Below are positions 1-64,000 of a stretch of DNA of 64,000 nucleotides, one piece after another (position 1 is the first letter of the stretch; the number at the start of each line of letters is the position of its first letter). The DNA is taken from the NCBI RefSeq assembly GCF_004010195.1, contig NC_057718.1, forward strand, positions 45,057,907-45,121,906, written 5' to 3'. Below the pieces are notes generated by a model. The model did no database searches. It saw nothing but the letters and a program-made list of their open reading frames with translations, and had not been told where the DNA came from. The DNA comes from Chiloscyllium plagiosum. Its lineage: Eukaryota. A program made the position numbers and the translations under genes.

Positions 1-989
1 GCAGCTTTTTACAATATATATTAATGATTTCGAAAATGGTATTAGTAATAACATTAGCAAATTTGCTGATGATACAAAGCTGGGTGGCAGGGTGAAAAGT
101 GATGAGGATGTTAGGAGATTACAGGGTGACCTGGACAAGTTAGGTGAGTGCTCAGATGCATGGCAGATGCACTTTCACGTGGATAAATGGATCCTTATCC
201 ACTTTGGTGGCAAGAACAGGAAGGCAGATTACCACCTAAGTGGAATCAATTTAGGTAAAGGGGCAGTATAGAGAGATCTGGGGGTTCTTGTACACCACTC
301 AATGATGGTAAGCATGCAGGTACAGCAGGTAGTGAAGAAGGCTAATAGCATGCTGGCCTTCATAACAAGAGGAATTGAGTATAGAAGCGAAGAGGTTCTT
401 CTGCAGCTGTACAGGGCCCTGGTGGGACCACACCTGGAGTACTGTGTGCAGTTCTGGTCTCCAAATTTGAGGAAAGACATTCTGGCTATTGAGGGAGTGC
501 AGTGTAGGTTCACGAGGTCAATTCCTGGAATGGCGGGATTACCTTACACTGAAAGACTGGAGCGACTGGGCTTGTGTACTCTTGAGTTTAGAAGACTGAG
601 AGGGGATCTGATGAGACATATAAGATTATTAAAGGATTGGACACTCTGGAGGCAGGAAACATGTTTCCGCTGATGGGTGAGTGCCGAACCAAAGGACACA
701 GCTTAAAAATACGGGTTAGACCATTTAGGACAGAGATGAGGAGGAACTTCTTCACCCATAGAGTGGTGGCTGTGTGGAATGCTCTGCCCCAGAGGGCAGT
801 GGAGGCCCAGTCTCTGGATTCATTTAAGAAAGAGTTGGATAGAGCTCTCAAGGATTGTGGAATCAAGGGTTACGGAGATAAGGCAGGAACAGGATACTGA
901 TTAAGGATGATCAGCCATGATCATATTGAATGGTGGTGCAGGCTCGAAGGGCAGACTGGCCTACTCCTGCACCTATTGTCTATTGTCTA
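1..989 (+). mobile_element. CR1-clade LINE, 3' part of ORF2 (RT C-terminus) plus 3' UTR and microsatellite tail; frameshifted
   Basis: KFADDTKLG motif near the start; ORFs 302-673 ([19 protein letters not shown]...RRLRGDL) and 637-900 (RRNFFTHRVVAVWNALP) are typical CR1 ORF2; ends in (CTATTGT)n at ~972-989. Confidence 0.93.
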
Positions 990-3900
990 CTAACACACTG
1001 TATGCTTTCTTAAAGCACTATCAACCTGGGTGGCAGGTTTCAGGAGTCTATGTACATGGACTCCAAGATCCCTCTGCACATCCACACGACCAAAAATCTT
1101 TCCATTGACCCAGTATTCTGCCTTCCTGTTATTCTTCCCAAAGTGCATCACCTCACATTTATCTGCATTGAACTCCATTTGCCACCTCTCAGCCCAATTC
1201 TGCAGTTTATCCAAGTCCCCCCGCAACCTGTAACATTCTTCCACATTGTCCATTACTCCACCGACTTTAGTGTCATCTGCAAACTTTCTAATCCATCCAC
1301 CTATGCCTGCATCCTAGTCATTTATAAAAATGACAAACAGCAGTGATTCCAAAACAGATCCTTGTGGCACACCAGTAGTAACCGTTCTTCAGGCTGAATA
1401 TCTTCTATCAACCACCACTCGCTGCTTTCTTTCAGAAAGCCAGTTTCTAATCCAAACTGCTAAATCACCCTCAGTCCCATGCCTCTGTATTTTCTCTAAC
1501 AGCCTACCATATGGAACCTTATCAAATGCTTTACTGAAGTCCATGTACACCACGTCAACTGCCCTACCCTCATCCACACGCTTGGTCACCTCCTCAAAAA
1601 ACTGAAAGAGGTTTGTGAGACATGACCTGCCCTTGACAAAACCATGTTGACCATCTGCAATCAAATTGTTGCTTGCTGGATGGTTATAAGTCCTATCTCT
1701 TTTTATCCCTTCCAAAACATTTCCTACAACAGACATAAGTCTCACTGGTCTATAATTACCTGAGTCATCTCTGCTGCCTTTCTTGAACAAGGGCACAACA
1801 TTTTCAATCCTTCAGTCCTGTAGACAATGGCAACTCAAAGATCAAAGCCAAAGGCTCCAACACCTCTTCCCTAGCTTCGCAGAGAATCTTCGGATAAATC
1901 CCAGCCAGTCCAGGGACTTGTCTACTTTCAATCCTTCTAGAATTAATAACATCTCTTCCTTACTAACCTCAATCCTTTCTAGTCTAATATCTCTTATCTC
2001 ATTCTTCTCCTCCTAAATATTCTGCTTTTCCTGAGTGAAAACTGATGAGAAATATTTGTTTAGCATCTCTCCGATCTCCACAGGGTCCACACACAGTTTC
2101 CCACTTCTGTCTTTGACTGGCCCTATTCCTTCCCCAGTAATCTTTTTATTCCTCACATGCAGAAAGCTTTAGGGTTATCCTTTATTCTACCTGCTAAAGA
2201 CTGCTCATGTCCTCTCTTTACTCTTCTTAACTCTCTCTTTAAATCCTTCCTAGCTAATCTGTAACTCTCCATCAGCTCATCTGAACCATCTTATCTCATT
2301 GTTACATAAGCCTCCTTCTTCCACTTAACAAGAGATGCAATTTCTTTAGTAAACCACGGTTCCCTTGCCTTATCACTTCCTCCCTGCCTGTCAGGGACAT
2401 ACCTATCAAGGACATGCAATGTCTGTTCCTTAAACCAGCTCCACAATCTGATTGTCCCCATCCCCTGTATGTTGCTATCCCATTCTATGCATCCTAAATC
2501 TTGCCTAATCGCATTATAATTGCCCTTCCCCCATCAATAACTCTTGCCCTGTGACATGTACCTATCCCTTTCCATCGCTAAACTAAACATAACCGAATTA
2601 TGGTCACTCTCTCCAAAGTGTTCACCTACCACTAAATCAAACACCTGGCCTGGTTCATTACCAAGCTCCAGATCCAGTGTGGCCTCCCCACTTGTCGGCC
2701 CTTTGACATACTGTGTCAGGAAACACTCCTGCACACATTGGACCAAAACTGATCCATCTGACATACTAGAGTTATAGCATTTCCAGTCAATGTTAGGGAA
2801 GTTAAAGTCCCCATAATGACCACCTTGTTCCTTTCACTCCTACGCAGAATCGTTTTGCCAATCCTCTCCTCCACATCCCTGGAACTCTGTGGAAACCTGC
2901 AAAAACCTCCTAGAAGCGTGACTTCTCCTCTCCTGTTTCTAACCTCATCCCATACTACCTCAGTAGACAAGTCTTCATCAAAAGTTCTTTCAGCCACTGT
3001 TATGCTGCCCTTAACTAACAAGGCCACACCTCCTCCTCTTTTACTGCCTTCCCTGATCTTAATGGAAAATCTAAATTCTGGAACCTGCAACATCCATTCC
3101 TCACCCTGCTCTATCCATGTCTCCAAAATGGCCACAACATCGAAGTCCCAGGTACCTATCCGTGCTGCAAGCTCAACTACCTTATTTTAGATACTTCTGG
3201 CATTGAAGTAGGCACACTTCAAACCAGCTTGCTGTCTGCCAGCACACTCCTGTGACCGTGAAATCCTGTCCATGTCCTCCCTACTCACATCCTCCTGTGC
3301 ACTGGAACTACACCTCAGGTTCCTAAATCCCTGCTGAGCTAGTTTAAATCCACCCAAATAGCACCAGCAAATTTCCCACCCAGGATATTAGTACCCCTCT
3401 GGGTTCAAGTGAAGACCATCCTGTTTGCAGAGGTCCCACCTTCGCCGAATGAGCCCCAATTATCCATGGTACCTGAACCCCTCCCTCCTGCACCATCCCT
3501 ACAGCCATGTGTTCAGCTGATATCTCTCCCTATTCCTTGCCTCGCTATCGCATGGCACAGTTAACAAACCAGGGATAACAACTCGGTTTGTTCTAGCTCT
3601 CAGCTTCCACCATAGCTCCCTGAAATCCTGCCTTACATTCCCTATTCCTCTTTCTACCTATGTTGTTGGTACCAACGTGGACCATGACTTGGGGTTGGTC
3701 ACCCTCTTCCTTCAGGACCCCAAAGGTACGATCCGAAACACCATGGACCCTGGCACCTGTGAGGCAACACACCAACCGCGAGTCTCGTTCGTTCTCAACA
3801 AGCTTTCTATCTGACCCTCTAACTATTGAGTCCCCAATGATTAACACTCTCCTCTTTCCCCAACTTCCCTTCTGTGCAACAGGGACAGACACTGTGCCAG

Positions 3901-4520
3901 AGACTTGCACCCCACTGCATGCTCCTGGTAAGTCATTCCCCCCCAACAGTATCCAAAACGGTATATCCCACAGGGGATTACTGAACTGACTGTTATTTCC
4001 CCTTCAAACAGTCACCCAGCTTTCTTTGTGCCTAGGAGTAACTGCTTCCATGTAACTCTTATCTATCACAGCCTCTGCTTCCTGAATGATCTGAAGTTCA
4101 TCCAGCTCCTGCTCCAGTTCCCTAATGCAGACTTGGAGGAGCAAGGCTTGGGTGCACTTCCTGCAGATGTACTTGGATGGGACACTAATGGCGTCCCTCA
4201 CCTCAAACATCATGCAGGAAAAACATTCCTGTCCCTGCACTGCCATACCTGCTAGTCCCCTTATCAGAATATTAAAAAAAGAGAGGCTTACCTGATGTGT
4301 CCCTGGTGTTTAAATTTAGAGAAGGTGGTTGGGTGGGAGGTCCTACAAAGGTAGGGTGTCGGGTTTAGAAAACACTCACTTATATAGCTGGAGGGAAATA
4401 AGAAAAGTCCCTCCTTTCCCAGAAGCCTCTGCTCTCCGATGTCAGATGTAAAGACTCAAATCAGTGACTCATTCCTCCCGACAGGCCCCTGGTCCAAGCT
4501 CCCGCCCTTTGTGCTGCTGC
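990..4520 (-). mobile_element. Near full-length decayed CR1-clade LINE (ORF1 zinc finger/coiled coil/esterase; ORF2 endonuclease + RT); its 3' end is cut by the + strand LINE
   Basis: Collinear on minus: 4004-4246 (CFSC..CRKC, ELEQELDEL), 3593-3946 (IIGDSIVRG...HVGTNNIG, SGNH-like), 2716-3135 and 2534-2764 (ETW, GGGVALLV, SDHN endonuclease motifs), 1389-1796 (NYRPV..QHGF..GRSCLTNL..DFSKAFDKV), 990-1253 (WQMEFNADKC). Confidence 0.93.
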
Positions 4521-5024
4521 TGCTGATAAACAGAAATAGGTTGATAGGTCTTGATGACACTGGATAGTTCCAAGGATGTATGTACCATTTACACACAGAC
4601 TTTCCTAAATCTAACAGACCAAGATTACACCTGACTCTTGTCAAAGAATCCTGGGCCGCTATCAGAAAGAATATCTGATGCCCACGGTTATCTATGTATT
4701 TGTGTGGTTTTGCTCCTTTAAGAGAGCAGGTCCTTTCCATTCCAATTCAATGGCCGTCTGCCTCTGGGAACCTGCCACGTACAAACTACCACCTACATCC
4801 CAGTCCCACTCAACTGAAAACAAGAAACATTGGAGTTTGACCCATGACTTTAGATTAGTGATGTTTTCCAGTATTTTGCTGCAATTGAAATCGTCGTCTA
4901 TCATTGCTAAAATTAAGGCCTATACTTAATAGGTTTGTAGGTAGCTCAGTTAATTACCCATCATTTTTGGACAACTAGCTCTAACAGCTTCCTGTCTCCC
5001 TTACCGCTGGGGAAATAGCCCTAG

Positions 5025-5130
5025 ACAGAAGGAAGAAAGTCACATTGAACTCAAAGTGAACTCTCTCTACAGAGATGGTGACAAACCTACTGAGTTTCTC
5101 CAGCATTTCCATTGTTTATCTCAATTAAAT
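5025..5130 (+). repeat. Old Penelope-type terminal repeat fragment (second, more diverged family)
   Basis: gaagaaagtcacattgaactcaaagtgaactctct...cctactgagtttctccagcattt resembles 16250-16380 and 24066-24200. Confidence 0.5.
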
Positions 5131-5271
5131 TTCCCACAACCTCTACTATTGAAAGCAAAGAACCCTGATCTAATTAATCATTCCTCATGGTGCAAGTTCT
5201 TTGTTCCTGACAGCATCTTTGTCAGGCCCCTGTGTCTGCTCACTGTATGGTTATGTTCTTCCTGTAATATT

Positions 5272-5484
5272 AAGGAGAAAGTGAGGACTGCAGATGCTGG
5301 AGATCAGGGCTGGGAGTGTGGTGCTGGAAAAGCACAGCAGGTCAGGCAGCATCCGAGGAGCAGGAGAATGTTTTAGGCATAAGCCTTTCATCAGAGATCA
5401 TCAGGAATTATGCCCAAAACATCGATTCTCCTGCTCCTCAGATGCTGCCTGATCTACCATGCTTTTCCAGTACCACACTCCCCA
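5272..5484. mobile_element. Foldback mini-element of two inverted Penelope-like terminal repeats, inserted in an old CR1 fragment
   Basis: Inverted arms (gtgtggtgctggaaaagcacagcaggtcaggcagcatc / gatgctgcctgatctaccatgcttttccagtaccacac); degenerate target duplication tcttcctgtaatat 5257-5270 vs tcttcccataatgt 5486-5499. Confidence 0.85.
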
Positions 5485-5954
5485 CTCTTCCCATAATGTG
5501 GTGACTGGAAGTATAAATATTGTCCAGCTGAGACCCACCTCTGCCTGTGCTGCTAACCCACTACAGACTTCTGCAAACCCTTTGCACTGTTGCCTACTTG
5601 TAGTCAGGGTCACTCCTTGATTCTGACCCCCTGTTTGCTATTGATCTAGCAAAAGCCAATGCCTCAACTGTGGTACTGTCAATCAAAAGATTTGGCAGTC
5701 TTTGATTGGGCAGCAGCTCGTGGTAAATGGGATTTCCAATCCTAGGTTCTTAATCTTGGAAAATATCCACCTCCTGAGTGGAAGTGGCAATGTAGACCTC
5801 TTGTCAGCTTTCTAACCAACACGCAAGAATCTCAATGCCTTGATAAATTCCAGACCCTGGGTATCATTTTCAACCTTCCTCAAAACATTCAGTTGAATTA
5901 GACAACCATGACCTTTTGTCTGCTTTAAGGTGAGTTAATGTTGTAGTTTTTTTT

Positions 5955-6445
5955 TTATTTATTCATTTATGGAATGTGCGTGTTGCTGGCTGGCCAGCAT
6001 TTATTGCCCATGCCTAGTTGCTATTGAGAAGGTGGTGGTGAGCTGCTTTTTTGAACTGCTGCAGTCCACCTGCTGTGGGTTGACCCACAATACCATTAGG
6101 GAGAGAATTCCAGGAATTTGACCCAGTAACAGTGAAGGAATGGTCATATATTTCCAAGTCAGGATGGTGAGTGGCTTGGAGAGGAACTTGAAGGTGGTTG
6201 TGTTCTCCAATATCTACTGCCCTTGTCCTGCGGTCTTGTGTTTGGAAGGTGCTGTCTGAATTTCTGCAGTATATCTTGTAGATAGTACACACTGCTGCTA
6301 CTGAACATCAGTGGTGGACAAAGTGGATGTTTGTGGATGTAGTGCCAATCAAGCAGGCTGCTTTGTCCTGAACGGTGTCAAGTTTCTTGAGTGTTGTTGG
6401 AGCTGCACTCATCCAGGTAAGTGGCGGGTATTCCATCACACTCCC
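5955..6445 (-). mobile_element. LINE 3' end fragment (CR1/L2-group family ending ...LQQFKKAAHHHLL)
   Basis: ORF 6014-6292 SWNSLPNGIV...QQFKKAAHHHLL; related pieces at ~51660-51980, ~52850-53150 and ~56640-56995. Confidence 0.75.
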
Positions 6446-6489
6446 CAGACTTGTACTTTGGTGGAGTGTAGGTGATGTCATGCTCATGT

Positions 6490-6830
6490 CACCGGGCTAT
6501 GTAATCCAGAGGTTCCAGCTAACTTTTTGGGTATATGTGATCAAATCCCACCATGACAGCTGAAATTTGAATTCATTTAATAAATCTAGAATATAAAGAT
6601 AGCCTTATGACTACCCTTTCTGAGACTGTTATTGGTTGTTGTAAAAACCTAGTTGGTTCAATGTACTCTGCGGAAGGAAATTTATCATCCTTACCTTGTG
6701 ACTCCTGGCCCACAGAAATACAGTGGACTTTTAACTACTGTCTGAAATCTACTAAGTTCAATTGTAATTATGGATAGACATCAAATGCTGACTTTGCCAG
6801 CAACACCCACAACGTGTGAAAAAAGAAGTC
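6490..6830 (+). mobile_element. SINE-like repeat whose 3' end resembles that of the LINE at 5955-6445
   Basis: B-box-like tcaaatccc, then aaatttgaattc..aataaatctagaat body, ending aaatgctgactttgccagcaacacccac; similar copy at ~55165-55440. Confidence 0.5.
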
Positions 6831-7389
6831 ATGCTGACTGTCTTTGTAAACCAATGGTATTCAAAATGATAATTTATTCTGTCCCTTAATTGCATTAATA
6901 TTTCCAGTGCTGATGTTATTCTGACTGGCCAGTAATTTCTGTTATTTTTAAACAACAGCATAAAACTAGTAGTGAGTGTGACCAGTATTAATTATGTTTA
7001 AGGAAGGTCAGTGAAAAGCAGAATTGGGTTTGACAGAAACATTAAAAAGAAATGGGATGAGTACTTGAAGGGAAGGAAAATAAAGAATGTGATTGGGAAA
7101 ATAGCATGGGAGTAAGATTAATTGAATAGCTTTGTGAAGGAGGTGGCACTAGGACAATCAGCGAAACAGCCTCTTTCTGTGCCATATTGAATGTACTAAA
7201 TCCATGTTCCTATCATGTCCAAGTTCCTCCTTACCCTTTCTCATCTCCCCAGGATGTTGCGGCCAGCATTTCAGGTTGATAACTTTTCATTAGAACTGGA
7301 AGTAATTACATTTTTAATAGTTTGTAAGCAAGTGCAGAATCAGGGAAAAGGGGGAAGGAAAGAATAAAAGGAAGATGCATGATAAGTCT

Positions 7390-7877
7390 ATACATCGAAG
7401 GAAGGATGTTGGAACGGTTCCACAGGAGGTTGACAAGAATGATCCCAGAGGTGAAGGGCTTGTCAAATGAGGAGTGTTTGAGGATTCTGGGTCTGTACTA
7501 ATGGAGTTTAGAAGGATGAAGGAGGGATCTCATTGAAACTTATAGAATACGGAAAGGCCCGGAGAGAGTCAATGTGGAAAAGATGTTTCCACTGGTATTA
7601 GAGAATAGGACCCAGAGTGAAGGGACAACCTTTTAGAACTGAGATAAGGAGGGATTTCTTCAGCCAGAGGGTGGTTTATCTATGGAGCTCATTGCTACAG
7701 AGGGATTTGGAGGCCACATCATTGAGTCGAAAAGACTGAGATGGATAGGTTCTTGATTGGTAAGGGGATAAAGGGTTACAGTGAAAAGGCAGGAGAATGG
7801 GTTTGAGAAATAGATCAGCCATGGTTGAATTGGGAGCAGACTCAATGGCCTAATTCTGCTCACGTATCCTGTGGTCA
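7390..7877 (+). mobile_element. CR1 LINE 3' fragment
   Basis: aggaggttgacaagaatgatccca...gagtttagaaggatgaaggagggatctcattgaa...ttcttcagccagagggtggt, homologous to 480-960. Confidence 0.85.
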
Positions 7878-8779
7878 TAGGGTAGAGGCAGAAATTGCTG
7901 TCTAAAATCATGGTGGAGAGCAAAAGGGTTTGTTCATGAGATAATTACACAAACAAAAGATGGGTCCAGAGGATATGTCATCAGCTATAGCAAAATCATT
8001 GCTATCCCATGTAATTTCACAGTATTTAACCTAGCCAATTATAGAAAGCTTCTCCAAAGTACCATATTAATATTATTATAAAGTAACATTTTTCCAGCAT
8101 TTACTTAATAGAAACTCCTCCATGCAAGCTGTAACCATAAAATTAGTAGTGATTCCTATAAAGATGTTTTTGACTCCAGGAGACAAATTAACAATTACTA
8201 ATGTTGCTCCCAGATGGCAAGTATGAACATTGAGCCAAACTCATTTTCTTTCTGAAGCTAAATCTGTTTTTCCAATGTGTGACAAATCTCTCTGACAATT
8301 TTCTTTCCTTGGAACTGAAACAAGCAGCACAGTTGGCATGTGACTGATAACTAGAAATAATCAGTCAGATGTAATACGAAGATGTAAGTAACATTTTCTT
8401 TTCAGTTGCTGAAGTCAATACAATCTGCTAGTGCACGGCAGGATCCTTAAATGTAAGCGTGGAAGAAGCACATGTGACATTTTGAAAATCTGTTAAATGT
8501 CACAATGAAATGAATATGCACTGAAATATATAGATAAAAAGCAATTGTGTTGTAGCAAATCAATCAAGAGAATGAACTACCAATTCAAACCATAGAAACA
8601 AAGTTCCAGCAGTGCCCTTTAGTCACTCCATAATCTTTTTAATTGTAACTGATATTGGTTCTACAGTGGAATGAAGTTTAACCTGCTGGTATGAATGCAT
8701 ATCAGTGCATGTAGCAGGTTAAAAGGGTAAACATTGGAAGAAGCCAACAAGAATCCTCCAACTTGCACATTTAACTCAA

Positions 8780-9400
8780 AAAAGTTACAATAGAAGCCAT
8801 GTGAACCCATGAGTGGAAATTGATCATTCAGTCCTTCAACTAAAATTGCCAGATGACACCATGAAGATCTAATCAGTATTTTTACAAAAGGACTTGCCAT
8901 ATTATTGCAAGATTTTCTGCTTGCCTGTTCAAAAAGGTGGGTTGTTATGATCCCAACTGATGGCACTACAGGACAAGTCAGATCTCAGATTCAATTTGGC
9001 CTGATAGCCTTTTAAATTTCAGTTAATAAGGTGGTCATTCACTGAAACATAGTCATGTGAAGATGCAGAGTTTCTTTAAAAAAATAACAGAAGTTTATTA
9101 AACATAATATGATACAAATAAAACAAGCCAGGTTACCTGGATAAAAAACATAGTTAGAAAGATTTTTTAAAATTCTAAGCAAAAAAAACTTTCAAGCTAT
9201 TCCTCAACATTATCACTTTAAAGCGATTTATATCCAGAGGAACTATCCCTCTGTGTCAAACCTTTATGATCAACATAGCTGATTCTCTCCAGTTCTTTCC
9301 TGTGAACTATGATGTTACCTTGCATGAATATTCACAAAATAGAGAGCTTAAAATTTCACAGTTTTTTTAATAACCTGCAGGTTTATAACCAAACACACCT
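8780..9400 (+). mobile_element. Very old Gypsy-like remnant (RNase H end, purine tract, LTR start)
   Basis: EWKLIIQSFN at ~8811-8840 resembles KWSLLLQPFN at ~34322; purine-rich aaaaaggtggg, then tgttatgatccca..ggacaagtca, a motif also seen inverted at ~40835-40870. Confidence 0.35.
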
Positions 9401-11322
9401 GTTCTGGCAGTTAGTCCATACACCATAAAAAATAAGAATAGGAGTCGGCCATTTGGCCTCTCAAGCCTGCTCTTTGATCCGAAATTCTTCACGTTTCATT
9501 TTCCTGCCCTTTCCTGTAACACTTGATTCTCCTACTGATTAAGAATCTAGCTCAGCCTTAAATACACACAAGGACTGTACCCTGTAGCTCTCTGTGGCAA
9601 GACATTCCAAAGGTGCACAAACTAAACTTTTCTACTGAGGTAATTGTACATCTCCTGAATTAGTTTGTGTTCCTTTTTTAGGAGAGAACAATATTTGCTT
9701 CTGACTGGTATGTTCTTTTCCCGAGGTTTCGCACATGAAATGCAATTTGCACGCACCAACTTCTGCAAACAGTTAAGGTTTAGTAAAGCTTATACAAGCT
9801 CGGTGACCCCCTTTGATCCATCTCACAGGCATGCGAGGTCAAGTCAAAGTGAGGCCCTGAACAAAGAAAACACATCCCCTTTATACAGGTCAGTTGGCCA
9901 TGCCTACAGATCCTCTGGACACACCTCCACAGTCACATGCCACTCAAGACAAGCCCCAGTTACTCACAGTCACATTACCCCAGGCACAATGGCAGGATGA
10001 GATCACCCTCAGAGATAATGCAAATGCTAATGCCCTAACCCTGGGAAATTGTTATGCAGACGATTTCCTGACTCAGTGATTCCCCAAGACAATGCAGGTA
10101 TGGCATACTTCTGGCCAGAAAGCATTTTTGGATGGATGATATTGAATTATAGCTTAACTTGACAATAGCAGGGGAGTAATAGCAAATGACTATCTAAATT
10201 AAATGTAAGTTACCATGGATGGTCATCCACATTTTTTTATGATTATTGTCCTGACCCAAAGACAGTGCAGTTTAACCCTTTAACATTACATTTATGTCCA
10301 GAGAGATATTCCCATTTAATCTTTTAACATTATGTTCCTCTCTTTTGTCATTCCATGATAACCAGCTAGGTGACACTACCAGCTTTCATAAGACTCTGAC
10401 AGCCAGTGTTTAGGCAAGTTATTGATACACAACATGCAATGATTATAACAACAAAAATTACTAGTCCGCTCAGTAGATAGAATTTCTAGGACCCTTCCAC
10501 ATGGGAAAAAGTTCACCAGTAAAGTTCTTAAATCCAAAGTCCTTGGTGACCACTTCATCCCCTCCAAGGCGAGTAGAAAGAAGCCAGTTCTCCAAAATCC
10601 CCTTCAGTAAAGTCCAACCTGAAAACAAAATTCAGTCTGCTCTTGCATCACTCCTCAGAGAAATCTGAATTCTTGGATAAGGGCAATTAAATACTTACCA
10701 AACTGATGAGATTTCCATCCTTGTGGAGATGCGTCAAATGGAGGATACCAGTGCATCTGAGTGTGCAGTGCAGCATCAGGTTAGGTGAACATAGTGCTCT
10801 TTGCTGCTTCTGCTCCCACTCTGCTGTTAAATGTAACAAAGCCAACTAGCTGTTGTGATGTAAGTCTGATCAGTGAATCATGATGTCCCTTAAATGATTG
10901 AAAGACAAGGTAAAGCTCACATGGTTTGATGCCCATAGGAAGGCAAGTGACAAAAAGCGTACAGACCTCCTCTTGTTTTTAGTTTCTTCACTTTTCATGC
11001 TCATTACTGGGGAGCTGATTAAATCCATTGGATCAGGTTGTGGAGGGGCGGGCAGTGGTCCGAAGGTGGGCTTTACTTGTGAATGGAGAAACTCTTGAGA
11101 TGATGAAAGTCTTTTTGCATTTCCTGTCTCATCTCTTCCTTGCCAAGGTGCTTATCAGTATGAAGACAGTCACACACTTAACCACACTAACCTGTGTCTG
11201 CCTAGTTCAACATTCTTTGAGTTATTAAAATCTGTTACTCTGTTCACTATGTATGTCATTATCAAGTCTTATAATTTCCATAAACTTCTAAATTGTACTG
11301 CCTAAGCCTAAACAATTCAGTC

Positions 11323-12602
11323 AATTATAAACCACAATCAATCATCCTCAAATCAAACCCTCGGGTACTTCATTCAGGTTATTCAAAAAATATTTTCCTT
11401 TAACAAATTAATACTTGGCTAATGTGAAAGCTGTCAGGAAAAGTAGTTCAAAATCTGGAACAGCAAGAAAACAACAAAATGTTTCCTGTGCTTTAGCAAT
11501 TGAAGAGGCAGCTTCAGTTCAGATTTAAATCACAAAAATTTGTGGGAAACAAATGCAGAACATTTTAAAATATGTTCTCCAAATGTTTTGCCTTACTTGA
11601 ATGAGGATCTCAATTCATTGTGTTTTGTGGGCTATGTAATAGGGCAGATTTTGATTTTACATTGAAAGTGTACAGCATTATGTCCTTTCTAAAATTATCA
11701 AACATGTAACCTTAAAATAAATTGATTGAGGACCTGATTTGTTTGAAATTCTACAATGCCTATTTAAAAAGCAACAATTTTTTTTAGGTTAGATTACATA
11801 CAGTGTGGAAACAGGCCCTTCAGCCCAACAAGTCCACACCAATCCTCCGAAGAGCAACCCACCCTTCTACATCTAACACAAGAGGCAATTTAGCATGGCC
11901 AATTCACCTAGCCTGCACATTTTTGCTCTGTGGGAGGAAACCCACACAGACACAGGGAGAATGTGCAAACTCCATAGAGACAGTTGCCTGAGGCAGGAAT
12001 TGAACCTGGGTCTCTGGCGCTGTGAGGCAGCAGTGCTAACCACTATGCCACTGTCCCACCCTTGCATTGGAGGTGATGCTTTCGCCAGATGACAGTATTG
12101 TATTATAATATCTTTGTTGCTGCTGTGATTTTAATGCAGAGTGTTCACAAAAGGGAGAGTGCATTTTAAGTTTGATATTTTGATAAGAGTTTAAGGAATA
12201 TTAGAACTTGAAGCTGAGTTGTTTCAGTTCTGTCAATTATTGTTAAGACTTCATTGGCCCCCTTCATATTGCAAATTCAAAGAATGTTGATCTCTACCAA
12301 AGTTGCCACTGTAATTCCGACTGTTTATTTGGGAAGTTTCATTTGGAGAACATATTTTAAAATGTTCTGCATTTGTTTCCCACAAATTTTTGTGATTTAA
12401 ATCTGAACTGAAGCTGCCTCTTCAATTGCTAAAGCACAGGAAACATTTTGTTGTTTTCTTGCTGTTCCAGATTTTGAACTACTTTTCCTGACAGCTTTCA
12501 CATTAGCCAAGCATTAATTTGTTAAAGGAAAATATTTTTTGAATAACCTGAATGAAGTACCCGAGGGTTTGATTTGAGGATGATTGATTGTGGTTTATAA
12601 TT
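11323..12602. repeat. 263 bp near-perfect inverted repeat (11323-11585 / 12340-12602), 754 bp spacer
   Basis: Arms are reverse complements; one mismatch seen (aatact vs aatgct). Confidence 0.95.
11785..12061 (-). mobile_element. HE1-type tRNA-derived SINE
   Basis: Reverse complement of gtggcatagtggttagcactgctgcctcacagcgccagagacccaggttcaattcc...ggcctgtttccacactg. Confidence 0.9.
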
Positions 12603-13494
12603 AAAAGGATTTTCTGAACCAGTATTTTAACAAAACAAAAGATTTAAATATCAAACACTCACAGCATGGCAGAATTTACATTGAAACTTCCCCCCTCAAC
12701 CCAAGTATTAGTACAATCTTAATATCAGTGTTTCTTGTTTTTTTTCTGAAGAGCTTCTGGTCAGCATTCTTCTCATTTTAATCTGGGTGAAAAATGCACA
12801 CATTTGAGACCTCCCTCGGTTCACCCAGTAATGATGCATAAAATGGAAAATGAGGAGTCAAAAAGATGGAGGAGGTGGCTCCAAAAGATCCACACCAGAG
12901 TCAGACAAAAATAAATCATGTCCACAGACTCCTAATCAACCACTACGACACAGAAATAAAACACAAGCGCTAGTCCAAAATTCCCAAAGCTTCAGAAACC
13001 TCACAGCGTCTGGCGCGCACACAGAAAAAGATCACCAAAACATCCTCACCTCGGTGGAAACTGGACTGAAGAACGTCACCCCACCACCGGACAAGGCTGC
13101 GAAGGAAAGACCAGCCATACCCTCACGACAAAATCAAACCCACAAAAAATAGCCTCGCAGTGGAGCACATGGTGCCACAGTCCAGGCCACTCCTTTTCCC
13201 CCAGAACAAAGGTTCACAGAGTCGAGTTCACAGAACAAAAGCCCGGGCAAAGCTTCCCTGGCAGTCAATGCACTTTACTGTTGGAACCCGAGCAGACCAA
13301 CTACACTTTCTCCCCTTTTCACCAGTGACGCCATATTGTCTAAAAGTACTTTGAAGGGGAGGTGTGTGGGACAAAGGCAACAATTGTAACAAGTACTAAA
13401 TTCTAACTTTTTAATGCTCCAGAGCCTCAAATCTCACTTCTAGAGGACTTTAAACTACTTTTTCCCTCAAGGATTTTAAAATCCTTTTCAACTC

Positions 13495-13830
13495 TGGGAC
13501 TCCAACCCAGATTTTAGCTGTGGGACTCTAACTCAGATTCACCCCTGGACTCCAACCCAGATTTTAGCTGTGGGACTCTAACTCAGATTCATCCCTGGAC
13601 TCTAACCCAGATTTTAGCTGTGGGACTCTAACTCAAATTCACCCCTGGACTATAACCCAGATTTTAGCTGTGGGAATCTAATTCAGATTCACCCCTGGAC
13701 TATAACCCAGATTTAACCATGGGACTCTAACCCCGGTTTTACTATGGGGACTCTAACCCAGATTTAACTATCTAGGTCTGGGGACTCTAGCCCCAGAGTT
13801 ACTCTGGGGTCTCTAACCCAGGTTTAACCC
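13495..13830. repeat. Minisatellite: 50 bp dimeric unit (26+24 bp) x ~4, then degenerate ~25-mers
   Basis: tccaacccag recurs at 13501 and 13551; unit ggactccaacccagattttagctgtgggactctaactcagattcacccct. Confidence 0.95.
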
Positions 13831-14082
13831 TTTTCAAAACCCTTTTAGAAACCCTTTCAAAACCCAGCTTCATGCAAAGTGACTCCTTGGTGTGCAAGTG
13901 TGCAAGTTACCTCAAAGATTCCATTACTACCACGTTCCAGCAGATGAGGGGTCGACCGAGTGTTAAGTTTAGAGAGAGGGAGACATTAATGTGAAGCTTA
14001 TCTTGTGGGCCCATCCATTTCATGCAACCAACACTCAGATAGACACTTATTCAGTCCACCTGGAAGCTTCATGTATGTTGGA

Positions 14083-14100
14083 ATCCCACTGCTGCCACCA
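14083..14100 (-). promoter_or_regulatory. Primer-binding site, tRNA-Leu type
   Basis: + strand atcccactgctgccacca matches a tRNA-Leu 3' end (atcccaccgctgccacca) with one transition; it directly abuts the LTR. Confidence 0.8.
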
Positions 14101-16247
14101 TATGGCTCTTTTCCCCAAGGTTTCACACACTAGATGCAATTTGCACACACCAACTTCTGCAAACAGTTAAAGTTTATTAAAGCTTGTACAAGCTAGGTGA
14201 CCTCCTTTGACCCAACCTCGCAGGCATGCGAGATTGAGTCAAAGTGAGGCCCTAAATAAAGAAAACACATCCCATTATACAGGTCAGTTGGCCATACCTA
14301 CAGATGCTCTGGCCACTGCCACAGTCACATGCCACTTACGACAACCTCCAGTTACTCACAGTCACATGTTGCCCCAGGTACAATGCAGGATGAGATGATC
14401 ATCCTCAGAAATAATGCAAATGCTATTGCCCTAATCATGGGGAATCATTGTGCAGATGATTTCCTGACTCAGTGATTCCCCAAGACAATGCAGGTGCAAC
14501 ATACCTCTGGCCAGAAAGCATTTCTGGATGGAAGAGATTGAATTATAGTTTAACTTGACAATAGTAGAGGAGTAATAGCAAATAGCTGTCTAAATGAAGT
14601 GTAAATTACAATGGATGGTCATCCACATTCTTTCATGATTGTCGTGTCCACCCAAAGACAGTGCAGTTTAACCCTTTAATATTGTATTAATGTCCAGAGA
14701 GAGATTCCCATTTAATCTTTTAACATTACATGACCTCAGAGAAATCTCCTTTGAACTGACCAAATTCTTTTAATCTCTGGGTTTCCTTAGACAAAGTCGG
14801 TCCTTGATTATTCTGATCCACAAGCAAGATAATGGCCTTCAACATTTGCATTCCTTTTTGTAAACCAGCACAGTAACAAACTTCTGTTAATAGTCTCGGA
14901 GTCTCTTGCAATCTGACATATATTGGATGAGATAACTGCTCCCGAAAGTGTTTTTTAAATCTCTGAAAATTAACCATACCATATGATACAATTTTTAAAT
15001 CTAAACTCTAACATATATCTTTATATAAATCAGTCACCCTTCATCAGAAGGTTACATCAGTATATAACAGGAAAGCAGCAGGGCCAAGGGAGGTAATTGC
15101 CTGCCACTGTCTTAACTGCTTCCTGCCCAGTTTCTGCCATGTGGAAGAGTTAAAATCAGGCCCATTACATCACAAACTGTATACTCTGGTGTTTTGCTAC
15201 ACAGATACCTGAAATGCCCTGAGGGAATCATCTTAGTCAAGCGGGCATAATTTCTGATGAAGGATTTCAGACAGATGCTTACATTTAATATGGATTTCCT
15301 CCAAATATAACAGATGGACAATAACTTTCATGATAAAATCTACTAAACCTTAAATTGTAGCAGATGGGTAATGTTCAAAAGTACTCAAGCAAGTCTAAAC
15401 ACTTAAGGTATCTGATATGGAATGCTTGAATTGACTTTATTTGGTAAAATTATAATGATTTTCACTAACCATTCATTTTGGCTGAAATTAAAATCCTGAA
15501 ACATGCTCTTACTGCTTAAACATTCTTGTAATTATTGTTAGGTTATGTTATCTACTTGTCTAATTATTGTTCTGCATTGTCTAATTCTAGCTATCAGTAG
15601 AAATGTTCTTATAATAAGGTTCTCATTACAACTTAAAAGGGAATCACTTTCATGAAAAAGTATTTACCGCAGTCTTAAAATGCAAAGTTAAACCAATTCT
15701 AACAAAGTCAACACATTAATTTTATCGGATTCCATCCCCCCTAAACCAAATGGTTTGCAAACATTGCTTCATGAATATAATGTCCCTTTAATGATATGTT
15801 CTGCATTTACTTGCTGAACAGAAGTACGTGGTATGTAAAATTTCAGATCCATTGTTCCAACTTGCAATTATGTTTGTTGGGTAAAATTGGTTGTGCAATT
15901 TGCAGTATTTTCTCACATAGACAATCATATTTTGCAAGGTGCAAGCTTTATTCATTTTGCTGAATATGCACAATAAATAATTAACAAACTACAACATTTT
16001 GATCTGTGATGAATTCTGCTCTAATATGTAAGTGATATGTATTTTTTTTCGGCAGGCTATAGTACAATGAACAAAATGGATAAAAGGACATTGATTATCT
16101 CCAGGCATATTGTAAATGTGCATAGGGAAAAATCACATCTTAAATATAGTGTTCCAGAGTTAAAATGAGTAAACAACGTATATTCCATACATTTTAGTGT
16201 TTGCCATAGAATATCACAATGAATCAAACGATTCCATGAACATGATA

Positions 16248-16385
16248 TTTGAAGAAAAGTCACATTGGACTTGAAGTGTTAACTCTTTTTCTCTCCTTGT
16301 GGATGTTGCCAGACCTGTTGAGTTTCTTCAGCATTTTCTGTGTTTGTTTCAGATTTCCAACATCTGCAGTATTTTACTTTTATTA
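16248..16385 (+). repeat. Old Penelope-type terminal repeat (second family)
   Basis: ttgaagaaaagtcacattggacttgaagtgttaactc...cagatttccaacatctgcagt; shares the tttccagcatctgca tail with the younger family. Confidence 0.65.
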
Positions 16386-16419
16386 TATTGAATTTGTCTT
16401 GCAGAACTCATTTGAGTTT

Positions 16420-16560
16420 TAGGAGAAAGTGGGGACTGCAGATGTTGGAGAGTCAGAGTGGAAAAGTGTAGCACTGATAAAGTACAGCAGGTCAGGCAAC
16501 TTCCGAAAAGCAGAAGAGTTGACATTTCGGGTAAAGGCCCTTCATTAGGAATGTGGGGGT
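16420..16560 (-). mobile_element. Single Penelope-like terminal repeat with decayed hammerhead motif
   Basis: aggagaaagtggggactgcagatgttggag...gacatttcgggtaaaggcccttcattagg. Confidence 0.8.
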
Positions 16561-19500
16561 GGTAAAATCCACTCAATCCCAGGAACCGTAGTATTGCTGT
16601 TTTGCTTTTGCATTCCATGAGGCCACCTGTCCATGTCCAATGACATGTCCCATGAAGGTGGCTTGCGCTTTGGAAAATTCACTTTTAGCGAAGTTTATCA
16701 CCAAGTCTGCCTCCCAAAGTCGATCAAGCGATTCTGATAAATGTTACAAATGTTCTTTCCATGTATGACTAAAAAAATCACAGGTCATCAATATCTATGA
16801 CACAGTTGAGTAATCTGGCAATTACCTTATTGGTTAGTCTCTGAAATGTAGCTGGCGCATTTTTCATACCAAACGGCAGTCCATTTGGCATTACGAAGAT
16901 GTGTTGTTGTCTTCGCTCTTTCAGAAAAAGGTACCTGCCAGTTCCCTCTGAGCAAATCCAACTTATAAATATAAGTTGCTTGTCCTACCTTTTCAACACA
17001 GTCTTCCAAACGCAGAATCGGATATGCGTCAGACTTTGTAACTGCATTGATTTTGCGATAGTTCACACATAGTATTAGGTGCCATCTGGTTTGGGAGCAA
17101 TTACTATGGGTGAGCTCTAGTTGCCGTAACTCACTTTGACTATGTTGTCTTGAAGCATGCATTCAATCTCCATCTGAACCTGTGCCAACTTTATAAGGTT
17201 ATGCCTATAAAAGCATCTCCTATATGTACATCATGCATAATTAGGTTAGTATTCTCAGCTTATTTCCAGGTATCTCCCCACGTGATCGTAGTAACTCTTT
17301 AAGGACATGTTGATTTTCCTCTGGAAGGTAACTCTAATTTATCCCAATTTTTGACAACTTCCTCATTGTCCATCTTAATTTGTGGAATGTCCAATTCAGA
17401 ATCCTCTGAACTTGGTCCTTCCCTCTGTGTTGTAACCAATAATACAGACTCCTTTGGCTTTCCTTCCCTGTCAAAATACCTATTGAGCATATTCACATGA
17501 CACACTCTGTGAGATTTCTTTCTGTCTGAAGTCCTTATCAAATAGTTCACCTCACTAATTTCCTTTCAACTTGATAAGGTCCACTAAACCTTACTTTTAA
17601 AGGTTCATCTATCACTGGAAGTAACACTAACATCTTATCTACGATAGCAAAATTGCCTATTTTTGATTTCTTGTGTGCTTCCTGTTTCATTGTATGCTGT
17701 GGTACTTTTAAATGCTATCTAGCCAACTCACCTATTCGATTTAATCATTCCCAAAAATTTGACACATAGTCCAAATATGTGGTCTCTGAATTCTGACTTG
17801 CCAATTTGTCCTTAATCAATTTTAGTGGTCCTCTCACTTCATGCACAAAAAACTAATTCAAATGGACTGAATTTGGTTGATTAATTTGCTGTATCCAAAT
17901 GAATTCCCTTATCACAATCATCTGGATAATCTTGCCCTCAACAGGATCATTAATGTCTACTGCCACCTTTCAAACACTCCCTGCAATTCTGGATGGTATG
18001 CAGTAGATTTGAATTGATTTATTCCTGAGCTGTCCATAACTTTCTTGAATAATTTTGATGTAAAGTTTGACCATTGATCTGATTGTAGCTCTGTGGATAG
18101 TCCATATCTAATGAAAAATTTGAGTAATTCCACTACAATCTTTTTCACTGTGATATTGCATAACAGATTGCCTCTTGAAATCGACTGGACACATCCATTA
18201 TTGTTAACAAATATTGATTTCCACTTTTTATTTTAGGCAGTGGTCCTATGCAATTAATTAAGACTCTTGTAAAAGGTTCCTCAAATGCAGGAATAGGTAT
18301 TAAAAATGTGTTTTTTATTACTGCCTATGGTTTTACAATTACCTGACATGTATAACATGTCTGGCAAAATTTAACTGCATCCTTGTGCATTCCAGGCCAG
18401 TAAAAATGTTTTTGTATTTTAGTTTGAGTTTTTCTCACCCCTAAATGATCCCCTATTGGTAGTTCATGTACCACTCGTAACGCCTCCTTCCTATAATCCA
18501 CTGGCAATACGACTTGATGAATTTTTGACCATTTCTCATCTGCCTGAATATGTGATGGTCTCCATTTCCTCGTTAAGATATCATTTTTAAGATAGTAGCA
18601 TTCAGGGATAACATTCAGATTTTTTCTGTGTATGCCTTTTAAAACAATTGCTTTAAATTTTCTTCTTTCTGCTGTAACTCAGTTAATTTATCTGAGCTAA
18701 AGGTGTCAGCTGTGTCATCTTTCTGTTCCTGATTCGTCTCAACCATCTGATCAAACAGGATCTCTGCTAATTCCACTTCAACTTTCTTATCTGTACTCTT
18801 TGATGTCTCCTGTTTCAACTGGTGACTTTGTGACCCTGTTACCATACAGTTGGGAAAAATCCCAAGATATGTGTCTTGCAATATTTCAGCTTCCTGAGTT
18901 TTCATTGGTTTTCAACCACAGTAGGCAGTACTTCTATCTGTGAACCAGCTATATTGTTAGCAAGAACAAATTGTATTCCTGAAGCTGAGAGTTTGTCCAG
19001 TACTCCTACCACTACTTCTTCATCCTTCACTCAACATTCTAACCTCACTCTACACAATTGAGTGCTTCTTGTCTTACCATGAATTCTCGTTACTAGTACC
19101 TTTTCTAACAATAGCCCTTCATAGATACATATCTCCTTATCTTTAAACTTCAAAGATTGAGAAGATCCTGTATCTCTTAATATTGTAACCTCTTTAACTA
19201 CAGCTCCTGGCCTATGCGAGTAAACTTTACCTTCACAGGTATATGGTTTAAGATGATATGGCACTTCCTCCTTAACTAACCTTTGACCAGCTTGTACATT
19301 CTGGTGCAGCTTTCTAGCCTCCACTGCAGCTCTCCACTTCCACTCCAACAAAATTCAATGGCATATCCTGTTTTCCTACATCTGGCTTCCCACTGCTTTT
19401 CCTAGCCCACCAATACTGCAATTTCATGTGGCCTACTTTATTGCAGTGAAAGCACCAGAGCTTTTTAACTTCACATTCTCCTTCAAGGGTTTCCTTTTTA

Positions 19501-19933
19501 CCCTGTGGTAAGTTATCCCTATGATCTTCACCGAGATCTACCTTTCCCTTTCCACATGAGAATCTCTCTTTTCCCCAATTTCTATCCTTCATGGATTGAA
19601 ATTGATTTTGGAAGCCAAACTTTGATTTATGGACCAACTCATAATCATCAGCCATTTCAGCTACTAATCTTACCGTTTTAACTCTCTGCTCTTCCACATG
19701 AATTCCCACTACTTCAGGAAGTGAATTTTTGAGCTCTTCCAAAATAATTGTCTCTCTAAGGGTGTCATGGGTTTGCTTTACTTTTAATGCCCTTATCCAC
19801 TAATCAAAATTGCTTTGTTTGATCCTTTCAAACTCAATGTAGGTTTGACCAAGATACCTCCTTAGATTCCTAAAATGTTGACTGTAGGCTTATGACACAA
19901 GTTCACATGCACTTAAGATGGCTTTCTTCATCT

Positions 19934-19987
19934 TAGGGGCGGCACGGTGGCACAATGGTTAGCACTGCTGCCTCACAGCGCCAGAGA
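19934..19987 (+). mobile_element. HE1 SINE 5' head only, between 89 bp direct repeats
   Basis: ggggcggcacggtggcacaatggttagcactgctgcctcacagcgccagaga flanked by 19845-19933 and 19988-20076. Confidence 0.9.
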
Positions 19988-20843
19988 TTGACCAAGATAC
20001 CTCCTTAGATTCCTAAAATGTTGACTGTAGGCTTATGACACAAGTTCACATGCACTTAAGATGGCTTCCTTCATCTCCTCAAACGCTCCAGATACCTCTT
20101 CTGATAGTGATGCAAATACCTCACAAGCTTTACCTACACAAAACCCACATGGTCACTGGCCACTGCATTTGTTTAAGCCACCTTTCAAATGAGATGAAAA
20201 AGGCTTCCACATCCTTCTCATCAAATTTAGGCAATTTAAAGAGATCCTCACCAGGCCTTTGGCTACATTGAGTTTGCTCACCCTCACTCTCTTCCTCCCT
20301 AAGCTTACCTTCAGCTTTCTTCTCCATCCTTTTAAGATGACTTGCCTGTCTAAGTGCCAACTTCTGAAATTCAAACTCCCTCTCTATTTTCCTTTCCTCT
20401 CTTTTCTCTCTCTTTTCTCTCTCTTTCCTCTGCTTTTAATCATAATTCAAACCATTTCATTCCTGTTGCTCTTTCCTTGTCTTTTGCCTCTAACAAGCTG
20501 TTCAATTTTCAATTGAATTTTAATCATCTCCAAAGATTCTGATGGCATTTCCAGCAAATTTAAATGCTGAGCTATTGCTGTAATTATCTCACTTTTTCTC
20601 ACGGAAGGAGGCAGCTCCAACTCCAGATTGTCTACTAATTCCAGCAGTTTGGCCTTATTCCCCTTTTCTAAGGCCCCCAAAGTCACTTCTCCCAACCCTA
20701 GAAAACTCTTGGTGACTGAAAGAGCCATTGCTATCCCAAGCACTGTTTAAACCAATTGAATTCGACACCCGGAACAAAACACCTATCGATTGCTGACTTC
20801 AAGTCCAGCAACCCTAACCCCAAATCGGAACTATAGAACAAAA

Positions 20844-20860
20844 CCCGCAAAGAGCCCCCA
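20844..20860 (-). promoter_or_regulatory. Degenerate tRNA-Pro-type primer-binding site
   Basis: TGGGGGCTCTTTGCGGG 3 nt after the LTR end; resembles TGGGGGCTCGTCCGGGAT. Confidence 0.7.
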
Positions 20861-21491
20861 ATCTGTTATGGACTTCAAAACATTTCAAGAATTTAGCCCG
20901 GACCTTAACTTTGCAAGTTGTTTTAATTTGGTGTAAAGTGGATATTCCAGGAGGGATGCAGCTGGTCTAACCACTTAGGTTTAAACAAAACTGACTTTAT
21001 TTGCAAGATCACCGAATCAACCACAAACAAAAGAGAACAGAGTATAGAATAACAACTAATCCAAAAACCCAACCGACTATCCCAACTTAATGATGCTGTT
21101 CCAAATTCCTGCAACAATCCCCATAAACACCCTTTGGCACAAACGTTAAAATCAAACACAGGGTCTTACAGGAGAGATGTCAAAGAAAGCGAGAGATGGC
21201 AGAGAGATTCAGCATGGAACAACTTCTTCCATGTAGCTGCTGCTTCTACTAGCATCCTCAAAACTGACTGGCTGCTTGCTCTGAACAACCAGACTACTAA
21301 AAAAATTCCAAACCAAAATAGAGATAAACTGAACTGGGAGAACTGGCCACTTCCCTTTCACTATACAAGTGTTTATTTTTTAAAACTTACAAGCTTCTTC
21401 AAGTAGATCAAGCCTGACATTTTGGAACCTGTGTCACTTTTGAAAGAAACCAAGGACAACATAACCTTGTTAAAGGAGCAGCATCATCACA

Positions 21492-22225
21492 AGATGAAAC
21501 ATGAGTGTAAGCTAGCTCGAAATATAAAAGAAGATCGGAAGAGATTTTTATATATCTAAGAGGTAAGAGAAAGGCAAGGGTAAACATTGGACAACTGAAA
21601 AATGAAGCAGGAGAAGAGGTAATAAGGTGCAATGAAATGGTGGATGAATTGAGTAGGTACTTTGCATCAGTTTTCACAGTAGAAGACATCAACAGCGTAC
21701 CAGAACTTCAAGGGAGTCAGGGGGCAGAGGTGAGTGTAGTGGCAATTGCTAAGGAGGAGGTGCTAGGGAAGCTGGAAGATCTTAAGGTGGATAAATCACC
21801 CAGACAGAATGGATGCACCCCACAGTTCTGAAGAGATGATTTAGGAGATTGTGGAGTCATTAGCGATGATCTTTCAGGAATTATTGGAGTCAGGGAGGGC
21901 CCTACAGGACTGGAAAGTGGCTAATGTAATGTTCCTGTATAAGAAGAAAGGGAGGCAGAAGACAGAAAACTACAAGCCAACTAGGCCTTGGTGGTTGGAG
22001 GCAACAAGCAAGTCAGATGAAGGAGAGGCAGTGGATGTTACCTATTTGGATTTCCGGAAGCCCTTTAAAAGGTGTGGAAATGGAGCTGCTAAATAGTCTG
22101 CGGGCCTGTGGTATTACAGGAAAGGTACTGACATGGATGGAGGATTGGCCTATGGTATTAGGGGAAACATACTGGCATGGATAGAGGATAGATCTCCTGA
22201 GAGAGTAGAGATAATGGGATCTTTT
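21492..22225 (+). mobile_element. CR1 LINE internal ORF2 fragment
   Basis: ELSRYFASVFTVED, LKVDKSP, DWKVANV..KKGRQKTENYKP, VDVTYLDFRK. Confidence 0.88.
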
Positions 22226-22475
22226 TTAGAACCATAGAACCTCTATAGTTTGGAAGGATGCCATTCTGCCCAATGAGGCCATGCCGATCCTCTGAAGAGC
22301 ATCACATTCAGACCCACCCATTCCTGTAACCTTGCATTTCCCATGGCTAGTCCACTTAGCCTGCACATCCCTGAACACTTTGTGTAATTTAGCAATGCCA
22401 ATACACATAATCTGCGCATCTGTGGACTGGAACATCCAGAGGAAACCCACGTTGACACAGGGAGAATGTACCTAT
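22226..22475 (-). mobile_element. HE1-type SINE, diverged and lacking its head
   Basis: aatttagcaatgccaat...ggaacatccagaggaaacccacgttgacacagggagaatgt. Confidence 0.75.
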
Positions 22476-22969
22476 GCTACACGTCCATTAGTCTGTTGAA
22501 GCACCAGAGTCCCAGGGGAAAGCATTCTTCGCCTGATACATTGGCTCACTGATTTCATCTGTTAAATTCACAATGTTTACTTATGCAAGATTGAGGTTTC
22601 AAGTGCTTGCGGTTTCTGCTACTGATATTTTAAAGGAGCTGGATGATTAACACTTTTATTGGCTTGTAGTAAAAGAAGTGTTATTCCAGAAAGTGAAAAG
22701 TAACAAATTAATGACTCTGGTGGATGCGTTACTGGCAGCAGTTACTAACTCTCTGGTGGCATTGGTGAGCAATTTACAGCTTTCAGCCTCTGTTGGCTAG
22801 CTGTTCTTGGAAAGAGAATTTCAATGGCCTTGATCTCAGGCAAGGTTTACTGCTGTTTAGTCAAGTGCCTGATGGACACTTAATTCAGTGCATCTTCCCA
22901 AAGTCAGGCAACATGGATTGTTGCTGCCTCTCCACTCAGCTGCCAGGATCCCCATCACTGACATAACAT

Positions 22970-23460
22970 TTTGCCCTTTATGTGCAGAAATGTTCCCCAA
23001 TTTCATTTCTGAAAGATCTGCCTCTTTATTTTAGACTCTGCTGCATTGTCTTTGGCTCCCCAACTATCAAAAACAGATTTGTCCAATTTGATCTCCACTT
23101 TAAAACTTGAAAATTTCAATGAAATAACTGAAATTTCCTAAATTCTCAAGAGTACAACTCTATATTCACATAATTTTTGTTTGTGATATAGTAATTTGAT
23201 GTTTGAAGTACAAATATCATTTTGGTAGATAGGGCTGCACTCTTTTCAAGATCAGTGTATCTTTCGGAAAGTATGGTGCCCAGAATTGCTCATATTAATC
23301 CGGATCTGCTCAAACTAGGGCTCTTTTGCAGCTGAAACAGGGCTTGTACATCTTTGGATTCTAGTGCTCTCAACTTATAGGCTAGCACTTCATGATGTTT
23401 TGTACCAGTTCAGAATAGTTTAGTATTCAATGTATCTGGGTCCCTAATGTTTTTAAGGAC
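22970..23460 (-). mobile_element. Old CR1 fragment
   Basis: gtatggtgcccagaattgctcatattaatcc...ggctagcact matches the minus-strand YxQFWxP region, heavily diverged. Confidence 0.55.
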
Positions 23461-24065
23461 CTCCGTTGTATCAAGTATTTCATAGTTGTGAAGAGGTCTA
23501 TGAGGAACGCCACCTTGCTCAATCTGATCTCGGTCCAGGGAGTTGGCCATGGTCAGTCAGGCACTTGATTTGATTAGGGTCCAGGAATCCCTGTTCTTCT
23601 AGCCTGGGGATTGGGCTACAGTCAGTCCTGCACATCAAGTTGGACAAGCTGGGAAGAATAGGTCAGTCAATTGGGGAGCTGTAGAGATATTAGTCAGGGG
23701 TTTGATCTTTTGTTGCCTGTCAGTCTTAGGGATGGATCATGATCAGTGCTGGAAGTTTGGGCAGTAGAAATCAAGGGGCTTATCAGGATCATTCCAGGCT
23801 GAGCTGGGGGAAGTGGGAAACTAAAGTGTGGTTTTGGAGCCATTACATGAGGATTAGAGGGAGTAATGACTGTGAAGGAGGCAACTCCAAACATAAGAGT
23901 GGGATCTTTTACAGCTTAGGAGGGCATGGCATTTTTGCAAATCACTCCATCCTGGTTTCAGTGGTGGGAGCAATATATTCTAAATGTGAGTATGACTACT
24001 TAGTAGGCCAGGGACTGTGGGGGGGAAAGTGCAGATATTGATAGCTAAATCAATAGATAAATCAT

Positions 24066-24200
24066 TCAGAAGAAGGGTCACTGGACATGAAATGTTAACT
24101 GCTCTCTCTCCATATAGATGCTGCCAGACCTTCTGAGTTTTCCCAGCAATTTATGTTTTTGATTCTGATTTCCAGCATCTGCAATTCTTTATTTTTTATT
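24066..24200 (+). repeat. Old Penelope-type terminal repeat (second family) with decayed hammerhead motif
   Basis: cagaagaagggtcactggacatgaaatgttaac...ctgatttccagcatctgca. Confidence 0.7.
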
Positions 24201-24391
24201 TGTTTAGTTAAATCAAAAGGTTAGATTGGAACATGGGGAACCTCAAACCTGGTTGGGTTGACTGGGACAGCTATACAAAAGAGTGTGTGGACAGTGGAGG
24301 TTGAGTCTTGACTTTCAGACAGAATGTATAATTCACTCTGAGACTCATGAACTGGATACCATTCCATCTTCCACCAAATCTTAACTGCAAT

Positions 24392-24706
24392 ATGGTGGCA
24401 TAGTGGCTCCGTGGTTAGCACTGCTGCCTCACAGTGTCAGGGACCACGGTTCAATTCCACCCTCAGGTGACTATCTTTGTGGAGTTTGCACATTCTCCAT
24501 GTCTGAGTGGGTTTTCTCCCATGGTCCAAAGATGTGCAAGTTAGGTGAATTAGTTGTGCCAAATTAGCCTGCAGTGTGCGTAAATTAGGTATGTTAGCCA
24601 TGGGAAATATAGGATAGGAGGATGGACCATATTGGGATGATCTTCAGAGACTCAGTGTGGACTTGTTGGGCCAAATGGCCTGTTTGCACACTGTAAGGAT
24701 TCTATA
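24392..24706 (+). mobile_element. HE1-type SINE
   Basis: gtggctccgtggttagcactgctgcctcacag...ggttcaattcc...ggcctgtttgcacactgtaagg. Confidence 0.88.
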
Positions 24707-25479
24707 CAGAACTGAGGAAAAAACATGGTTATCACCATACTCATGGTGGGTGATGTAAATTTGTTTTGATTTGTGTGCAGGGTCAGTGTGCACATGTGGG
24801 TGATTAAAGAAATTTTAAGGACATTTATATTAGTTAAGCATCAATAGACTCAATAATAACATACATATGGCATCAAATCACCCTGCTTGTGCAGTTCATG
24901 GATTGACTAGCCATACATGTTATAAACCTTGGTCACAAACAGTCAAGGCAATGCTACCGATTATGGCAAATCATTCCAATTAATCTTTATGAAGCAAAAG
25001 TAATCACACCTGACATAAAAAGTGTCAACTATACTTGTCAGTTCTCCAACATAGTCCAAACATCCCACAGCTGCACTGCTTTCTTCTTACAATGAACTCA
25101 AAGCGTTTTTTAATAATATGGACCCTTATATTCAATGTTGTATTTCATGGCTGATGTCAGGGTGAGGAGGGGCGATTTGCAAACTAGTACTACCACAGTA
25201 TTCCATTGTATTTGCACATCAGAGCTTTTGATATATCCATCTGTATAAGATATAATACCTCAGGGGTCTATTTAGAGACATTTCATGTCTCTCCTTTTCC
25301 GAGGCCTCTCTGTCCTAATGTATCACAACCCACAGTGCAGCCTCATTTGGTTTGCTGCAACTTCTCAGGAATCACATCACCGATAAAGTGCCAAATTTCA
25401 GATTGTCACAGTCAGAGAATGATAGTGCAGACAAATTGAGGCAATGGAAAGGTGTCATTAGGCCCAGGACCAACAGGTA

Positions 25480-26460
25480 CCACCAACAGATGCTGTGCAC
25501 CCTTGATGTGAGGAAGCCACAGCTGAAGTAAGCTCCCATGATGCAGAGGAAGGTTTGAAGGTCCTGAATGTAATGACTTCACTGCCATTTCATCTGAATG
25601 ACTGAAGCCCAGTACAGGCCCAGGATGAGGATGGCCCAGGACACTTTACCAGAACTGTACCATTTGCTCGAGCAGGACTTGCTGTCTGAAGCAGTGAGTG
25701 GCCAACCTGCCCCAGTGACTCTCAAGGTGACAGAAGTACTTTAATTTTATGTGACTAGCACATTCTAAAAATCATTTTGGGGCCTGTGTGCAATCTCCCA
25801 ATCCTCAACCTTCAAATGTGGCAACGATGTTACCTGTGCAATTTGTACAACATGTTACTCCTTAATCTCTCTACCCTGTGTCAAGATCAGCCCAAGTAGT
25901 GGGATGTTACAATATCTCTGGCTTTTCCCAGGTGCAGGGTGGTACAGACTGGACAAACATTTACATTTTCATATTATAATGTGGCTGAATTAATTAATAG
26001 GAAAGAGTTCCAAATAATCAATGCACATTTTATTGGTAATCCTTGCTATTACATTTTTGAGGCCAGTGTCAGGAATCCTGGAAGTTGCCATAATGTCTGT
26101 ACTGTTGCTAACTCACACATTCCTGCCTCATTCCAAGGGCCAAATGACATAGGAGAACTGCTGTGAGTTAGGGACTATCCTCTCCAATCTGATGTTTTCA
26201 TTAAGGACCCCTGTCTGGAAGAATGCAGATGCAATGCCGTTCACTCTTTCATTAGAGCTTTGTGGAACAGACAGTAGGGATCCTCAAAATGAGGTTCCAA
26301 TGCTGGGATTGATCTGGAGGCAAGCTGCAGTTCACTATAGATAGAGTGTGCTGTATAACCCTGACCTACTATACTTTGCACAACTGGAGCAGGCGAAGAG
26401 CAGATGGTACGGAGGCTGAGGAGCTTGGAAAGCAGCAGCAGTCTTCCAAGGAGGAAGATG
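25480..26460 (+). pseudogene. Decayed Harbinger/PIF DDE transposase (HARBI1-like)
   Basis: Collinear degenerate motifs: PVTLKVTEVL*FYVTSTF, ISQSS, ISGFSQVQG, INRKEFQIINA, PGSCHN, DYPL, LKMRFQCWD*SGGKLQF. Confidence 0.8.
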
Positions 26461-27688
26461 AGGACACTAAATGGGAGAAACATCATTTTCACTGGGATAC
26501 AGCAATGCTGCCTTAGGCAAAACAAGCCAGGCAATACCTAACTGAAACCTTCTTCCAAAAATCTAAGTTGGATGACTGGGTGATTACATCACTGCAGCAC
26601 ATACCTTCTGTGCCCAGAAACACCGCTGAGCTTGGAAACTATCCCTAACCAGACTAACCGGGTTAGGTGTCAACATGTCTGTTGGCAATCCTGAAGACTG
26701 AGAGCAGCTGTCCTATCAATTACTCCATCCACAAGGATCTCCAGGTCCCTGTCTGTGAATCTGGGATGCAGGCATCCTTTTCTTAGCTATCTCTTTTTGA
26801 AACATAGTGCAGCAGAATATTTGGAATGGCCATGGTGCAGCCCTTGAACTAGTGTGTTAAAGGGGTTTAAATATGGTGCCCACAGTCTCTACACTGTACG
26901 GTCCCATCAGCGGTGAGTATTTCAGTTTCTGAGAGTGCATGATTCAACAAGAAGTGCACTGTGGAGCATGACTGTCTAATTAATGAGATGAACAAAAGAA
27001 GTTTGCATGACAGATGTCACCAAGGCCCATGCGAGAAACCCTCCTCGAAATTGATACTTATACAAAATTTTGGGGGGAGTTCTGCCCGTTAGCTTCAATG
27101 TTACTGTTATGTTGCTTATGTTAGTTTTAGTGCATTCCTATCTCTTATTTAATACCGGCTTCCTTGAATTTCAGGCATTCTGAACTCTTTCTCTGTTATA
27201 AATGCTATTGGAAAATAATTACGGGCACCATATCCTGATAGCAATGGATAAGAGGACACATTGCTCTCGCACACTCTATTTCTTAACATAATTAACAGAA
27301 ATCTTTTTTGTTGGTTTTGATTGCATGGCAAATTTCTTTCATGCCCTCTTTTTACGACTGTTGGAGTGCAATCTTAAAGGAAATTTCAGGGCCAACACCA
27401 TGGGCACCAGTCAAAGGCATCTGATATGTGCCAAGTGCTAAGAACCCTCATTGCACATCTAACTCTACTTACAGGATGTTTCTGCTGTATTGCAAACTGT
27501 GCTAACTATGAATGTAATGCTGCAGCAAAGACACTTTGCACTCAGGAACATACACCCAGACTCAGTGGCTGCATCATCGGGCTCTTCATTTACTGCTATA
27601 GTGCTCACTCACTCATGCTTTGCATTTCCTTGCCTTTCCTTTTTGTACTTTGCTCTGTCAGCCAGAGATGCCAGAGATGCCGCCGTGT

Positions 27689-28027
27689 GGGCGGCACGGT
27701 GGCACAGTGGTTAGCACTGCTGCCTCACAGCGCCAGAGACCCAGGTTCAATTCCCGCCTTAGGCGACTGACTGTGTGGAGTTTGCACATTCTCCCCGTGT
27801 CTGCGTGGGTTTCCTCCGGGTGCTCCGGTTTCCTCCCACAGTCCAAAAATGCAGGTCAGCTGAATTGGCCATGCTAAATTCCCCGTAGTGTTAGATAAGG
27901 GGTAAATGTAAGGGAATGGGTCTGGGTGGGTTGCGCTTCGGCGGGTCGGTGTGGACTTGTTGGGCCGAAGAGCCTGTTTCCACACTGTAAGTAATCTAAT
28001 CTAAGTAATCTAATCTAATCTAATCTT
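27689..28027 (+). mobile_element. HE1-type SINE, young full-length copy
   Basis: A box tggcacagtgg, B box ggttcaattcc, CpG-rich, (aatct)n tail. Confidence 0.95.
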
Positions 28028-28123
28028 AATTACTGCTATTGTACTGTGTGGTTTAGCACAGACACAATAGTTATCGTAGTTATCAATAGGTCTCTGCCAA
28101 GTCAAGGAGGATAGCCTTTGCTC

Positions 28124-28183
28124 AGTGCTGTAAGTTGAGTGCAGTGCTGTAAGTTGAGTGCAGTGCTGTAAGTTGAGTGCAGC
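28124..28183. repeat. 19 bp tandem repeat x3
   Basis: cagtgctgtaagttgagtg repeated three times. Confidence 0.9.
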
Positions 28184-28439
28184 CTGCTCAGGACGGTCAG
28201 AATCAGGATCCTCGCATCATAAGTGTAGAGGTGTTGAATGATTGGCATAGATGTTCCTACTGGTGTAGACGGGGACATGTCCCGAGCAGAGGTGGGCAGA
28301 GACATGTCCTGAGTGGGCAGAGCAGAGGGCATGCTAGGTGAGTGACATCAGGGCTTCGGTTGGGTGAGAGCAAGTGGGGTAGGTGTTGCAGGCAATAATG
28401 TGAGTGGTAGAGTGTGAGCCTTGGAGATAGCAGAGAAAG

Positions 28440-28690
28440 CATGATGGCACTTACCCTGGTAGAGTGGAGAAGGACATTGGCCTTCTTTATACGTGCCTAG
28501 CATTCCTTCAGATGGTTGAAACTGCTTTAACCCAGGCTGGCATAGTCTAGTGACGTGACCTCCTCTGCTGGCTCTGGGTGAAAAGGAAGTTCCACATTGG
28601 CACCACTCCACCCAACAGGGCCTCCAGCACCTGCCCACAAAGCGCAGCACCGATTTCCTCCTGTCTGCCATTTCCCAGGCAAATACGAAG
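28440..28690 (-). pseudogene. Decayed Myb/SANT-like DNA-binding gene of a Harbinger transposon
   Basis: MADRRKSVLRFVGR followed in a shifted frame by LEALLGGVV..FFTQSQQRRSRH*TMPAW; convergent with the transposase remnant; TIR-like cttagccaaaaatgtaagattcaggc at ~28952-28977 (similar inverted motif at ~38607). Confidence 0.55.
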
Positions 28691-30539
28691 CACCTTTGGA
28701 TTGACAGTGCTCGTTTGGTGCCCAACAAGCTTTTAAAGATCACATGAGGTGGTGGGGTTTCAGTAGATATCCACTGAGTGGTGAGTTGTTCCAAATAGCG
28801 GTCATGGTAAGTTGAGGCAGAAATTGAACCATGGCAGACACCATAGTGACACAGCGGGGAAGTAATGAAGGAAGCTTTGTAAGCTAGAACAAGAAAACGT
28901 ATTCAGCCTTGCAGCAAGAAAAACCTCAAAGAAACCTCAAAGCATCTCAGACTTAGCCAAAAATGTAAGATTCAGGCTTAGGTGTCTGTTTTCGGCTGTT
29001 CCTCCTATCCTTCTTAATTACTAAAGTCTGCTATTTTCTGCACTTCTGTATGCTTTTTCTTTTCATTTTGTGTGGTTGCTTACACATTAGTTATCTATGC
29101 CTATTTTTTGGCAAATGGAACTCTTAGGGTATTAACTACTTCATCACATTAAACTTCTCTTTGATCTTCTTTCATGTTATCTATTAATCTCTTGCCCAAT
29201 TTACTGTAGACAATCTCAATTTTCACATTGAAGTCAGCTTAGTTGATCTAGGATCTCAGTAGCTGTTCTGCGTTCCTCTTTTTTCACTACATCTTTGATG
29301 ATGGTTAATGGAAAAGGATGACATTAAGCATTGTTTTTAAAATTATTTTCAAATATATACTTACTGAACAAAAGACATGCACTAATGTCCCAAGGTTAAG
29401 TGGAACAAAAGTCAGGCAGGTAACAGCCAGAAAGCGAGAGGTGGCGAGAGGTGGATGTGAACTATCAGACCATAGGATCCTGCTAGCCATTTCACAAGTA
29501 AATAGATACATCAAAACAAGCGAGATTGGGACATCTCACCAGAGAGGAGGAGAAGCTCAAGCAAAAGAAGATTAAAGAAGACCATTCTTGTTCCTCTGGG
29601 TTTCACATGAAAGATAGATTGTTTTACCCACCTAGGCCTCCTCTGCGTCCAACTTCTCAACTCATGAGTTCACATGGCAGTAAATAGCTTGCCTTCACAG
29701 ACCTCTGTTAAAAATGCCATTGGGGATTGATTATTTTGAGAACTGACTCTCATATATTTGCAAGGTTCCCACCCACTTTATGCAGGCTCTTCATCTGACT
29801 GTCATACCTTGCAGGTTAGTATCGGATACAGTGAACCCAGTGTTAAATTCCAAGTCAGTAAATAACCTGTACATTGTTAAATCCAGTTGTCTGAATTTTG
29901 CCATCTGGGTCACGTTAAATTTTCAATGCCCAATTGCAACAACAGGGATTAAAACTAAATATACTTTTTATGATTTATGATGGAATATTTGGCATGCAAC
30001 GCTAACAATTGATTTAATGATCCTATTGCCATTTATTACTGCACGTCATTTTATGATCAGCAGGGTGTAACCACATTTTACAAATTACGCTATATAATTT
30101 ACAAAAGTTAATATTAGAAATGGACAGACTACTTGTGACTGTGTTGAGGCATGAAGTACTTTACTGGGGAGCTCCATGGATGACTTTTCCAATGAACACC
30201 ACATTTGAATTGCCTATTTAAAATTGATGAGTTTCACTAAAATATAAAAATAAGCAAAGCAGCAAGTTCACTTCAGGTGGAAAGCTAACATTGGAGACCA
30301 GTTTGGAAAGATTGCACAATTGTAATGGTCTTCTCTTTTTTAAACCTGACTTATTATCGAATCACAAAAAATATTGTACAGAAGGGCGCGTTCAACACAT
30401 CACATCTCTTTCAATTTCCTGCTTTTGCCCCATAACGTCACGCTTAAATCTCTGCACCAGAATGGCAGATGAACCATGCTAAATCAGTCAGGAGTGAAAT
30501 CCTATATGACTTTGACTGTAATGCATTGTATCTCCATTT

Positions 30540-31237
30540 TGACTTTGCCCTTTTTGCAGATTTTAATCTAGTCATCCACACCATTGTTTTCCAAAGCCTT
30601 CGCTTCGTTGCCCAGCTGGTTAAGATTGCCTTGAATTAGTTTCACTGTTGCCTGTAAATCATAGTGATTCTCCACCCTGCACCATGAACTCCAGAGTCCT
30701 CCGAACATTTATTCTTGTTCCTGTACTCTTTGTCACTTACACATCATCATCCTCAACTCCTCCATTGTTTCTGTGTTGTCAAGCTGTCTGATGTTAAGTA
30801 GTAGATGAGCCGTAATTTCTTTCTGTTAAACATTAGGAAGGCTAAAGGTATTGTCTTTAGCCATCCCATAAACTGAATTCCATCACCACCAAATCAATCC
30901 CCTGCCCCAGTGATGTCAGGCTAAACAGAAGCAGCCATTACCTCAGCATCCTCTCAGATGACCAAAACCTCTTGACCAAATGACCACTAAATTTCATCTA
31001 CCTTTGTTCCCAACTTATCCCATCCACTGCTGAAACATTCAATCATGCCTTCTCATCCCTGGATGGAACTGTTCAACCATTCTCCTTTCCAATCTACTGG
31101 CCTCTAATCATTGTAAATTTAAGAACAACAAAACCTTTGCTGCTACATTGTATAAACTAAATTAGCTTCTGCCCTTACATCTCAAATGAATAATTTCACA
31201 TCCTAATTAAATCTGTTCATAGCTTCTGCTAACTTTC
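30540..31237 (+). mobile_element. Old L2-like LINE RT remnant
   Basis: Pyrimidine-rich diverged sequence with tagatgagccgtaatttcttctgttaaacattaggaaggctaaaggtattgtcttt and gctgaaacattcaatcatgcctt (WMxxNFLxLNxxKT / AExLxHAF-like). Confidence 0.55.
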
Positions 31238-33205
31238 ATAGAAAAGTACAGCACAGAACAGGCCCTTAGACCCACAATGTTGTGCCGAGATTTAATCCTA
31301 ATGTAAAATATAGTAACTTAACCTACGCACCCCTCAACTCACTGCTATCCATGTGCATGTCCATTCGCTTAAATGTCTCCAATGACTTTGCTTCCACCAC
31401 CTCAGCTGGCAACACATTCCATGCATTCACAACTCTCTGCGTAAAGAACCTACCTCTGATGTCTCCTTTATACCTTCCTCCTAATATCTTAAAACTATGA
31501 CTTCTTGTACCAGTCAATCCTGCCCTGGGGAAAAGTCTCTGGCTATTGACTCTATGTATTCCACTCATTATCTTGTAATACCTCAATCAGGTCTCCTCTC
31601 TTCCTCCTTCTCTCTAGAGAGAAAAGTCCAAGCTTATTCAACTTTTCTTCACAAGGCAAGCCCTCCAGTCTAGGCAGCATCCTGGTAAACCTTCTTTGCA
31701 CCCTCTCCAAAGCCTCTGTATCTTTCCTACAGTAGGGCGACCAGAACTGGACACAATATTCCAAGTGCGGTCTCACCAGGGACTTGTAGAGCTGCAGCAA
31801 AACCTCGCAATAAGGCTCTTAAACTCGATACCCTGTTAATGAAGCCAAAACACTATATGCTTTCTTAACAACCCTATCCACTTGGATGGCAAATTTGAGG
31901 GATCTATGTACTTACACACCCAGATCCCTCTGTTCCTCCACACTGCCAAGAATCCTGTCTTTCATCCTTTATTCAGCATTCGAGTTCGACCTTCCAAAGT
32001 GAGTCACTTCGCATTTATCCAGGTTGAACTCCATCTGCCATTTCTCAGCCCAGCTCTGCATCCTGTCTATGTTGCACTGCAGCCTGCAGTAGCCCTCTAT
32101 ACTATCGACGACACCTCCAACCTTTGTGTCATCTGCAAATTTTCCAACCCACCCCTCAACCTCTTTATCCAAGTCATTTATAAAAACTACAAAGAGCAGA
32201 GGCCCAAGAACAGAGACCTGCGCAACCCCACTTAACACTGTCTTCCAGGCAGAATGCTTTCCATCTACAACCACTCTCTACCTTCTGTCAGCCAGCCAAT
32301 TCTGAATCCAGATAGCCAAATCTCCCTGTATCCCATACTTCCTGACTTTATGAATGAGCCTACCATGGGAACCCTATCAAATGCCTTGCTGAAATCCATG
32401 TACACCACATCCACTGCTCGACTGTTGTGACCTGTCTTGACACCTCCTCAAAGAACTCAATAAGATTTGTGAGGCATGACCTGCCTCTCACAATGCCATG
32501 CTGACTGCCTTTAATCATACTATGTTTTGTCAAATAGTCATAAATGCTATCCCTCAATTCTTTCCACAACTTTGCTGACCACAGACGTGAGACTGATTGG
32601 TCTGTAATTGCCAGGGATTTCCCTATTACCCTTCTTGAAAAGTAGAACAACATTAGCCTCCTTCTAATCCTCCGGTACAACTCCCATGGAGAGTGAGGAG
32701 GCAAAGATCCTCGCTAGTGGCTTAGCAACCTCCTTTCTCGCTTCCTAGAGCAGTCTAGGATAAATCTGGTCTGGCTCTGGGGACTTATCAAATTTAACTT
32801 TTTCCAAAATTTCTAGCACATCATCTTCATCAATCTTGATCTGGTCAAGACTGTATCCCAGCTCCTCTAAGTTTTCATTTACAACAAGTTCCCTTTCCTT
32901 GGTAAAAACCAAAGCAAAAAACTCATTTAGGGCTTCCCCTATCTGCTCAGACTCCATGCACAAGTTCCCTCCACTATCCCTGATCGGCCCTACCTGCTCC
33001 CTGATCATTTTCTTATTCCTCACATATGAGTAAAATACCTTTGGGTTTTCCCTAATCCTTCTTACCAAGCCTTTTTTGTGCCCCCTCCTGGCTCTCCTCA
33101 GTCCATTTCCGAGCTCCTTTCTAGCAAGCCTGTTACCCTCTAAATCTGTGCTAGATGCTTGCTTCCTCCACCTTATGTAAGCTGCCTTCTTCCTTTTGAA
33201 GAAAA
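31238..33205 (-). mobile_element. CR1 LINE, 5'-truncated, ~2 kb
   Basis: ORFs 32745-33323 (NPKVFYSYV..DKSPEPDQIYPRLL), 32360-32704, 31969-32274 (KFADDTKVG), 31552-31800, 31323-31586. Confidence 0.93.
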
Positions 33206-35353
33206 GTTTTTTCGGTTGGCACAGGTTCATAAGGAGATAGAGCGCATGCTCCAAAATGGCATAATCGAAGCGAGTTACAGTGAGCTCACCGTAGTCATGG
33301 TGCCAAAGCCAGATAGTACTCAACGGTTATGTGTGGACTATTGCAAAGTCAACGCCGTTACAAAGACAGACGCATATCCAATTCCAGGGTTGGAGGACTG
33401 TGTTGAGAAAGCATGACAAGCAACTTACATTTCTAAGTTGAACTTGTTCAGAGACTATTGGCAAGTACCTCTGTCAGAGAGAACAAAGGCAATTTTGGCT
33501 TTTGTAACACCAATTGGACTATATCAGCTCAAAGTCATGCCATTTGGTATGAAAAACACTCCAGCCACATTTCAGAGACTGACTAATAAGGTCATTGTCG
33601 GATTGCCCAACTGTGTGGTGTACATTGATGACCTAGTGATTTTTAGTCACTCATGGAAGGAACATTTACATCATTTATCAGACTTGCTCGATCAACTTCG
33701 GAAGGCGGGCTTTGTGGTAAACCTAGCTAAAAGTGAAGTTGCCAAAGCCCAAGTCAATGTCCTGGAAAATGTTATTGGACATAGACAAATGGCCACACAA
33801 GATGAGGAAACAAAAGTAGTTGGGGAATTTCCCACACCGCCAATGAAAAAAGCAGTACTGGGGTTGAGTGGATTTTACCAAAAGTTTGCATCAAACTTTA
33901 GCAGTGTGGCTGCTCCACTCACCGAATTGTTAAAAAAAGGGCAAAAAGTTTCAGTGGACAGCAGACTGTCAAAAGGCATTTGACAGCCTAAAATCTGTGT
34001 TAACCACACCCCAATATTAACCACACCAGATTATATTAAGCTTTTCAAGTTGGCTATCGATGCCAGTGATGTAGGCATGGATGCAGTACTCCTGCAGGAA
34101 GATGACGAGGGAATAGAAAGACCCATCGGGTATTTTTCCAGGAAGTTGAACGTTCATCAACAGAAATATTCAATGGTGGAGAAAGAGACTTTAAACTTGG
34201 TGTTGGCATTACAACATTACAGTGTTTATATTACCAGCAATGCATTTGAGACAATCATATATACCGATCACACGCATTGACATTTGTGGAAAAACCTAAG
34301 GACAAAAACGCCAGACTGTTTAAATGGAGCTTGTTGTTGCAGCCATTCAATTTGACAATTGTGCATGTGGCAGGTTGGGAACACATGATCGCCAATGCAT
34401 TGTCAAGATTCCAATGAGATATTGAGGCATTCGGTGGTGGGTGTACCATGGCCTGAATTTGCATTTGGTTGTGCATGTTTGCATGTTTATAGTCAGTCTA
34501 GTATATATATGTGTGTGTTTAGACTTGTAACCGGGTTTTGAAGGGTTAAAAATGAAGCCATCTTTTGGTATTGATTGTTCTTTTTTTTAAAAAGGGGGAA
34601 GGTGTCACAAAGCTAGTCGCGTTTTCTAAAAGCTGTTCCTTTGCTCAAGGAGAATCCATCCTTGATTTTTTTCAGAGGGGCAATAAACCGGTCTGGGCTC
34701 CAATCAGTCTGGTTTGGTAGAGATGAAAAATATTTTGAGAGGCCTTTTGTTTATATGGAAACAGATGAGACTTCAGGCGAAAGTGGTCATGTTTTAGAAG
34801 TGACCTGTATAATGAAAAGGGAGTGGTCAGCTCTTTAGCTAAAGCTGAGCTGAGCTGATCAGTTTTAGTTCAGTCTTGAACATGGAAATTCAACAGGGAC
34901 CGGTGTGGAAACTCTCTCTCTTTCTACCCTTAAACTTCAACCTGTAAGCATGTGTTCCATTTATACTGGATTTTAAAGGGAGTTTGGTTATTGGGACTGT
35001 TGTGTATATTTGGAACAACATAATTAAGTCTAGTTGGATAGGCTGAGTTCTGTAGGGGTTCTTTATTCTGTTCCTTGTGGTTCATTGTGTAATACATTTT
35101 TGTCTGTTTTAAAATCTAGTAGTCAACCCTAGTTGGATAGGCTGAGTTCTGTAGGGGTTCTTTATTCTGTTCCTTGTGGTTCATTGTGTAACGTTGTGAA
35201 TACATTTTTGTCTGTTTTAAAATCTAGTAGTCAACCTAGCTAACTTAACCTGGGTAATTTTCACTGTACACTTACCGAAACAAATTGCAAAGTTATGATC
35301 TGGGGCTGCCTGCCCCCAAGAATGTTTTGAGTGGTCTGGCCTAGTCCATAACA
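33206..35353 (+). mobile_element. Gmr1-like Gypsy 3' half: RT-RNase H, PPT and 3' LTR
   Basis: RLCVDYCKVN, VMPFGMKN..YIDDLVIFS, AIDASDVG..YSMVEKE..YTDH; PPT aaaaagggggaagg 34589-34602; LTR 34603-35353 (TGTCAC...CCATAACA); no integrase between RNase H and LTR. Confidence 0.92.
35030..35237. repeat. ~100 bp tandem duplication inside the LTR
   Basis: ctagttggataggctgagttctgtaggggttc...tctagtagtcaacc occurs twice; the second copy has a short extra segment. Confidence 0.92.
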
Positions 35354-36609
35354 CTTTCTCCTGCACTCCTGATCAAATCAAGGTTGATCGTTTAACTGGA
35401 TGGTAATATCAGAGTAAAGGACTATGTGAGGCCATGAGGTTACAATTGTGACTGAATTAATTCTGCGGCAGCTGATAGCTCATACGTCATGCATAACTAC
35501 TTCTAATCTATTCTATTTAGCACAGTGACAGTGTCACCACAACACAATCATCAGTATCTTTTTCCTCCAATTTCTATTACTCTGGTACAATCTCCTCTCC
35601 ATTCCACTCTCCATTCCTCAAAATATGAATTTCCCATCTCTCCATGCCCTATCATTGTTTCCTGTGCCTACAGCAATGTAGGCAGTACAACAAAAATACT
35701 CATCCTACCATCATTCCTCTCCTTTAAGATACAGTCATTCTGCCGTATCTATAGGAGTTCCGTTCTTGAAAACCCCGGTAAATGATTACATTTGTGAGTA
35801 CAAAGCTTGTTTTAAAATAGGTTAAAAATTGCAATTGTTGGATTATTGCCCACAGATGTTGATCTTTGTTGCTACTTATTCTTTGGTACAGTTAGGCAAA
35901 TATGTGGTTCATGATTTTGTGAATACAGAGGATTTACTGTACTCATTAAGAGATAGGTTACACATTGTGACATCTCTTGCTTTACCTTACATTCCACTTT
36001 TAATGGGTTTGACTCTAAAAGGTCCCTGATATTAAACATGCTACTATATATAAAGGCATGTCAATATATTAATTCCAACTCTCATTGAACATAACTAAAC
36101 TTTTTTTTATTGTTTTAGACCTAACAAACAAGGAAGAATGTAAGTTACGTAAACAAAGATTTAGTCACAAATATGCCCCAAGGTTTTGCTGGTGGGAGTG
36201 CCATCCACAGGACATTGGATAAGAGCAGAGAGCCACTTCAAAGCTATTTGTTCTGGGAGCATTGTCTGGGAACCAGTCATTCTATTTCCTTGCCCAATAT
36301 TTCCCTAGTTGTATGTTATGTCCCTATTCCTGTTGTTGTACTCCTGTACTGCTGATGTTGGAAGAACTTGGGTAAAATTGATTGACTTTTTCTAGTGAGG
36401 CTGGCTTTTGTTACATTTTATGGTTTTATATTAGACATGCAGGTTCAAGCCATTGTCCAACTGAGCTAGTTTTTTTGGGTGCATATTCACTTTGCCGCAT
36501 GGTATAGCTGTCAAAAATCATAAGATTTCATGGAGCCTCTTCACTTTTTGCTTCTTGCAAAATCAGCCAAGAGGATGGAAGCAGCAACGTATACCCTTTG
36601 TCCATTATA

Positions 36610-36720
36610 AATACTGCAGATGCTGGAAATCCGAAATATAAACATTAAATGTTGGAGAAACTCAGCAGTCTAGTAGCAAGTGTGGACAGAGAAACCGAGT
36701 TAACATTTCAAGTCCAAAGG
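36610..36720 (-). repeat. Old Penelope-type terminal repeat (second family)
   Basis: aatactgcagatgctggaaatc...gagttaacatttcaagtcc. Confidence 0.65.
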
Positions 36721-38174
36721 TACTTATTTGTCCAATATGAATCCTTAGCACTCGTGTAGTTGTAGAACCCAATATCTCTATTGTCAATTATATTCTAAAA
36801 ATGTCATTGTTTGACAGAAAGCAGTCATATTCCCAAACCTTATCACATGATAATTGGCAGTAAGGGAGGAAATTCTTAGTTAATCCATCCAGAAAGGTCC
36901 TATGTTTCATAATTGCAGCATCTTAAATTATTCAAGAATTCTTAACTCTTGTACTCAATAAGTAAGTCTATGCCATGTGTGAATTCTGCTGGTGTAAAAG
37001 TATCCTGACATCAGCTTTCAATGTTGAGTCTGTGCCTCCTTATCCTAATTACTGTGTTTATGTGTACTGCAACACCAGGAGGAGCACTTCCTGAAAATGC
37101 TCAGAGGCAATGTCAGGCACAATACTTCAGAGATGCTTTCATGTGCAGCTGGTGTCTTATAACTCATTTGGAACTAGACAGACAGTCTAAATTAAGTTTT
37201 GAGATGCAAACCAAAAACTGTTATTAGGGTGTAAATTAAAACAGAATATGTCAGGATTGACTATACGACTCCAAAAATATTCTGTTCATTTGCCAGTCTT
37301 TATTGTTAAAAGTCTCATCAGAAATGCACTGAGTGATGTGTTCTTTAACATGACTTTTTGTAGATGCTACTAGAAATCCTCGAGAAGCATCAAAATTATG
37401 ACTTACTCCATTATGTACTATTTCTGAATAGTTGCTACTTTCTGCAAATGAATGCATTTACAATGAGGCTGTCCCTGAAACACTTAGTGACAGTTTATAA
37501 TTCTTCCACCTGTGACAAAGGTATTTGTTCATCATGATTTGAAAGCATTAAAAAAAGTCTTCATTTAATGTAGGGTTTGAGACAATGACCATTGGGTTAA
37601 GAGCTCCATTAGCTAAAAATGCACCAGCCAGTATATGCAGGAATTGGGATTTTGAGTACGTGCCTCTGTTGTGAATGTCACCACTAAGTGGAGCAACAAG
37701 CAGCTCGAGCAGGAAAACAACCAGTTTTTATCTCTGGCTTAATCTGTGTGTGTGCCTCCAGGCATTTTATCAGCCATTTTGGATTCTAGATGAGTGGATG
37801 GATCTCTGCAACAGCAGGAAGAACCTTCCCTAGCTGGGTGGCTGGAGAGGGCTGAGTCAATGCGGCAAAGGACCGGCAATCGAGGAGACCCACTTCACAG
37901 ATACTGCTGTGCCGGGGAAGCTTCTCTTCATCAGCCCTAGCCGGATTTTCTGTGACTCCCCTTACCCTCAGCCTCCCCAGCATCCCGGTTTAATGACCTT
38001 ATCTACATATGTACAGGGGAACATTTTGGTGTTCTGGACCAATGGTCATTTGGACTAATGCTGTTGGTCCTGCCTCCAGCAGAAAGGCATCAAGATCTGT
38101 TGAGACATGTGTTGCCAGCCACCGTGTAGGCTGAGTGTATTCAGGTAGCTGATCCTGACACCTCTCTGGTCAAC

Positions 38175-38369
38175 TAGCAGAATATGAGGATGCAGATGCT
38201 GGAGATCAGAGTCAAAATGTGTGGTGCTGGAAAAGCACAGCTGCTCAGGCAGCATTGAAGGAGCAGGAGAGTCAATGTTTCGAGCATAAGCTCTTCATCA
38301 GACTGTCCTGCTCTTCAGTTGCTGCCTGACTGGCTGTGCTTTTCCAGCACCACACTTTTTGACTCCAAA
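38175..38369. mobile_element. Foldback Penelope-derived mini-element with perfect 13 bp target duplication
   Basis: ctctctggtcaac at 38162-38174 and 38370-38382; inverted arms; hammerhead-like motif on minus 38274-38301. Confidence 0.9.
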
Positions 38370-39029
38370 CTCTCTGGTCAACATCATGAGTCACCAACTG
38401 TCCAAGTCTGCTCGTTAGTGTCGAGTTTATACCCTTCTGGCTCATCTGCTAGAATAGATATATCCAAAGTTAGTGCTTAAGAGATATGGTAAATAATGCT
38501 TCATGGTCTGGCATATTAGACACTGTTCCTCCTCAAGCAAATCTAGAAGAAGAAAGGAGAAATATTGGCTTGTGTCTTGGTAAGCCAACTTCATGTCCAA
38601 CATTTAGGGCTGAGTCTCACGTTGTTTTGGCTAAGTGCAAGTTAGGTTAATTGTTTTTGGAGAGTTTCTCGCTGTGAGGCCTGAAGGATTTCCCACTATA
38701 ATGCGATACTCACTGGATATGTGCCATAACACATCCCTGATGCCCACACCATCTTTTAAAGGCCATTGTGCACACCACTGCTGTTTTGTCAATTACACAG
38801 CAAAGCCATGCTGAGGCATAAACATTGCCAATGAGCAATGCCTCACTAAGTTGATTAGAATGTACATCAAAAAGTAAAATTTGTAACTAAGTTCTGTTTC
38901 TGAGCTTTTCATAACAAGAGAGTTTGGGTGTGTCGATCACAACTCTGATTGGCAGATGCAACTGAGTTCATGTTCAATAACTAATTAAATGTCACAATTT
39001 ACTCTTACAAATATCAATATGCCTCTTGG

Positions 39030-39745
39030 ATCATAAAGTTATAGAGTCATAGAGCTGTACGGCATGGAATCAGACCCTTCGGTCCAATGCATCCATGCCG
39101 ACCGGATATCCTAAATTAATCTAGTCCCATTTGCCAGTATTTGCCCTATATCCCTCCAAACCCATCCTATTCATAGACCCATCCAGACTCCTTTCAACTG
39201 TTCCAATTGTACCAGCCTCCACCATTTCCTCTGGCAGCTCATTCCAAAGACGCACCACCATCTGCATGAAAATGTTGCCCTCTAGGTCTCTTCTAAATCT
39301 TTCTCCCTCACCTTAAACTTATGCTCTCCAGTTTTGGACTCCACTAGCCTGGGGAAAAGCTCTTGGCTATTCACCATATCTATACTCCTCATGATTTTAT
39401 AAACTTTTATATGTTCACCCCTCAGCCTCGAATGCTCTACAGAAAATAGCCTCAGTCTATCTAGCCTCTCCCTATAGCTGAAACCCTCCAAACCTGGCAA
39501 CATCCTTATAAATCTTTTCTGAACCCTTTCAAGTTTCACAACATCTTTCCAATAGCAAGGAGACCAGAATTGAACGCAGTATCCCAAAAGTGGCCCAATC
39601 AATGTCCTGTATAGCCGCAACATGATTTCCCAACTCATATATGTAATTCACTGACTAATAAAGGCAAGCATACAAAACATCTTCTTCACTATCCTGTCCA
39701 CCTGTGACTCCACTTTCAAAGAACTATGAACCTGCACTCCAAGGT
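39030..39745 (-). mobile_element. CR1 LINE 3' fragment
   Basis: ORF 39282-39638 [31 protein letters not shown]; (gtcataga)-type tail. Confidence 0.9.
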
Positions 39746-40261
39746 GTATCAGATATAGAACTCTTTGGATTCTGATAAGGGTATTTGATTTTATCATCAA
39801 AACTTCCTCTATTTCAAACTCAGTTATAAAGTTAATATAACACTAATCAGGGATTAAAGTAAGGCAATGTATTCTCCCTTCTAAGAAAACAATTGTTATT
39901 ATATAGAGGATGAAGAAAATCAGAATGCATTAAAATAAGTCTGTGCTTAATTTATGAATAAATCATGTGATGCAATAATAGTCTAATGGAGCTTCTTTCT
40001 TACATTGTAAATCATTCTGAAACGCTTTTAGAAACAGTTGAGTCAACGATCTTTGCTTGCACTAATTAAATGATATAGTCAGTTCCAGTAGCCCTTCATA
40101 GAACATTTTTTAACATAACGCAGATGACCATTAGAGGTATTATGGAGGTATTTTGCAGTATTTTTGCTTATTGGTGTTGTGATAAAAGGTGTATAATATG
40201 TTATTATTATTTGTCATTTGGACTCTAAAATAGAAGCAGATGGATTTTATACAAAACCATT

Positions 40262-40630
40262 ACAAAAACAGAAATTGATGGAAAGATACATCAGATCTGG
40301 CAGCATATGTGGAGAGAAATCAGAGTTAATGTTGTAGGTTCAGTGAGTGACTCTTCTTCAGAACTGACGGTAGCTCGGAAAAAAAATAATGTAGAATATA
40401 GGGTGGCGAAAGGGGTAAAGAGCAAACGATAGGTGGAGATAGAAAGAGAGAAAACACAGTTGGACAAATGAAGCCATGGAGAATGAATAATGGGGACTAC
40501 TAGTGGCTAACAGTGGGTTGTGTGTAATAGCAGATCATGTGGTAACAAGGCTTGGTGTGTGGGGGTGGGGGAAGGTGTGGGGAAGGTGCTCAAGCACCTC
40601 TGATTTCCAGCATTCATAGTTCTTTGGGTT
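40262..40630 (-). mobile_element. Old Penelope-like 3' remnant
   Basis: Second-family terminal repeat on minus (cagagttaatgttg..gtgactcttcttcagaac) followed by purine-rich UTR-like sequence, and a short inverted tail ctgatttccagcat at ~40600. Confidence 0.55.
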
Positions 40631-42039
40631 TTTTGATTTTATTGAATTCTGTGAAGAGGTCCTTGAAAAGGTCAGAAAGTGATTTGAAATAGGGACTTAA
40701 ATGCATCATTTCCTTGAAGACTTCTGTTGCTAAAGAATATCTGCAGCCCTGTGTGAATAGGTTTTGGTGACTAATCACCATGATAATGAATAAAAAAAGC
40801 AAACAAATTATCTAAGTTACAAGGTTTCATACTGGGATATGACTTGTCCCAGTAAACTGGGATCATAACAGTATGGCAATAACTTGATGAAGTTTTTCAA
40901 TGGAACTGCAACTAATGATTTTTCAAATACAGGGATTTTGTAAATACCTGTGTAGAACTGTTTGAAAACTGACAGAAAACATGTTATACCAGGATCGCTG
41001 ATGTGTTTATTGGAAGTTAAGGAAGCTTCCCTGCAGCGAAGGCAGAATTTCAGAGTAGAAAATAACATACAGAAACTGGCTTAAGATCTGTGTACATCTC
41101 TGTCTCTCCAAGAATGTGTTTACAGCAGATGCTAATGACGAAAGTAAGAGAATAAAGCTATTAATTGAAGAGGTGGTGCTATGAAGCATTACACAACTGA
41201 AAAGACTCGAATAGAAACATTGGCTGGAATTTATTGGAGTTTGCAGGGATTGTATCACTGTAGCCAAAAGTGTACAGTGAGGCAGGGATGATGCTGCTTT
41301 GCAAGAGCCATGCCTGTGTTTTGTGCACTACAACCAATTGCTCCCAAGAGTTGCCAATTTAATCAGAGGCGGCTCAGGAGTAACACTGGTCACTGGTGAG
41401 GTTTGTAGAAGACCCAGTGCCTACAGGCGGGAGCTGCGGACCTCAGGCTAAGGGCAGGATGGGGAACCATTGGGGGTTATCAGTGAGAACATTATTGGGC
41501 CTTCAGGGATTACCTCCTCTGCCCAAGACCCCTCTTGATTTCAAAAAATCACCCCCCTCCCAGAAGGTTGCTGGTGGAAGACTTCATGCAGCATTGGGTT
41601 GATCTGTTGTCGTCTCTATGTTTTGATCTTAATTTCCTACTTGGTCTTTATGTATGAATTTTGGCTGGCTGCCTCTTTGGAGTGACTTAGGTCTCTGAAC
41701 AAGTAGGGGGAACAATCTGAATTGGCTCCTCATGGATTCCAGTGCCAATCCCTGCCTCCTTGAGAGTTGACAAAATTCATCATATTGTGACAGAAACTAA
41801 CATTTCATAAGGGATTAACGAGCAAAAATTTCTGTATACATCCTTTAGATTGTTTTTAAGTAAAGGATAGTGTTGCTCAATGCCATCTTTTTGGTAGAAA
41901 GTTGGGCAGAGGCCCCATCCATTTGCCTTGTTACTGTTGAATATTATGGAAAACCACCTTTTTATATCCTCATAGGCCTGCAAATGAAGAGTGGACAATT
42001 GTTCTTCAAGTAGTGCTACCACTGAAATATTGTAAGGAG

Positions 42040-42500
42040 ATATTGCAAGAAACATATGACATTCCTATGGCAGAATTTACAGGAATAGGGAAAACCTAGA
42101 CATCAATAAAAAAATAATTTACTTGGTCAGGACTTCAGAAGAATGTTGGGCAATGCTATACGTACGTGTGTAATCATCATGTATTCAAGCTGATAGCTTT
42201 AATACCCATATTGGTTGTGAAAAATTAGCCAATTGTGCATTATTGTGTAGAATCATTGCTAAAAAATGAAAATGGAACACGAGAATGTCCTGGCATATGA
42301 TTTACAGAAGATATCACTTTTATTACAATTTTGGATACAGTATTAGTGGAATGTTTAACTCAGTTTTTACTCAGTATGGGCTACCAATTTCAAAACAATA
42401 TGATCAGAGTTCTAACTTTACACCTAAAATGTTTCAAGATGTAATTTACGGATGAAGTCCAAACCATCATTTGAAACACAGGGAGCTTTTGTAAAGAAGA
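42040..42500 (+). mobile_element. Old Gypsy integrase remnant
   Basis: YDIPMAEFTGIGKT, FTWSGLQKNV, FTQYGLPISKQYDQSSNFTPKMFQDV, homologous to the integrase at 17957-18507. Confidence 0.7.
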
Positions 42501-42572
42501 AGGAGATGTACACAGTTTGCAAAGCAAATTTCCTACAATTCAACTAGCCAATACTAAACTACTACGACCATT

Positions 42573-42752
42573 CATAGATCATAGAATCTGTACAGTGTGG
42601 AAACAGACCATTCAGCCCATCAAGTCTAAATTGACTCTTTGAAGAGCATCCCACCTAAACCTGCCCACCCCACCCTATCCTGTAACCCTGCATTTTCTGA
42701 TGGCTAATCCACTTAGCCTGCCCATCCCTGGATCCTTGGGGCAATTTAGCAT
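42573..42752 (-). mobile_element. HE1-type SINE 3' part
   Basis: tacagtgtggaaacagaccattcagccc...ggcaatttagcatggc. Confidence 0.8.
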
Positions 42753-43007
42753 GGCATATTTTTACAAATTTCCTGTTTTCCTGAGTAAGCCAACTGAATT
42801 GTCTCATTGTTGTTCCTCTGTGAAAATAAATTGCCTACTGCAGCCTCACAGCGCCAAGGAGCTGTCTTCAATTCCACTCTCAGACAGCTGTCTGTGTGAA
42901 GTTTGTACATTCTCCCTGTGTCTGTGTAGGTTTTCTTTGGGTGCTCTGGTTTCCTCCCAAAGTCCAAAGATATGCAGGTTAGATGGATTAGCCATGCTAA
43001 ATTGCCT

Positions 43008-43217
43008 AGGAGAAAGTGAGGACTGCAGATACTGGAGTTCAGAGCTGAAAAATGTGTTGCTGGAAAAGCGCAGCAGGTCAGGCAGCATCCAAGGAGCAGG
43101 AGAATCGACGTTTTGGGCATAAGCTTTCCTGAAGAAGGGCTTATGCTCGAAACGTCGATTCTCCTGCTCCTTGGATGCTGCCTGACCTGCTGCGCTTTTC
43201 CAGCAACACATTTTTCA
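43008..43217. mobile_element. Foldback Penelope-derived mini-element
   Basis: Near-perfect inverted arms spanning 43046-43217, plus one-sided tail 43008-43045. Confidence 0.92.
43129..43156 (+). ncRNA. Minimal type I hammerhead ribozyme motif
   Basis: CTGAAGA-A-GGGC-ttat-GCTC-GAAAC-GTC. Confidence 0.7.
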
Positions 43218-43730
43218 TGCTAAATTACCCATAGTGTCTAGGGATGTGTAGGTTAGGTGGATTGGCAATGCTAAATTACCCATAGTGTCTAGGGATGTGT
43301 AGGTTAGGCTGGATTGGCCATACTAAATTACCCATAGTGCCTAGGGATGTGCAGGTGATATGGATTGGCCATGCTAAATTACCCATAGTGTCTAGACATG
43401 TGCAGGTTAGGTGGATTGGCTATGTTAAATTACTCATAGTGTCTCGGGATGTGCAGGTTCGGTGGATTGGCCATGCTAAATTACCCATAATGTCTACGGA
43501 TGTGCAGGTTAGGTGGATTGGGCATGGTAAATTGCCCATAATTTCTAGGAATGTGCAAGTTAGGTGTATTGGCCATGTTAAATTACCCATAGTGTCTAGG
43601 GGTGTGCAGATTAGGTGGATTGGCCATGCTAAATTATCCATAATGTCTAGGGATGTACAGGTTAGGGTAGATTGGCCATGCTAAATTACCCATTGTCTCT
43701 AGGAATGTGTAGGTTAGTTGAATTCGCCAT
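43216..43730 (+). repeat. Tandem array, 51 bp unit x ~10, derived from the SINE internal repeat
   Basis: catgctaaattacccatagtgtctagggatgtgcaggttaggtggattggc. Confidence 0.95.
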
Positions 43731-44799
43731 GGGAAATGCCGGGTTACAGGGACTGGGTAGGGGATTGGATCTGGGTGGAATGCTCTTTGGAAGATTGTTT
43801 GGACTTGATGGGCCGAATGGCCTCCTCCCTACATTGTAGGGATTCTATGATTACCAGTGAATTAAAGCCTGTCCATCAGTTTGCAGAAAACATTGTGCAA
43901 TCATTGATGGGAGTCCAGCAGATTGTGAGAAATACTTGTGTGGTCTGGACTGATGACATAGAACTCTTGTTTTCTCACAACTCAAAGGTATTGTGAGTCC
44001 AACTGTTGGTCTATTTCTGAATCCATGACTGAATGTGTACTTGAAGTGAAGGAGCAAAGCTAATATTTTAGTGTAGACATTTAGTAATTAGCAATCTTCT
44101 TTGTTGTTTTGTGAAAGTATAAGTTTTTATAATAAATAGTTACTTTTCCTGTTCATTACTTTTGGGTTCCTAATAGTAGTCAGTCTGTTAAGTCAGTTGA
44201 TTTTTGTGATTTAATTAACTTCATAGACATTTATAATGATTTTGGAATAGTGGGGCTTGATTACCAGTGCATTCTTCACAAGTAAGTCATGACAGATAAC
44301 AAATAGTGAAACCGGGGATGCAGACACTGGTATTCGGCATATTTCTGGTAGCCATATATCAAATAAGTTGAGATTATCCAGCCTCCAAAAGGCTAAAGAC
44401 TGAGGAGAAAAGTTGGAGCTGTGCCACCTCCTGGCAAATGGCAGGATGGCAGTCGATGTTTGGTTGCCTGGGGTAACCAAATGATAGAGTTGCATTAATA
44501 CTTGTTGACAAAATGCAAATGAGCCCTCTCATTGACCCTGCAAGTTGCAGTGAATTCAGTGTTGGAAGACATGACCAAGCACAGTACAAGTGCCAGCAAA
44601 ATATCCCAAAGAAAGCTGTGACAAAAGGAAAGGAAATCAGGATCTAGATATTCCCATGCATTGTCCCATTGTTCCTTGGTCAGACTTGTGCTATTAGAAT
44701 CCAGAATGTTGTTATTGAGTGTGCAGTGAAGATTCTAATCACTTGCTGTGCAAAAACGCTTTTTGTTTTATGTCACCATTTGTTCTATTGCCATTAAAT

Positions 44800-45540
44800 G
44801 TGCTATAACCTCAACCTCAGGCATCACCAACACCACCCCACTTCCTTGCCACTTTTCTGTGCAAGCACAGTGATTGTAACACTTGTTTCTTTAGCTCATG
44901 CTCTCCCACTATTCAGCACCCCAAAGCCTCCTCCCAAGTGAAATAACAGATTACTTGTACTTCTTTCACTGTGTTGCATTATATTACATTCACTGCTCAT
45001 GATGTGAAGTTTTGTTCTTTGTGGAGACAAAGCATAAGTTGGGTGACAGCTTTTTAAAACATTTCCATTCAGTCCCCAATTTAATTTTAATTCTTCACCT
45101 TCTTCCCATTCTGCCCTCACTGTCCTTGGTCACTTACACTATTAAGTCCAGCATAAGCTTGAAGAACAGCACCTCTTCTTTTAACTAAGTCTTCTGAACT
45201 GAAAGCTTTCCATTGGGGTTCTACAACTTAAGATCAATGGCAGCTGCTGGTGATACTTCTGTTTTCCTTTACTTACTCTGAATTTTTTTTGTTTCTTTAC
45301 ATTATAATTTTCCTTTATCTTGCTCCATCATCCTTTTTGTAGTTTAATCTCGGTTTGCACGCAACCCTGTCACAGTGCTTCCTGTATGTTCTGTTCCTTT
45401 CCTCTTGTCCTGCTTCTGTATTTGTTTAAAATCCTTTCCTCTCTCTTTGTATCCAGTTCTGAACTGAAGCATTAACCCTTTATATCCATATGTACTGCCT
45501 TCCTTCCTGAGTATTTCTAGCACTTTTAGTTTTAGTCAAT
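44800..45540 (+). mobile_element. Old Penelope-like remnant (GIY-YIG region and terminal repeat)
   Basis: Diverged homology to 49470-49900 (ccacttttctgtgcaagcacagtgattgtaacacttgt..ttacttgtacttct..cttgaagaacagcacctc). Confidence 0.65.
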
Positions 45541-45799
45541 TTGATACTTTTACATTGTCCACAACAGACAATATATGATCTCTTTGAGTATGATTCCCAC
45601 TGAGGTACTAGGTTAAGCCACCAATGAACTGATATTGTTCAATCTTGAGAATGATAGTTCAGTGGTTATGTTATTGGACCAGTAATTCAAAGAGCTAAAT
45701 TAATTATCTGGACTTGAGACATGAGCTCAACACTTTAAACTCACATAATGACATAAATGGTAATGGTATTAAATAGATGTGTTGGATAATAAAATAAAT

Positions 45800-46112
45800 G
45801 ATGTGGGAGAGTATAGCACCAGAAGGCATGATCTCAGAATAAGGGGTCACTAATTTAAGACCAAGATAAGGAGGAATTTGTTCTCTCATGGGGAAATGAA
45901 TTCTGTAGAATACTTTATTGCAGAGGGCTGTAGAGGCTGTGTTATTAAGTAAATTCAAGGCTGAGTTAGATTTTTAATCAGTAAGGAAATCAAGCATTCG
46001 GGGAAAACACAGGAAAGTGGAGTTGAGGATTGTCAGAGCAGCAATGATCTCATTGAATGGTGAAGCAGACCTGATTGACTGCATGGTCTACGACTATTCC
46101 TATGTCTTATGA
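45800..46112 (+). mobile_element. CR1 LINE 3' end
   Basis: aaggggtcactaatttaagaccaagataaggaggaatttg...cagagggctgtagaggctg...ttcaaggctgag. Confidence 0.82.
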
Positions 46113-46273
46113 TTTAAATTCACAGAATAGTCTGAAAAATAACTACATAGATTTGCAAAACTAAGTTGGCAGTGTCCTTTCCCCAAATTAATGGAATATT
46201 GTATTTTGATCATGCAATCATGCTATATTAAATAATAGTAAATCTAATTAAACATTTCTTTACCTCTCTATAG

Positions 46274-46560
46274 GACAAGTTGAAAAATATCCTACAAAAC
46301 CTGAGACATGAGCTGCAAACAGATCTAACTGTTAGCTTCTCTGAATACAGGACAGAAGCAGAGAAAATTCTACTTCTCAGTAAAACATCTGACAGAGCAC
46401 ACAGAGCTGCAGGAAAACGTGAGTGAAGCACACTGAAAGAGAACTCAGACCTGACTGACAATGAGAACATATATCCAAGAAAATGGCAAAAACAGAATGA
46501 GTTTGAAAACTTGAGGAAAAAACTCGCTATACAACTTTCTATAACAGATCAAGATTTCAA
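46274..46560 (+). other. Candidate exon or pseudo-exon of an unidentified coiled-coil-like gene
   Basis: Polypyrimidine tract + AG at 46273; reads DKLKNILQNLRHELQTDLTVSFSEYRTEAEKILLLSK..; donor GTGAGT at 46419 or GTAACA at 46561 (the latter includes one in-frame TGA). Confidence 0.4.
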
Positions 46561-47745
46561 GTAACATGTTCACTCTGAAGATAAGTAGCAAGGATGTATA
46601 ATATATCACCTATCAAGATCACTGCGTTCATAATAGATACCCTAGATGACCAGTTCTTTTACCAGTTTCAGGAGATACCGAAGTAAAGCTTACTAAGGTC
46701 ATTGAGACCTATCATTATCACTTTTCTGCCCTTTAGGTTTCAAATTTACTTGTAATTTATCAATTTCCAGTAATGAGTAGATGGTGAAACTTCCTGCTCC
46801 ACTCATATAACTCTGAAAAGATTATCTGAATGTTCTATTGAGCAATAAAAATGATTTATCTTCCAGCTACATTTCTTCCTTTTATTTGTGGAAGCAAAAT
46901 TGTGAATTTGTTATAACTGAGGGACAACTTTAGCTTTATTATCTTAATACGCACTACATAATGACGCTTGCAAAAAGGATCCTAAGAAGTCTTCAATTCT
47001 TTTGATTTGTGAAGATTGTTTATTGGAGGATAGGGCTGCAAGGATGTTTTAGATTGTTGATGGCTGATATTTGCACACCAGCTTTCCCAGACCAGACAAA
47101 CAAATAAATGGCTAACTTAAGCTTTGAGTAGAAACCATCTGTACCACAAGGAAGAAAGCATTTTCTCACTGCAAGACCGGTTCAAGTTGCCCATTACCTT
47201 ACTAGCTGAAAGAACCTGGAAATAAACTGCTCCCTAATGAAATATGAACATACCAGCAAAGTGCCCCAAATTATGCGCACATTCATGGCAATTCATGTCC
47301 CTCACCTAGCCTCCATGATTGAGTTAAGCTTCATGTGGAGAAAGCAGAGTCTAATGATGACACAATGGGAGCAATTTTTACCTCCAACAATGTAATGTTG
47401 ATTACTTGTAAATATATAACATATGAACATAGGAGCAAGAATAATTTATTCAGCTCCTCTATAGAACCATGGAATCATCAAAAAGTTACAGCGCAGTAAG
47501 AATCCATTCAACTCATCATGTCTGTGCTGGCTAAAAAATAACTTGTAAGGATGTCAACCCCTCCAATACTTGTTCTTGAATTCTGCTTATTGTACCTATT
47601 CTCACAGTCCTACTCCAACTAGAACACCTGTGTCGTCCCTTTACTTTAGGAGAACGTGAGGCCTTCAGATGCTGGAAATCAGAGTTGAGAGTGTGGTGCT
47701 GGAAAAGCACAGCAGGTGAGGCAGAATCCAAGGAGCAGGAGAATC

Positions 47746-47773
47746 AACGTTTCAGGCATAAGCCCTTCATCAG
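47746..47773 (-). ncRNA. Minimal hammerhead ribozyme motif in the PLE terminal repeat
   Basis: Minus strand CTGATGA-A-GGGC-ttat-GCCT-GAAAC-GTT. Confidence 0.6.
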
Positions 47774-47816
47774 GAGTAAGGCTTGTGAGCCAAGGCGGGG
47801 GGGGGGAGAGATAAAT

Positions 47817-47822
47817 NNNNNN
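47817..47822. other. Assembly gap (6 N) in a poly-G context
   Basis: nnnnnn in sequence. Confidence 1.
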
Positions 47823-50221
47823 GGGGGGGTGAAGCTTGGGGAAGGCAGCTGAGAATGCGATAAGTAGATGAAGGTGGGGGAAAAGGTGATCGGTTGGACA
47901 GGAGGGTGGAGCGGATAAATGGGAAAGACGATGGACAGGTCAAGAGGGCCGTGCCAGGTTGGAGGTGTGGAACTGGGATAAGATGGGGGGGAGCAGAAAT
48001 GAGGAAACTGGCAAAATCCACATTAATCCCATGTAGTTGTAGGTTCCCAAGGCAGAAGATGAGGCGTTCTTCCTCCAGGCGTAGGGCGGTGAGGGTTTGG
48101 CAATGGAGGTCCAGGACCCGCATGTCCTTGGTAGAGTGGGAGGGGGAGTTGAAGTGTTCAGCCATGGAGCAGTGGGGTTGGTTGGTGTGGGTGTCCCAGG
48201 GATGTTCTCTGATACAATCTGCAATTTGGCGTCCTGTCTCCCCAATGTAGAGGAGACCACATCGGGTGCAATGGATAAGCAGTGGAGGTACAGGTAAATT
48301 TTTGTCAGTTGTGGGAGGATCTTTTGGGGCCTTGGATGGAGGTGAGGGGGGAAGTTTGGGTACAAGTTTTGCATTTCCTGCAGTGGCAGGGGAAAATGCC
48401 AGGAGTGGGGTGAGGCCTGGTAGAGGGCATGGATCTGACAAATGAGCCGCGGAGGGAATGGTCTCTCCAAAATGCTGATAGAGGTGGGGAGGGAAATATA
48501 TCCCCAGAGATGGTGATGGAGAGCTCCATGAAGGGGAGGGAGGTGTCTGAGATGATCCAGGTGAATTTGAGGTTGGGGTGAAAGGTGTTAGTGAAGTTGA
48601 TGAACTGTTCAACCTCCTTGGAGCACGAAGTAGCACAATACAGTTATCAATGTAGTGGAGGAAAAGTTGCGGGATGGTGCCGGTGTAGCTGCGGAACATA
48701 GACTGTTCCACGTACCCAACAAAGAGGCAGGCGTAGCTGGGGCCCATGCAGCCAGGCAGATATAGGGTAGGGTACTTGTTGGGATAGTGTGACAGGAAGA
48801 AAAGGAGGGTTTGGAGGCCTTCATCATGGCGGATAGATGTGTACAGGGACTGGATATCCAGGGTGAAGATAAGGCGTAGGGGGCCGGGGAAACAAACATC
48901 TTGGAGGAAGTGAAGGACATGAATGGTGTCCCAAATGTAGGTGGCGAGTTCCTGGACTAAGGGGGAGAGGATGGCATCAAGGTATGCAGAAGTGAGTTCA
49001 GTGGAACAGGAGAAGGCCGAGACAATGGGTCAATCGGGAAAGTCGGGTTTGTGGGCCCACCTCCCACCCTATCTTCTGTAAAAACGCCATCCCCTATTCC
49101 CAATTCCTCCACCTCTGCTGCATCTGTTCCCAGGATGGCCAATTCCACCAGAGAAAATCCCAGATGGCCGCCTTCTTCAAAGATCGCAATTTCCTCTCCC
49201 AAGTGGTCAATGATGCCCTCCAGCGCATCTTCTCCACTTTCTGCACCTCCGCCCTTGAACCTCATCCCTCCCAATGCAACAAGGAGAGAATCCCCTAGTC
49301 CTCACCTTCCACCCCACCAACCACTTATACATCGCATTATCCTATGCCACTTCCACCACCTACAAACAGACCCCACTGCTAGGGATTTATTTCCATCCTC
49401 ACCCTTATCAGTGTTTTGGACAGTCCATTCCTTCCGCGACTCACTTGTCAGATCCACGTTCCCACACAAGCCCTCAACCCACTCCCGGTACCTTTCCCTG
49501 CCACTGCAGAAAGTGCAAAACCTGCACCCACACTTCCCCCCTCATCTCCGTCCAAGGCCCCAACGGATTCTTCCATATCCAACAGAAATTTACCTGTACC
49601 TCCACTAATGTCATCTACTGGATTTGTTGCACCCGATGTGGTTTCCTCTACTTCGGGGAAACAGGACGCCAACTTGCAGATTGTTTCAGAGAACATCTCT
49701 GGGACTCCTGCACTAACCAACCCTATTGGCTGAACACTTAAACTCCCCCTCCTACCCCACCAAGGACATGCAGGTCCTGGGTCTCCTCCATTGCCAAATG
49801 ACGCATGGAGGAAGAATGCTTCATCTTCCGCCTTGGGATCCTACAACCACACGGGATTAATTAGGATTTCATCAGTTTCCTCATTTCCGCTCCCCCAACC
49901 TTATCTCAGTCCCAAACCTCCAACTCTGCACTGCCCTCTTAACCTGTCATTGTCTTTCCCAAACATCAGCTCCACCCACCTCTCCAACCTATCACCTTCT
50001 CCCCCACCTTCATCTACCTATCGCATTCTCAGCTACCTTCCCCCAAGCCCCATCCCCTCCCATTTATCTCTCAGCCACGCCACTACCTCCTCCCCAACAG
50101 CCCACAAGCTTCATGCCTGATGAAGGGCTTACGCTCAAAATATCAATTCTCCTGTTCCTCGGATGCTGCTTGACCTGCTGTACTTTTCCAGCACCACACT
50201 CTCAACTCATCCCTTTCCTTT

Positions 50222-50950
50222 CCAAAAGAGATAAAGCATTCATTAAGAATTGCGACCACATCTTCTTCATCCATGCAGAAATTACGTATTCAGTACATCT
50301 TTGATCAGCCCAATCTTTCCTTAGTCATCCCCTTGCTCTTAATACACTGAAAAAGCATCTTGATGTTTTCCTTGATTTTACCTGCCTATGTTTTCCATAT
50401 CCTCTCTCTGCTTTCCTAATTTCCTGTACTTTCTATACTCCTAAAGGCTTTTAACAGTATTAAGCTTTCTGCTCATTCATTTTCAGCTTTATCTTACCTG
50501 TTATTTTTGTGTATGTTTAACCAGAAGGATCTAGATTTGGAGGTACCTTTTTTTTCTTTCTGGAGAAATATTTGTGCTGTATCTGTAGAATCACACTTTT
50601 GAATGTCTGCCACTAATTTGTCACTGCTTTTCCTTCAATCAGCTGTATCCAGTCCATCTCAGCTTCATAAGGTTTGTCTTACCCAATGCAGAATGTTGTC
50701 TTACCCAATGTTGTATCTTTGCACTTTTCCACAATGATGCTAAATCTGTCTGTCTGATGGTTACTCTATCCAAAATGGTCACCCACTGCAACTTCATTCC
50801 CTAAGACTAAATCCAGAATTGTGCACCCTCTCATTGGGCTTGTTATGGCCGAGCTAAAAAAAATTCTCTTTAATACTGTTCAAGAATCTCATGTCCTGTG
50901 TGCCTTTCACACTGATCATGTCCTAGTTGATCTTCAGTGATCTTATATAT
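50222..50950 (-). mobile_element. Old CR1 ORF2 fragment (endonuclease-linker region)
   Basis: Diverged similarity to 2040-2800 (ctatccaaaatggtcacccactg, aaatccagaattg, gctaaaaaaaattctctt). Confidence 0.6.
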
Positions 50951-51089
50951 AAAGTGCCAATGTGGCATTTGTAACACAAATGATGCCATGTATTTTTTTC
51001 AGCTTTTTCTATACATTTTATCTTCATACTCCCTTGAACAAGCATTGTTTTGCTTTGTATTTGCATGTAATCATTTTGTTTATATTACC

Positions 51090-51190
51090 ACAGTGACTAT
51101 ATTTAAATACTCAATAGCATTATGACAGTGACTAAATTTAAATACTCAATAGCATTACGACAGTGACTATATTTAAATGCTCAATAGCCA
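51090..51190. repeat. 35 bp tandem repeat x ~3
   Basis: cagtgactatatttaaatactcaatagcattatga. Confidence 0.9.
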
Positions 51191-51992
51191 TAAAGTGCTT
51201 TGAGACTTCTAGTGGTCATATAAAGTAAGTGCTGTGAGTGTAATGTAATTGATGAGCAGTTAAGCAGGCTTGAAGTGGTCTATTCTGATTTTCTCCATTC
51301 AAATTGGCAGAAATTGCTCTCCACAACTGAAGTACTGTGATCAGGTTAATTGTCAAGTGCTATGTTATTGGTATGAAAGAATAGAAAATGCAGATTTTAG
51401 TATTTGAGACTATAGAAGAATTAAAATTCTCTTTCCTGACGCAAATGTTGAGGTGGGGAAATAATTAATTGGACTGGAGAGTGTATTCTATAGGACTATG
51501 CAGCCTTTCTGACTCTAAGTCCAGTGCAAAAAAGTATGGATAGACTTCATACTCTAATGTCAACTGAGCCCCTTAAGAAAGCAATTAATACCTCCAGCTA
51601 TTTGAAATAATATTTAGAGGTAATTGTTTCAGCATTTCTTTACAGGATAAAAGCAGCATTTAATGTAGGTATTTATTGCTAATTCCTAACTACCCTTGAC
51701 AAGATAGTAGTAGTGAGCTACATACTTGATCAACTTAAGTCTATGAGATGATGGCATTCCCATAGTATTATTAGGTAAGGCGTATCAAGATTTTGACCCA
51801 GCAATGATAAAGGAAAGCTGACAAAGTACCAATTATGTGTAAGTCCAAAGAGAAGCTCCCACACACCTACAGCCCTGGTACTTTTAGATGGTAGAAGTTG
51901 AGGATTTCAAAGTTACTGTGAAAGAAAACTTGGTGAGTTGCTGCAGTGCAAGTTTAAGTTGATTGATGGCGTACCAATCAAGTTATAAAATA

Positions 51993-52600
51993 GGTGATGA
52001 TGCTGCTCCTTTAACAAGGTTGTCTTTTCTTTTCCCCCAAGAGGGATCATAAAGGCAGAGGTGCAGATATGTCTGAACTGGCTACTTTAATAATGACTAA
52101 CAGATACTGCGAAAATCAACAATCAGAGGAGACCTTTAGGGTTTGTTTTTAAAACACATACAATGAAAGGGGAGTAGCCAGTTCTGGATTTGTTTAGTTT
52201 TAGCTGGGGACCCAGAGAAGCTGCTGGGGCAAAAATAAAGGTTCTATGTTTCAGTCAATGATTTCTCTCTGGAATCTCTCTCTCTTCTAACAACTTGTGT
52301 TTGAATTAACCTTTTTGCCAAGGGGTATGTTTATGCAGGAAATGGGAAGTTTTTTTGTTAAGTTAGATCATGTTGGTCGGGTTTTCATATAGTTGTTTTT
52401 TTTTTAAATTCTGTTTTCTTTTGCTTGTGTTTCATTTGGTAGTCTGTAAATAAATTTTGGTTTTTTTTAAAAAAGGAGTGATTTAACCAGCTGCACCATT
52501 CCTGGAATATCCACACTGCACCTGCTTAAAACAACTAGAAAATTTAAGGTCTGGACTAAATACTTGAAATGTTTCGAGGGGGTTTGGCCTGGTCCATATT
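51993..52600 (+). mobile_element. Solo LTR of the Gmr1-like family
   Basis: Starts gtgatgatgctgctcctttaacaaggtt (reverse complement of 21463-21490); contains ccagctgcaccattcctggaatatccac; ends ggcctggtccata. Confidence 0.85.
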
Positions 52601-52602
52601 GT

Positions 52603-52790
52603 AAACACAGAGGATCTGAAATAAAGTGCTGGAAAATCTCAGCAGGTTTGGCTGCATCTGTGGAGAAAAATACAGAGCTAATCTTTCAAATCCAATAACT
52701 CACCTTAAAAGCATTGGACTTGAAACACTCCACAAATGCTGCCACACCTGCTAGATTTTCCAACATTTTCTGTGTTTTTTTTTCCAATCA
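52603..52790. repeat. Old foldback of second-family Penelope-type repeats
   Basis: gtgctggaaaatctcagcaggtttggctgcatctgtggag ... ctccacaaatgctgccacacctgctagattttccaacat. Confidence 0.65.
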
Positions 52791-53532
52791 AGCAATTTAC
52801 TTTGTTGTGAATAGCGCTGTTGGGAGTTATATTATCTGAGCAAAAGGTATTCCTTTTGGTATTCCAAAAGATACACCTCAAATCTGTATCCTGCAGATAG
52901 TGGGAAATCTGGGAAGAGTCAGGAGGTGAGTTATTTATTGCAGAACATCCAGCCTCTAACCTGCTATTGCAGTAACAATGATTTTGAACCTGATGCAATT
53001 AAGTTCCTGGTCATGGTCACCATCCATCACCAAGGATGTTGATACCATTGAGTGTCAAGGGTGTGATTAGACGGTTTTGTTGGAAATGGTCATTGCTTAA
53101 TAGCTTTGTAGTAAGCACATTACCTGTTTATGACATGGACTCTGCAGAGTTAACTGAGCTGGATGTGCCTTTGTGTCTGCTACCTTTATTGATGCAAGGT
53201 GGTCCACCTAGTTTCATGATATTTTATAGCAGCAATTTGATACAACTGAATATCTCAGTAGGACCAATGCCCAAAGTCGTCTTCCAGATTTTTGGATTAA
53301 TAATCCAGTAATATAATTTATTTGCTATCACATGGTTGGTATTACTATTATGAAAAATTGAAACTAAAGCTTATTTAAAATCAGTCACAAATATAATTGA
53401 AATTTAATTAATTTTAATTAATTTCTGTACAATTGTATACAAAATACTGGAAAAGACATAACAAGCACATAGGTATTACATTCCTATTCTGTAATGAGTA
53501 AAATATTACAATTTTTTTTTAAAAAGCACAAG

Positions 53533-53538
53533 TTTATT
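53533..53538 (-). terminator. Candidate CENPF polyadenylation signal
   Basis: AATAAA on minus, ~600 nt after the stop, at the end of an AT-rich repeat-free stretch. Confidence 0.5.
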
Positions 53539-54138
53539 TGTCTTTTACAAATAAAACCAATCATAGTACATTAATATTTTCTCATGTACTGAATAAAGGC
53601 TGTTACTGGTTATGAAACCTTACCCTACAAACACAGACTGGAAGCTCAGAACACAAAATTAGGCCTATGAAAAAACTGACTTGTTACAAAATCACAGCAC
53701 ATTTAAAGATTTTTCTGAATTATTCAAATTAGTGGCTTCTGGGATGACCGAATAAGGTCCCCAACTCAAAAAAGTAACTTACGAGACACTAGGGAGCTGC
53801 CAATATTTTACAGAAAATTGAAGTCAGGATTAATAGAATAGTTTAGAAAAGAAATAATGTACAAAAGTGTCAGTTTCCTGCAAACAGTAATCTTAATTAT
53901 TTTGTAATATTACTAAGCTGCATCTTTACAGAGGAAATTTTACTGCTTTAAATCTGTTTTATATGAGATAGTTGGCATTATTACTGGAAACATACAATCA
54001 TTTACTCTCTGTAAATCACTGTACTTTGTGCACTTTAATCAGCTTTGGTATTTCCATTTTGTACCTCCAGAACAACTGCAGAAGATTTTATAACAGAGTT
54101 CACCTGCTAGTACTGTCCTATTTCTACTATGTTTTTGT

Positions 54139-54369
54139 TCACTGTACTTTGCAATTTTCATTTTCTTCACTCAGAGTAATCTGTTTGGTGGAATGTTTCT
54201 TTTGTTCCATAAATTTCTGTGTATTCATTGGGCACCTACTTTTTTCTGATCGCTTCCCATCATTAGTAATAAAGCCCATTTTCTTTGCACTGTTTGTTAA
54301 TGATGATAGAGGTGGCTCTGCCATAACTGGTACTGAATCCAGATGCAATGCTGGAAATTCAGCTGATTG
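54139..54369 (-). CDS. CENPF: Centromere protein F, last coding exon
   Basis: ttttttag|CAA acceptor, phase 0; ends EENENCKVQ*, the CENP-F farnesylation CAAX box. Confidence 0.93.
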   Translation of the reverse strand, partial: QSAEFPALHLDSVPVMAEPPLSSLTNSAKKMGFITNDGKRSEKSRCPMNTQKFMEQKKHSTKQITLSEENENCKVQ

Positions 54370-54667
54370 CTAAAAAACACAATAAAGATAGATGTCAAAA
54401 CACAAAATTATATCATATGATATGAGCAAATATCATCAATCATTTTCTATTTATTATGAGGGAATGCAATCAAACAGGTGAAATATGAATAGGAAACTGC
54501 AGTCCAACAGACAGGAGAAAATTCCATATCAACATTTGCTTTTGTGGCTGTGCTATACACTAAAGGAGCTAATTATCTGGAAGTATACTTTTAAGAAAAG
54601 CTTTTGACATGATTTTTTTTGTAAACACTCTGCAACAAGGCTCTCATATTCTAGTCATGTCACTAGT

Positions 54668-54802
54668 CTGGAAAAACACAGCAGGTCAGGCAGCATCCGA
54701 GGAACATGATGTTGCAGCACAGCTCCTCGGATGCTGACTTACCTGCTGTGCTTTTCCAGCACTACACTCTTGACTCTGATCTCTCGTCCTGACTTTCTCC
54801 TT
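54668..54802. mobile_element. Foldback Penelope-derived mini-element, opposite orientation, hammerhead region deleted
   Basis: ctggaaaaacacagcaggtcaggcagcatccgagga / tcctcggatgctgacttacctgctgtgcttttccag, with the tail on the right. Confidence 0.85.
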
Positions 54803-54858
54803 CACATTACAAGAACAACATAACCATACAGCTAGCAGACACAGGGACCTGACAAAGA

Positions 54859-55157
54859 CGCAGCACAGTGGCTCAGTGGTTTGCACTGCAGCCTCACAGC
54901 ACCAGGATTCCAGGTTCGATTCCAGCCTTGGGTGACTGTGTGTGGAGTTTGCACATTCTCCCCGTGTCTGCATGGGTTTCCTCCGGGTGCTTAGATTTCC
55001 TCCCACAGTTCAAAAATGTGCAAGTCAGGTGAATTGGCCATGCTAAATTGCCCGTAGTGTTAGTCAGAGGGAAATGGGTCTGGGTGGTTACTCTTCGGAG
55101 GGTCGGTGTGGACTGGTTGGGCCGAAGGGCCTGTATCCACACTGTAGGGGATCTAAT
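54859..55157 (+). mobile_element. HE1-type SINE (CENPF intron)
   Basis: gtggctcagtggtttgcactgcagcctcacagc..ggttcgattcc..ggcctgtatccacactgtagggg. Confidence 0.9.
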
Positions 55158-56233
55158 CGCGTCGCTAGTCTGGTAATTTAAAATTAATGTGTTGGGGACA
55201 TGGATTTGAATACCACTAAGGCATATGCTAAAATCTAATCTGGAATTAGAATATAGATGACCATATAGCCACAGTACATTGTTGTAAATATCCAACTGTT
55301 CCTGGTCTGGTGTCTTTGGGACTCCAGACCAGAGCAATATATTTGACTCTTAACTGCCCTCTCCAATAGTCTAACAAGTTCAAGGGTAATAAGGGATGGG
55401 CAATAAATGCTGGCAATGCCCATTTCACATGAATGAATAAAAATGCTTTGTAAGAGTTCGAGAAGAATTAGTCCACAAAAGGAAGAATAGAGAAAATTCA
55501 AGATAAAATATAATTTAAAACTTAATGAACTAAACACTAAGCCTAAACTGAAGTGAAACACAATGAAATAATAAAAACAAAACAAATACTTCATTAATTT
55601 TTATATAGACAAAGGAATGAAGATTAGTGACTAAAACTAGTTGAGATAGGATTTAGTCAGAAATTAAAATTTAAAATTCTCAATTCCATCTCAACATGCC
55701 AGATTCAGTGGATGTGGACAAGAAATGAAAAGCAAACGCCAGGTGCTGAGTTGGTAATTTAAATATTTAAACAAAGCTGGCAGCCTCTGACTTAACCTGC
55801 TTTGAGATTTTATAGTAGCCACTTAGGAAACCTAGCACCTGAAGCACTTCAAGGAGAGCTTTGGGGAAGAAGCAAGTAACTTTATGACATTGAGCAAGGC
55901 AATGAAAAAGCCTTTTCTCCACTCCTCTAAGCTCCCCACTATCAGACCCCCATGCCACTCTTTGTGCCATACTACGACCCCAGAAGTAAAGACTAGACCT
56001 TTCTTCTAGGCCAAGGTAACTTATTAGCTTCACTCACCAGACAACTCTACATCTTGAAGACAGTGTAATATTTCTGAAGGATACAGCCTCAATAATTTTT
56101 TGCCATGTTTATTTCTTCACATTCTACCAATGGGCCAACACTTCTATATCAGGACCAAAGGGTCTGTTTCATACTGTTTGCCTCTATCAATTATATAATC
56201 ACAGGAAGTAATGCACCTGCTGAATAAAATTAC

Positions 56234-56421
56234 CTGCTCGACAGGACTGCTTTCTGCTATTGTCTCCGACTTGTTGCAGATTTGCACAACTCCCTTATGT
56301 TGCATCTGCCTATAGGGAGATATTCTGCTCTGAACTGCAAGGCTGGAACTAGCTCTGTTGAGTAAGGTTGTCCTTCGCAGTATGTAAGGGCTGTGTGATA
56401 CAGTGGGAATGTCTGCAAAAC
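56234..56421 (-). CDS. CENPF: CENPF penultimate exon
   Basis: 188 nt, AG/GT flanked, phase 1 to 0; (G)FADIPTVSHSPYILRRTT matches the conserved CENP-F C-terminal motif. Confidence 0.93.
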
Positions 56422-56639
56422 CTGAATAAAAAAAAGACGATTATACATAATCACTGCATAAGTTCCAGAATTGCACAAATATGTATTGCATCAACAGTTG
56501 TTCAACTTGCTCATGAAAGAAAAACCCTAAATCAATTAACTTTTGTAAATATGCTTCAACATTTTGCATTCAAATTCACCTTTTTCATTAAGACACTGAC
56601 TTGCAGGACTACTAGAACCCCTCAAGCAAAGGATTACAG

Positions 56640-56995
56640 ACACTGCCAGAGGTTTCATTTGACATCATTCAGGACAAAGTAGCCAGCTTGATTGGCACCA
56701 CATCTACAAGCATTCACACTCTCCATCAACAATCCTCAGGAGCAGAAGTGTGTACTATTTATGAGGTGCACTGCAGAAATTCACCAGAGATTTTTAGACA
56801 ACACCTTCTAACCCGCAACCATTTCCAGCAGAAGGTCAATGGCAGCAGATACATGGGAACATGCCACACACCAACCTGACTTGGAAATGTATCATTCTTG
56901 CTTGGTCAAAATCCTGGAATTTCCTCCCTAATAGCATTGTGGGTTTACCCACTGCACTGGTTCAAGAAAATAGCTTATCACCACCTTCTCTGGTT
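56640..56995 (+). mobile_element. LINE 3' fragment, same family as 5955-6445
   Basis: caggacaaagtagccagcttgattggcacc...ggttcaagaaaatagcttatcaccaccttctc. Confidence 0.75.
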
Positions 56996-57002
56996 TAGAG
57001 AA

Positions 57003-57057
57003 TGAGAGAGAAAGCAAAAAAAGAGAGAGACAGAGAGAGAGGGAAAGAGAGAGACAG
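57003..57057. repeat. Imperfect (GA)n microsatellite
   Basis: gagagagacagagagagagggaaagagagagacaga. Confidence 0.85.
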
Positions 57058-57265
57058 ATGTTTTCACTTGGAATTAAGCTGCAAACTTGGCTGATTATTT
57101 GCAGTTCTTGACCTTGGACATTAGTAAGGTGTACCATATGTGCAAACGTTAAGTCGGGAAATTATCTTCCAGGTTTCAGTGATTGATAAAACCACAGAAA
57201 CAAGTTGGCAATTATAATGATCTTGATCTTTTTCATTCCATAGGCATGTGATTGAATAAACTCAC

Positions 57266-57850
57266 CCTTTTTAACAATATGTGGAAGACCCTCTGGTTCT
57301 GATGGAGATTTATCTTTTGCAACAGGCCTTAAAATATTCTCATGCTCTTTATCACTTCTTGTCCTCTTTGCAGAATTCTGCAAAGCTTCTGATTTCAATT
57401 TATCTCGTTCCTCCTTAGATTCTGCTCCCCTTACTCTCTTTGCAGTAAGGTTTGATTGAGCATCTGGGCGCTTTTGGTGACTTTTGTTTCCAACTAATTC
57501 CAATGGAGCATCCATGGTCTGATCTGCAATATTGCACACACTTGGAGACTTCAGATATTTTTGCTGACTCTTGGACTGACCAGGTGACTTCTTTTCACAC
57601 TTGTGTACAAGTGATCTTGGTACAGCAACTTGTTCGGCAATACCATTCTCATCTTGAGCATTTGACTGTTGGAATTTATTGCTCAAGAAGACCACCCTGC
57701 TCTTTAACATTTCATTTTCCTCCTGCAGTTTGTGGCTGCTTTTAATCAGGTTCCAATATTTCTCCATATTTTCGTCAGCTTCTTTTGTTTTTTCCTCTAG
57801 TGCCTCTTTTAGTTTCTCCACCTCAGTTGTTTGGTCATCTATCTGTGAAT
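57266..57850 (-). CDS. CENPF: CENPF exon (end of coiled coil and start of C-terminal domain)
   Basis: 585 nt open frame, phase 1 to 1; LKEALEEKTKEADENMEKY...EPEGLPHIVKK|G with donor GTGAGT. Confidence 0.93.
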
Positions 57851-58975
57851 CTGGACAAGACATTAAAATTATTAATCTATGAACACCTTACAAAGATTGA
57901 ATAAAATCAGTGTTATGGCAAGCTAAGTGAATTTTATAACCATTGTTAAATTTGATTTGCCTAAACTTTATCATTCATAACACTCATCTATAAATAGGTC
58001 AGGTCCTGTTATCATCTCATTTTAATCATTTGGCACAGTGCTGGTTAAAGAAAATATACTTGTGATGGTGAACAAATAAATATACTTCTATGTTAAAATT
58101 TAAGTTCAGATAGAAAATAAAGAAGAAAATGTGTCTGTATGATGCAGTTGCCACTTATAAAACTTGAAATTCAAAATAAAAATTCAAATGATTATGAGGT
58201 ATTAAAAATTGTTGTTGAGAATATACATAACAAGGGTTATGGTATAGATAAATTAATTTTTGAGCAGCAAGATGAAGGACTACAAAACAGATTCATTTTG
58301 CAATCTTCCTTACTAAGGATAGAAATACTAACATGATCGAAAAGATACCAAAGGAAAAGAATGCAGTGCAACTTTTAACAAGCTTTTTTTCAGAAAACAT
58401 TTGAAGGAATAGTATCCCTTTGTTCCTCAAATGCAATGTCAGTAATTTTTTCCAAAAGAATGCAGTGCAGTTTTTAAAGTTATTTTTAGAAAAGTGAGTG
58501 AAGGAATAATATGCAATAATATACCCTTTGTTCCTCGAATACAATGTCTGAAAAGATTTCCAAATTGCAGCAGCGCAAATCTTTGCATCTCATAATCAGT
58601 CAAGAATGATTGCTACTAGAATAGTCCATGTAATGTCAACATGTGACAAATTTTGGGTAATTTTCTGTTGTGAATGAATATAATATATAATATATAATTT
58701 AATTTTTAAGCTCAGAATTTCTTTGAAAGAATAGATGTCATTGTTTGCACAATTATGAAAAATATTGTTCAGTAAAGCAAATTACAAGTTATGATTAGGA
58801 AGGAGTCAGGCAGAAGTTAGCAGATGTTTTAATTAGTCCAAAATAAATTAACTAGTTCAAAGGATGAACTAAACCATCTGCATTACTTGCACATTTTGTT
58901 TGAACTGACAAACGTTAGTTGAATTTCGCTCATTTTCTTTAGTTCAAATGCTGGATTCATCTACTGTCTACTTAC

Positions 58976-59153
58976 CTAGTTTTGGGTTTTTTTGTAGTTG
59001 TGCAATTAGCTCCTCTTGTTGCTGAATGTGTTTCTTCAGTGACTCCTTTTCATGTTCAAGCTGCTTACAGCTTTTCATCCAGAGTAGTAGTTTATTTTGA
59101 GCACATTCTTTGTCTCCTTTTAGCTTAGCCATAGATTTTTGCAGTTCATCTGC
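58976..59153 (-). CDS. CENPF: CENPF exon
   Basis: 178 nt, phase 0 to 1; ADELQKSMAKLKGDKECAQNKLLLWMKSCKQLEHEKE..; donor GTAAGT. Confidence 0.9.
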
Positions 59154-60350
59154 CTAAAAAATCGTCATTGATAAAAAATTCTTCAATAATTGTTTAGGTA
59201 CTTTTATTTTCCAAATAAATGTGTTCATTCAAGTTTGTAAACCATTTAATAACTTCTTAGATATTAAAAAAAAATTCTCTCCTTCCTAGGCTCAAGAAAA
59301 TCACATGATGAAGAATAGAACTAGAATTAATCTCAAAACACTTTAAAAAGCATCTAGGTAGAGCTTTTTCCCAAGTAAACTTTATTCTTAAAATTTGTAA
59401 AAGTTATATACAAACATTTTGACTTGAAAATTCAATGTCAAAATACAGCAGGTTCCATTTTTATGTGTCTCAATACAACTTTCGGCCCAATTATCTGTTT
59501 CTTTCAATCTATTCCTATTCATAAAGAATAAATTAATCTCCAGTTAATGTATTACATTGCATACAACTGTATACAATTAATTACAATTAGTTCACAGCAG
59601 AGGTGGGTCATGAAGTGCTGCAATTCAGCATTTATATACAGTACTTGATAAAAGTTTATAGAGGAAGTACTGAAATGACATTGGTTCAAATGCTAATAGA
59701 TCACAGTCCAGCAGCAGGGAGAGGCGCCTTTTGGCCCAAACTGATCTGTGCCGACCAATATGTCCATCCACACTAACTCCATTTCCCTGCACTTGGCCCA
59801 TATACTTCTAAACCTTTCCTGTCCAAGCATTTGTTCAAATGCCTTTTAAATATTGTTAATGGACCCACATCAACCACCCCTCTGCTGGCAGCTCATTCCA
59901 TACACGTACCACCCTCTATGTAAACAGGTTGCCCCTCAGGTTCCCATTTATTCTTTCCCCTCTTACCTTAAACTGATGCTCTCTAGTCCTCGAATCCCCA
60001 ACCTTGGGAAAAAGACTGAGAGTATTCAAACTATCCATGCCTCTCATGATCTTATACAATTCTATTAGATCCCCTCTCAGTCTCCTATTCTCTAAAGAAA
60101 AAAGTCCTAACTTGTCCAACCTCTCCCTCTAACTCAGTTCATGAAGTTCTGGCAACATCCCGGTAAATGTCTTCTGCATTCTTTCCAGTTTAATAACAAC
60201 CTTCCTACAGCAAGGTGACCAAACGAACACAATACTCCCCCAGTGCAGCCTCACCAATGTCCTGTACAACTGCAACATAATTTCCCAACTTCTATACTCA
60301 AATCCCTGAATGATTCAGGCCAGTATGCCAAAAGCCTTCTTCACTACCTT

Positions 60351-60575
60351 TGAGGAAAAAGTGAGGTCTGCAGATGCTGGAGATCAGAGATGGAAATGTG
60401 TTGCTGGAAAAGCGCAGCAGGTCAGGCAGCATCTAGGGAACAGGAGAATCGACGTTTCGGGCATTAGCCCTTCTTCAGCCATTCCTGAAGAAGGGCTAAT
60501 GCCCGAAACGTCGATTCTCCTGTTCCCTAGATGCTGCCTGACCTGCTGCACTTTTCCAGCAACACATTTCCATCT
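60351..60575. mobile_element. Young foldback Penelope-derived mini-element with a hammerhead motif on each strand
   Basis: 91 bp arms 60388-60478 / 60485-60575, one mismatch, 6 nt loop; 15 bp duplication cttcttcactacctt at 60336-60350 and 60574-60588. Confidence 0.95.
60485..60512 (+). ncRNA. Minimal type I hammerhead ribozyme motif (mirror copy on minus at 60451-60478)
   Basis: CTGAAGA-A-GGGC-taat-GCCC-GAAAC-GTC. Confidence 0.75.
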
Positions 60576-61516
60576 TCTTCACTACCTTGTCTATCCGTGA
60601 CTCCACTTTCAAAGAACCATGCACCTGAACGCCAAGGTCCTTCTGTTCCACTACATTCCCGAAGGACCTACCTCTCACCATGAAACTCCTACCTTGATTT
60701 GACTTTCCAAAATGCAACACCTTACACTTATATACATTAAACTCCATTTGCCATTTCTCAGCCCACTTCCCCAGCTGATCAAGGTTCTGCTGCAATTTCT
60801 AATAACCTTCCTCACTGTCCTCGATGCTGCCTGTGTTAGTGTCATTTGCAATGTGCTAAGCTTTTCAGTTCGTTGCCCAGAGATTGCAAACAATTAATTA
60901 GCCCGAGTGCTTGTTTGTAAACATGTCACATTCACTATATTAGAATATGCATGATCGTGGGCACTAGGAAGGATTATTTAGTATAAGCCTTTTCCAGTAA
61001 TTGTGAACAGAGGAAAGCTAGAGAAAGAGACGGGCGGTCAGATTTTTATTTTTAAAAATCACTGCAAATGTGACCCTCTATAGGCTTCAAAACAGAATGG
61101 AACTGGGGAAAAATATTTTGATAAAGCAGGACAATTCTGTTATTTGTAGTAGGTAGCATTTTCACTCCTTTGTACTATTACATATCATTCTAATCATCTA
61201 GTAAATCTGATAATACTTTCTGCTCTTTACAATTGCAAACATTAAAATTAAACTATTTTGCGTTTCTTTTCTGTTCCTGTTTACTGAACAGGTGCATACT
61301 TCCAATGAGAATATCCAGGTCAAATCATACCCTTGAGTTAGACTATTGTACAATGTTTTTATTGGGCAGCATGCACATTAAACTAAAGGTATGCCTGTCA
61401 GATTTGTATAGCATTAAAACCCTGAACTATTTGAACACTTGTCTGTGGTCTGTTTACATCAATAGAAGTCTTAAGTGTAGAAATAAGCTGCTATCCAGAC
61501 TTCACTTAAGTTTTAC

Positions 61517-61654
61517 CTTGCAGATGGCATCTTTTAAGGTAACATTTATTTCTTCTTTTGCAGCTTTTAGGTTGTTCATTTCTATTTCTTGTTCAGTTAG
61601 CTGTTTCTGCATTCCAGCCAATCTTTTTTCATCCAGCTGCATTTGAACATCATG
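61517..61654 (-). CDS. CENPF: CENPF exon (coiled coil); the gene continues beyond the window
   Basis: 138 nt, phase 0 to 0, AG/GT flanked; HDVQMQLDEKRLAGMQKQLTEQEIEMNNLKAAKEEINVTLKDAICK. Confidence 0.82.
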
Positions 61655-63577
61655 CTAACAAATTAAATGGAGTATTTATAATTAGTAAGGAAGTATTCGT
61701 CTTTGGGTTAAATACGAACAAAATTCTCTGAAATAAACACTGATAAAGTAAAAGCAAAAAAAAAGTTACTTATAACAAAATTTTCATGATTCTGTCCAAT
61801 TTGGAACGGATATTGGTGAGCTTTAAAAATGACAGTCAGGACCCATTTCATGGTCTCTGCCCACATCCACAATTTTTAGCCACACAGGGTAAGGGTACAG
61901 GAATAAAGCCTACACATAGCATTCCTGACCTCGGCAGCTCCATTGCAAATGTGGGCATTTCAAACCCTGAATTTTAATGAAAGTCAAGCCAGCTTTTTAA
62001 GATATAGTCATGGCAGCTCAGAGAAGTTGTGAACTGTAAAGGATATTTGGTCTGGTACAGGGTATCTTTTAACAAGTAAGTTTCAACGCTATTACTAATT
62101 TCACATGTCATAATTCTGTATGTTGAATCTGTTTAGAATGCAGCAATTGATGATGCTCTTAAAACTGACCATTAATCTGACCTTCGTGATGAGAGTAGAA
62201 AAATGTTCCAATACTTTACATTACATTATCTAATATATAAAGTGCATTGGACAGTACTGTTATTCAGATGTGACTGTATCAATTGTTCCTTGTAATTTAA
62301 AGTTTCCGTTACTTGACAGCTCTGACATCTCTGCTTCTGCTTTAAACTGTTAGCAGCTGACTGAGCTTTTTCATTGTCAGCTTAGTCATCTGTTTCACCT
62401 AGTTTATACTTTGACGACATGGTTCAACACTTTCATTGAATTTGAAAGCCTTAGTGTATTCAGCTCCATAGGTTTTGTTTATACAGATGGGCTATGCAAT
62501 TCTATATGAGTGCTCGGATAGGTTCTAAATGTCAGAAATGGATTCAGCCGATGAGGGGTTGTTGTCACAGCTCTTAAGGGAAATGCAATTTTATTCAGCT
62601 TATAGGTTTAGGTCTACTTTGTAGGAATCTTTGTCTTGAAATGGTTGTTAGTTTTACCACCACAGATGACTGAATGATTTTGTTTTGAGAGTTTAAGAGC
62701 ATCACAAAGATTTTCCAATAGTACTGCAGGGCTCAAAGGTTATATATAATGGATGCAGAGGGAATGGCCATGAAAGTGATGGATATGGGTGAGAGGATGT
62801 GGTTGAGTGTTATGGAGAGGATGGCAGGGGAAGCAAGGTTGGTAGCTTGACACTCAGCTACCAAGTTGGACAGATGTTACAGGGGACTGAGGGAGGTCTT
62901 CTAACCTGACAGCATTGGCATTTGTCCACCTCCATTTCTTCCTCAGGTTTGCTTTATGAGGCGGAGTTCCTGACTCCAGCCAACCTCCCCTGTGATGAAA
63001 ATAATGTGGGTAGTATTGTCTGGCAGGATGCAGATTCTTTTTGTTGAGAAATGGCTTGACTCATGATTAATACCTCAAAGTTTTGAATTTGGGCACTAAT
63101 CTTAATTGAGAATCCAATCCATTACAAACTTAATGTAATCAATGCAACAATTGTTATAGTGATTTAATTTTGATAATCAATCAACTGTGAACATTCTTGT
63201 TTAACAAACCCTTCAATGTGTTATTTAACAAAGATCCCTTTCTTTGGGCCATGACTTAAAAATGTTTTTTGTACCTTTCCACTCAATCTCATTAACATTC
63301 TGCTTAAGTCCTAAAAACATCAAAGACCCAAAATATACATCATCCATGTGGAAAAGCTTACTTTTCTATCAAAGAACAAGAAACATAGCTTCACTCTGGG
63401 AAACCATCAAAATTGCATGTCTATGTGCAGTTATTGCCAGGACCTGCCAACCAGAACAAGCAATATGCAAATTCAGATCTAGGTTAAAGGTTAATTACTT
63501 CCCACAATCACACAGCAAGTGCCTGCAACACCAGTAAGATGCACAATTAGGTACTCAATTTTAGCAATATTGTAGAA

Positions 63578-64000
63578 CAGACAATAGACAATAGATGCAG
63601 GAGTAAGCCATTCTGCCCTTCGAACCAGCACCACCATTCAGTATGATCATGGCTGATCATCCTCAATCAGTATCCTGTTCCTGATTTATCCCCATAGCCT
63701 TGATTCCACTATCCTTAAGACCTCTATCCAACTCTTTCTTGAAAGTATCCAGAGACTTGGCCTCCACAGCCTTCTAAGCAGAGCATTCCATACACCCACC
63801 ACTCTCTGGGTGAAGAAGTTTCTCCTCAACACTGTTCTAAGTGGCCTACCCCTTGTTTTTAAACTGTGTCCTTTGGTTCAGGACTCACCCATCAGCAGAA
63901 ACATGTTTCCTGCATCCAGAGTGTCCATTCCTTTAATAATCTTATACGTCTCAATCAGATCCCCTCTCAGACTTCTAAACTCAAGCGTATACAAGCCCAG
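63578..64000 (-). mobile_element. CR1 LINE 3' end, same subfamily as 1-989
   Basis: agacaatagacaataga tail; sequence is the reverse complement of ~567-989 with moderate divergence. Confidence 0.92.

Follow-up and report, generated by a model that had tools for sequence, protein, structure and literature searches.

An inverted repeat that carries hammerhead ribozyme motifs lies within an intron of the CENPF gene of the shark Chiloscyllium plagiosum. Its presence raises two questions: how such an element comes to be inserted, and whether its ribozymes act on the transcripts that pass through it. The original prediction proposed a functional switch, in which self-cleavage of the CENPF pre-mRNA competes with formation of a long double-stranded (ds) RNA hairpin. 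Here, the element is traced to a Penelope-like retroelement (PLE), and its form is compared with that of other copies in the genome. The window is the whole stretch of DNA that was analysed, 64,000 nt of contig NC_057718.1 (forward-strand positions 45,057,907 to 45,121,906), and positions without a locus number are those of the window. Published sources are cited from the portions available, and statements about them apply to those portions.

The foldback element and its host intron

Pfam family PF10490 is divided between two minus-strand exons, one matching positions 6-22 (E 0.046) and the other positions 22-46 (E 5.6e-10), and together with spliced contigs they confirm the assignment of the host to CENPF; a homologue search for the CENPF exon among longer proteins gave no match, and the identity rests on Pfam. 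The intron between them (59154..61516, minus strand) is 2363 nt long, has GT..AG ends, and is skipped by contigs of two runs. The target of the insertion was a decayed LINE remnant on the minus strand (59916..60798), recognized by its translated frames and very high repeat depth, which from those frames we take to be of the CR1/L2 type. When the flanks of the foldback are joined over a single copy of the duplication, junction-spanning matches are found in 48 other LINE copies. In a search for empty-site polymorphism, none of the contigs of four runs spans 60580-60599.

The insertion is a 223-base head-to-head inverted repeat composed only of PLE end sequence, with no ORF. Its arms (60388-60478 and 60485-60575) are 91 nt each and 99% complementary, with one mismatch and a 6-nt spacer. 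An extension of 37 nt (60351-60387) is present on one arm only, and the whole is flanked by an exact 15-nt direct repeat, the left copy of which (60336..60350) lies inside the old LINE remnant and the right copy at 60574..60588. These repeat coordinates all match the geometry that had been predicted. Two copies of an element end (pLTR) can be distinguished. The tailed copy (60351..60478; minus strand, thus CENPF-sense) carries the 37 nt as a Penelope "tail" at its 3' end, is truncated at C3 of its hammerhead, and has 1 substitution relative to L049, one of the long copies in its subfamily. The tailless copy (60481..60575, plus strand) begins at a 5' boundary shared by many copies, called here the wall (A+1, 60481), and its final 2 nt are shared with the right target duplication. 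Between the two lies a 2-nt filler, CC (60479..60480), which together with the AG before it matches antisense stem II sequence, likely as a result of microhomology or of a short fold-back copy. In all, the foldback differs from L049 at only 2 positions in about 220 nt, which upholds the view that it is young.

The parent element

The proposed link to Penelope can be seen directly: the foldback unit is the hammerhead-bearing 3' end (pLTR) of elements that encode reverse transcriptase (RT) and GIY-YIG domains, and it is also found upstream of such bodies. Within these bodies there are Pfam matches to RVT_1 (E 2.5e-6 and 1.4e-8) and GIY-YIG (E 3e-4 and 5e-4), a DKG motif, and a Cx4CxxC linker before GIY-YIG. 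A DKG motif and a CX2-5CxxC linker at this place are traits of the Neptune clade, the linker being common to Nematis (PMC8557442), and on sequence the parent element looks like Neptune. Read in this way, the foldback is two head-to-head copies of the 3' end of a Neptune-type PLE, one tailed and one tailless.

The long young copies L049 and L065, both of the foldback's subfamily, consist of a tailed copy, an inverted tailless copy and a duplication, with an assembly gap between the copies. A decayed 2.56-kb version of the same architecture is present in the window itself (47648..50209), where a tailed copy (minus strand) with RT/GIY-YIG remnants is joined to an inverted tailless copy (plus strand) and the duplication is 11 nt with one mismatch. 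Among the sampled copies, of which the long ones have assembly gaps, none was found to be full-length with a pLTR at its 5' end leading into the ORF, and 0/215 tail ends examined continue into shared element sequence. Short, C-rich tandem repeats lie upstream of the conserved ORF region at L241:2270-2530 and L125:6008-6270 (both minus strand); such repeats may explain both the assembly gaps and the missing 5' end.

The window also contains six other, older members of the foldback's own family, mostly foldbacks themselves (5273-5500, 16421-16553, 24068-24186, 38185-38385, 43008-43214 and 54667-54792), of which 43008-43214 has its own duplication and sits within a tandem repeat. Decayed frames of LTR type, gag-like and RT-like, lie at 19314-19799 (minus) and 33417-33983 (plus), and several further LINE fragments in the window are again of the CR1/L2 type.

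The two hammerheads

Hammerhead motifs are present on both strands, at 60485-60512 (plus) and 60478-60451 (minus), as the original prediction stated, although the two are unequal. The plus-strand motif, which is antisense to CENPF, is a complete minimal type I hammerhead (60481..60516) by the descriptor of PMC4209133. Its stem I (60481-84/60513-16) has three pairs and a U.U mismatch (C-G, U-A, U.U, A-U) and is followed by the core (60485-91), a bulged A, stem II (60493-96/60501-04) and GAAAC-GUC, with a predicted cut after 60512. The minus-strand motif (60447..60478) has the core, stem II and GAAAC-GUC, but is without the 5' strand of stem I, where the positions would be G.G, G.A, U.U and A-U; its predicted cut would fall between 60451 and 60450. 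The pattern of core, stem II and GAAAC-GUC has 4 matches in the window vs 0 in 100 shuffles. A scan with the Rfam hammerhead models, which had been suggested as a check, gave no match at E<=10, the only hits being hairpin-driven microRNA hits below threshold.

For the plus-strand copy only, the identity as a minimal type I hammerhead is sustained by the core boxes, the bulge, and compensatory changes in stems I and II. The pairs that change are 2.1-1.1 (C-G/U-A), 2.3-1.3 (U-A/G-C), 10.4-11.4 (C-G/U-A) and 10.2-11.2 (G-C/A-U). Across 90 close and 25 old arms, behind which stand few independent lineages, 303/400 cells are paired vs 245 +/- 6.5 in shuffled sets, a figure inflated by relatedness. 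Because stems I and II change in a compensated fashion between families, the hammerhead fold is under selection in the master elements. Common variants between close subfamilies fall at N7, in loop II and at stem I position 3; the close-subfamily arms were selected for a near-intact core, so that conservation of the core is partly by construction. Core conservation among genomic copies, which had been put forward as a test of function, is misplaced as such, since the copies decay neutrally and conservation appears between subfamilies.

Older related families (L034:2281-2479, L099:3377-3426, L106:2851-2900 and others) retain the hammerhead; in them stem II is longer (5-6 bp), the triplet at the cut is GUU and stem I is compensated, and some also form head-to-head pairs. 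In a sibling subfamily (L041:5051-5176, L195 and L197, and the type found in the L075:5051-5176 region), all 4 bp of stem I are perfect, GAAU follows the cut, and the ORFs are nearly intact, that of L197 having 649 aa; for a cleavage assay this subfamily is the strongest candidate.

Pairs, tails and copy number in the genome

A search of the genome with the foldback returned 1904 candidates; the 40 that were scored are 93-100% identical, and 30 were retrieved with their own flanks and duplications. The large contigs were then sampled in 157 stretches, each 10 kb long and placed at a round-number position, in sets of 97 and 60 (samples 1 and 2), with a profile of the unit that also picks up older related families. 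The profile found 244 arms at 194 loci in the first set and 119 arms at 92 loci in the second, and gave 0 matches in the reversed sequence of the first. Over the 1.52 Mb sampled, Ns excluded, the density is about 188 loci per Mb, which, as a rough figure, extrapolates to 650,000 loci and 165,000 head-to-head pairs in the 3.56-Gb genome. Such a density would imply 90-bp double-stranded stems in many introns, potential substrates for editing.

The pairs are nearly all of one polarity, 47 head-to-head vs 1 tail-to-tail in sample 1 and 26 vs 0 in sample 2. Their 3' ends are bimodal: among 157 close arms of the first set, 69 end at 122-130 and 69 at 81-104. Both arms could be scored in 29 of the 47 pairs of this set (18/47 were omitted for a low-scoring arm), and 28/29 have exactly one tailed arm, there being 23 pairs of tailed and tailless arms, 5 of a tailed and another arm, and 1 that is doubly tailed. 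An exact duplication of at least 8 nt flanks 22/29 of the scored pairs, compared with 6/292 random flank pairs; across copies, target duplications are 8-15 bp. Junctions between the arms vary among near-identical copies, while the same junction recurs with the tail on either arm. Thus L153/L164 and L160, and likewise the L146 type and L151/L170/L172, share a junction and differ in outer ends or in the tailed arm, and one junction is present in two loop subfamilies. The variety of the junctions and their recurrence with either polarity argue, therefore, that the palindrome is built anew at each insertion rather than copied whole. At the centre of one insertion, L166, a hammerhead segment of about 37 nt is repeated head to tail, and this short duplication could permit a dimeric fold.

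The 5' wall

The 5' ends were mapped for 235 arms of at least 60 bits (128 weaker arms were omitted), 3 of which were left out at the edge of a stretch. In 65/232 the end lies no more than 2 nt from A+1, a peak found in both samples (43/155 and 22/77), while only 3/232 fall in the 45 nt from -59 to -15; 56/232 arms extend at least 60 nt into the element body. The wall is not absolute, given that 87/232 arms start inside the unit and 21/232 at -14..-3. Simulation of uniform truncation produced no spurious peak at the wall (4 called, 5 true, of 145), and contig joints in separate runs fall at 60480-60484.

Stem I of the hammerhead begins with A+1. In body-linked copies, A+1 is present in 73/76 and the context TC-ATTC in 62/76; TCA+1TTC fits the initiator consensus. 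The wall is likely to be where the template RNA has its 5' end, on stem I's first base, and this end is in turn likely to be a transcription start at the initiator-like sequence. The pLTR of Penelope contains the start site (PMC8557442). With a start at A+1, the hammerhead would lie within the first 36 nt of the RNA. A cap-derived extra G is not seen among the 13 host-joined wall arms, in which the base before A+1 is G in 1/13 and C in 9/13. Just 9/23 host-joined wall arms have a duplication of at least 8 nt, and one of the nine is tail sequence. In the single informative raw-read run (2011 reads, 98% of them continuing into other loci), a weak test, no pile-up of RNA ends was found. A splice acceptor was rejected as the cause of the wall: the upstream AG is about 22 nt off and is absent in one subfamily. 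At the position where the ribozyme would cut, a second accumulation of 5' ends (8/155 at +31..+35 in sample 1) was not replicated (0/77 in sample 2), and thus cleaved RNA gains no support as the template.

How the insertion may be made

Taken together, the foldback is probably the shortest form of a Neptune-type PLE insertion, in which both nicked target strands primed synthesis on a short RNA, the copies ran off at the RNA 5' end, and the ribozymes are predicted to be silenced within the resulting hairpin. In this scheme each nicked target strand would prime reverse transcription on a short template RNA, and the two 3' ends would correspond to the pair of internal sites at which RT starts in a Poseidon element of the anole. 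The 15-bp duplication would represent the stagger between the two nicks. Both cDNAs would run to the 5' end of the RNA or halt slightly before it, and their ends would be joined by microhomology, at this locus AG plus the 2-nt filler. In vitro, the anole element cuts and extends both strands, the tail is delimited by two internal start sites, cleavage by the ribozyme requires protein, and insertion proceeds without the ribozyme (PMC11167929); this model is a Poseidon element, and the element here is Neptune-like. A more specific version must be held tentatively, and we would not yet favour it: the stubs may be a genome-wide footprint of the PLE reaction, in which a protein dimer primes on both target strands at two internal sites, 37 nt from each other and close to the 5' end of a capped RNA whose start is the hammerhead's first base, with run-off at its end.

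Three rivals were weighed, which rank as stalling or trimming at stem I with fold-back, then a palindrome copied as a unit, then the functional switch. That the wall reflects an RT stall at the base of stem I, or trimming of the RNA, with the inverted arm made by fold-back self-priming of one cDNA, seems unlikely. It would account for a wall at the exact first base of stem I and for the lack of a cap-G, self-priming has been proposed for rotifer Penelope (PMC3846280), and the single-arm copies L152, L154, L158, L159 and L163 have at their centres, directly 5' of A+1, 7-13 nt that are antisense to stem II. These fillers, which match stem II even where there is no second arm, testify either to fold-back of the cDNA or to a second arm that was lost, and as the loci were picked for having filler they speak to its occurrence, not its frequency. 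However, stem I is a poor block, its pair probabilities in a single arm being under 10%, and 56/232 arms read through it; fillers of 4-14 nt are rare (1/44 in an unbiased sample); and a single continuous fold-back hardly yields two different 3' ends, each joined to the target. It is much less probable still that the foldback is a palindromic element of the MITE or retrozyme kind, non-autonomous and multiplied in finished form from a small number of masters. Junctions that are identical between copies, as in L001-L003 among others, the very high copy number and the existence of non-autonomous, PLE-derived retrozymes (10.64898/2026.07.22.740005) would fit such an element; the recurrence of one junction whichever arm is tailed, or with other outer ends (L153/L164 vs L160), its presence in two loop subfamilies, and the heterogeneity of junctions otherwise would not, nor would the absence of a tandem array and the asymmetric ends, which are not terminal inverted repeats. 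A MITE or foldback DNA element is disfavoured, there being no fixed symmetric termini and no fixed internal junction copied as a unit, as is a non-LTR retrozyme, whose head-to-tail tandem of hammerhead units is absent; the pairs are head to head.

The switch is the least probable of the three, and we regard it as highly improbable. In its favour, the plus-strand motif is intact, its fold is conserved between families, and PLE ribozymes can be protein-assisted (PMC11167929). However, on either strand the antisense arm precedes the ribozyme arm. Because the head-to-head layout places the antisense arm first, the ribozyme arm would be captured as it emerges; in prefix folds the core is already paired at that point. 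The whole element folds at -205 kcal/mol (z -26.9), opening the core with stem II formed carries a penalty of 36.9 kcal/mol, and the probability of stem II falls from 0.99 in a single arm to about 5e-15 in the whole element. The ribozyme motifs are thus predicted by folding to be locked within the hairpin and off in this copy. In the CENPF transcript the ribozyme copy is truncated at C3 and without half of stem I; the suggested cut, after 60512, would fall in the opposite (antisense) transcript. Published activity is low: minimal motifs gave no cleavage as monomers (PMC4209133), and 1/9 tested dimers cleaved, 8/9 being inactive (10.64898/2026.07.22.740005). The unreplicated excess at the cut site also weighs against the switch, and about 188 similar loci per Mb weigh against a locus-specific role. 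A>G and T>C read differences are also present in the contig runs and are not callable as editing. The effect of the insertion on CENPF is likely to be neutral, that of a 91-bp double-stranded stem in an intron that is spliced away.

Relation to described elements

In the portions available, insertions of EN+ PLEs are described as having an inverted, 5'-truncated copy, a tail of 30-40 bp and a target duplication (PMC8557442; Pen2a_Av, PMC3846280), the tail being described also in PMC11167929. The foldback resembles these in its head-to-head inverted copy, its one-sided 37-nt tail, its 8-15 bp duplication and the hammerhead in the pLTR, and long versions occur in the same window and genome. Unlike those described, it is without an ORF, both arms end at or just inside the hammerhead, and it is extremely abundant. 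Like the Poseidon element PAc of the green anole (PMC11167929), it has two 3' ends one tail apart and would use both target strands; unlike PAc, its parent has the Cx4CxxC linker (Neptune-type). The available text of PMC11167929 contains no description of minimal palindromes or of a 5' wall.

With the minimal type I hammerheads of PMC4209133 the motif shares the CUGANGA core, a bulged base before stem II, G10.1-C11.1, a 4-bp stem I, and no helix III beyond the palindromic ACGU; opposite-strand pairs, too, are reported in PMC4209133, at about 100-700 bp. It differs in its stem II of only 4 bp and in that its two motifs, separated by 6 nt, are antisense to each other. The searched parts of that source and two supplement files hold no shark example of minimal hammerheads. 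The non-LTR retrozymes (10.64898/2026.07.22.740005), as presented in the part available, are likewise short, non-coding and PLE-derived with a type I hammerhead; however, those are head-to-tail tandems, and here the pair is head-to-head with a junction that is fresh at each insertion. The architecture and the ribozyme have thus already been described. Of the minimal form and the wall, no account was found in a search of the openly accessible literature that took in passages of PMC6155905.

Implications

As a regulator of CENPF the element is irrelevant: by extrapolation, similar stubs number some hundred thousand, and the ribozymes of this one are predicted to be inert where they lie. The value of the finding is mechanistic and concerns the way in which PLEs generate tails and inverted copies, and the function of their hammerheads. 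In the portions available, PMC8557442 describes the inverted copies, the tails and the role of the hammerhead as unclear, and PMC11167929 as unvalidated. The wall at stem I, the rule of one tail per pair, and the lack of copies starting at the cut site lead to exact predictions for RNA-end and in vitro assays. If a capped RNA does start at the hammerhead, the hammerhead would be a self-decapping module at the transcript start, with the uncleaved RNA serving as the template, and PLE ribozymes would have a testable role.
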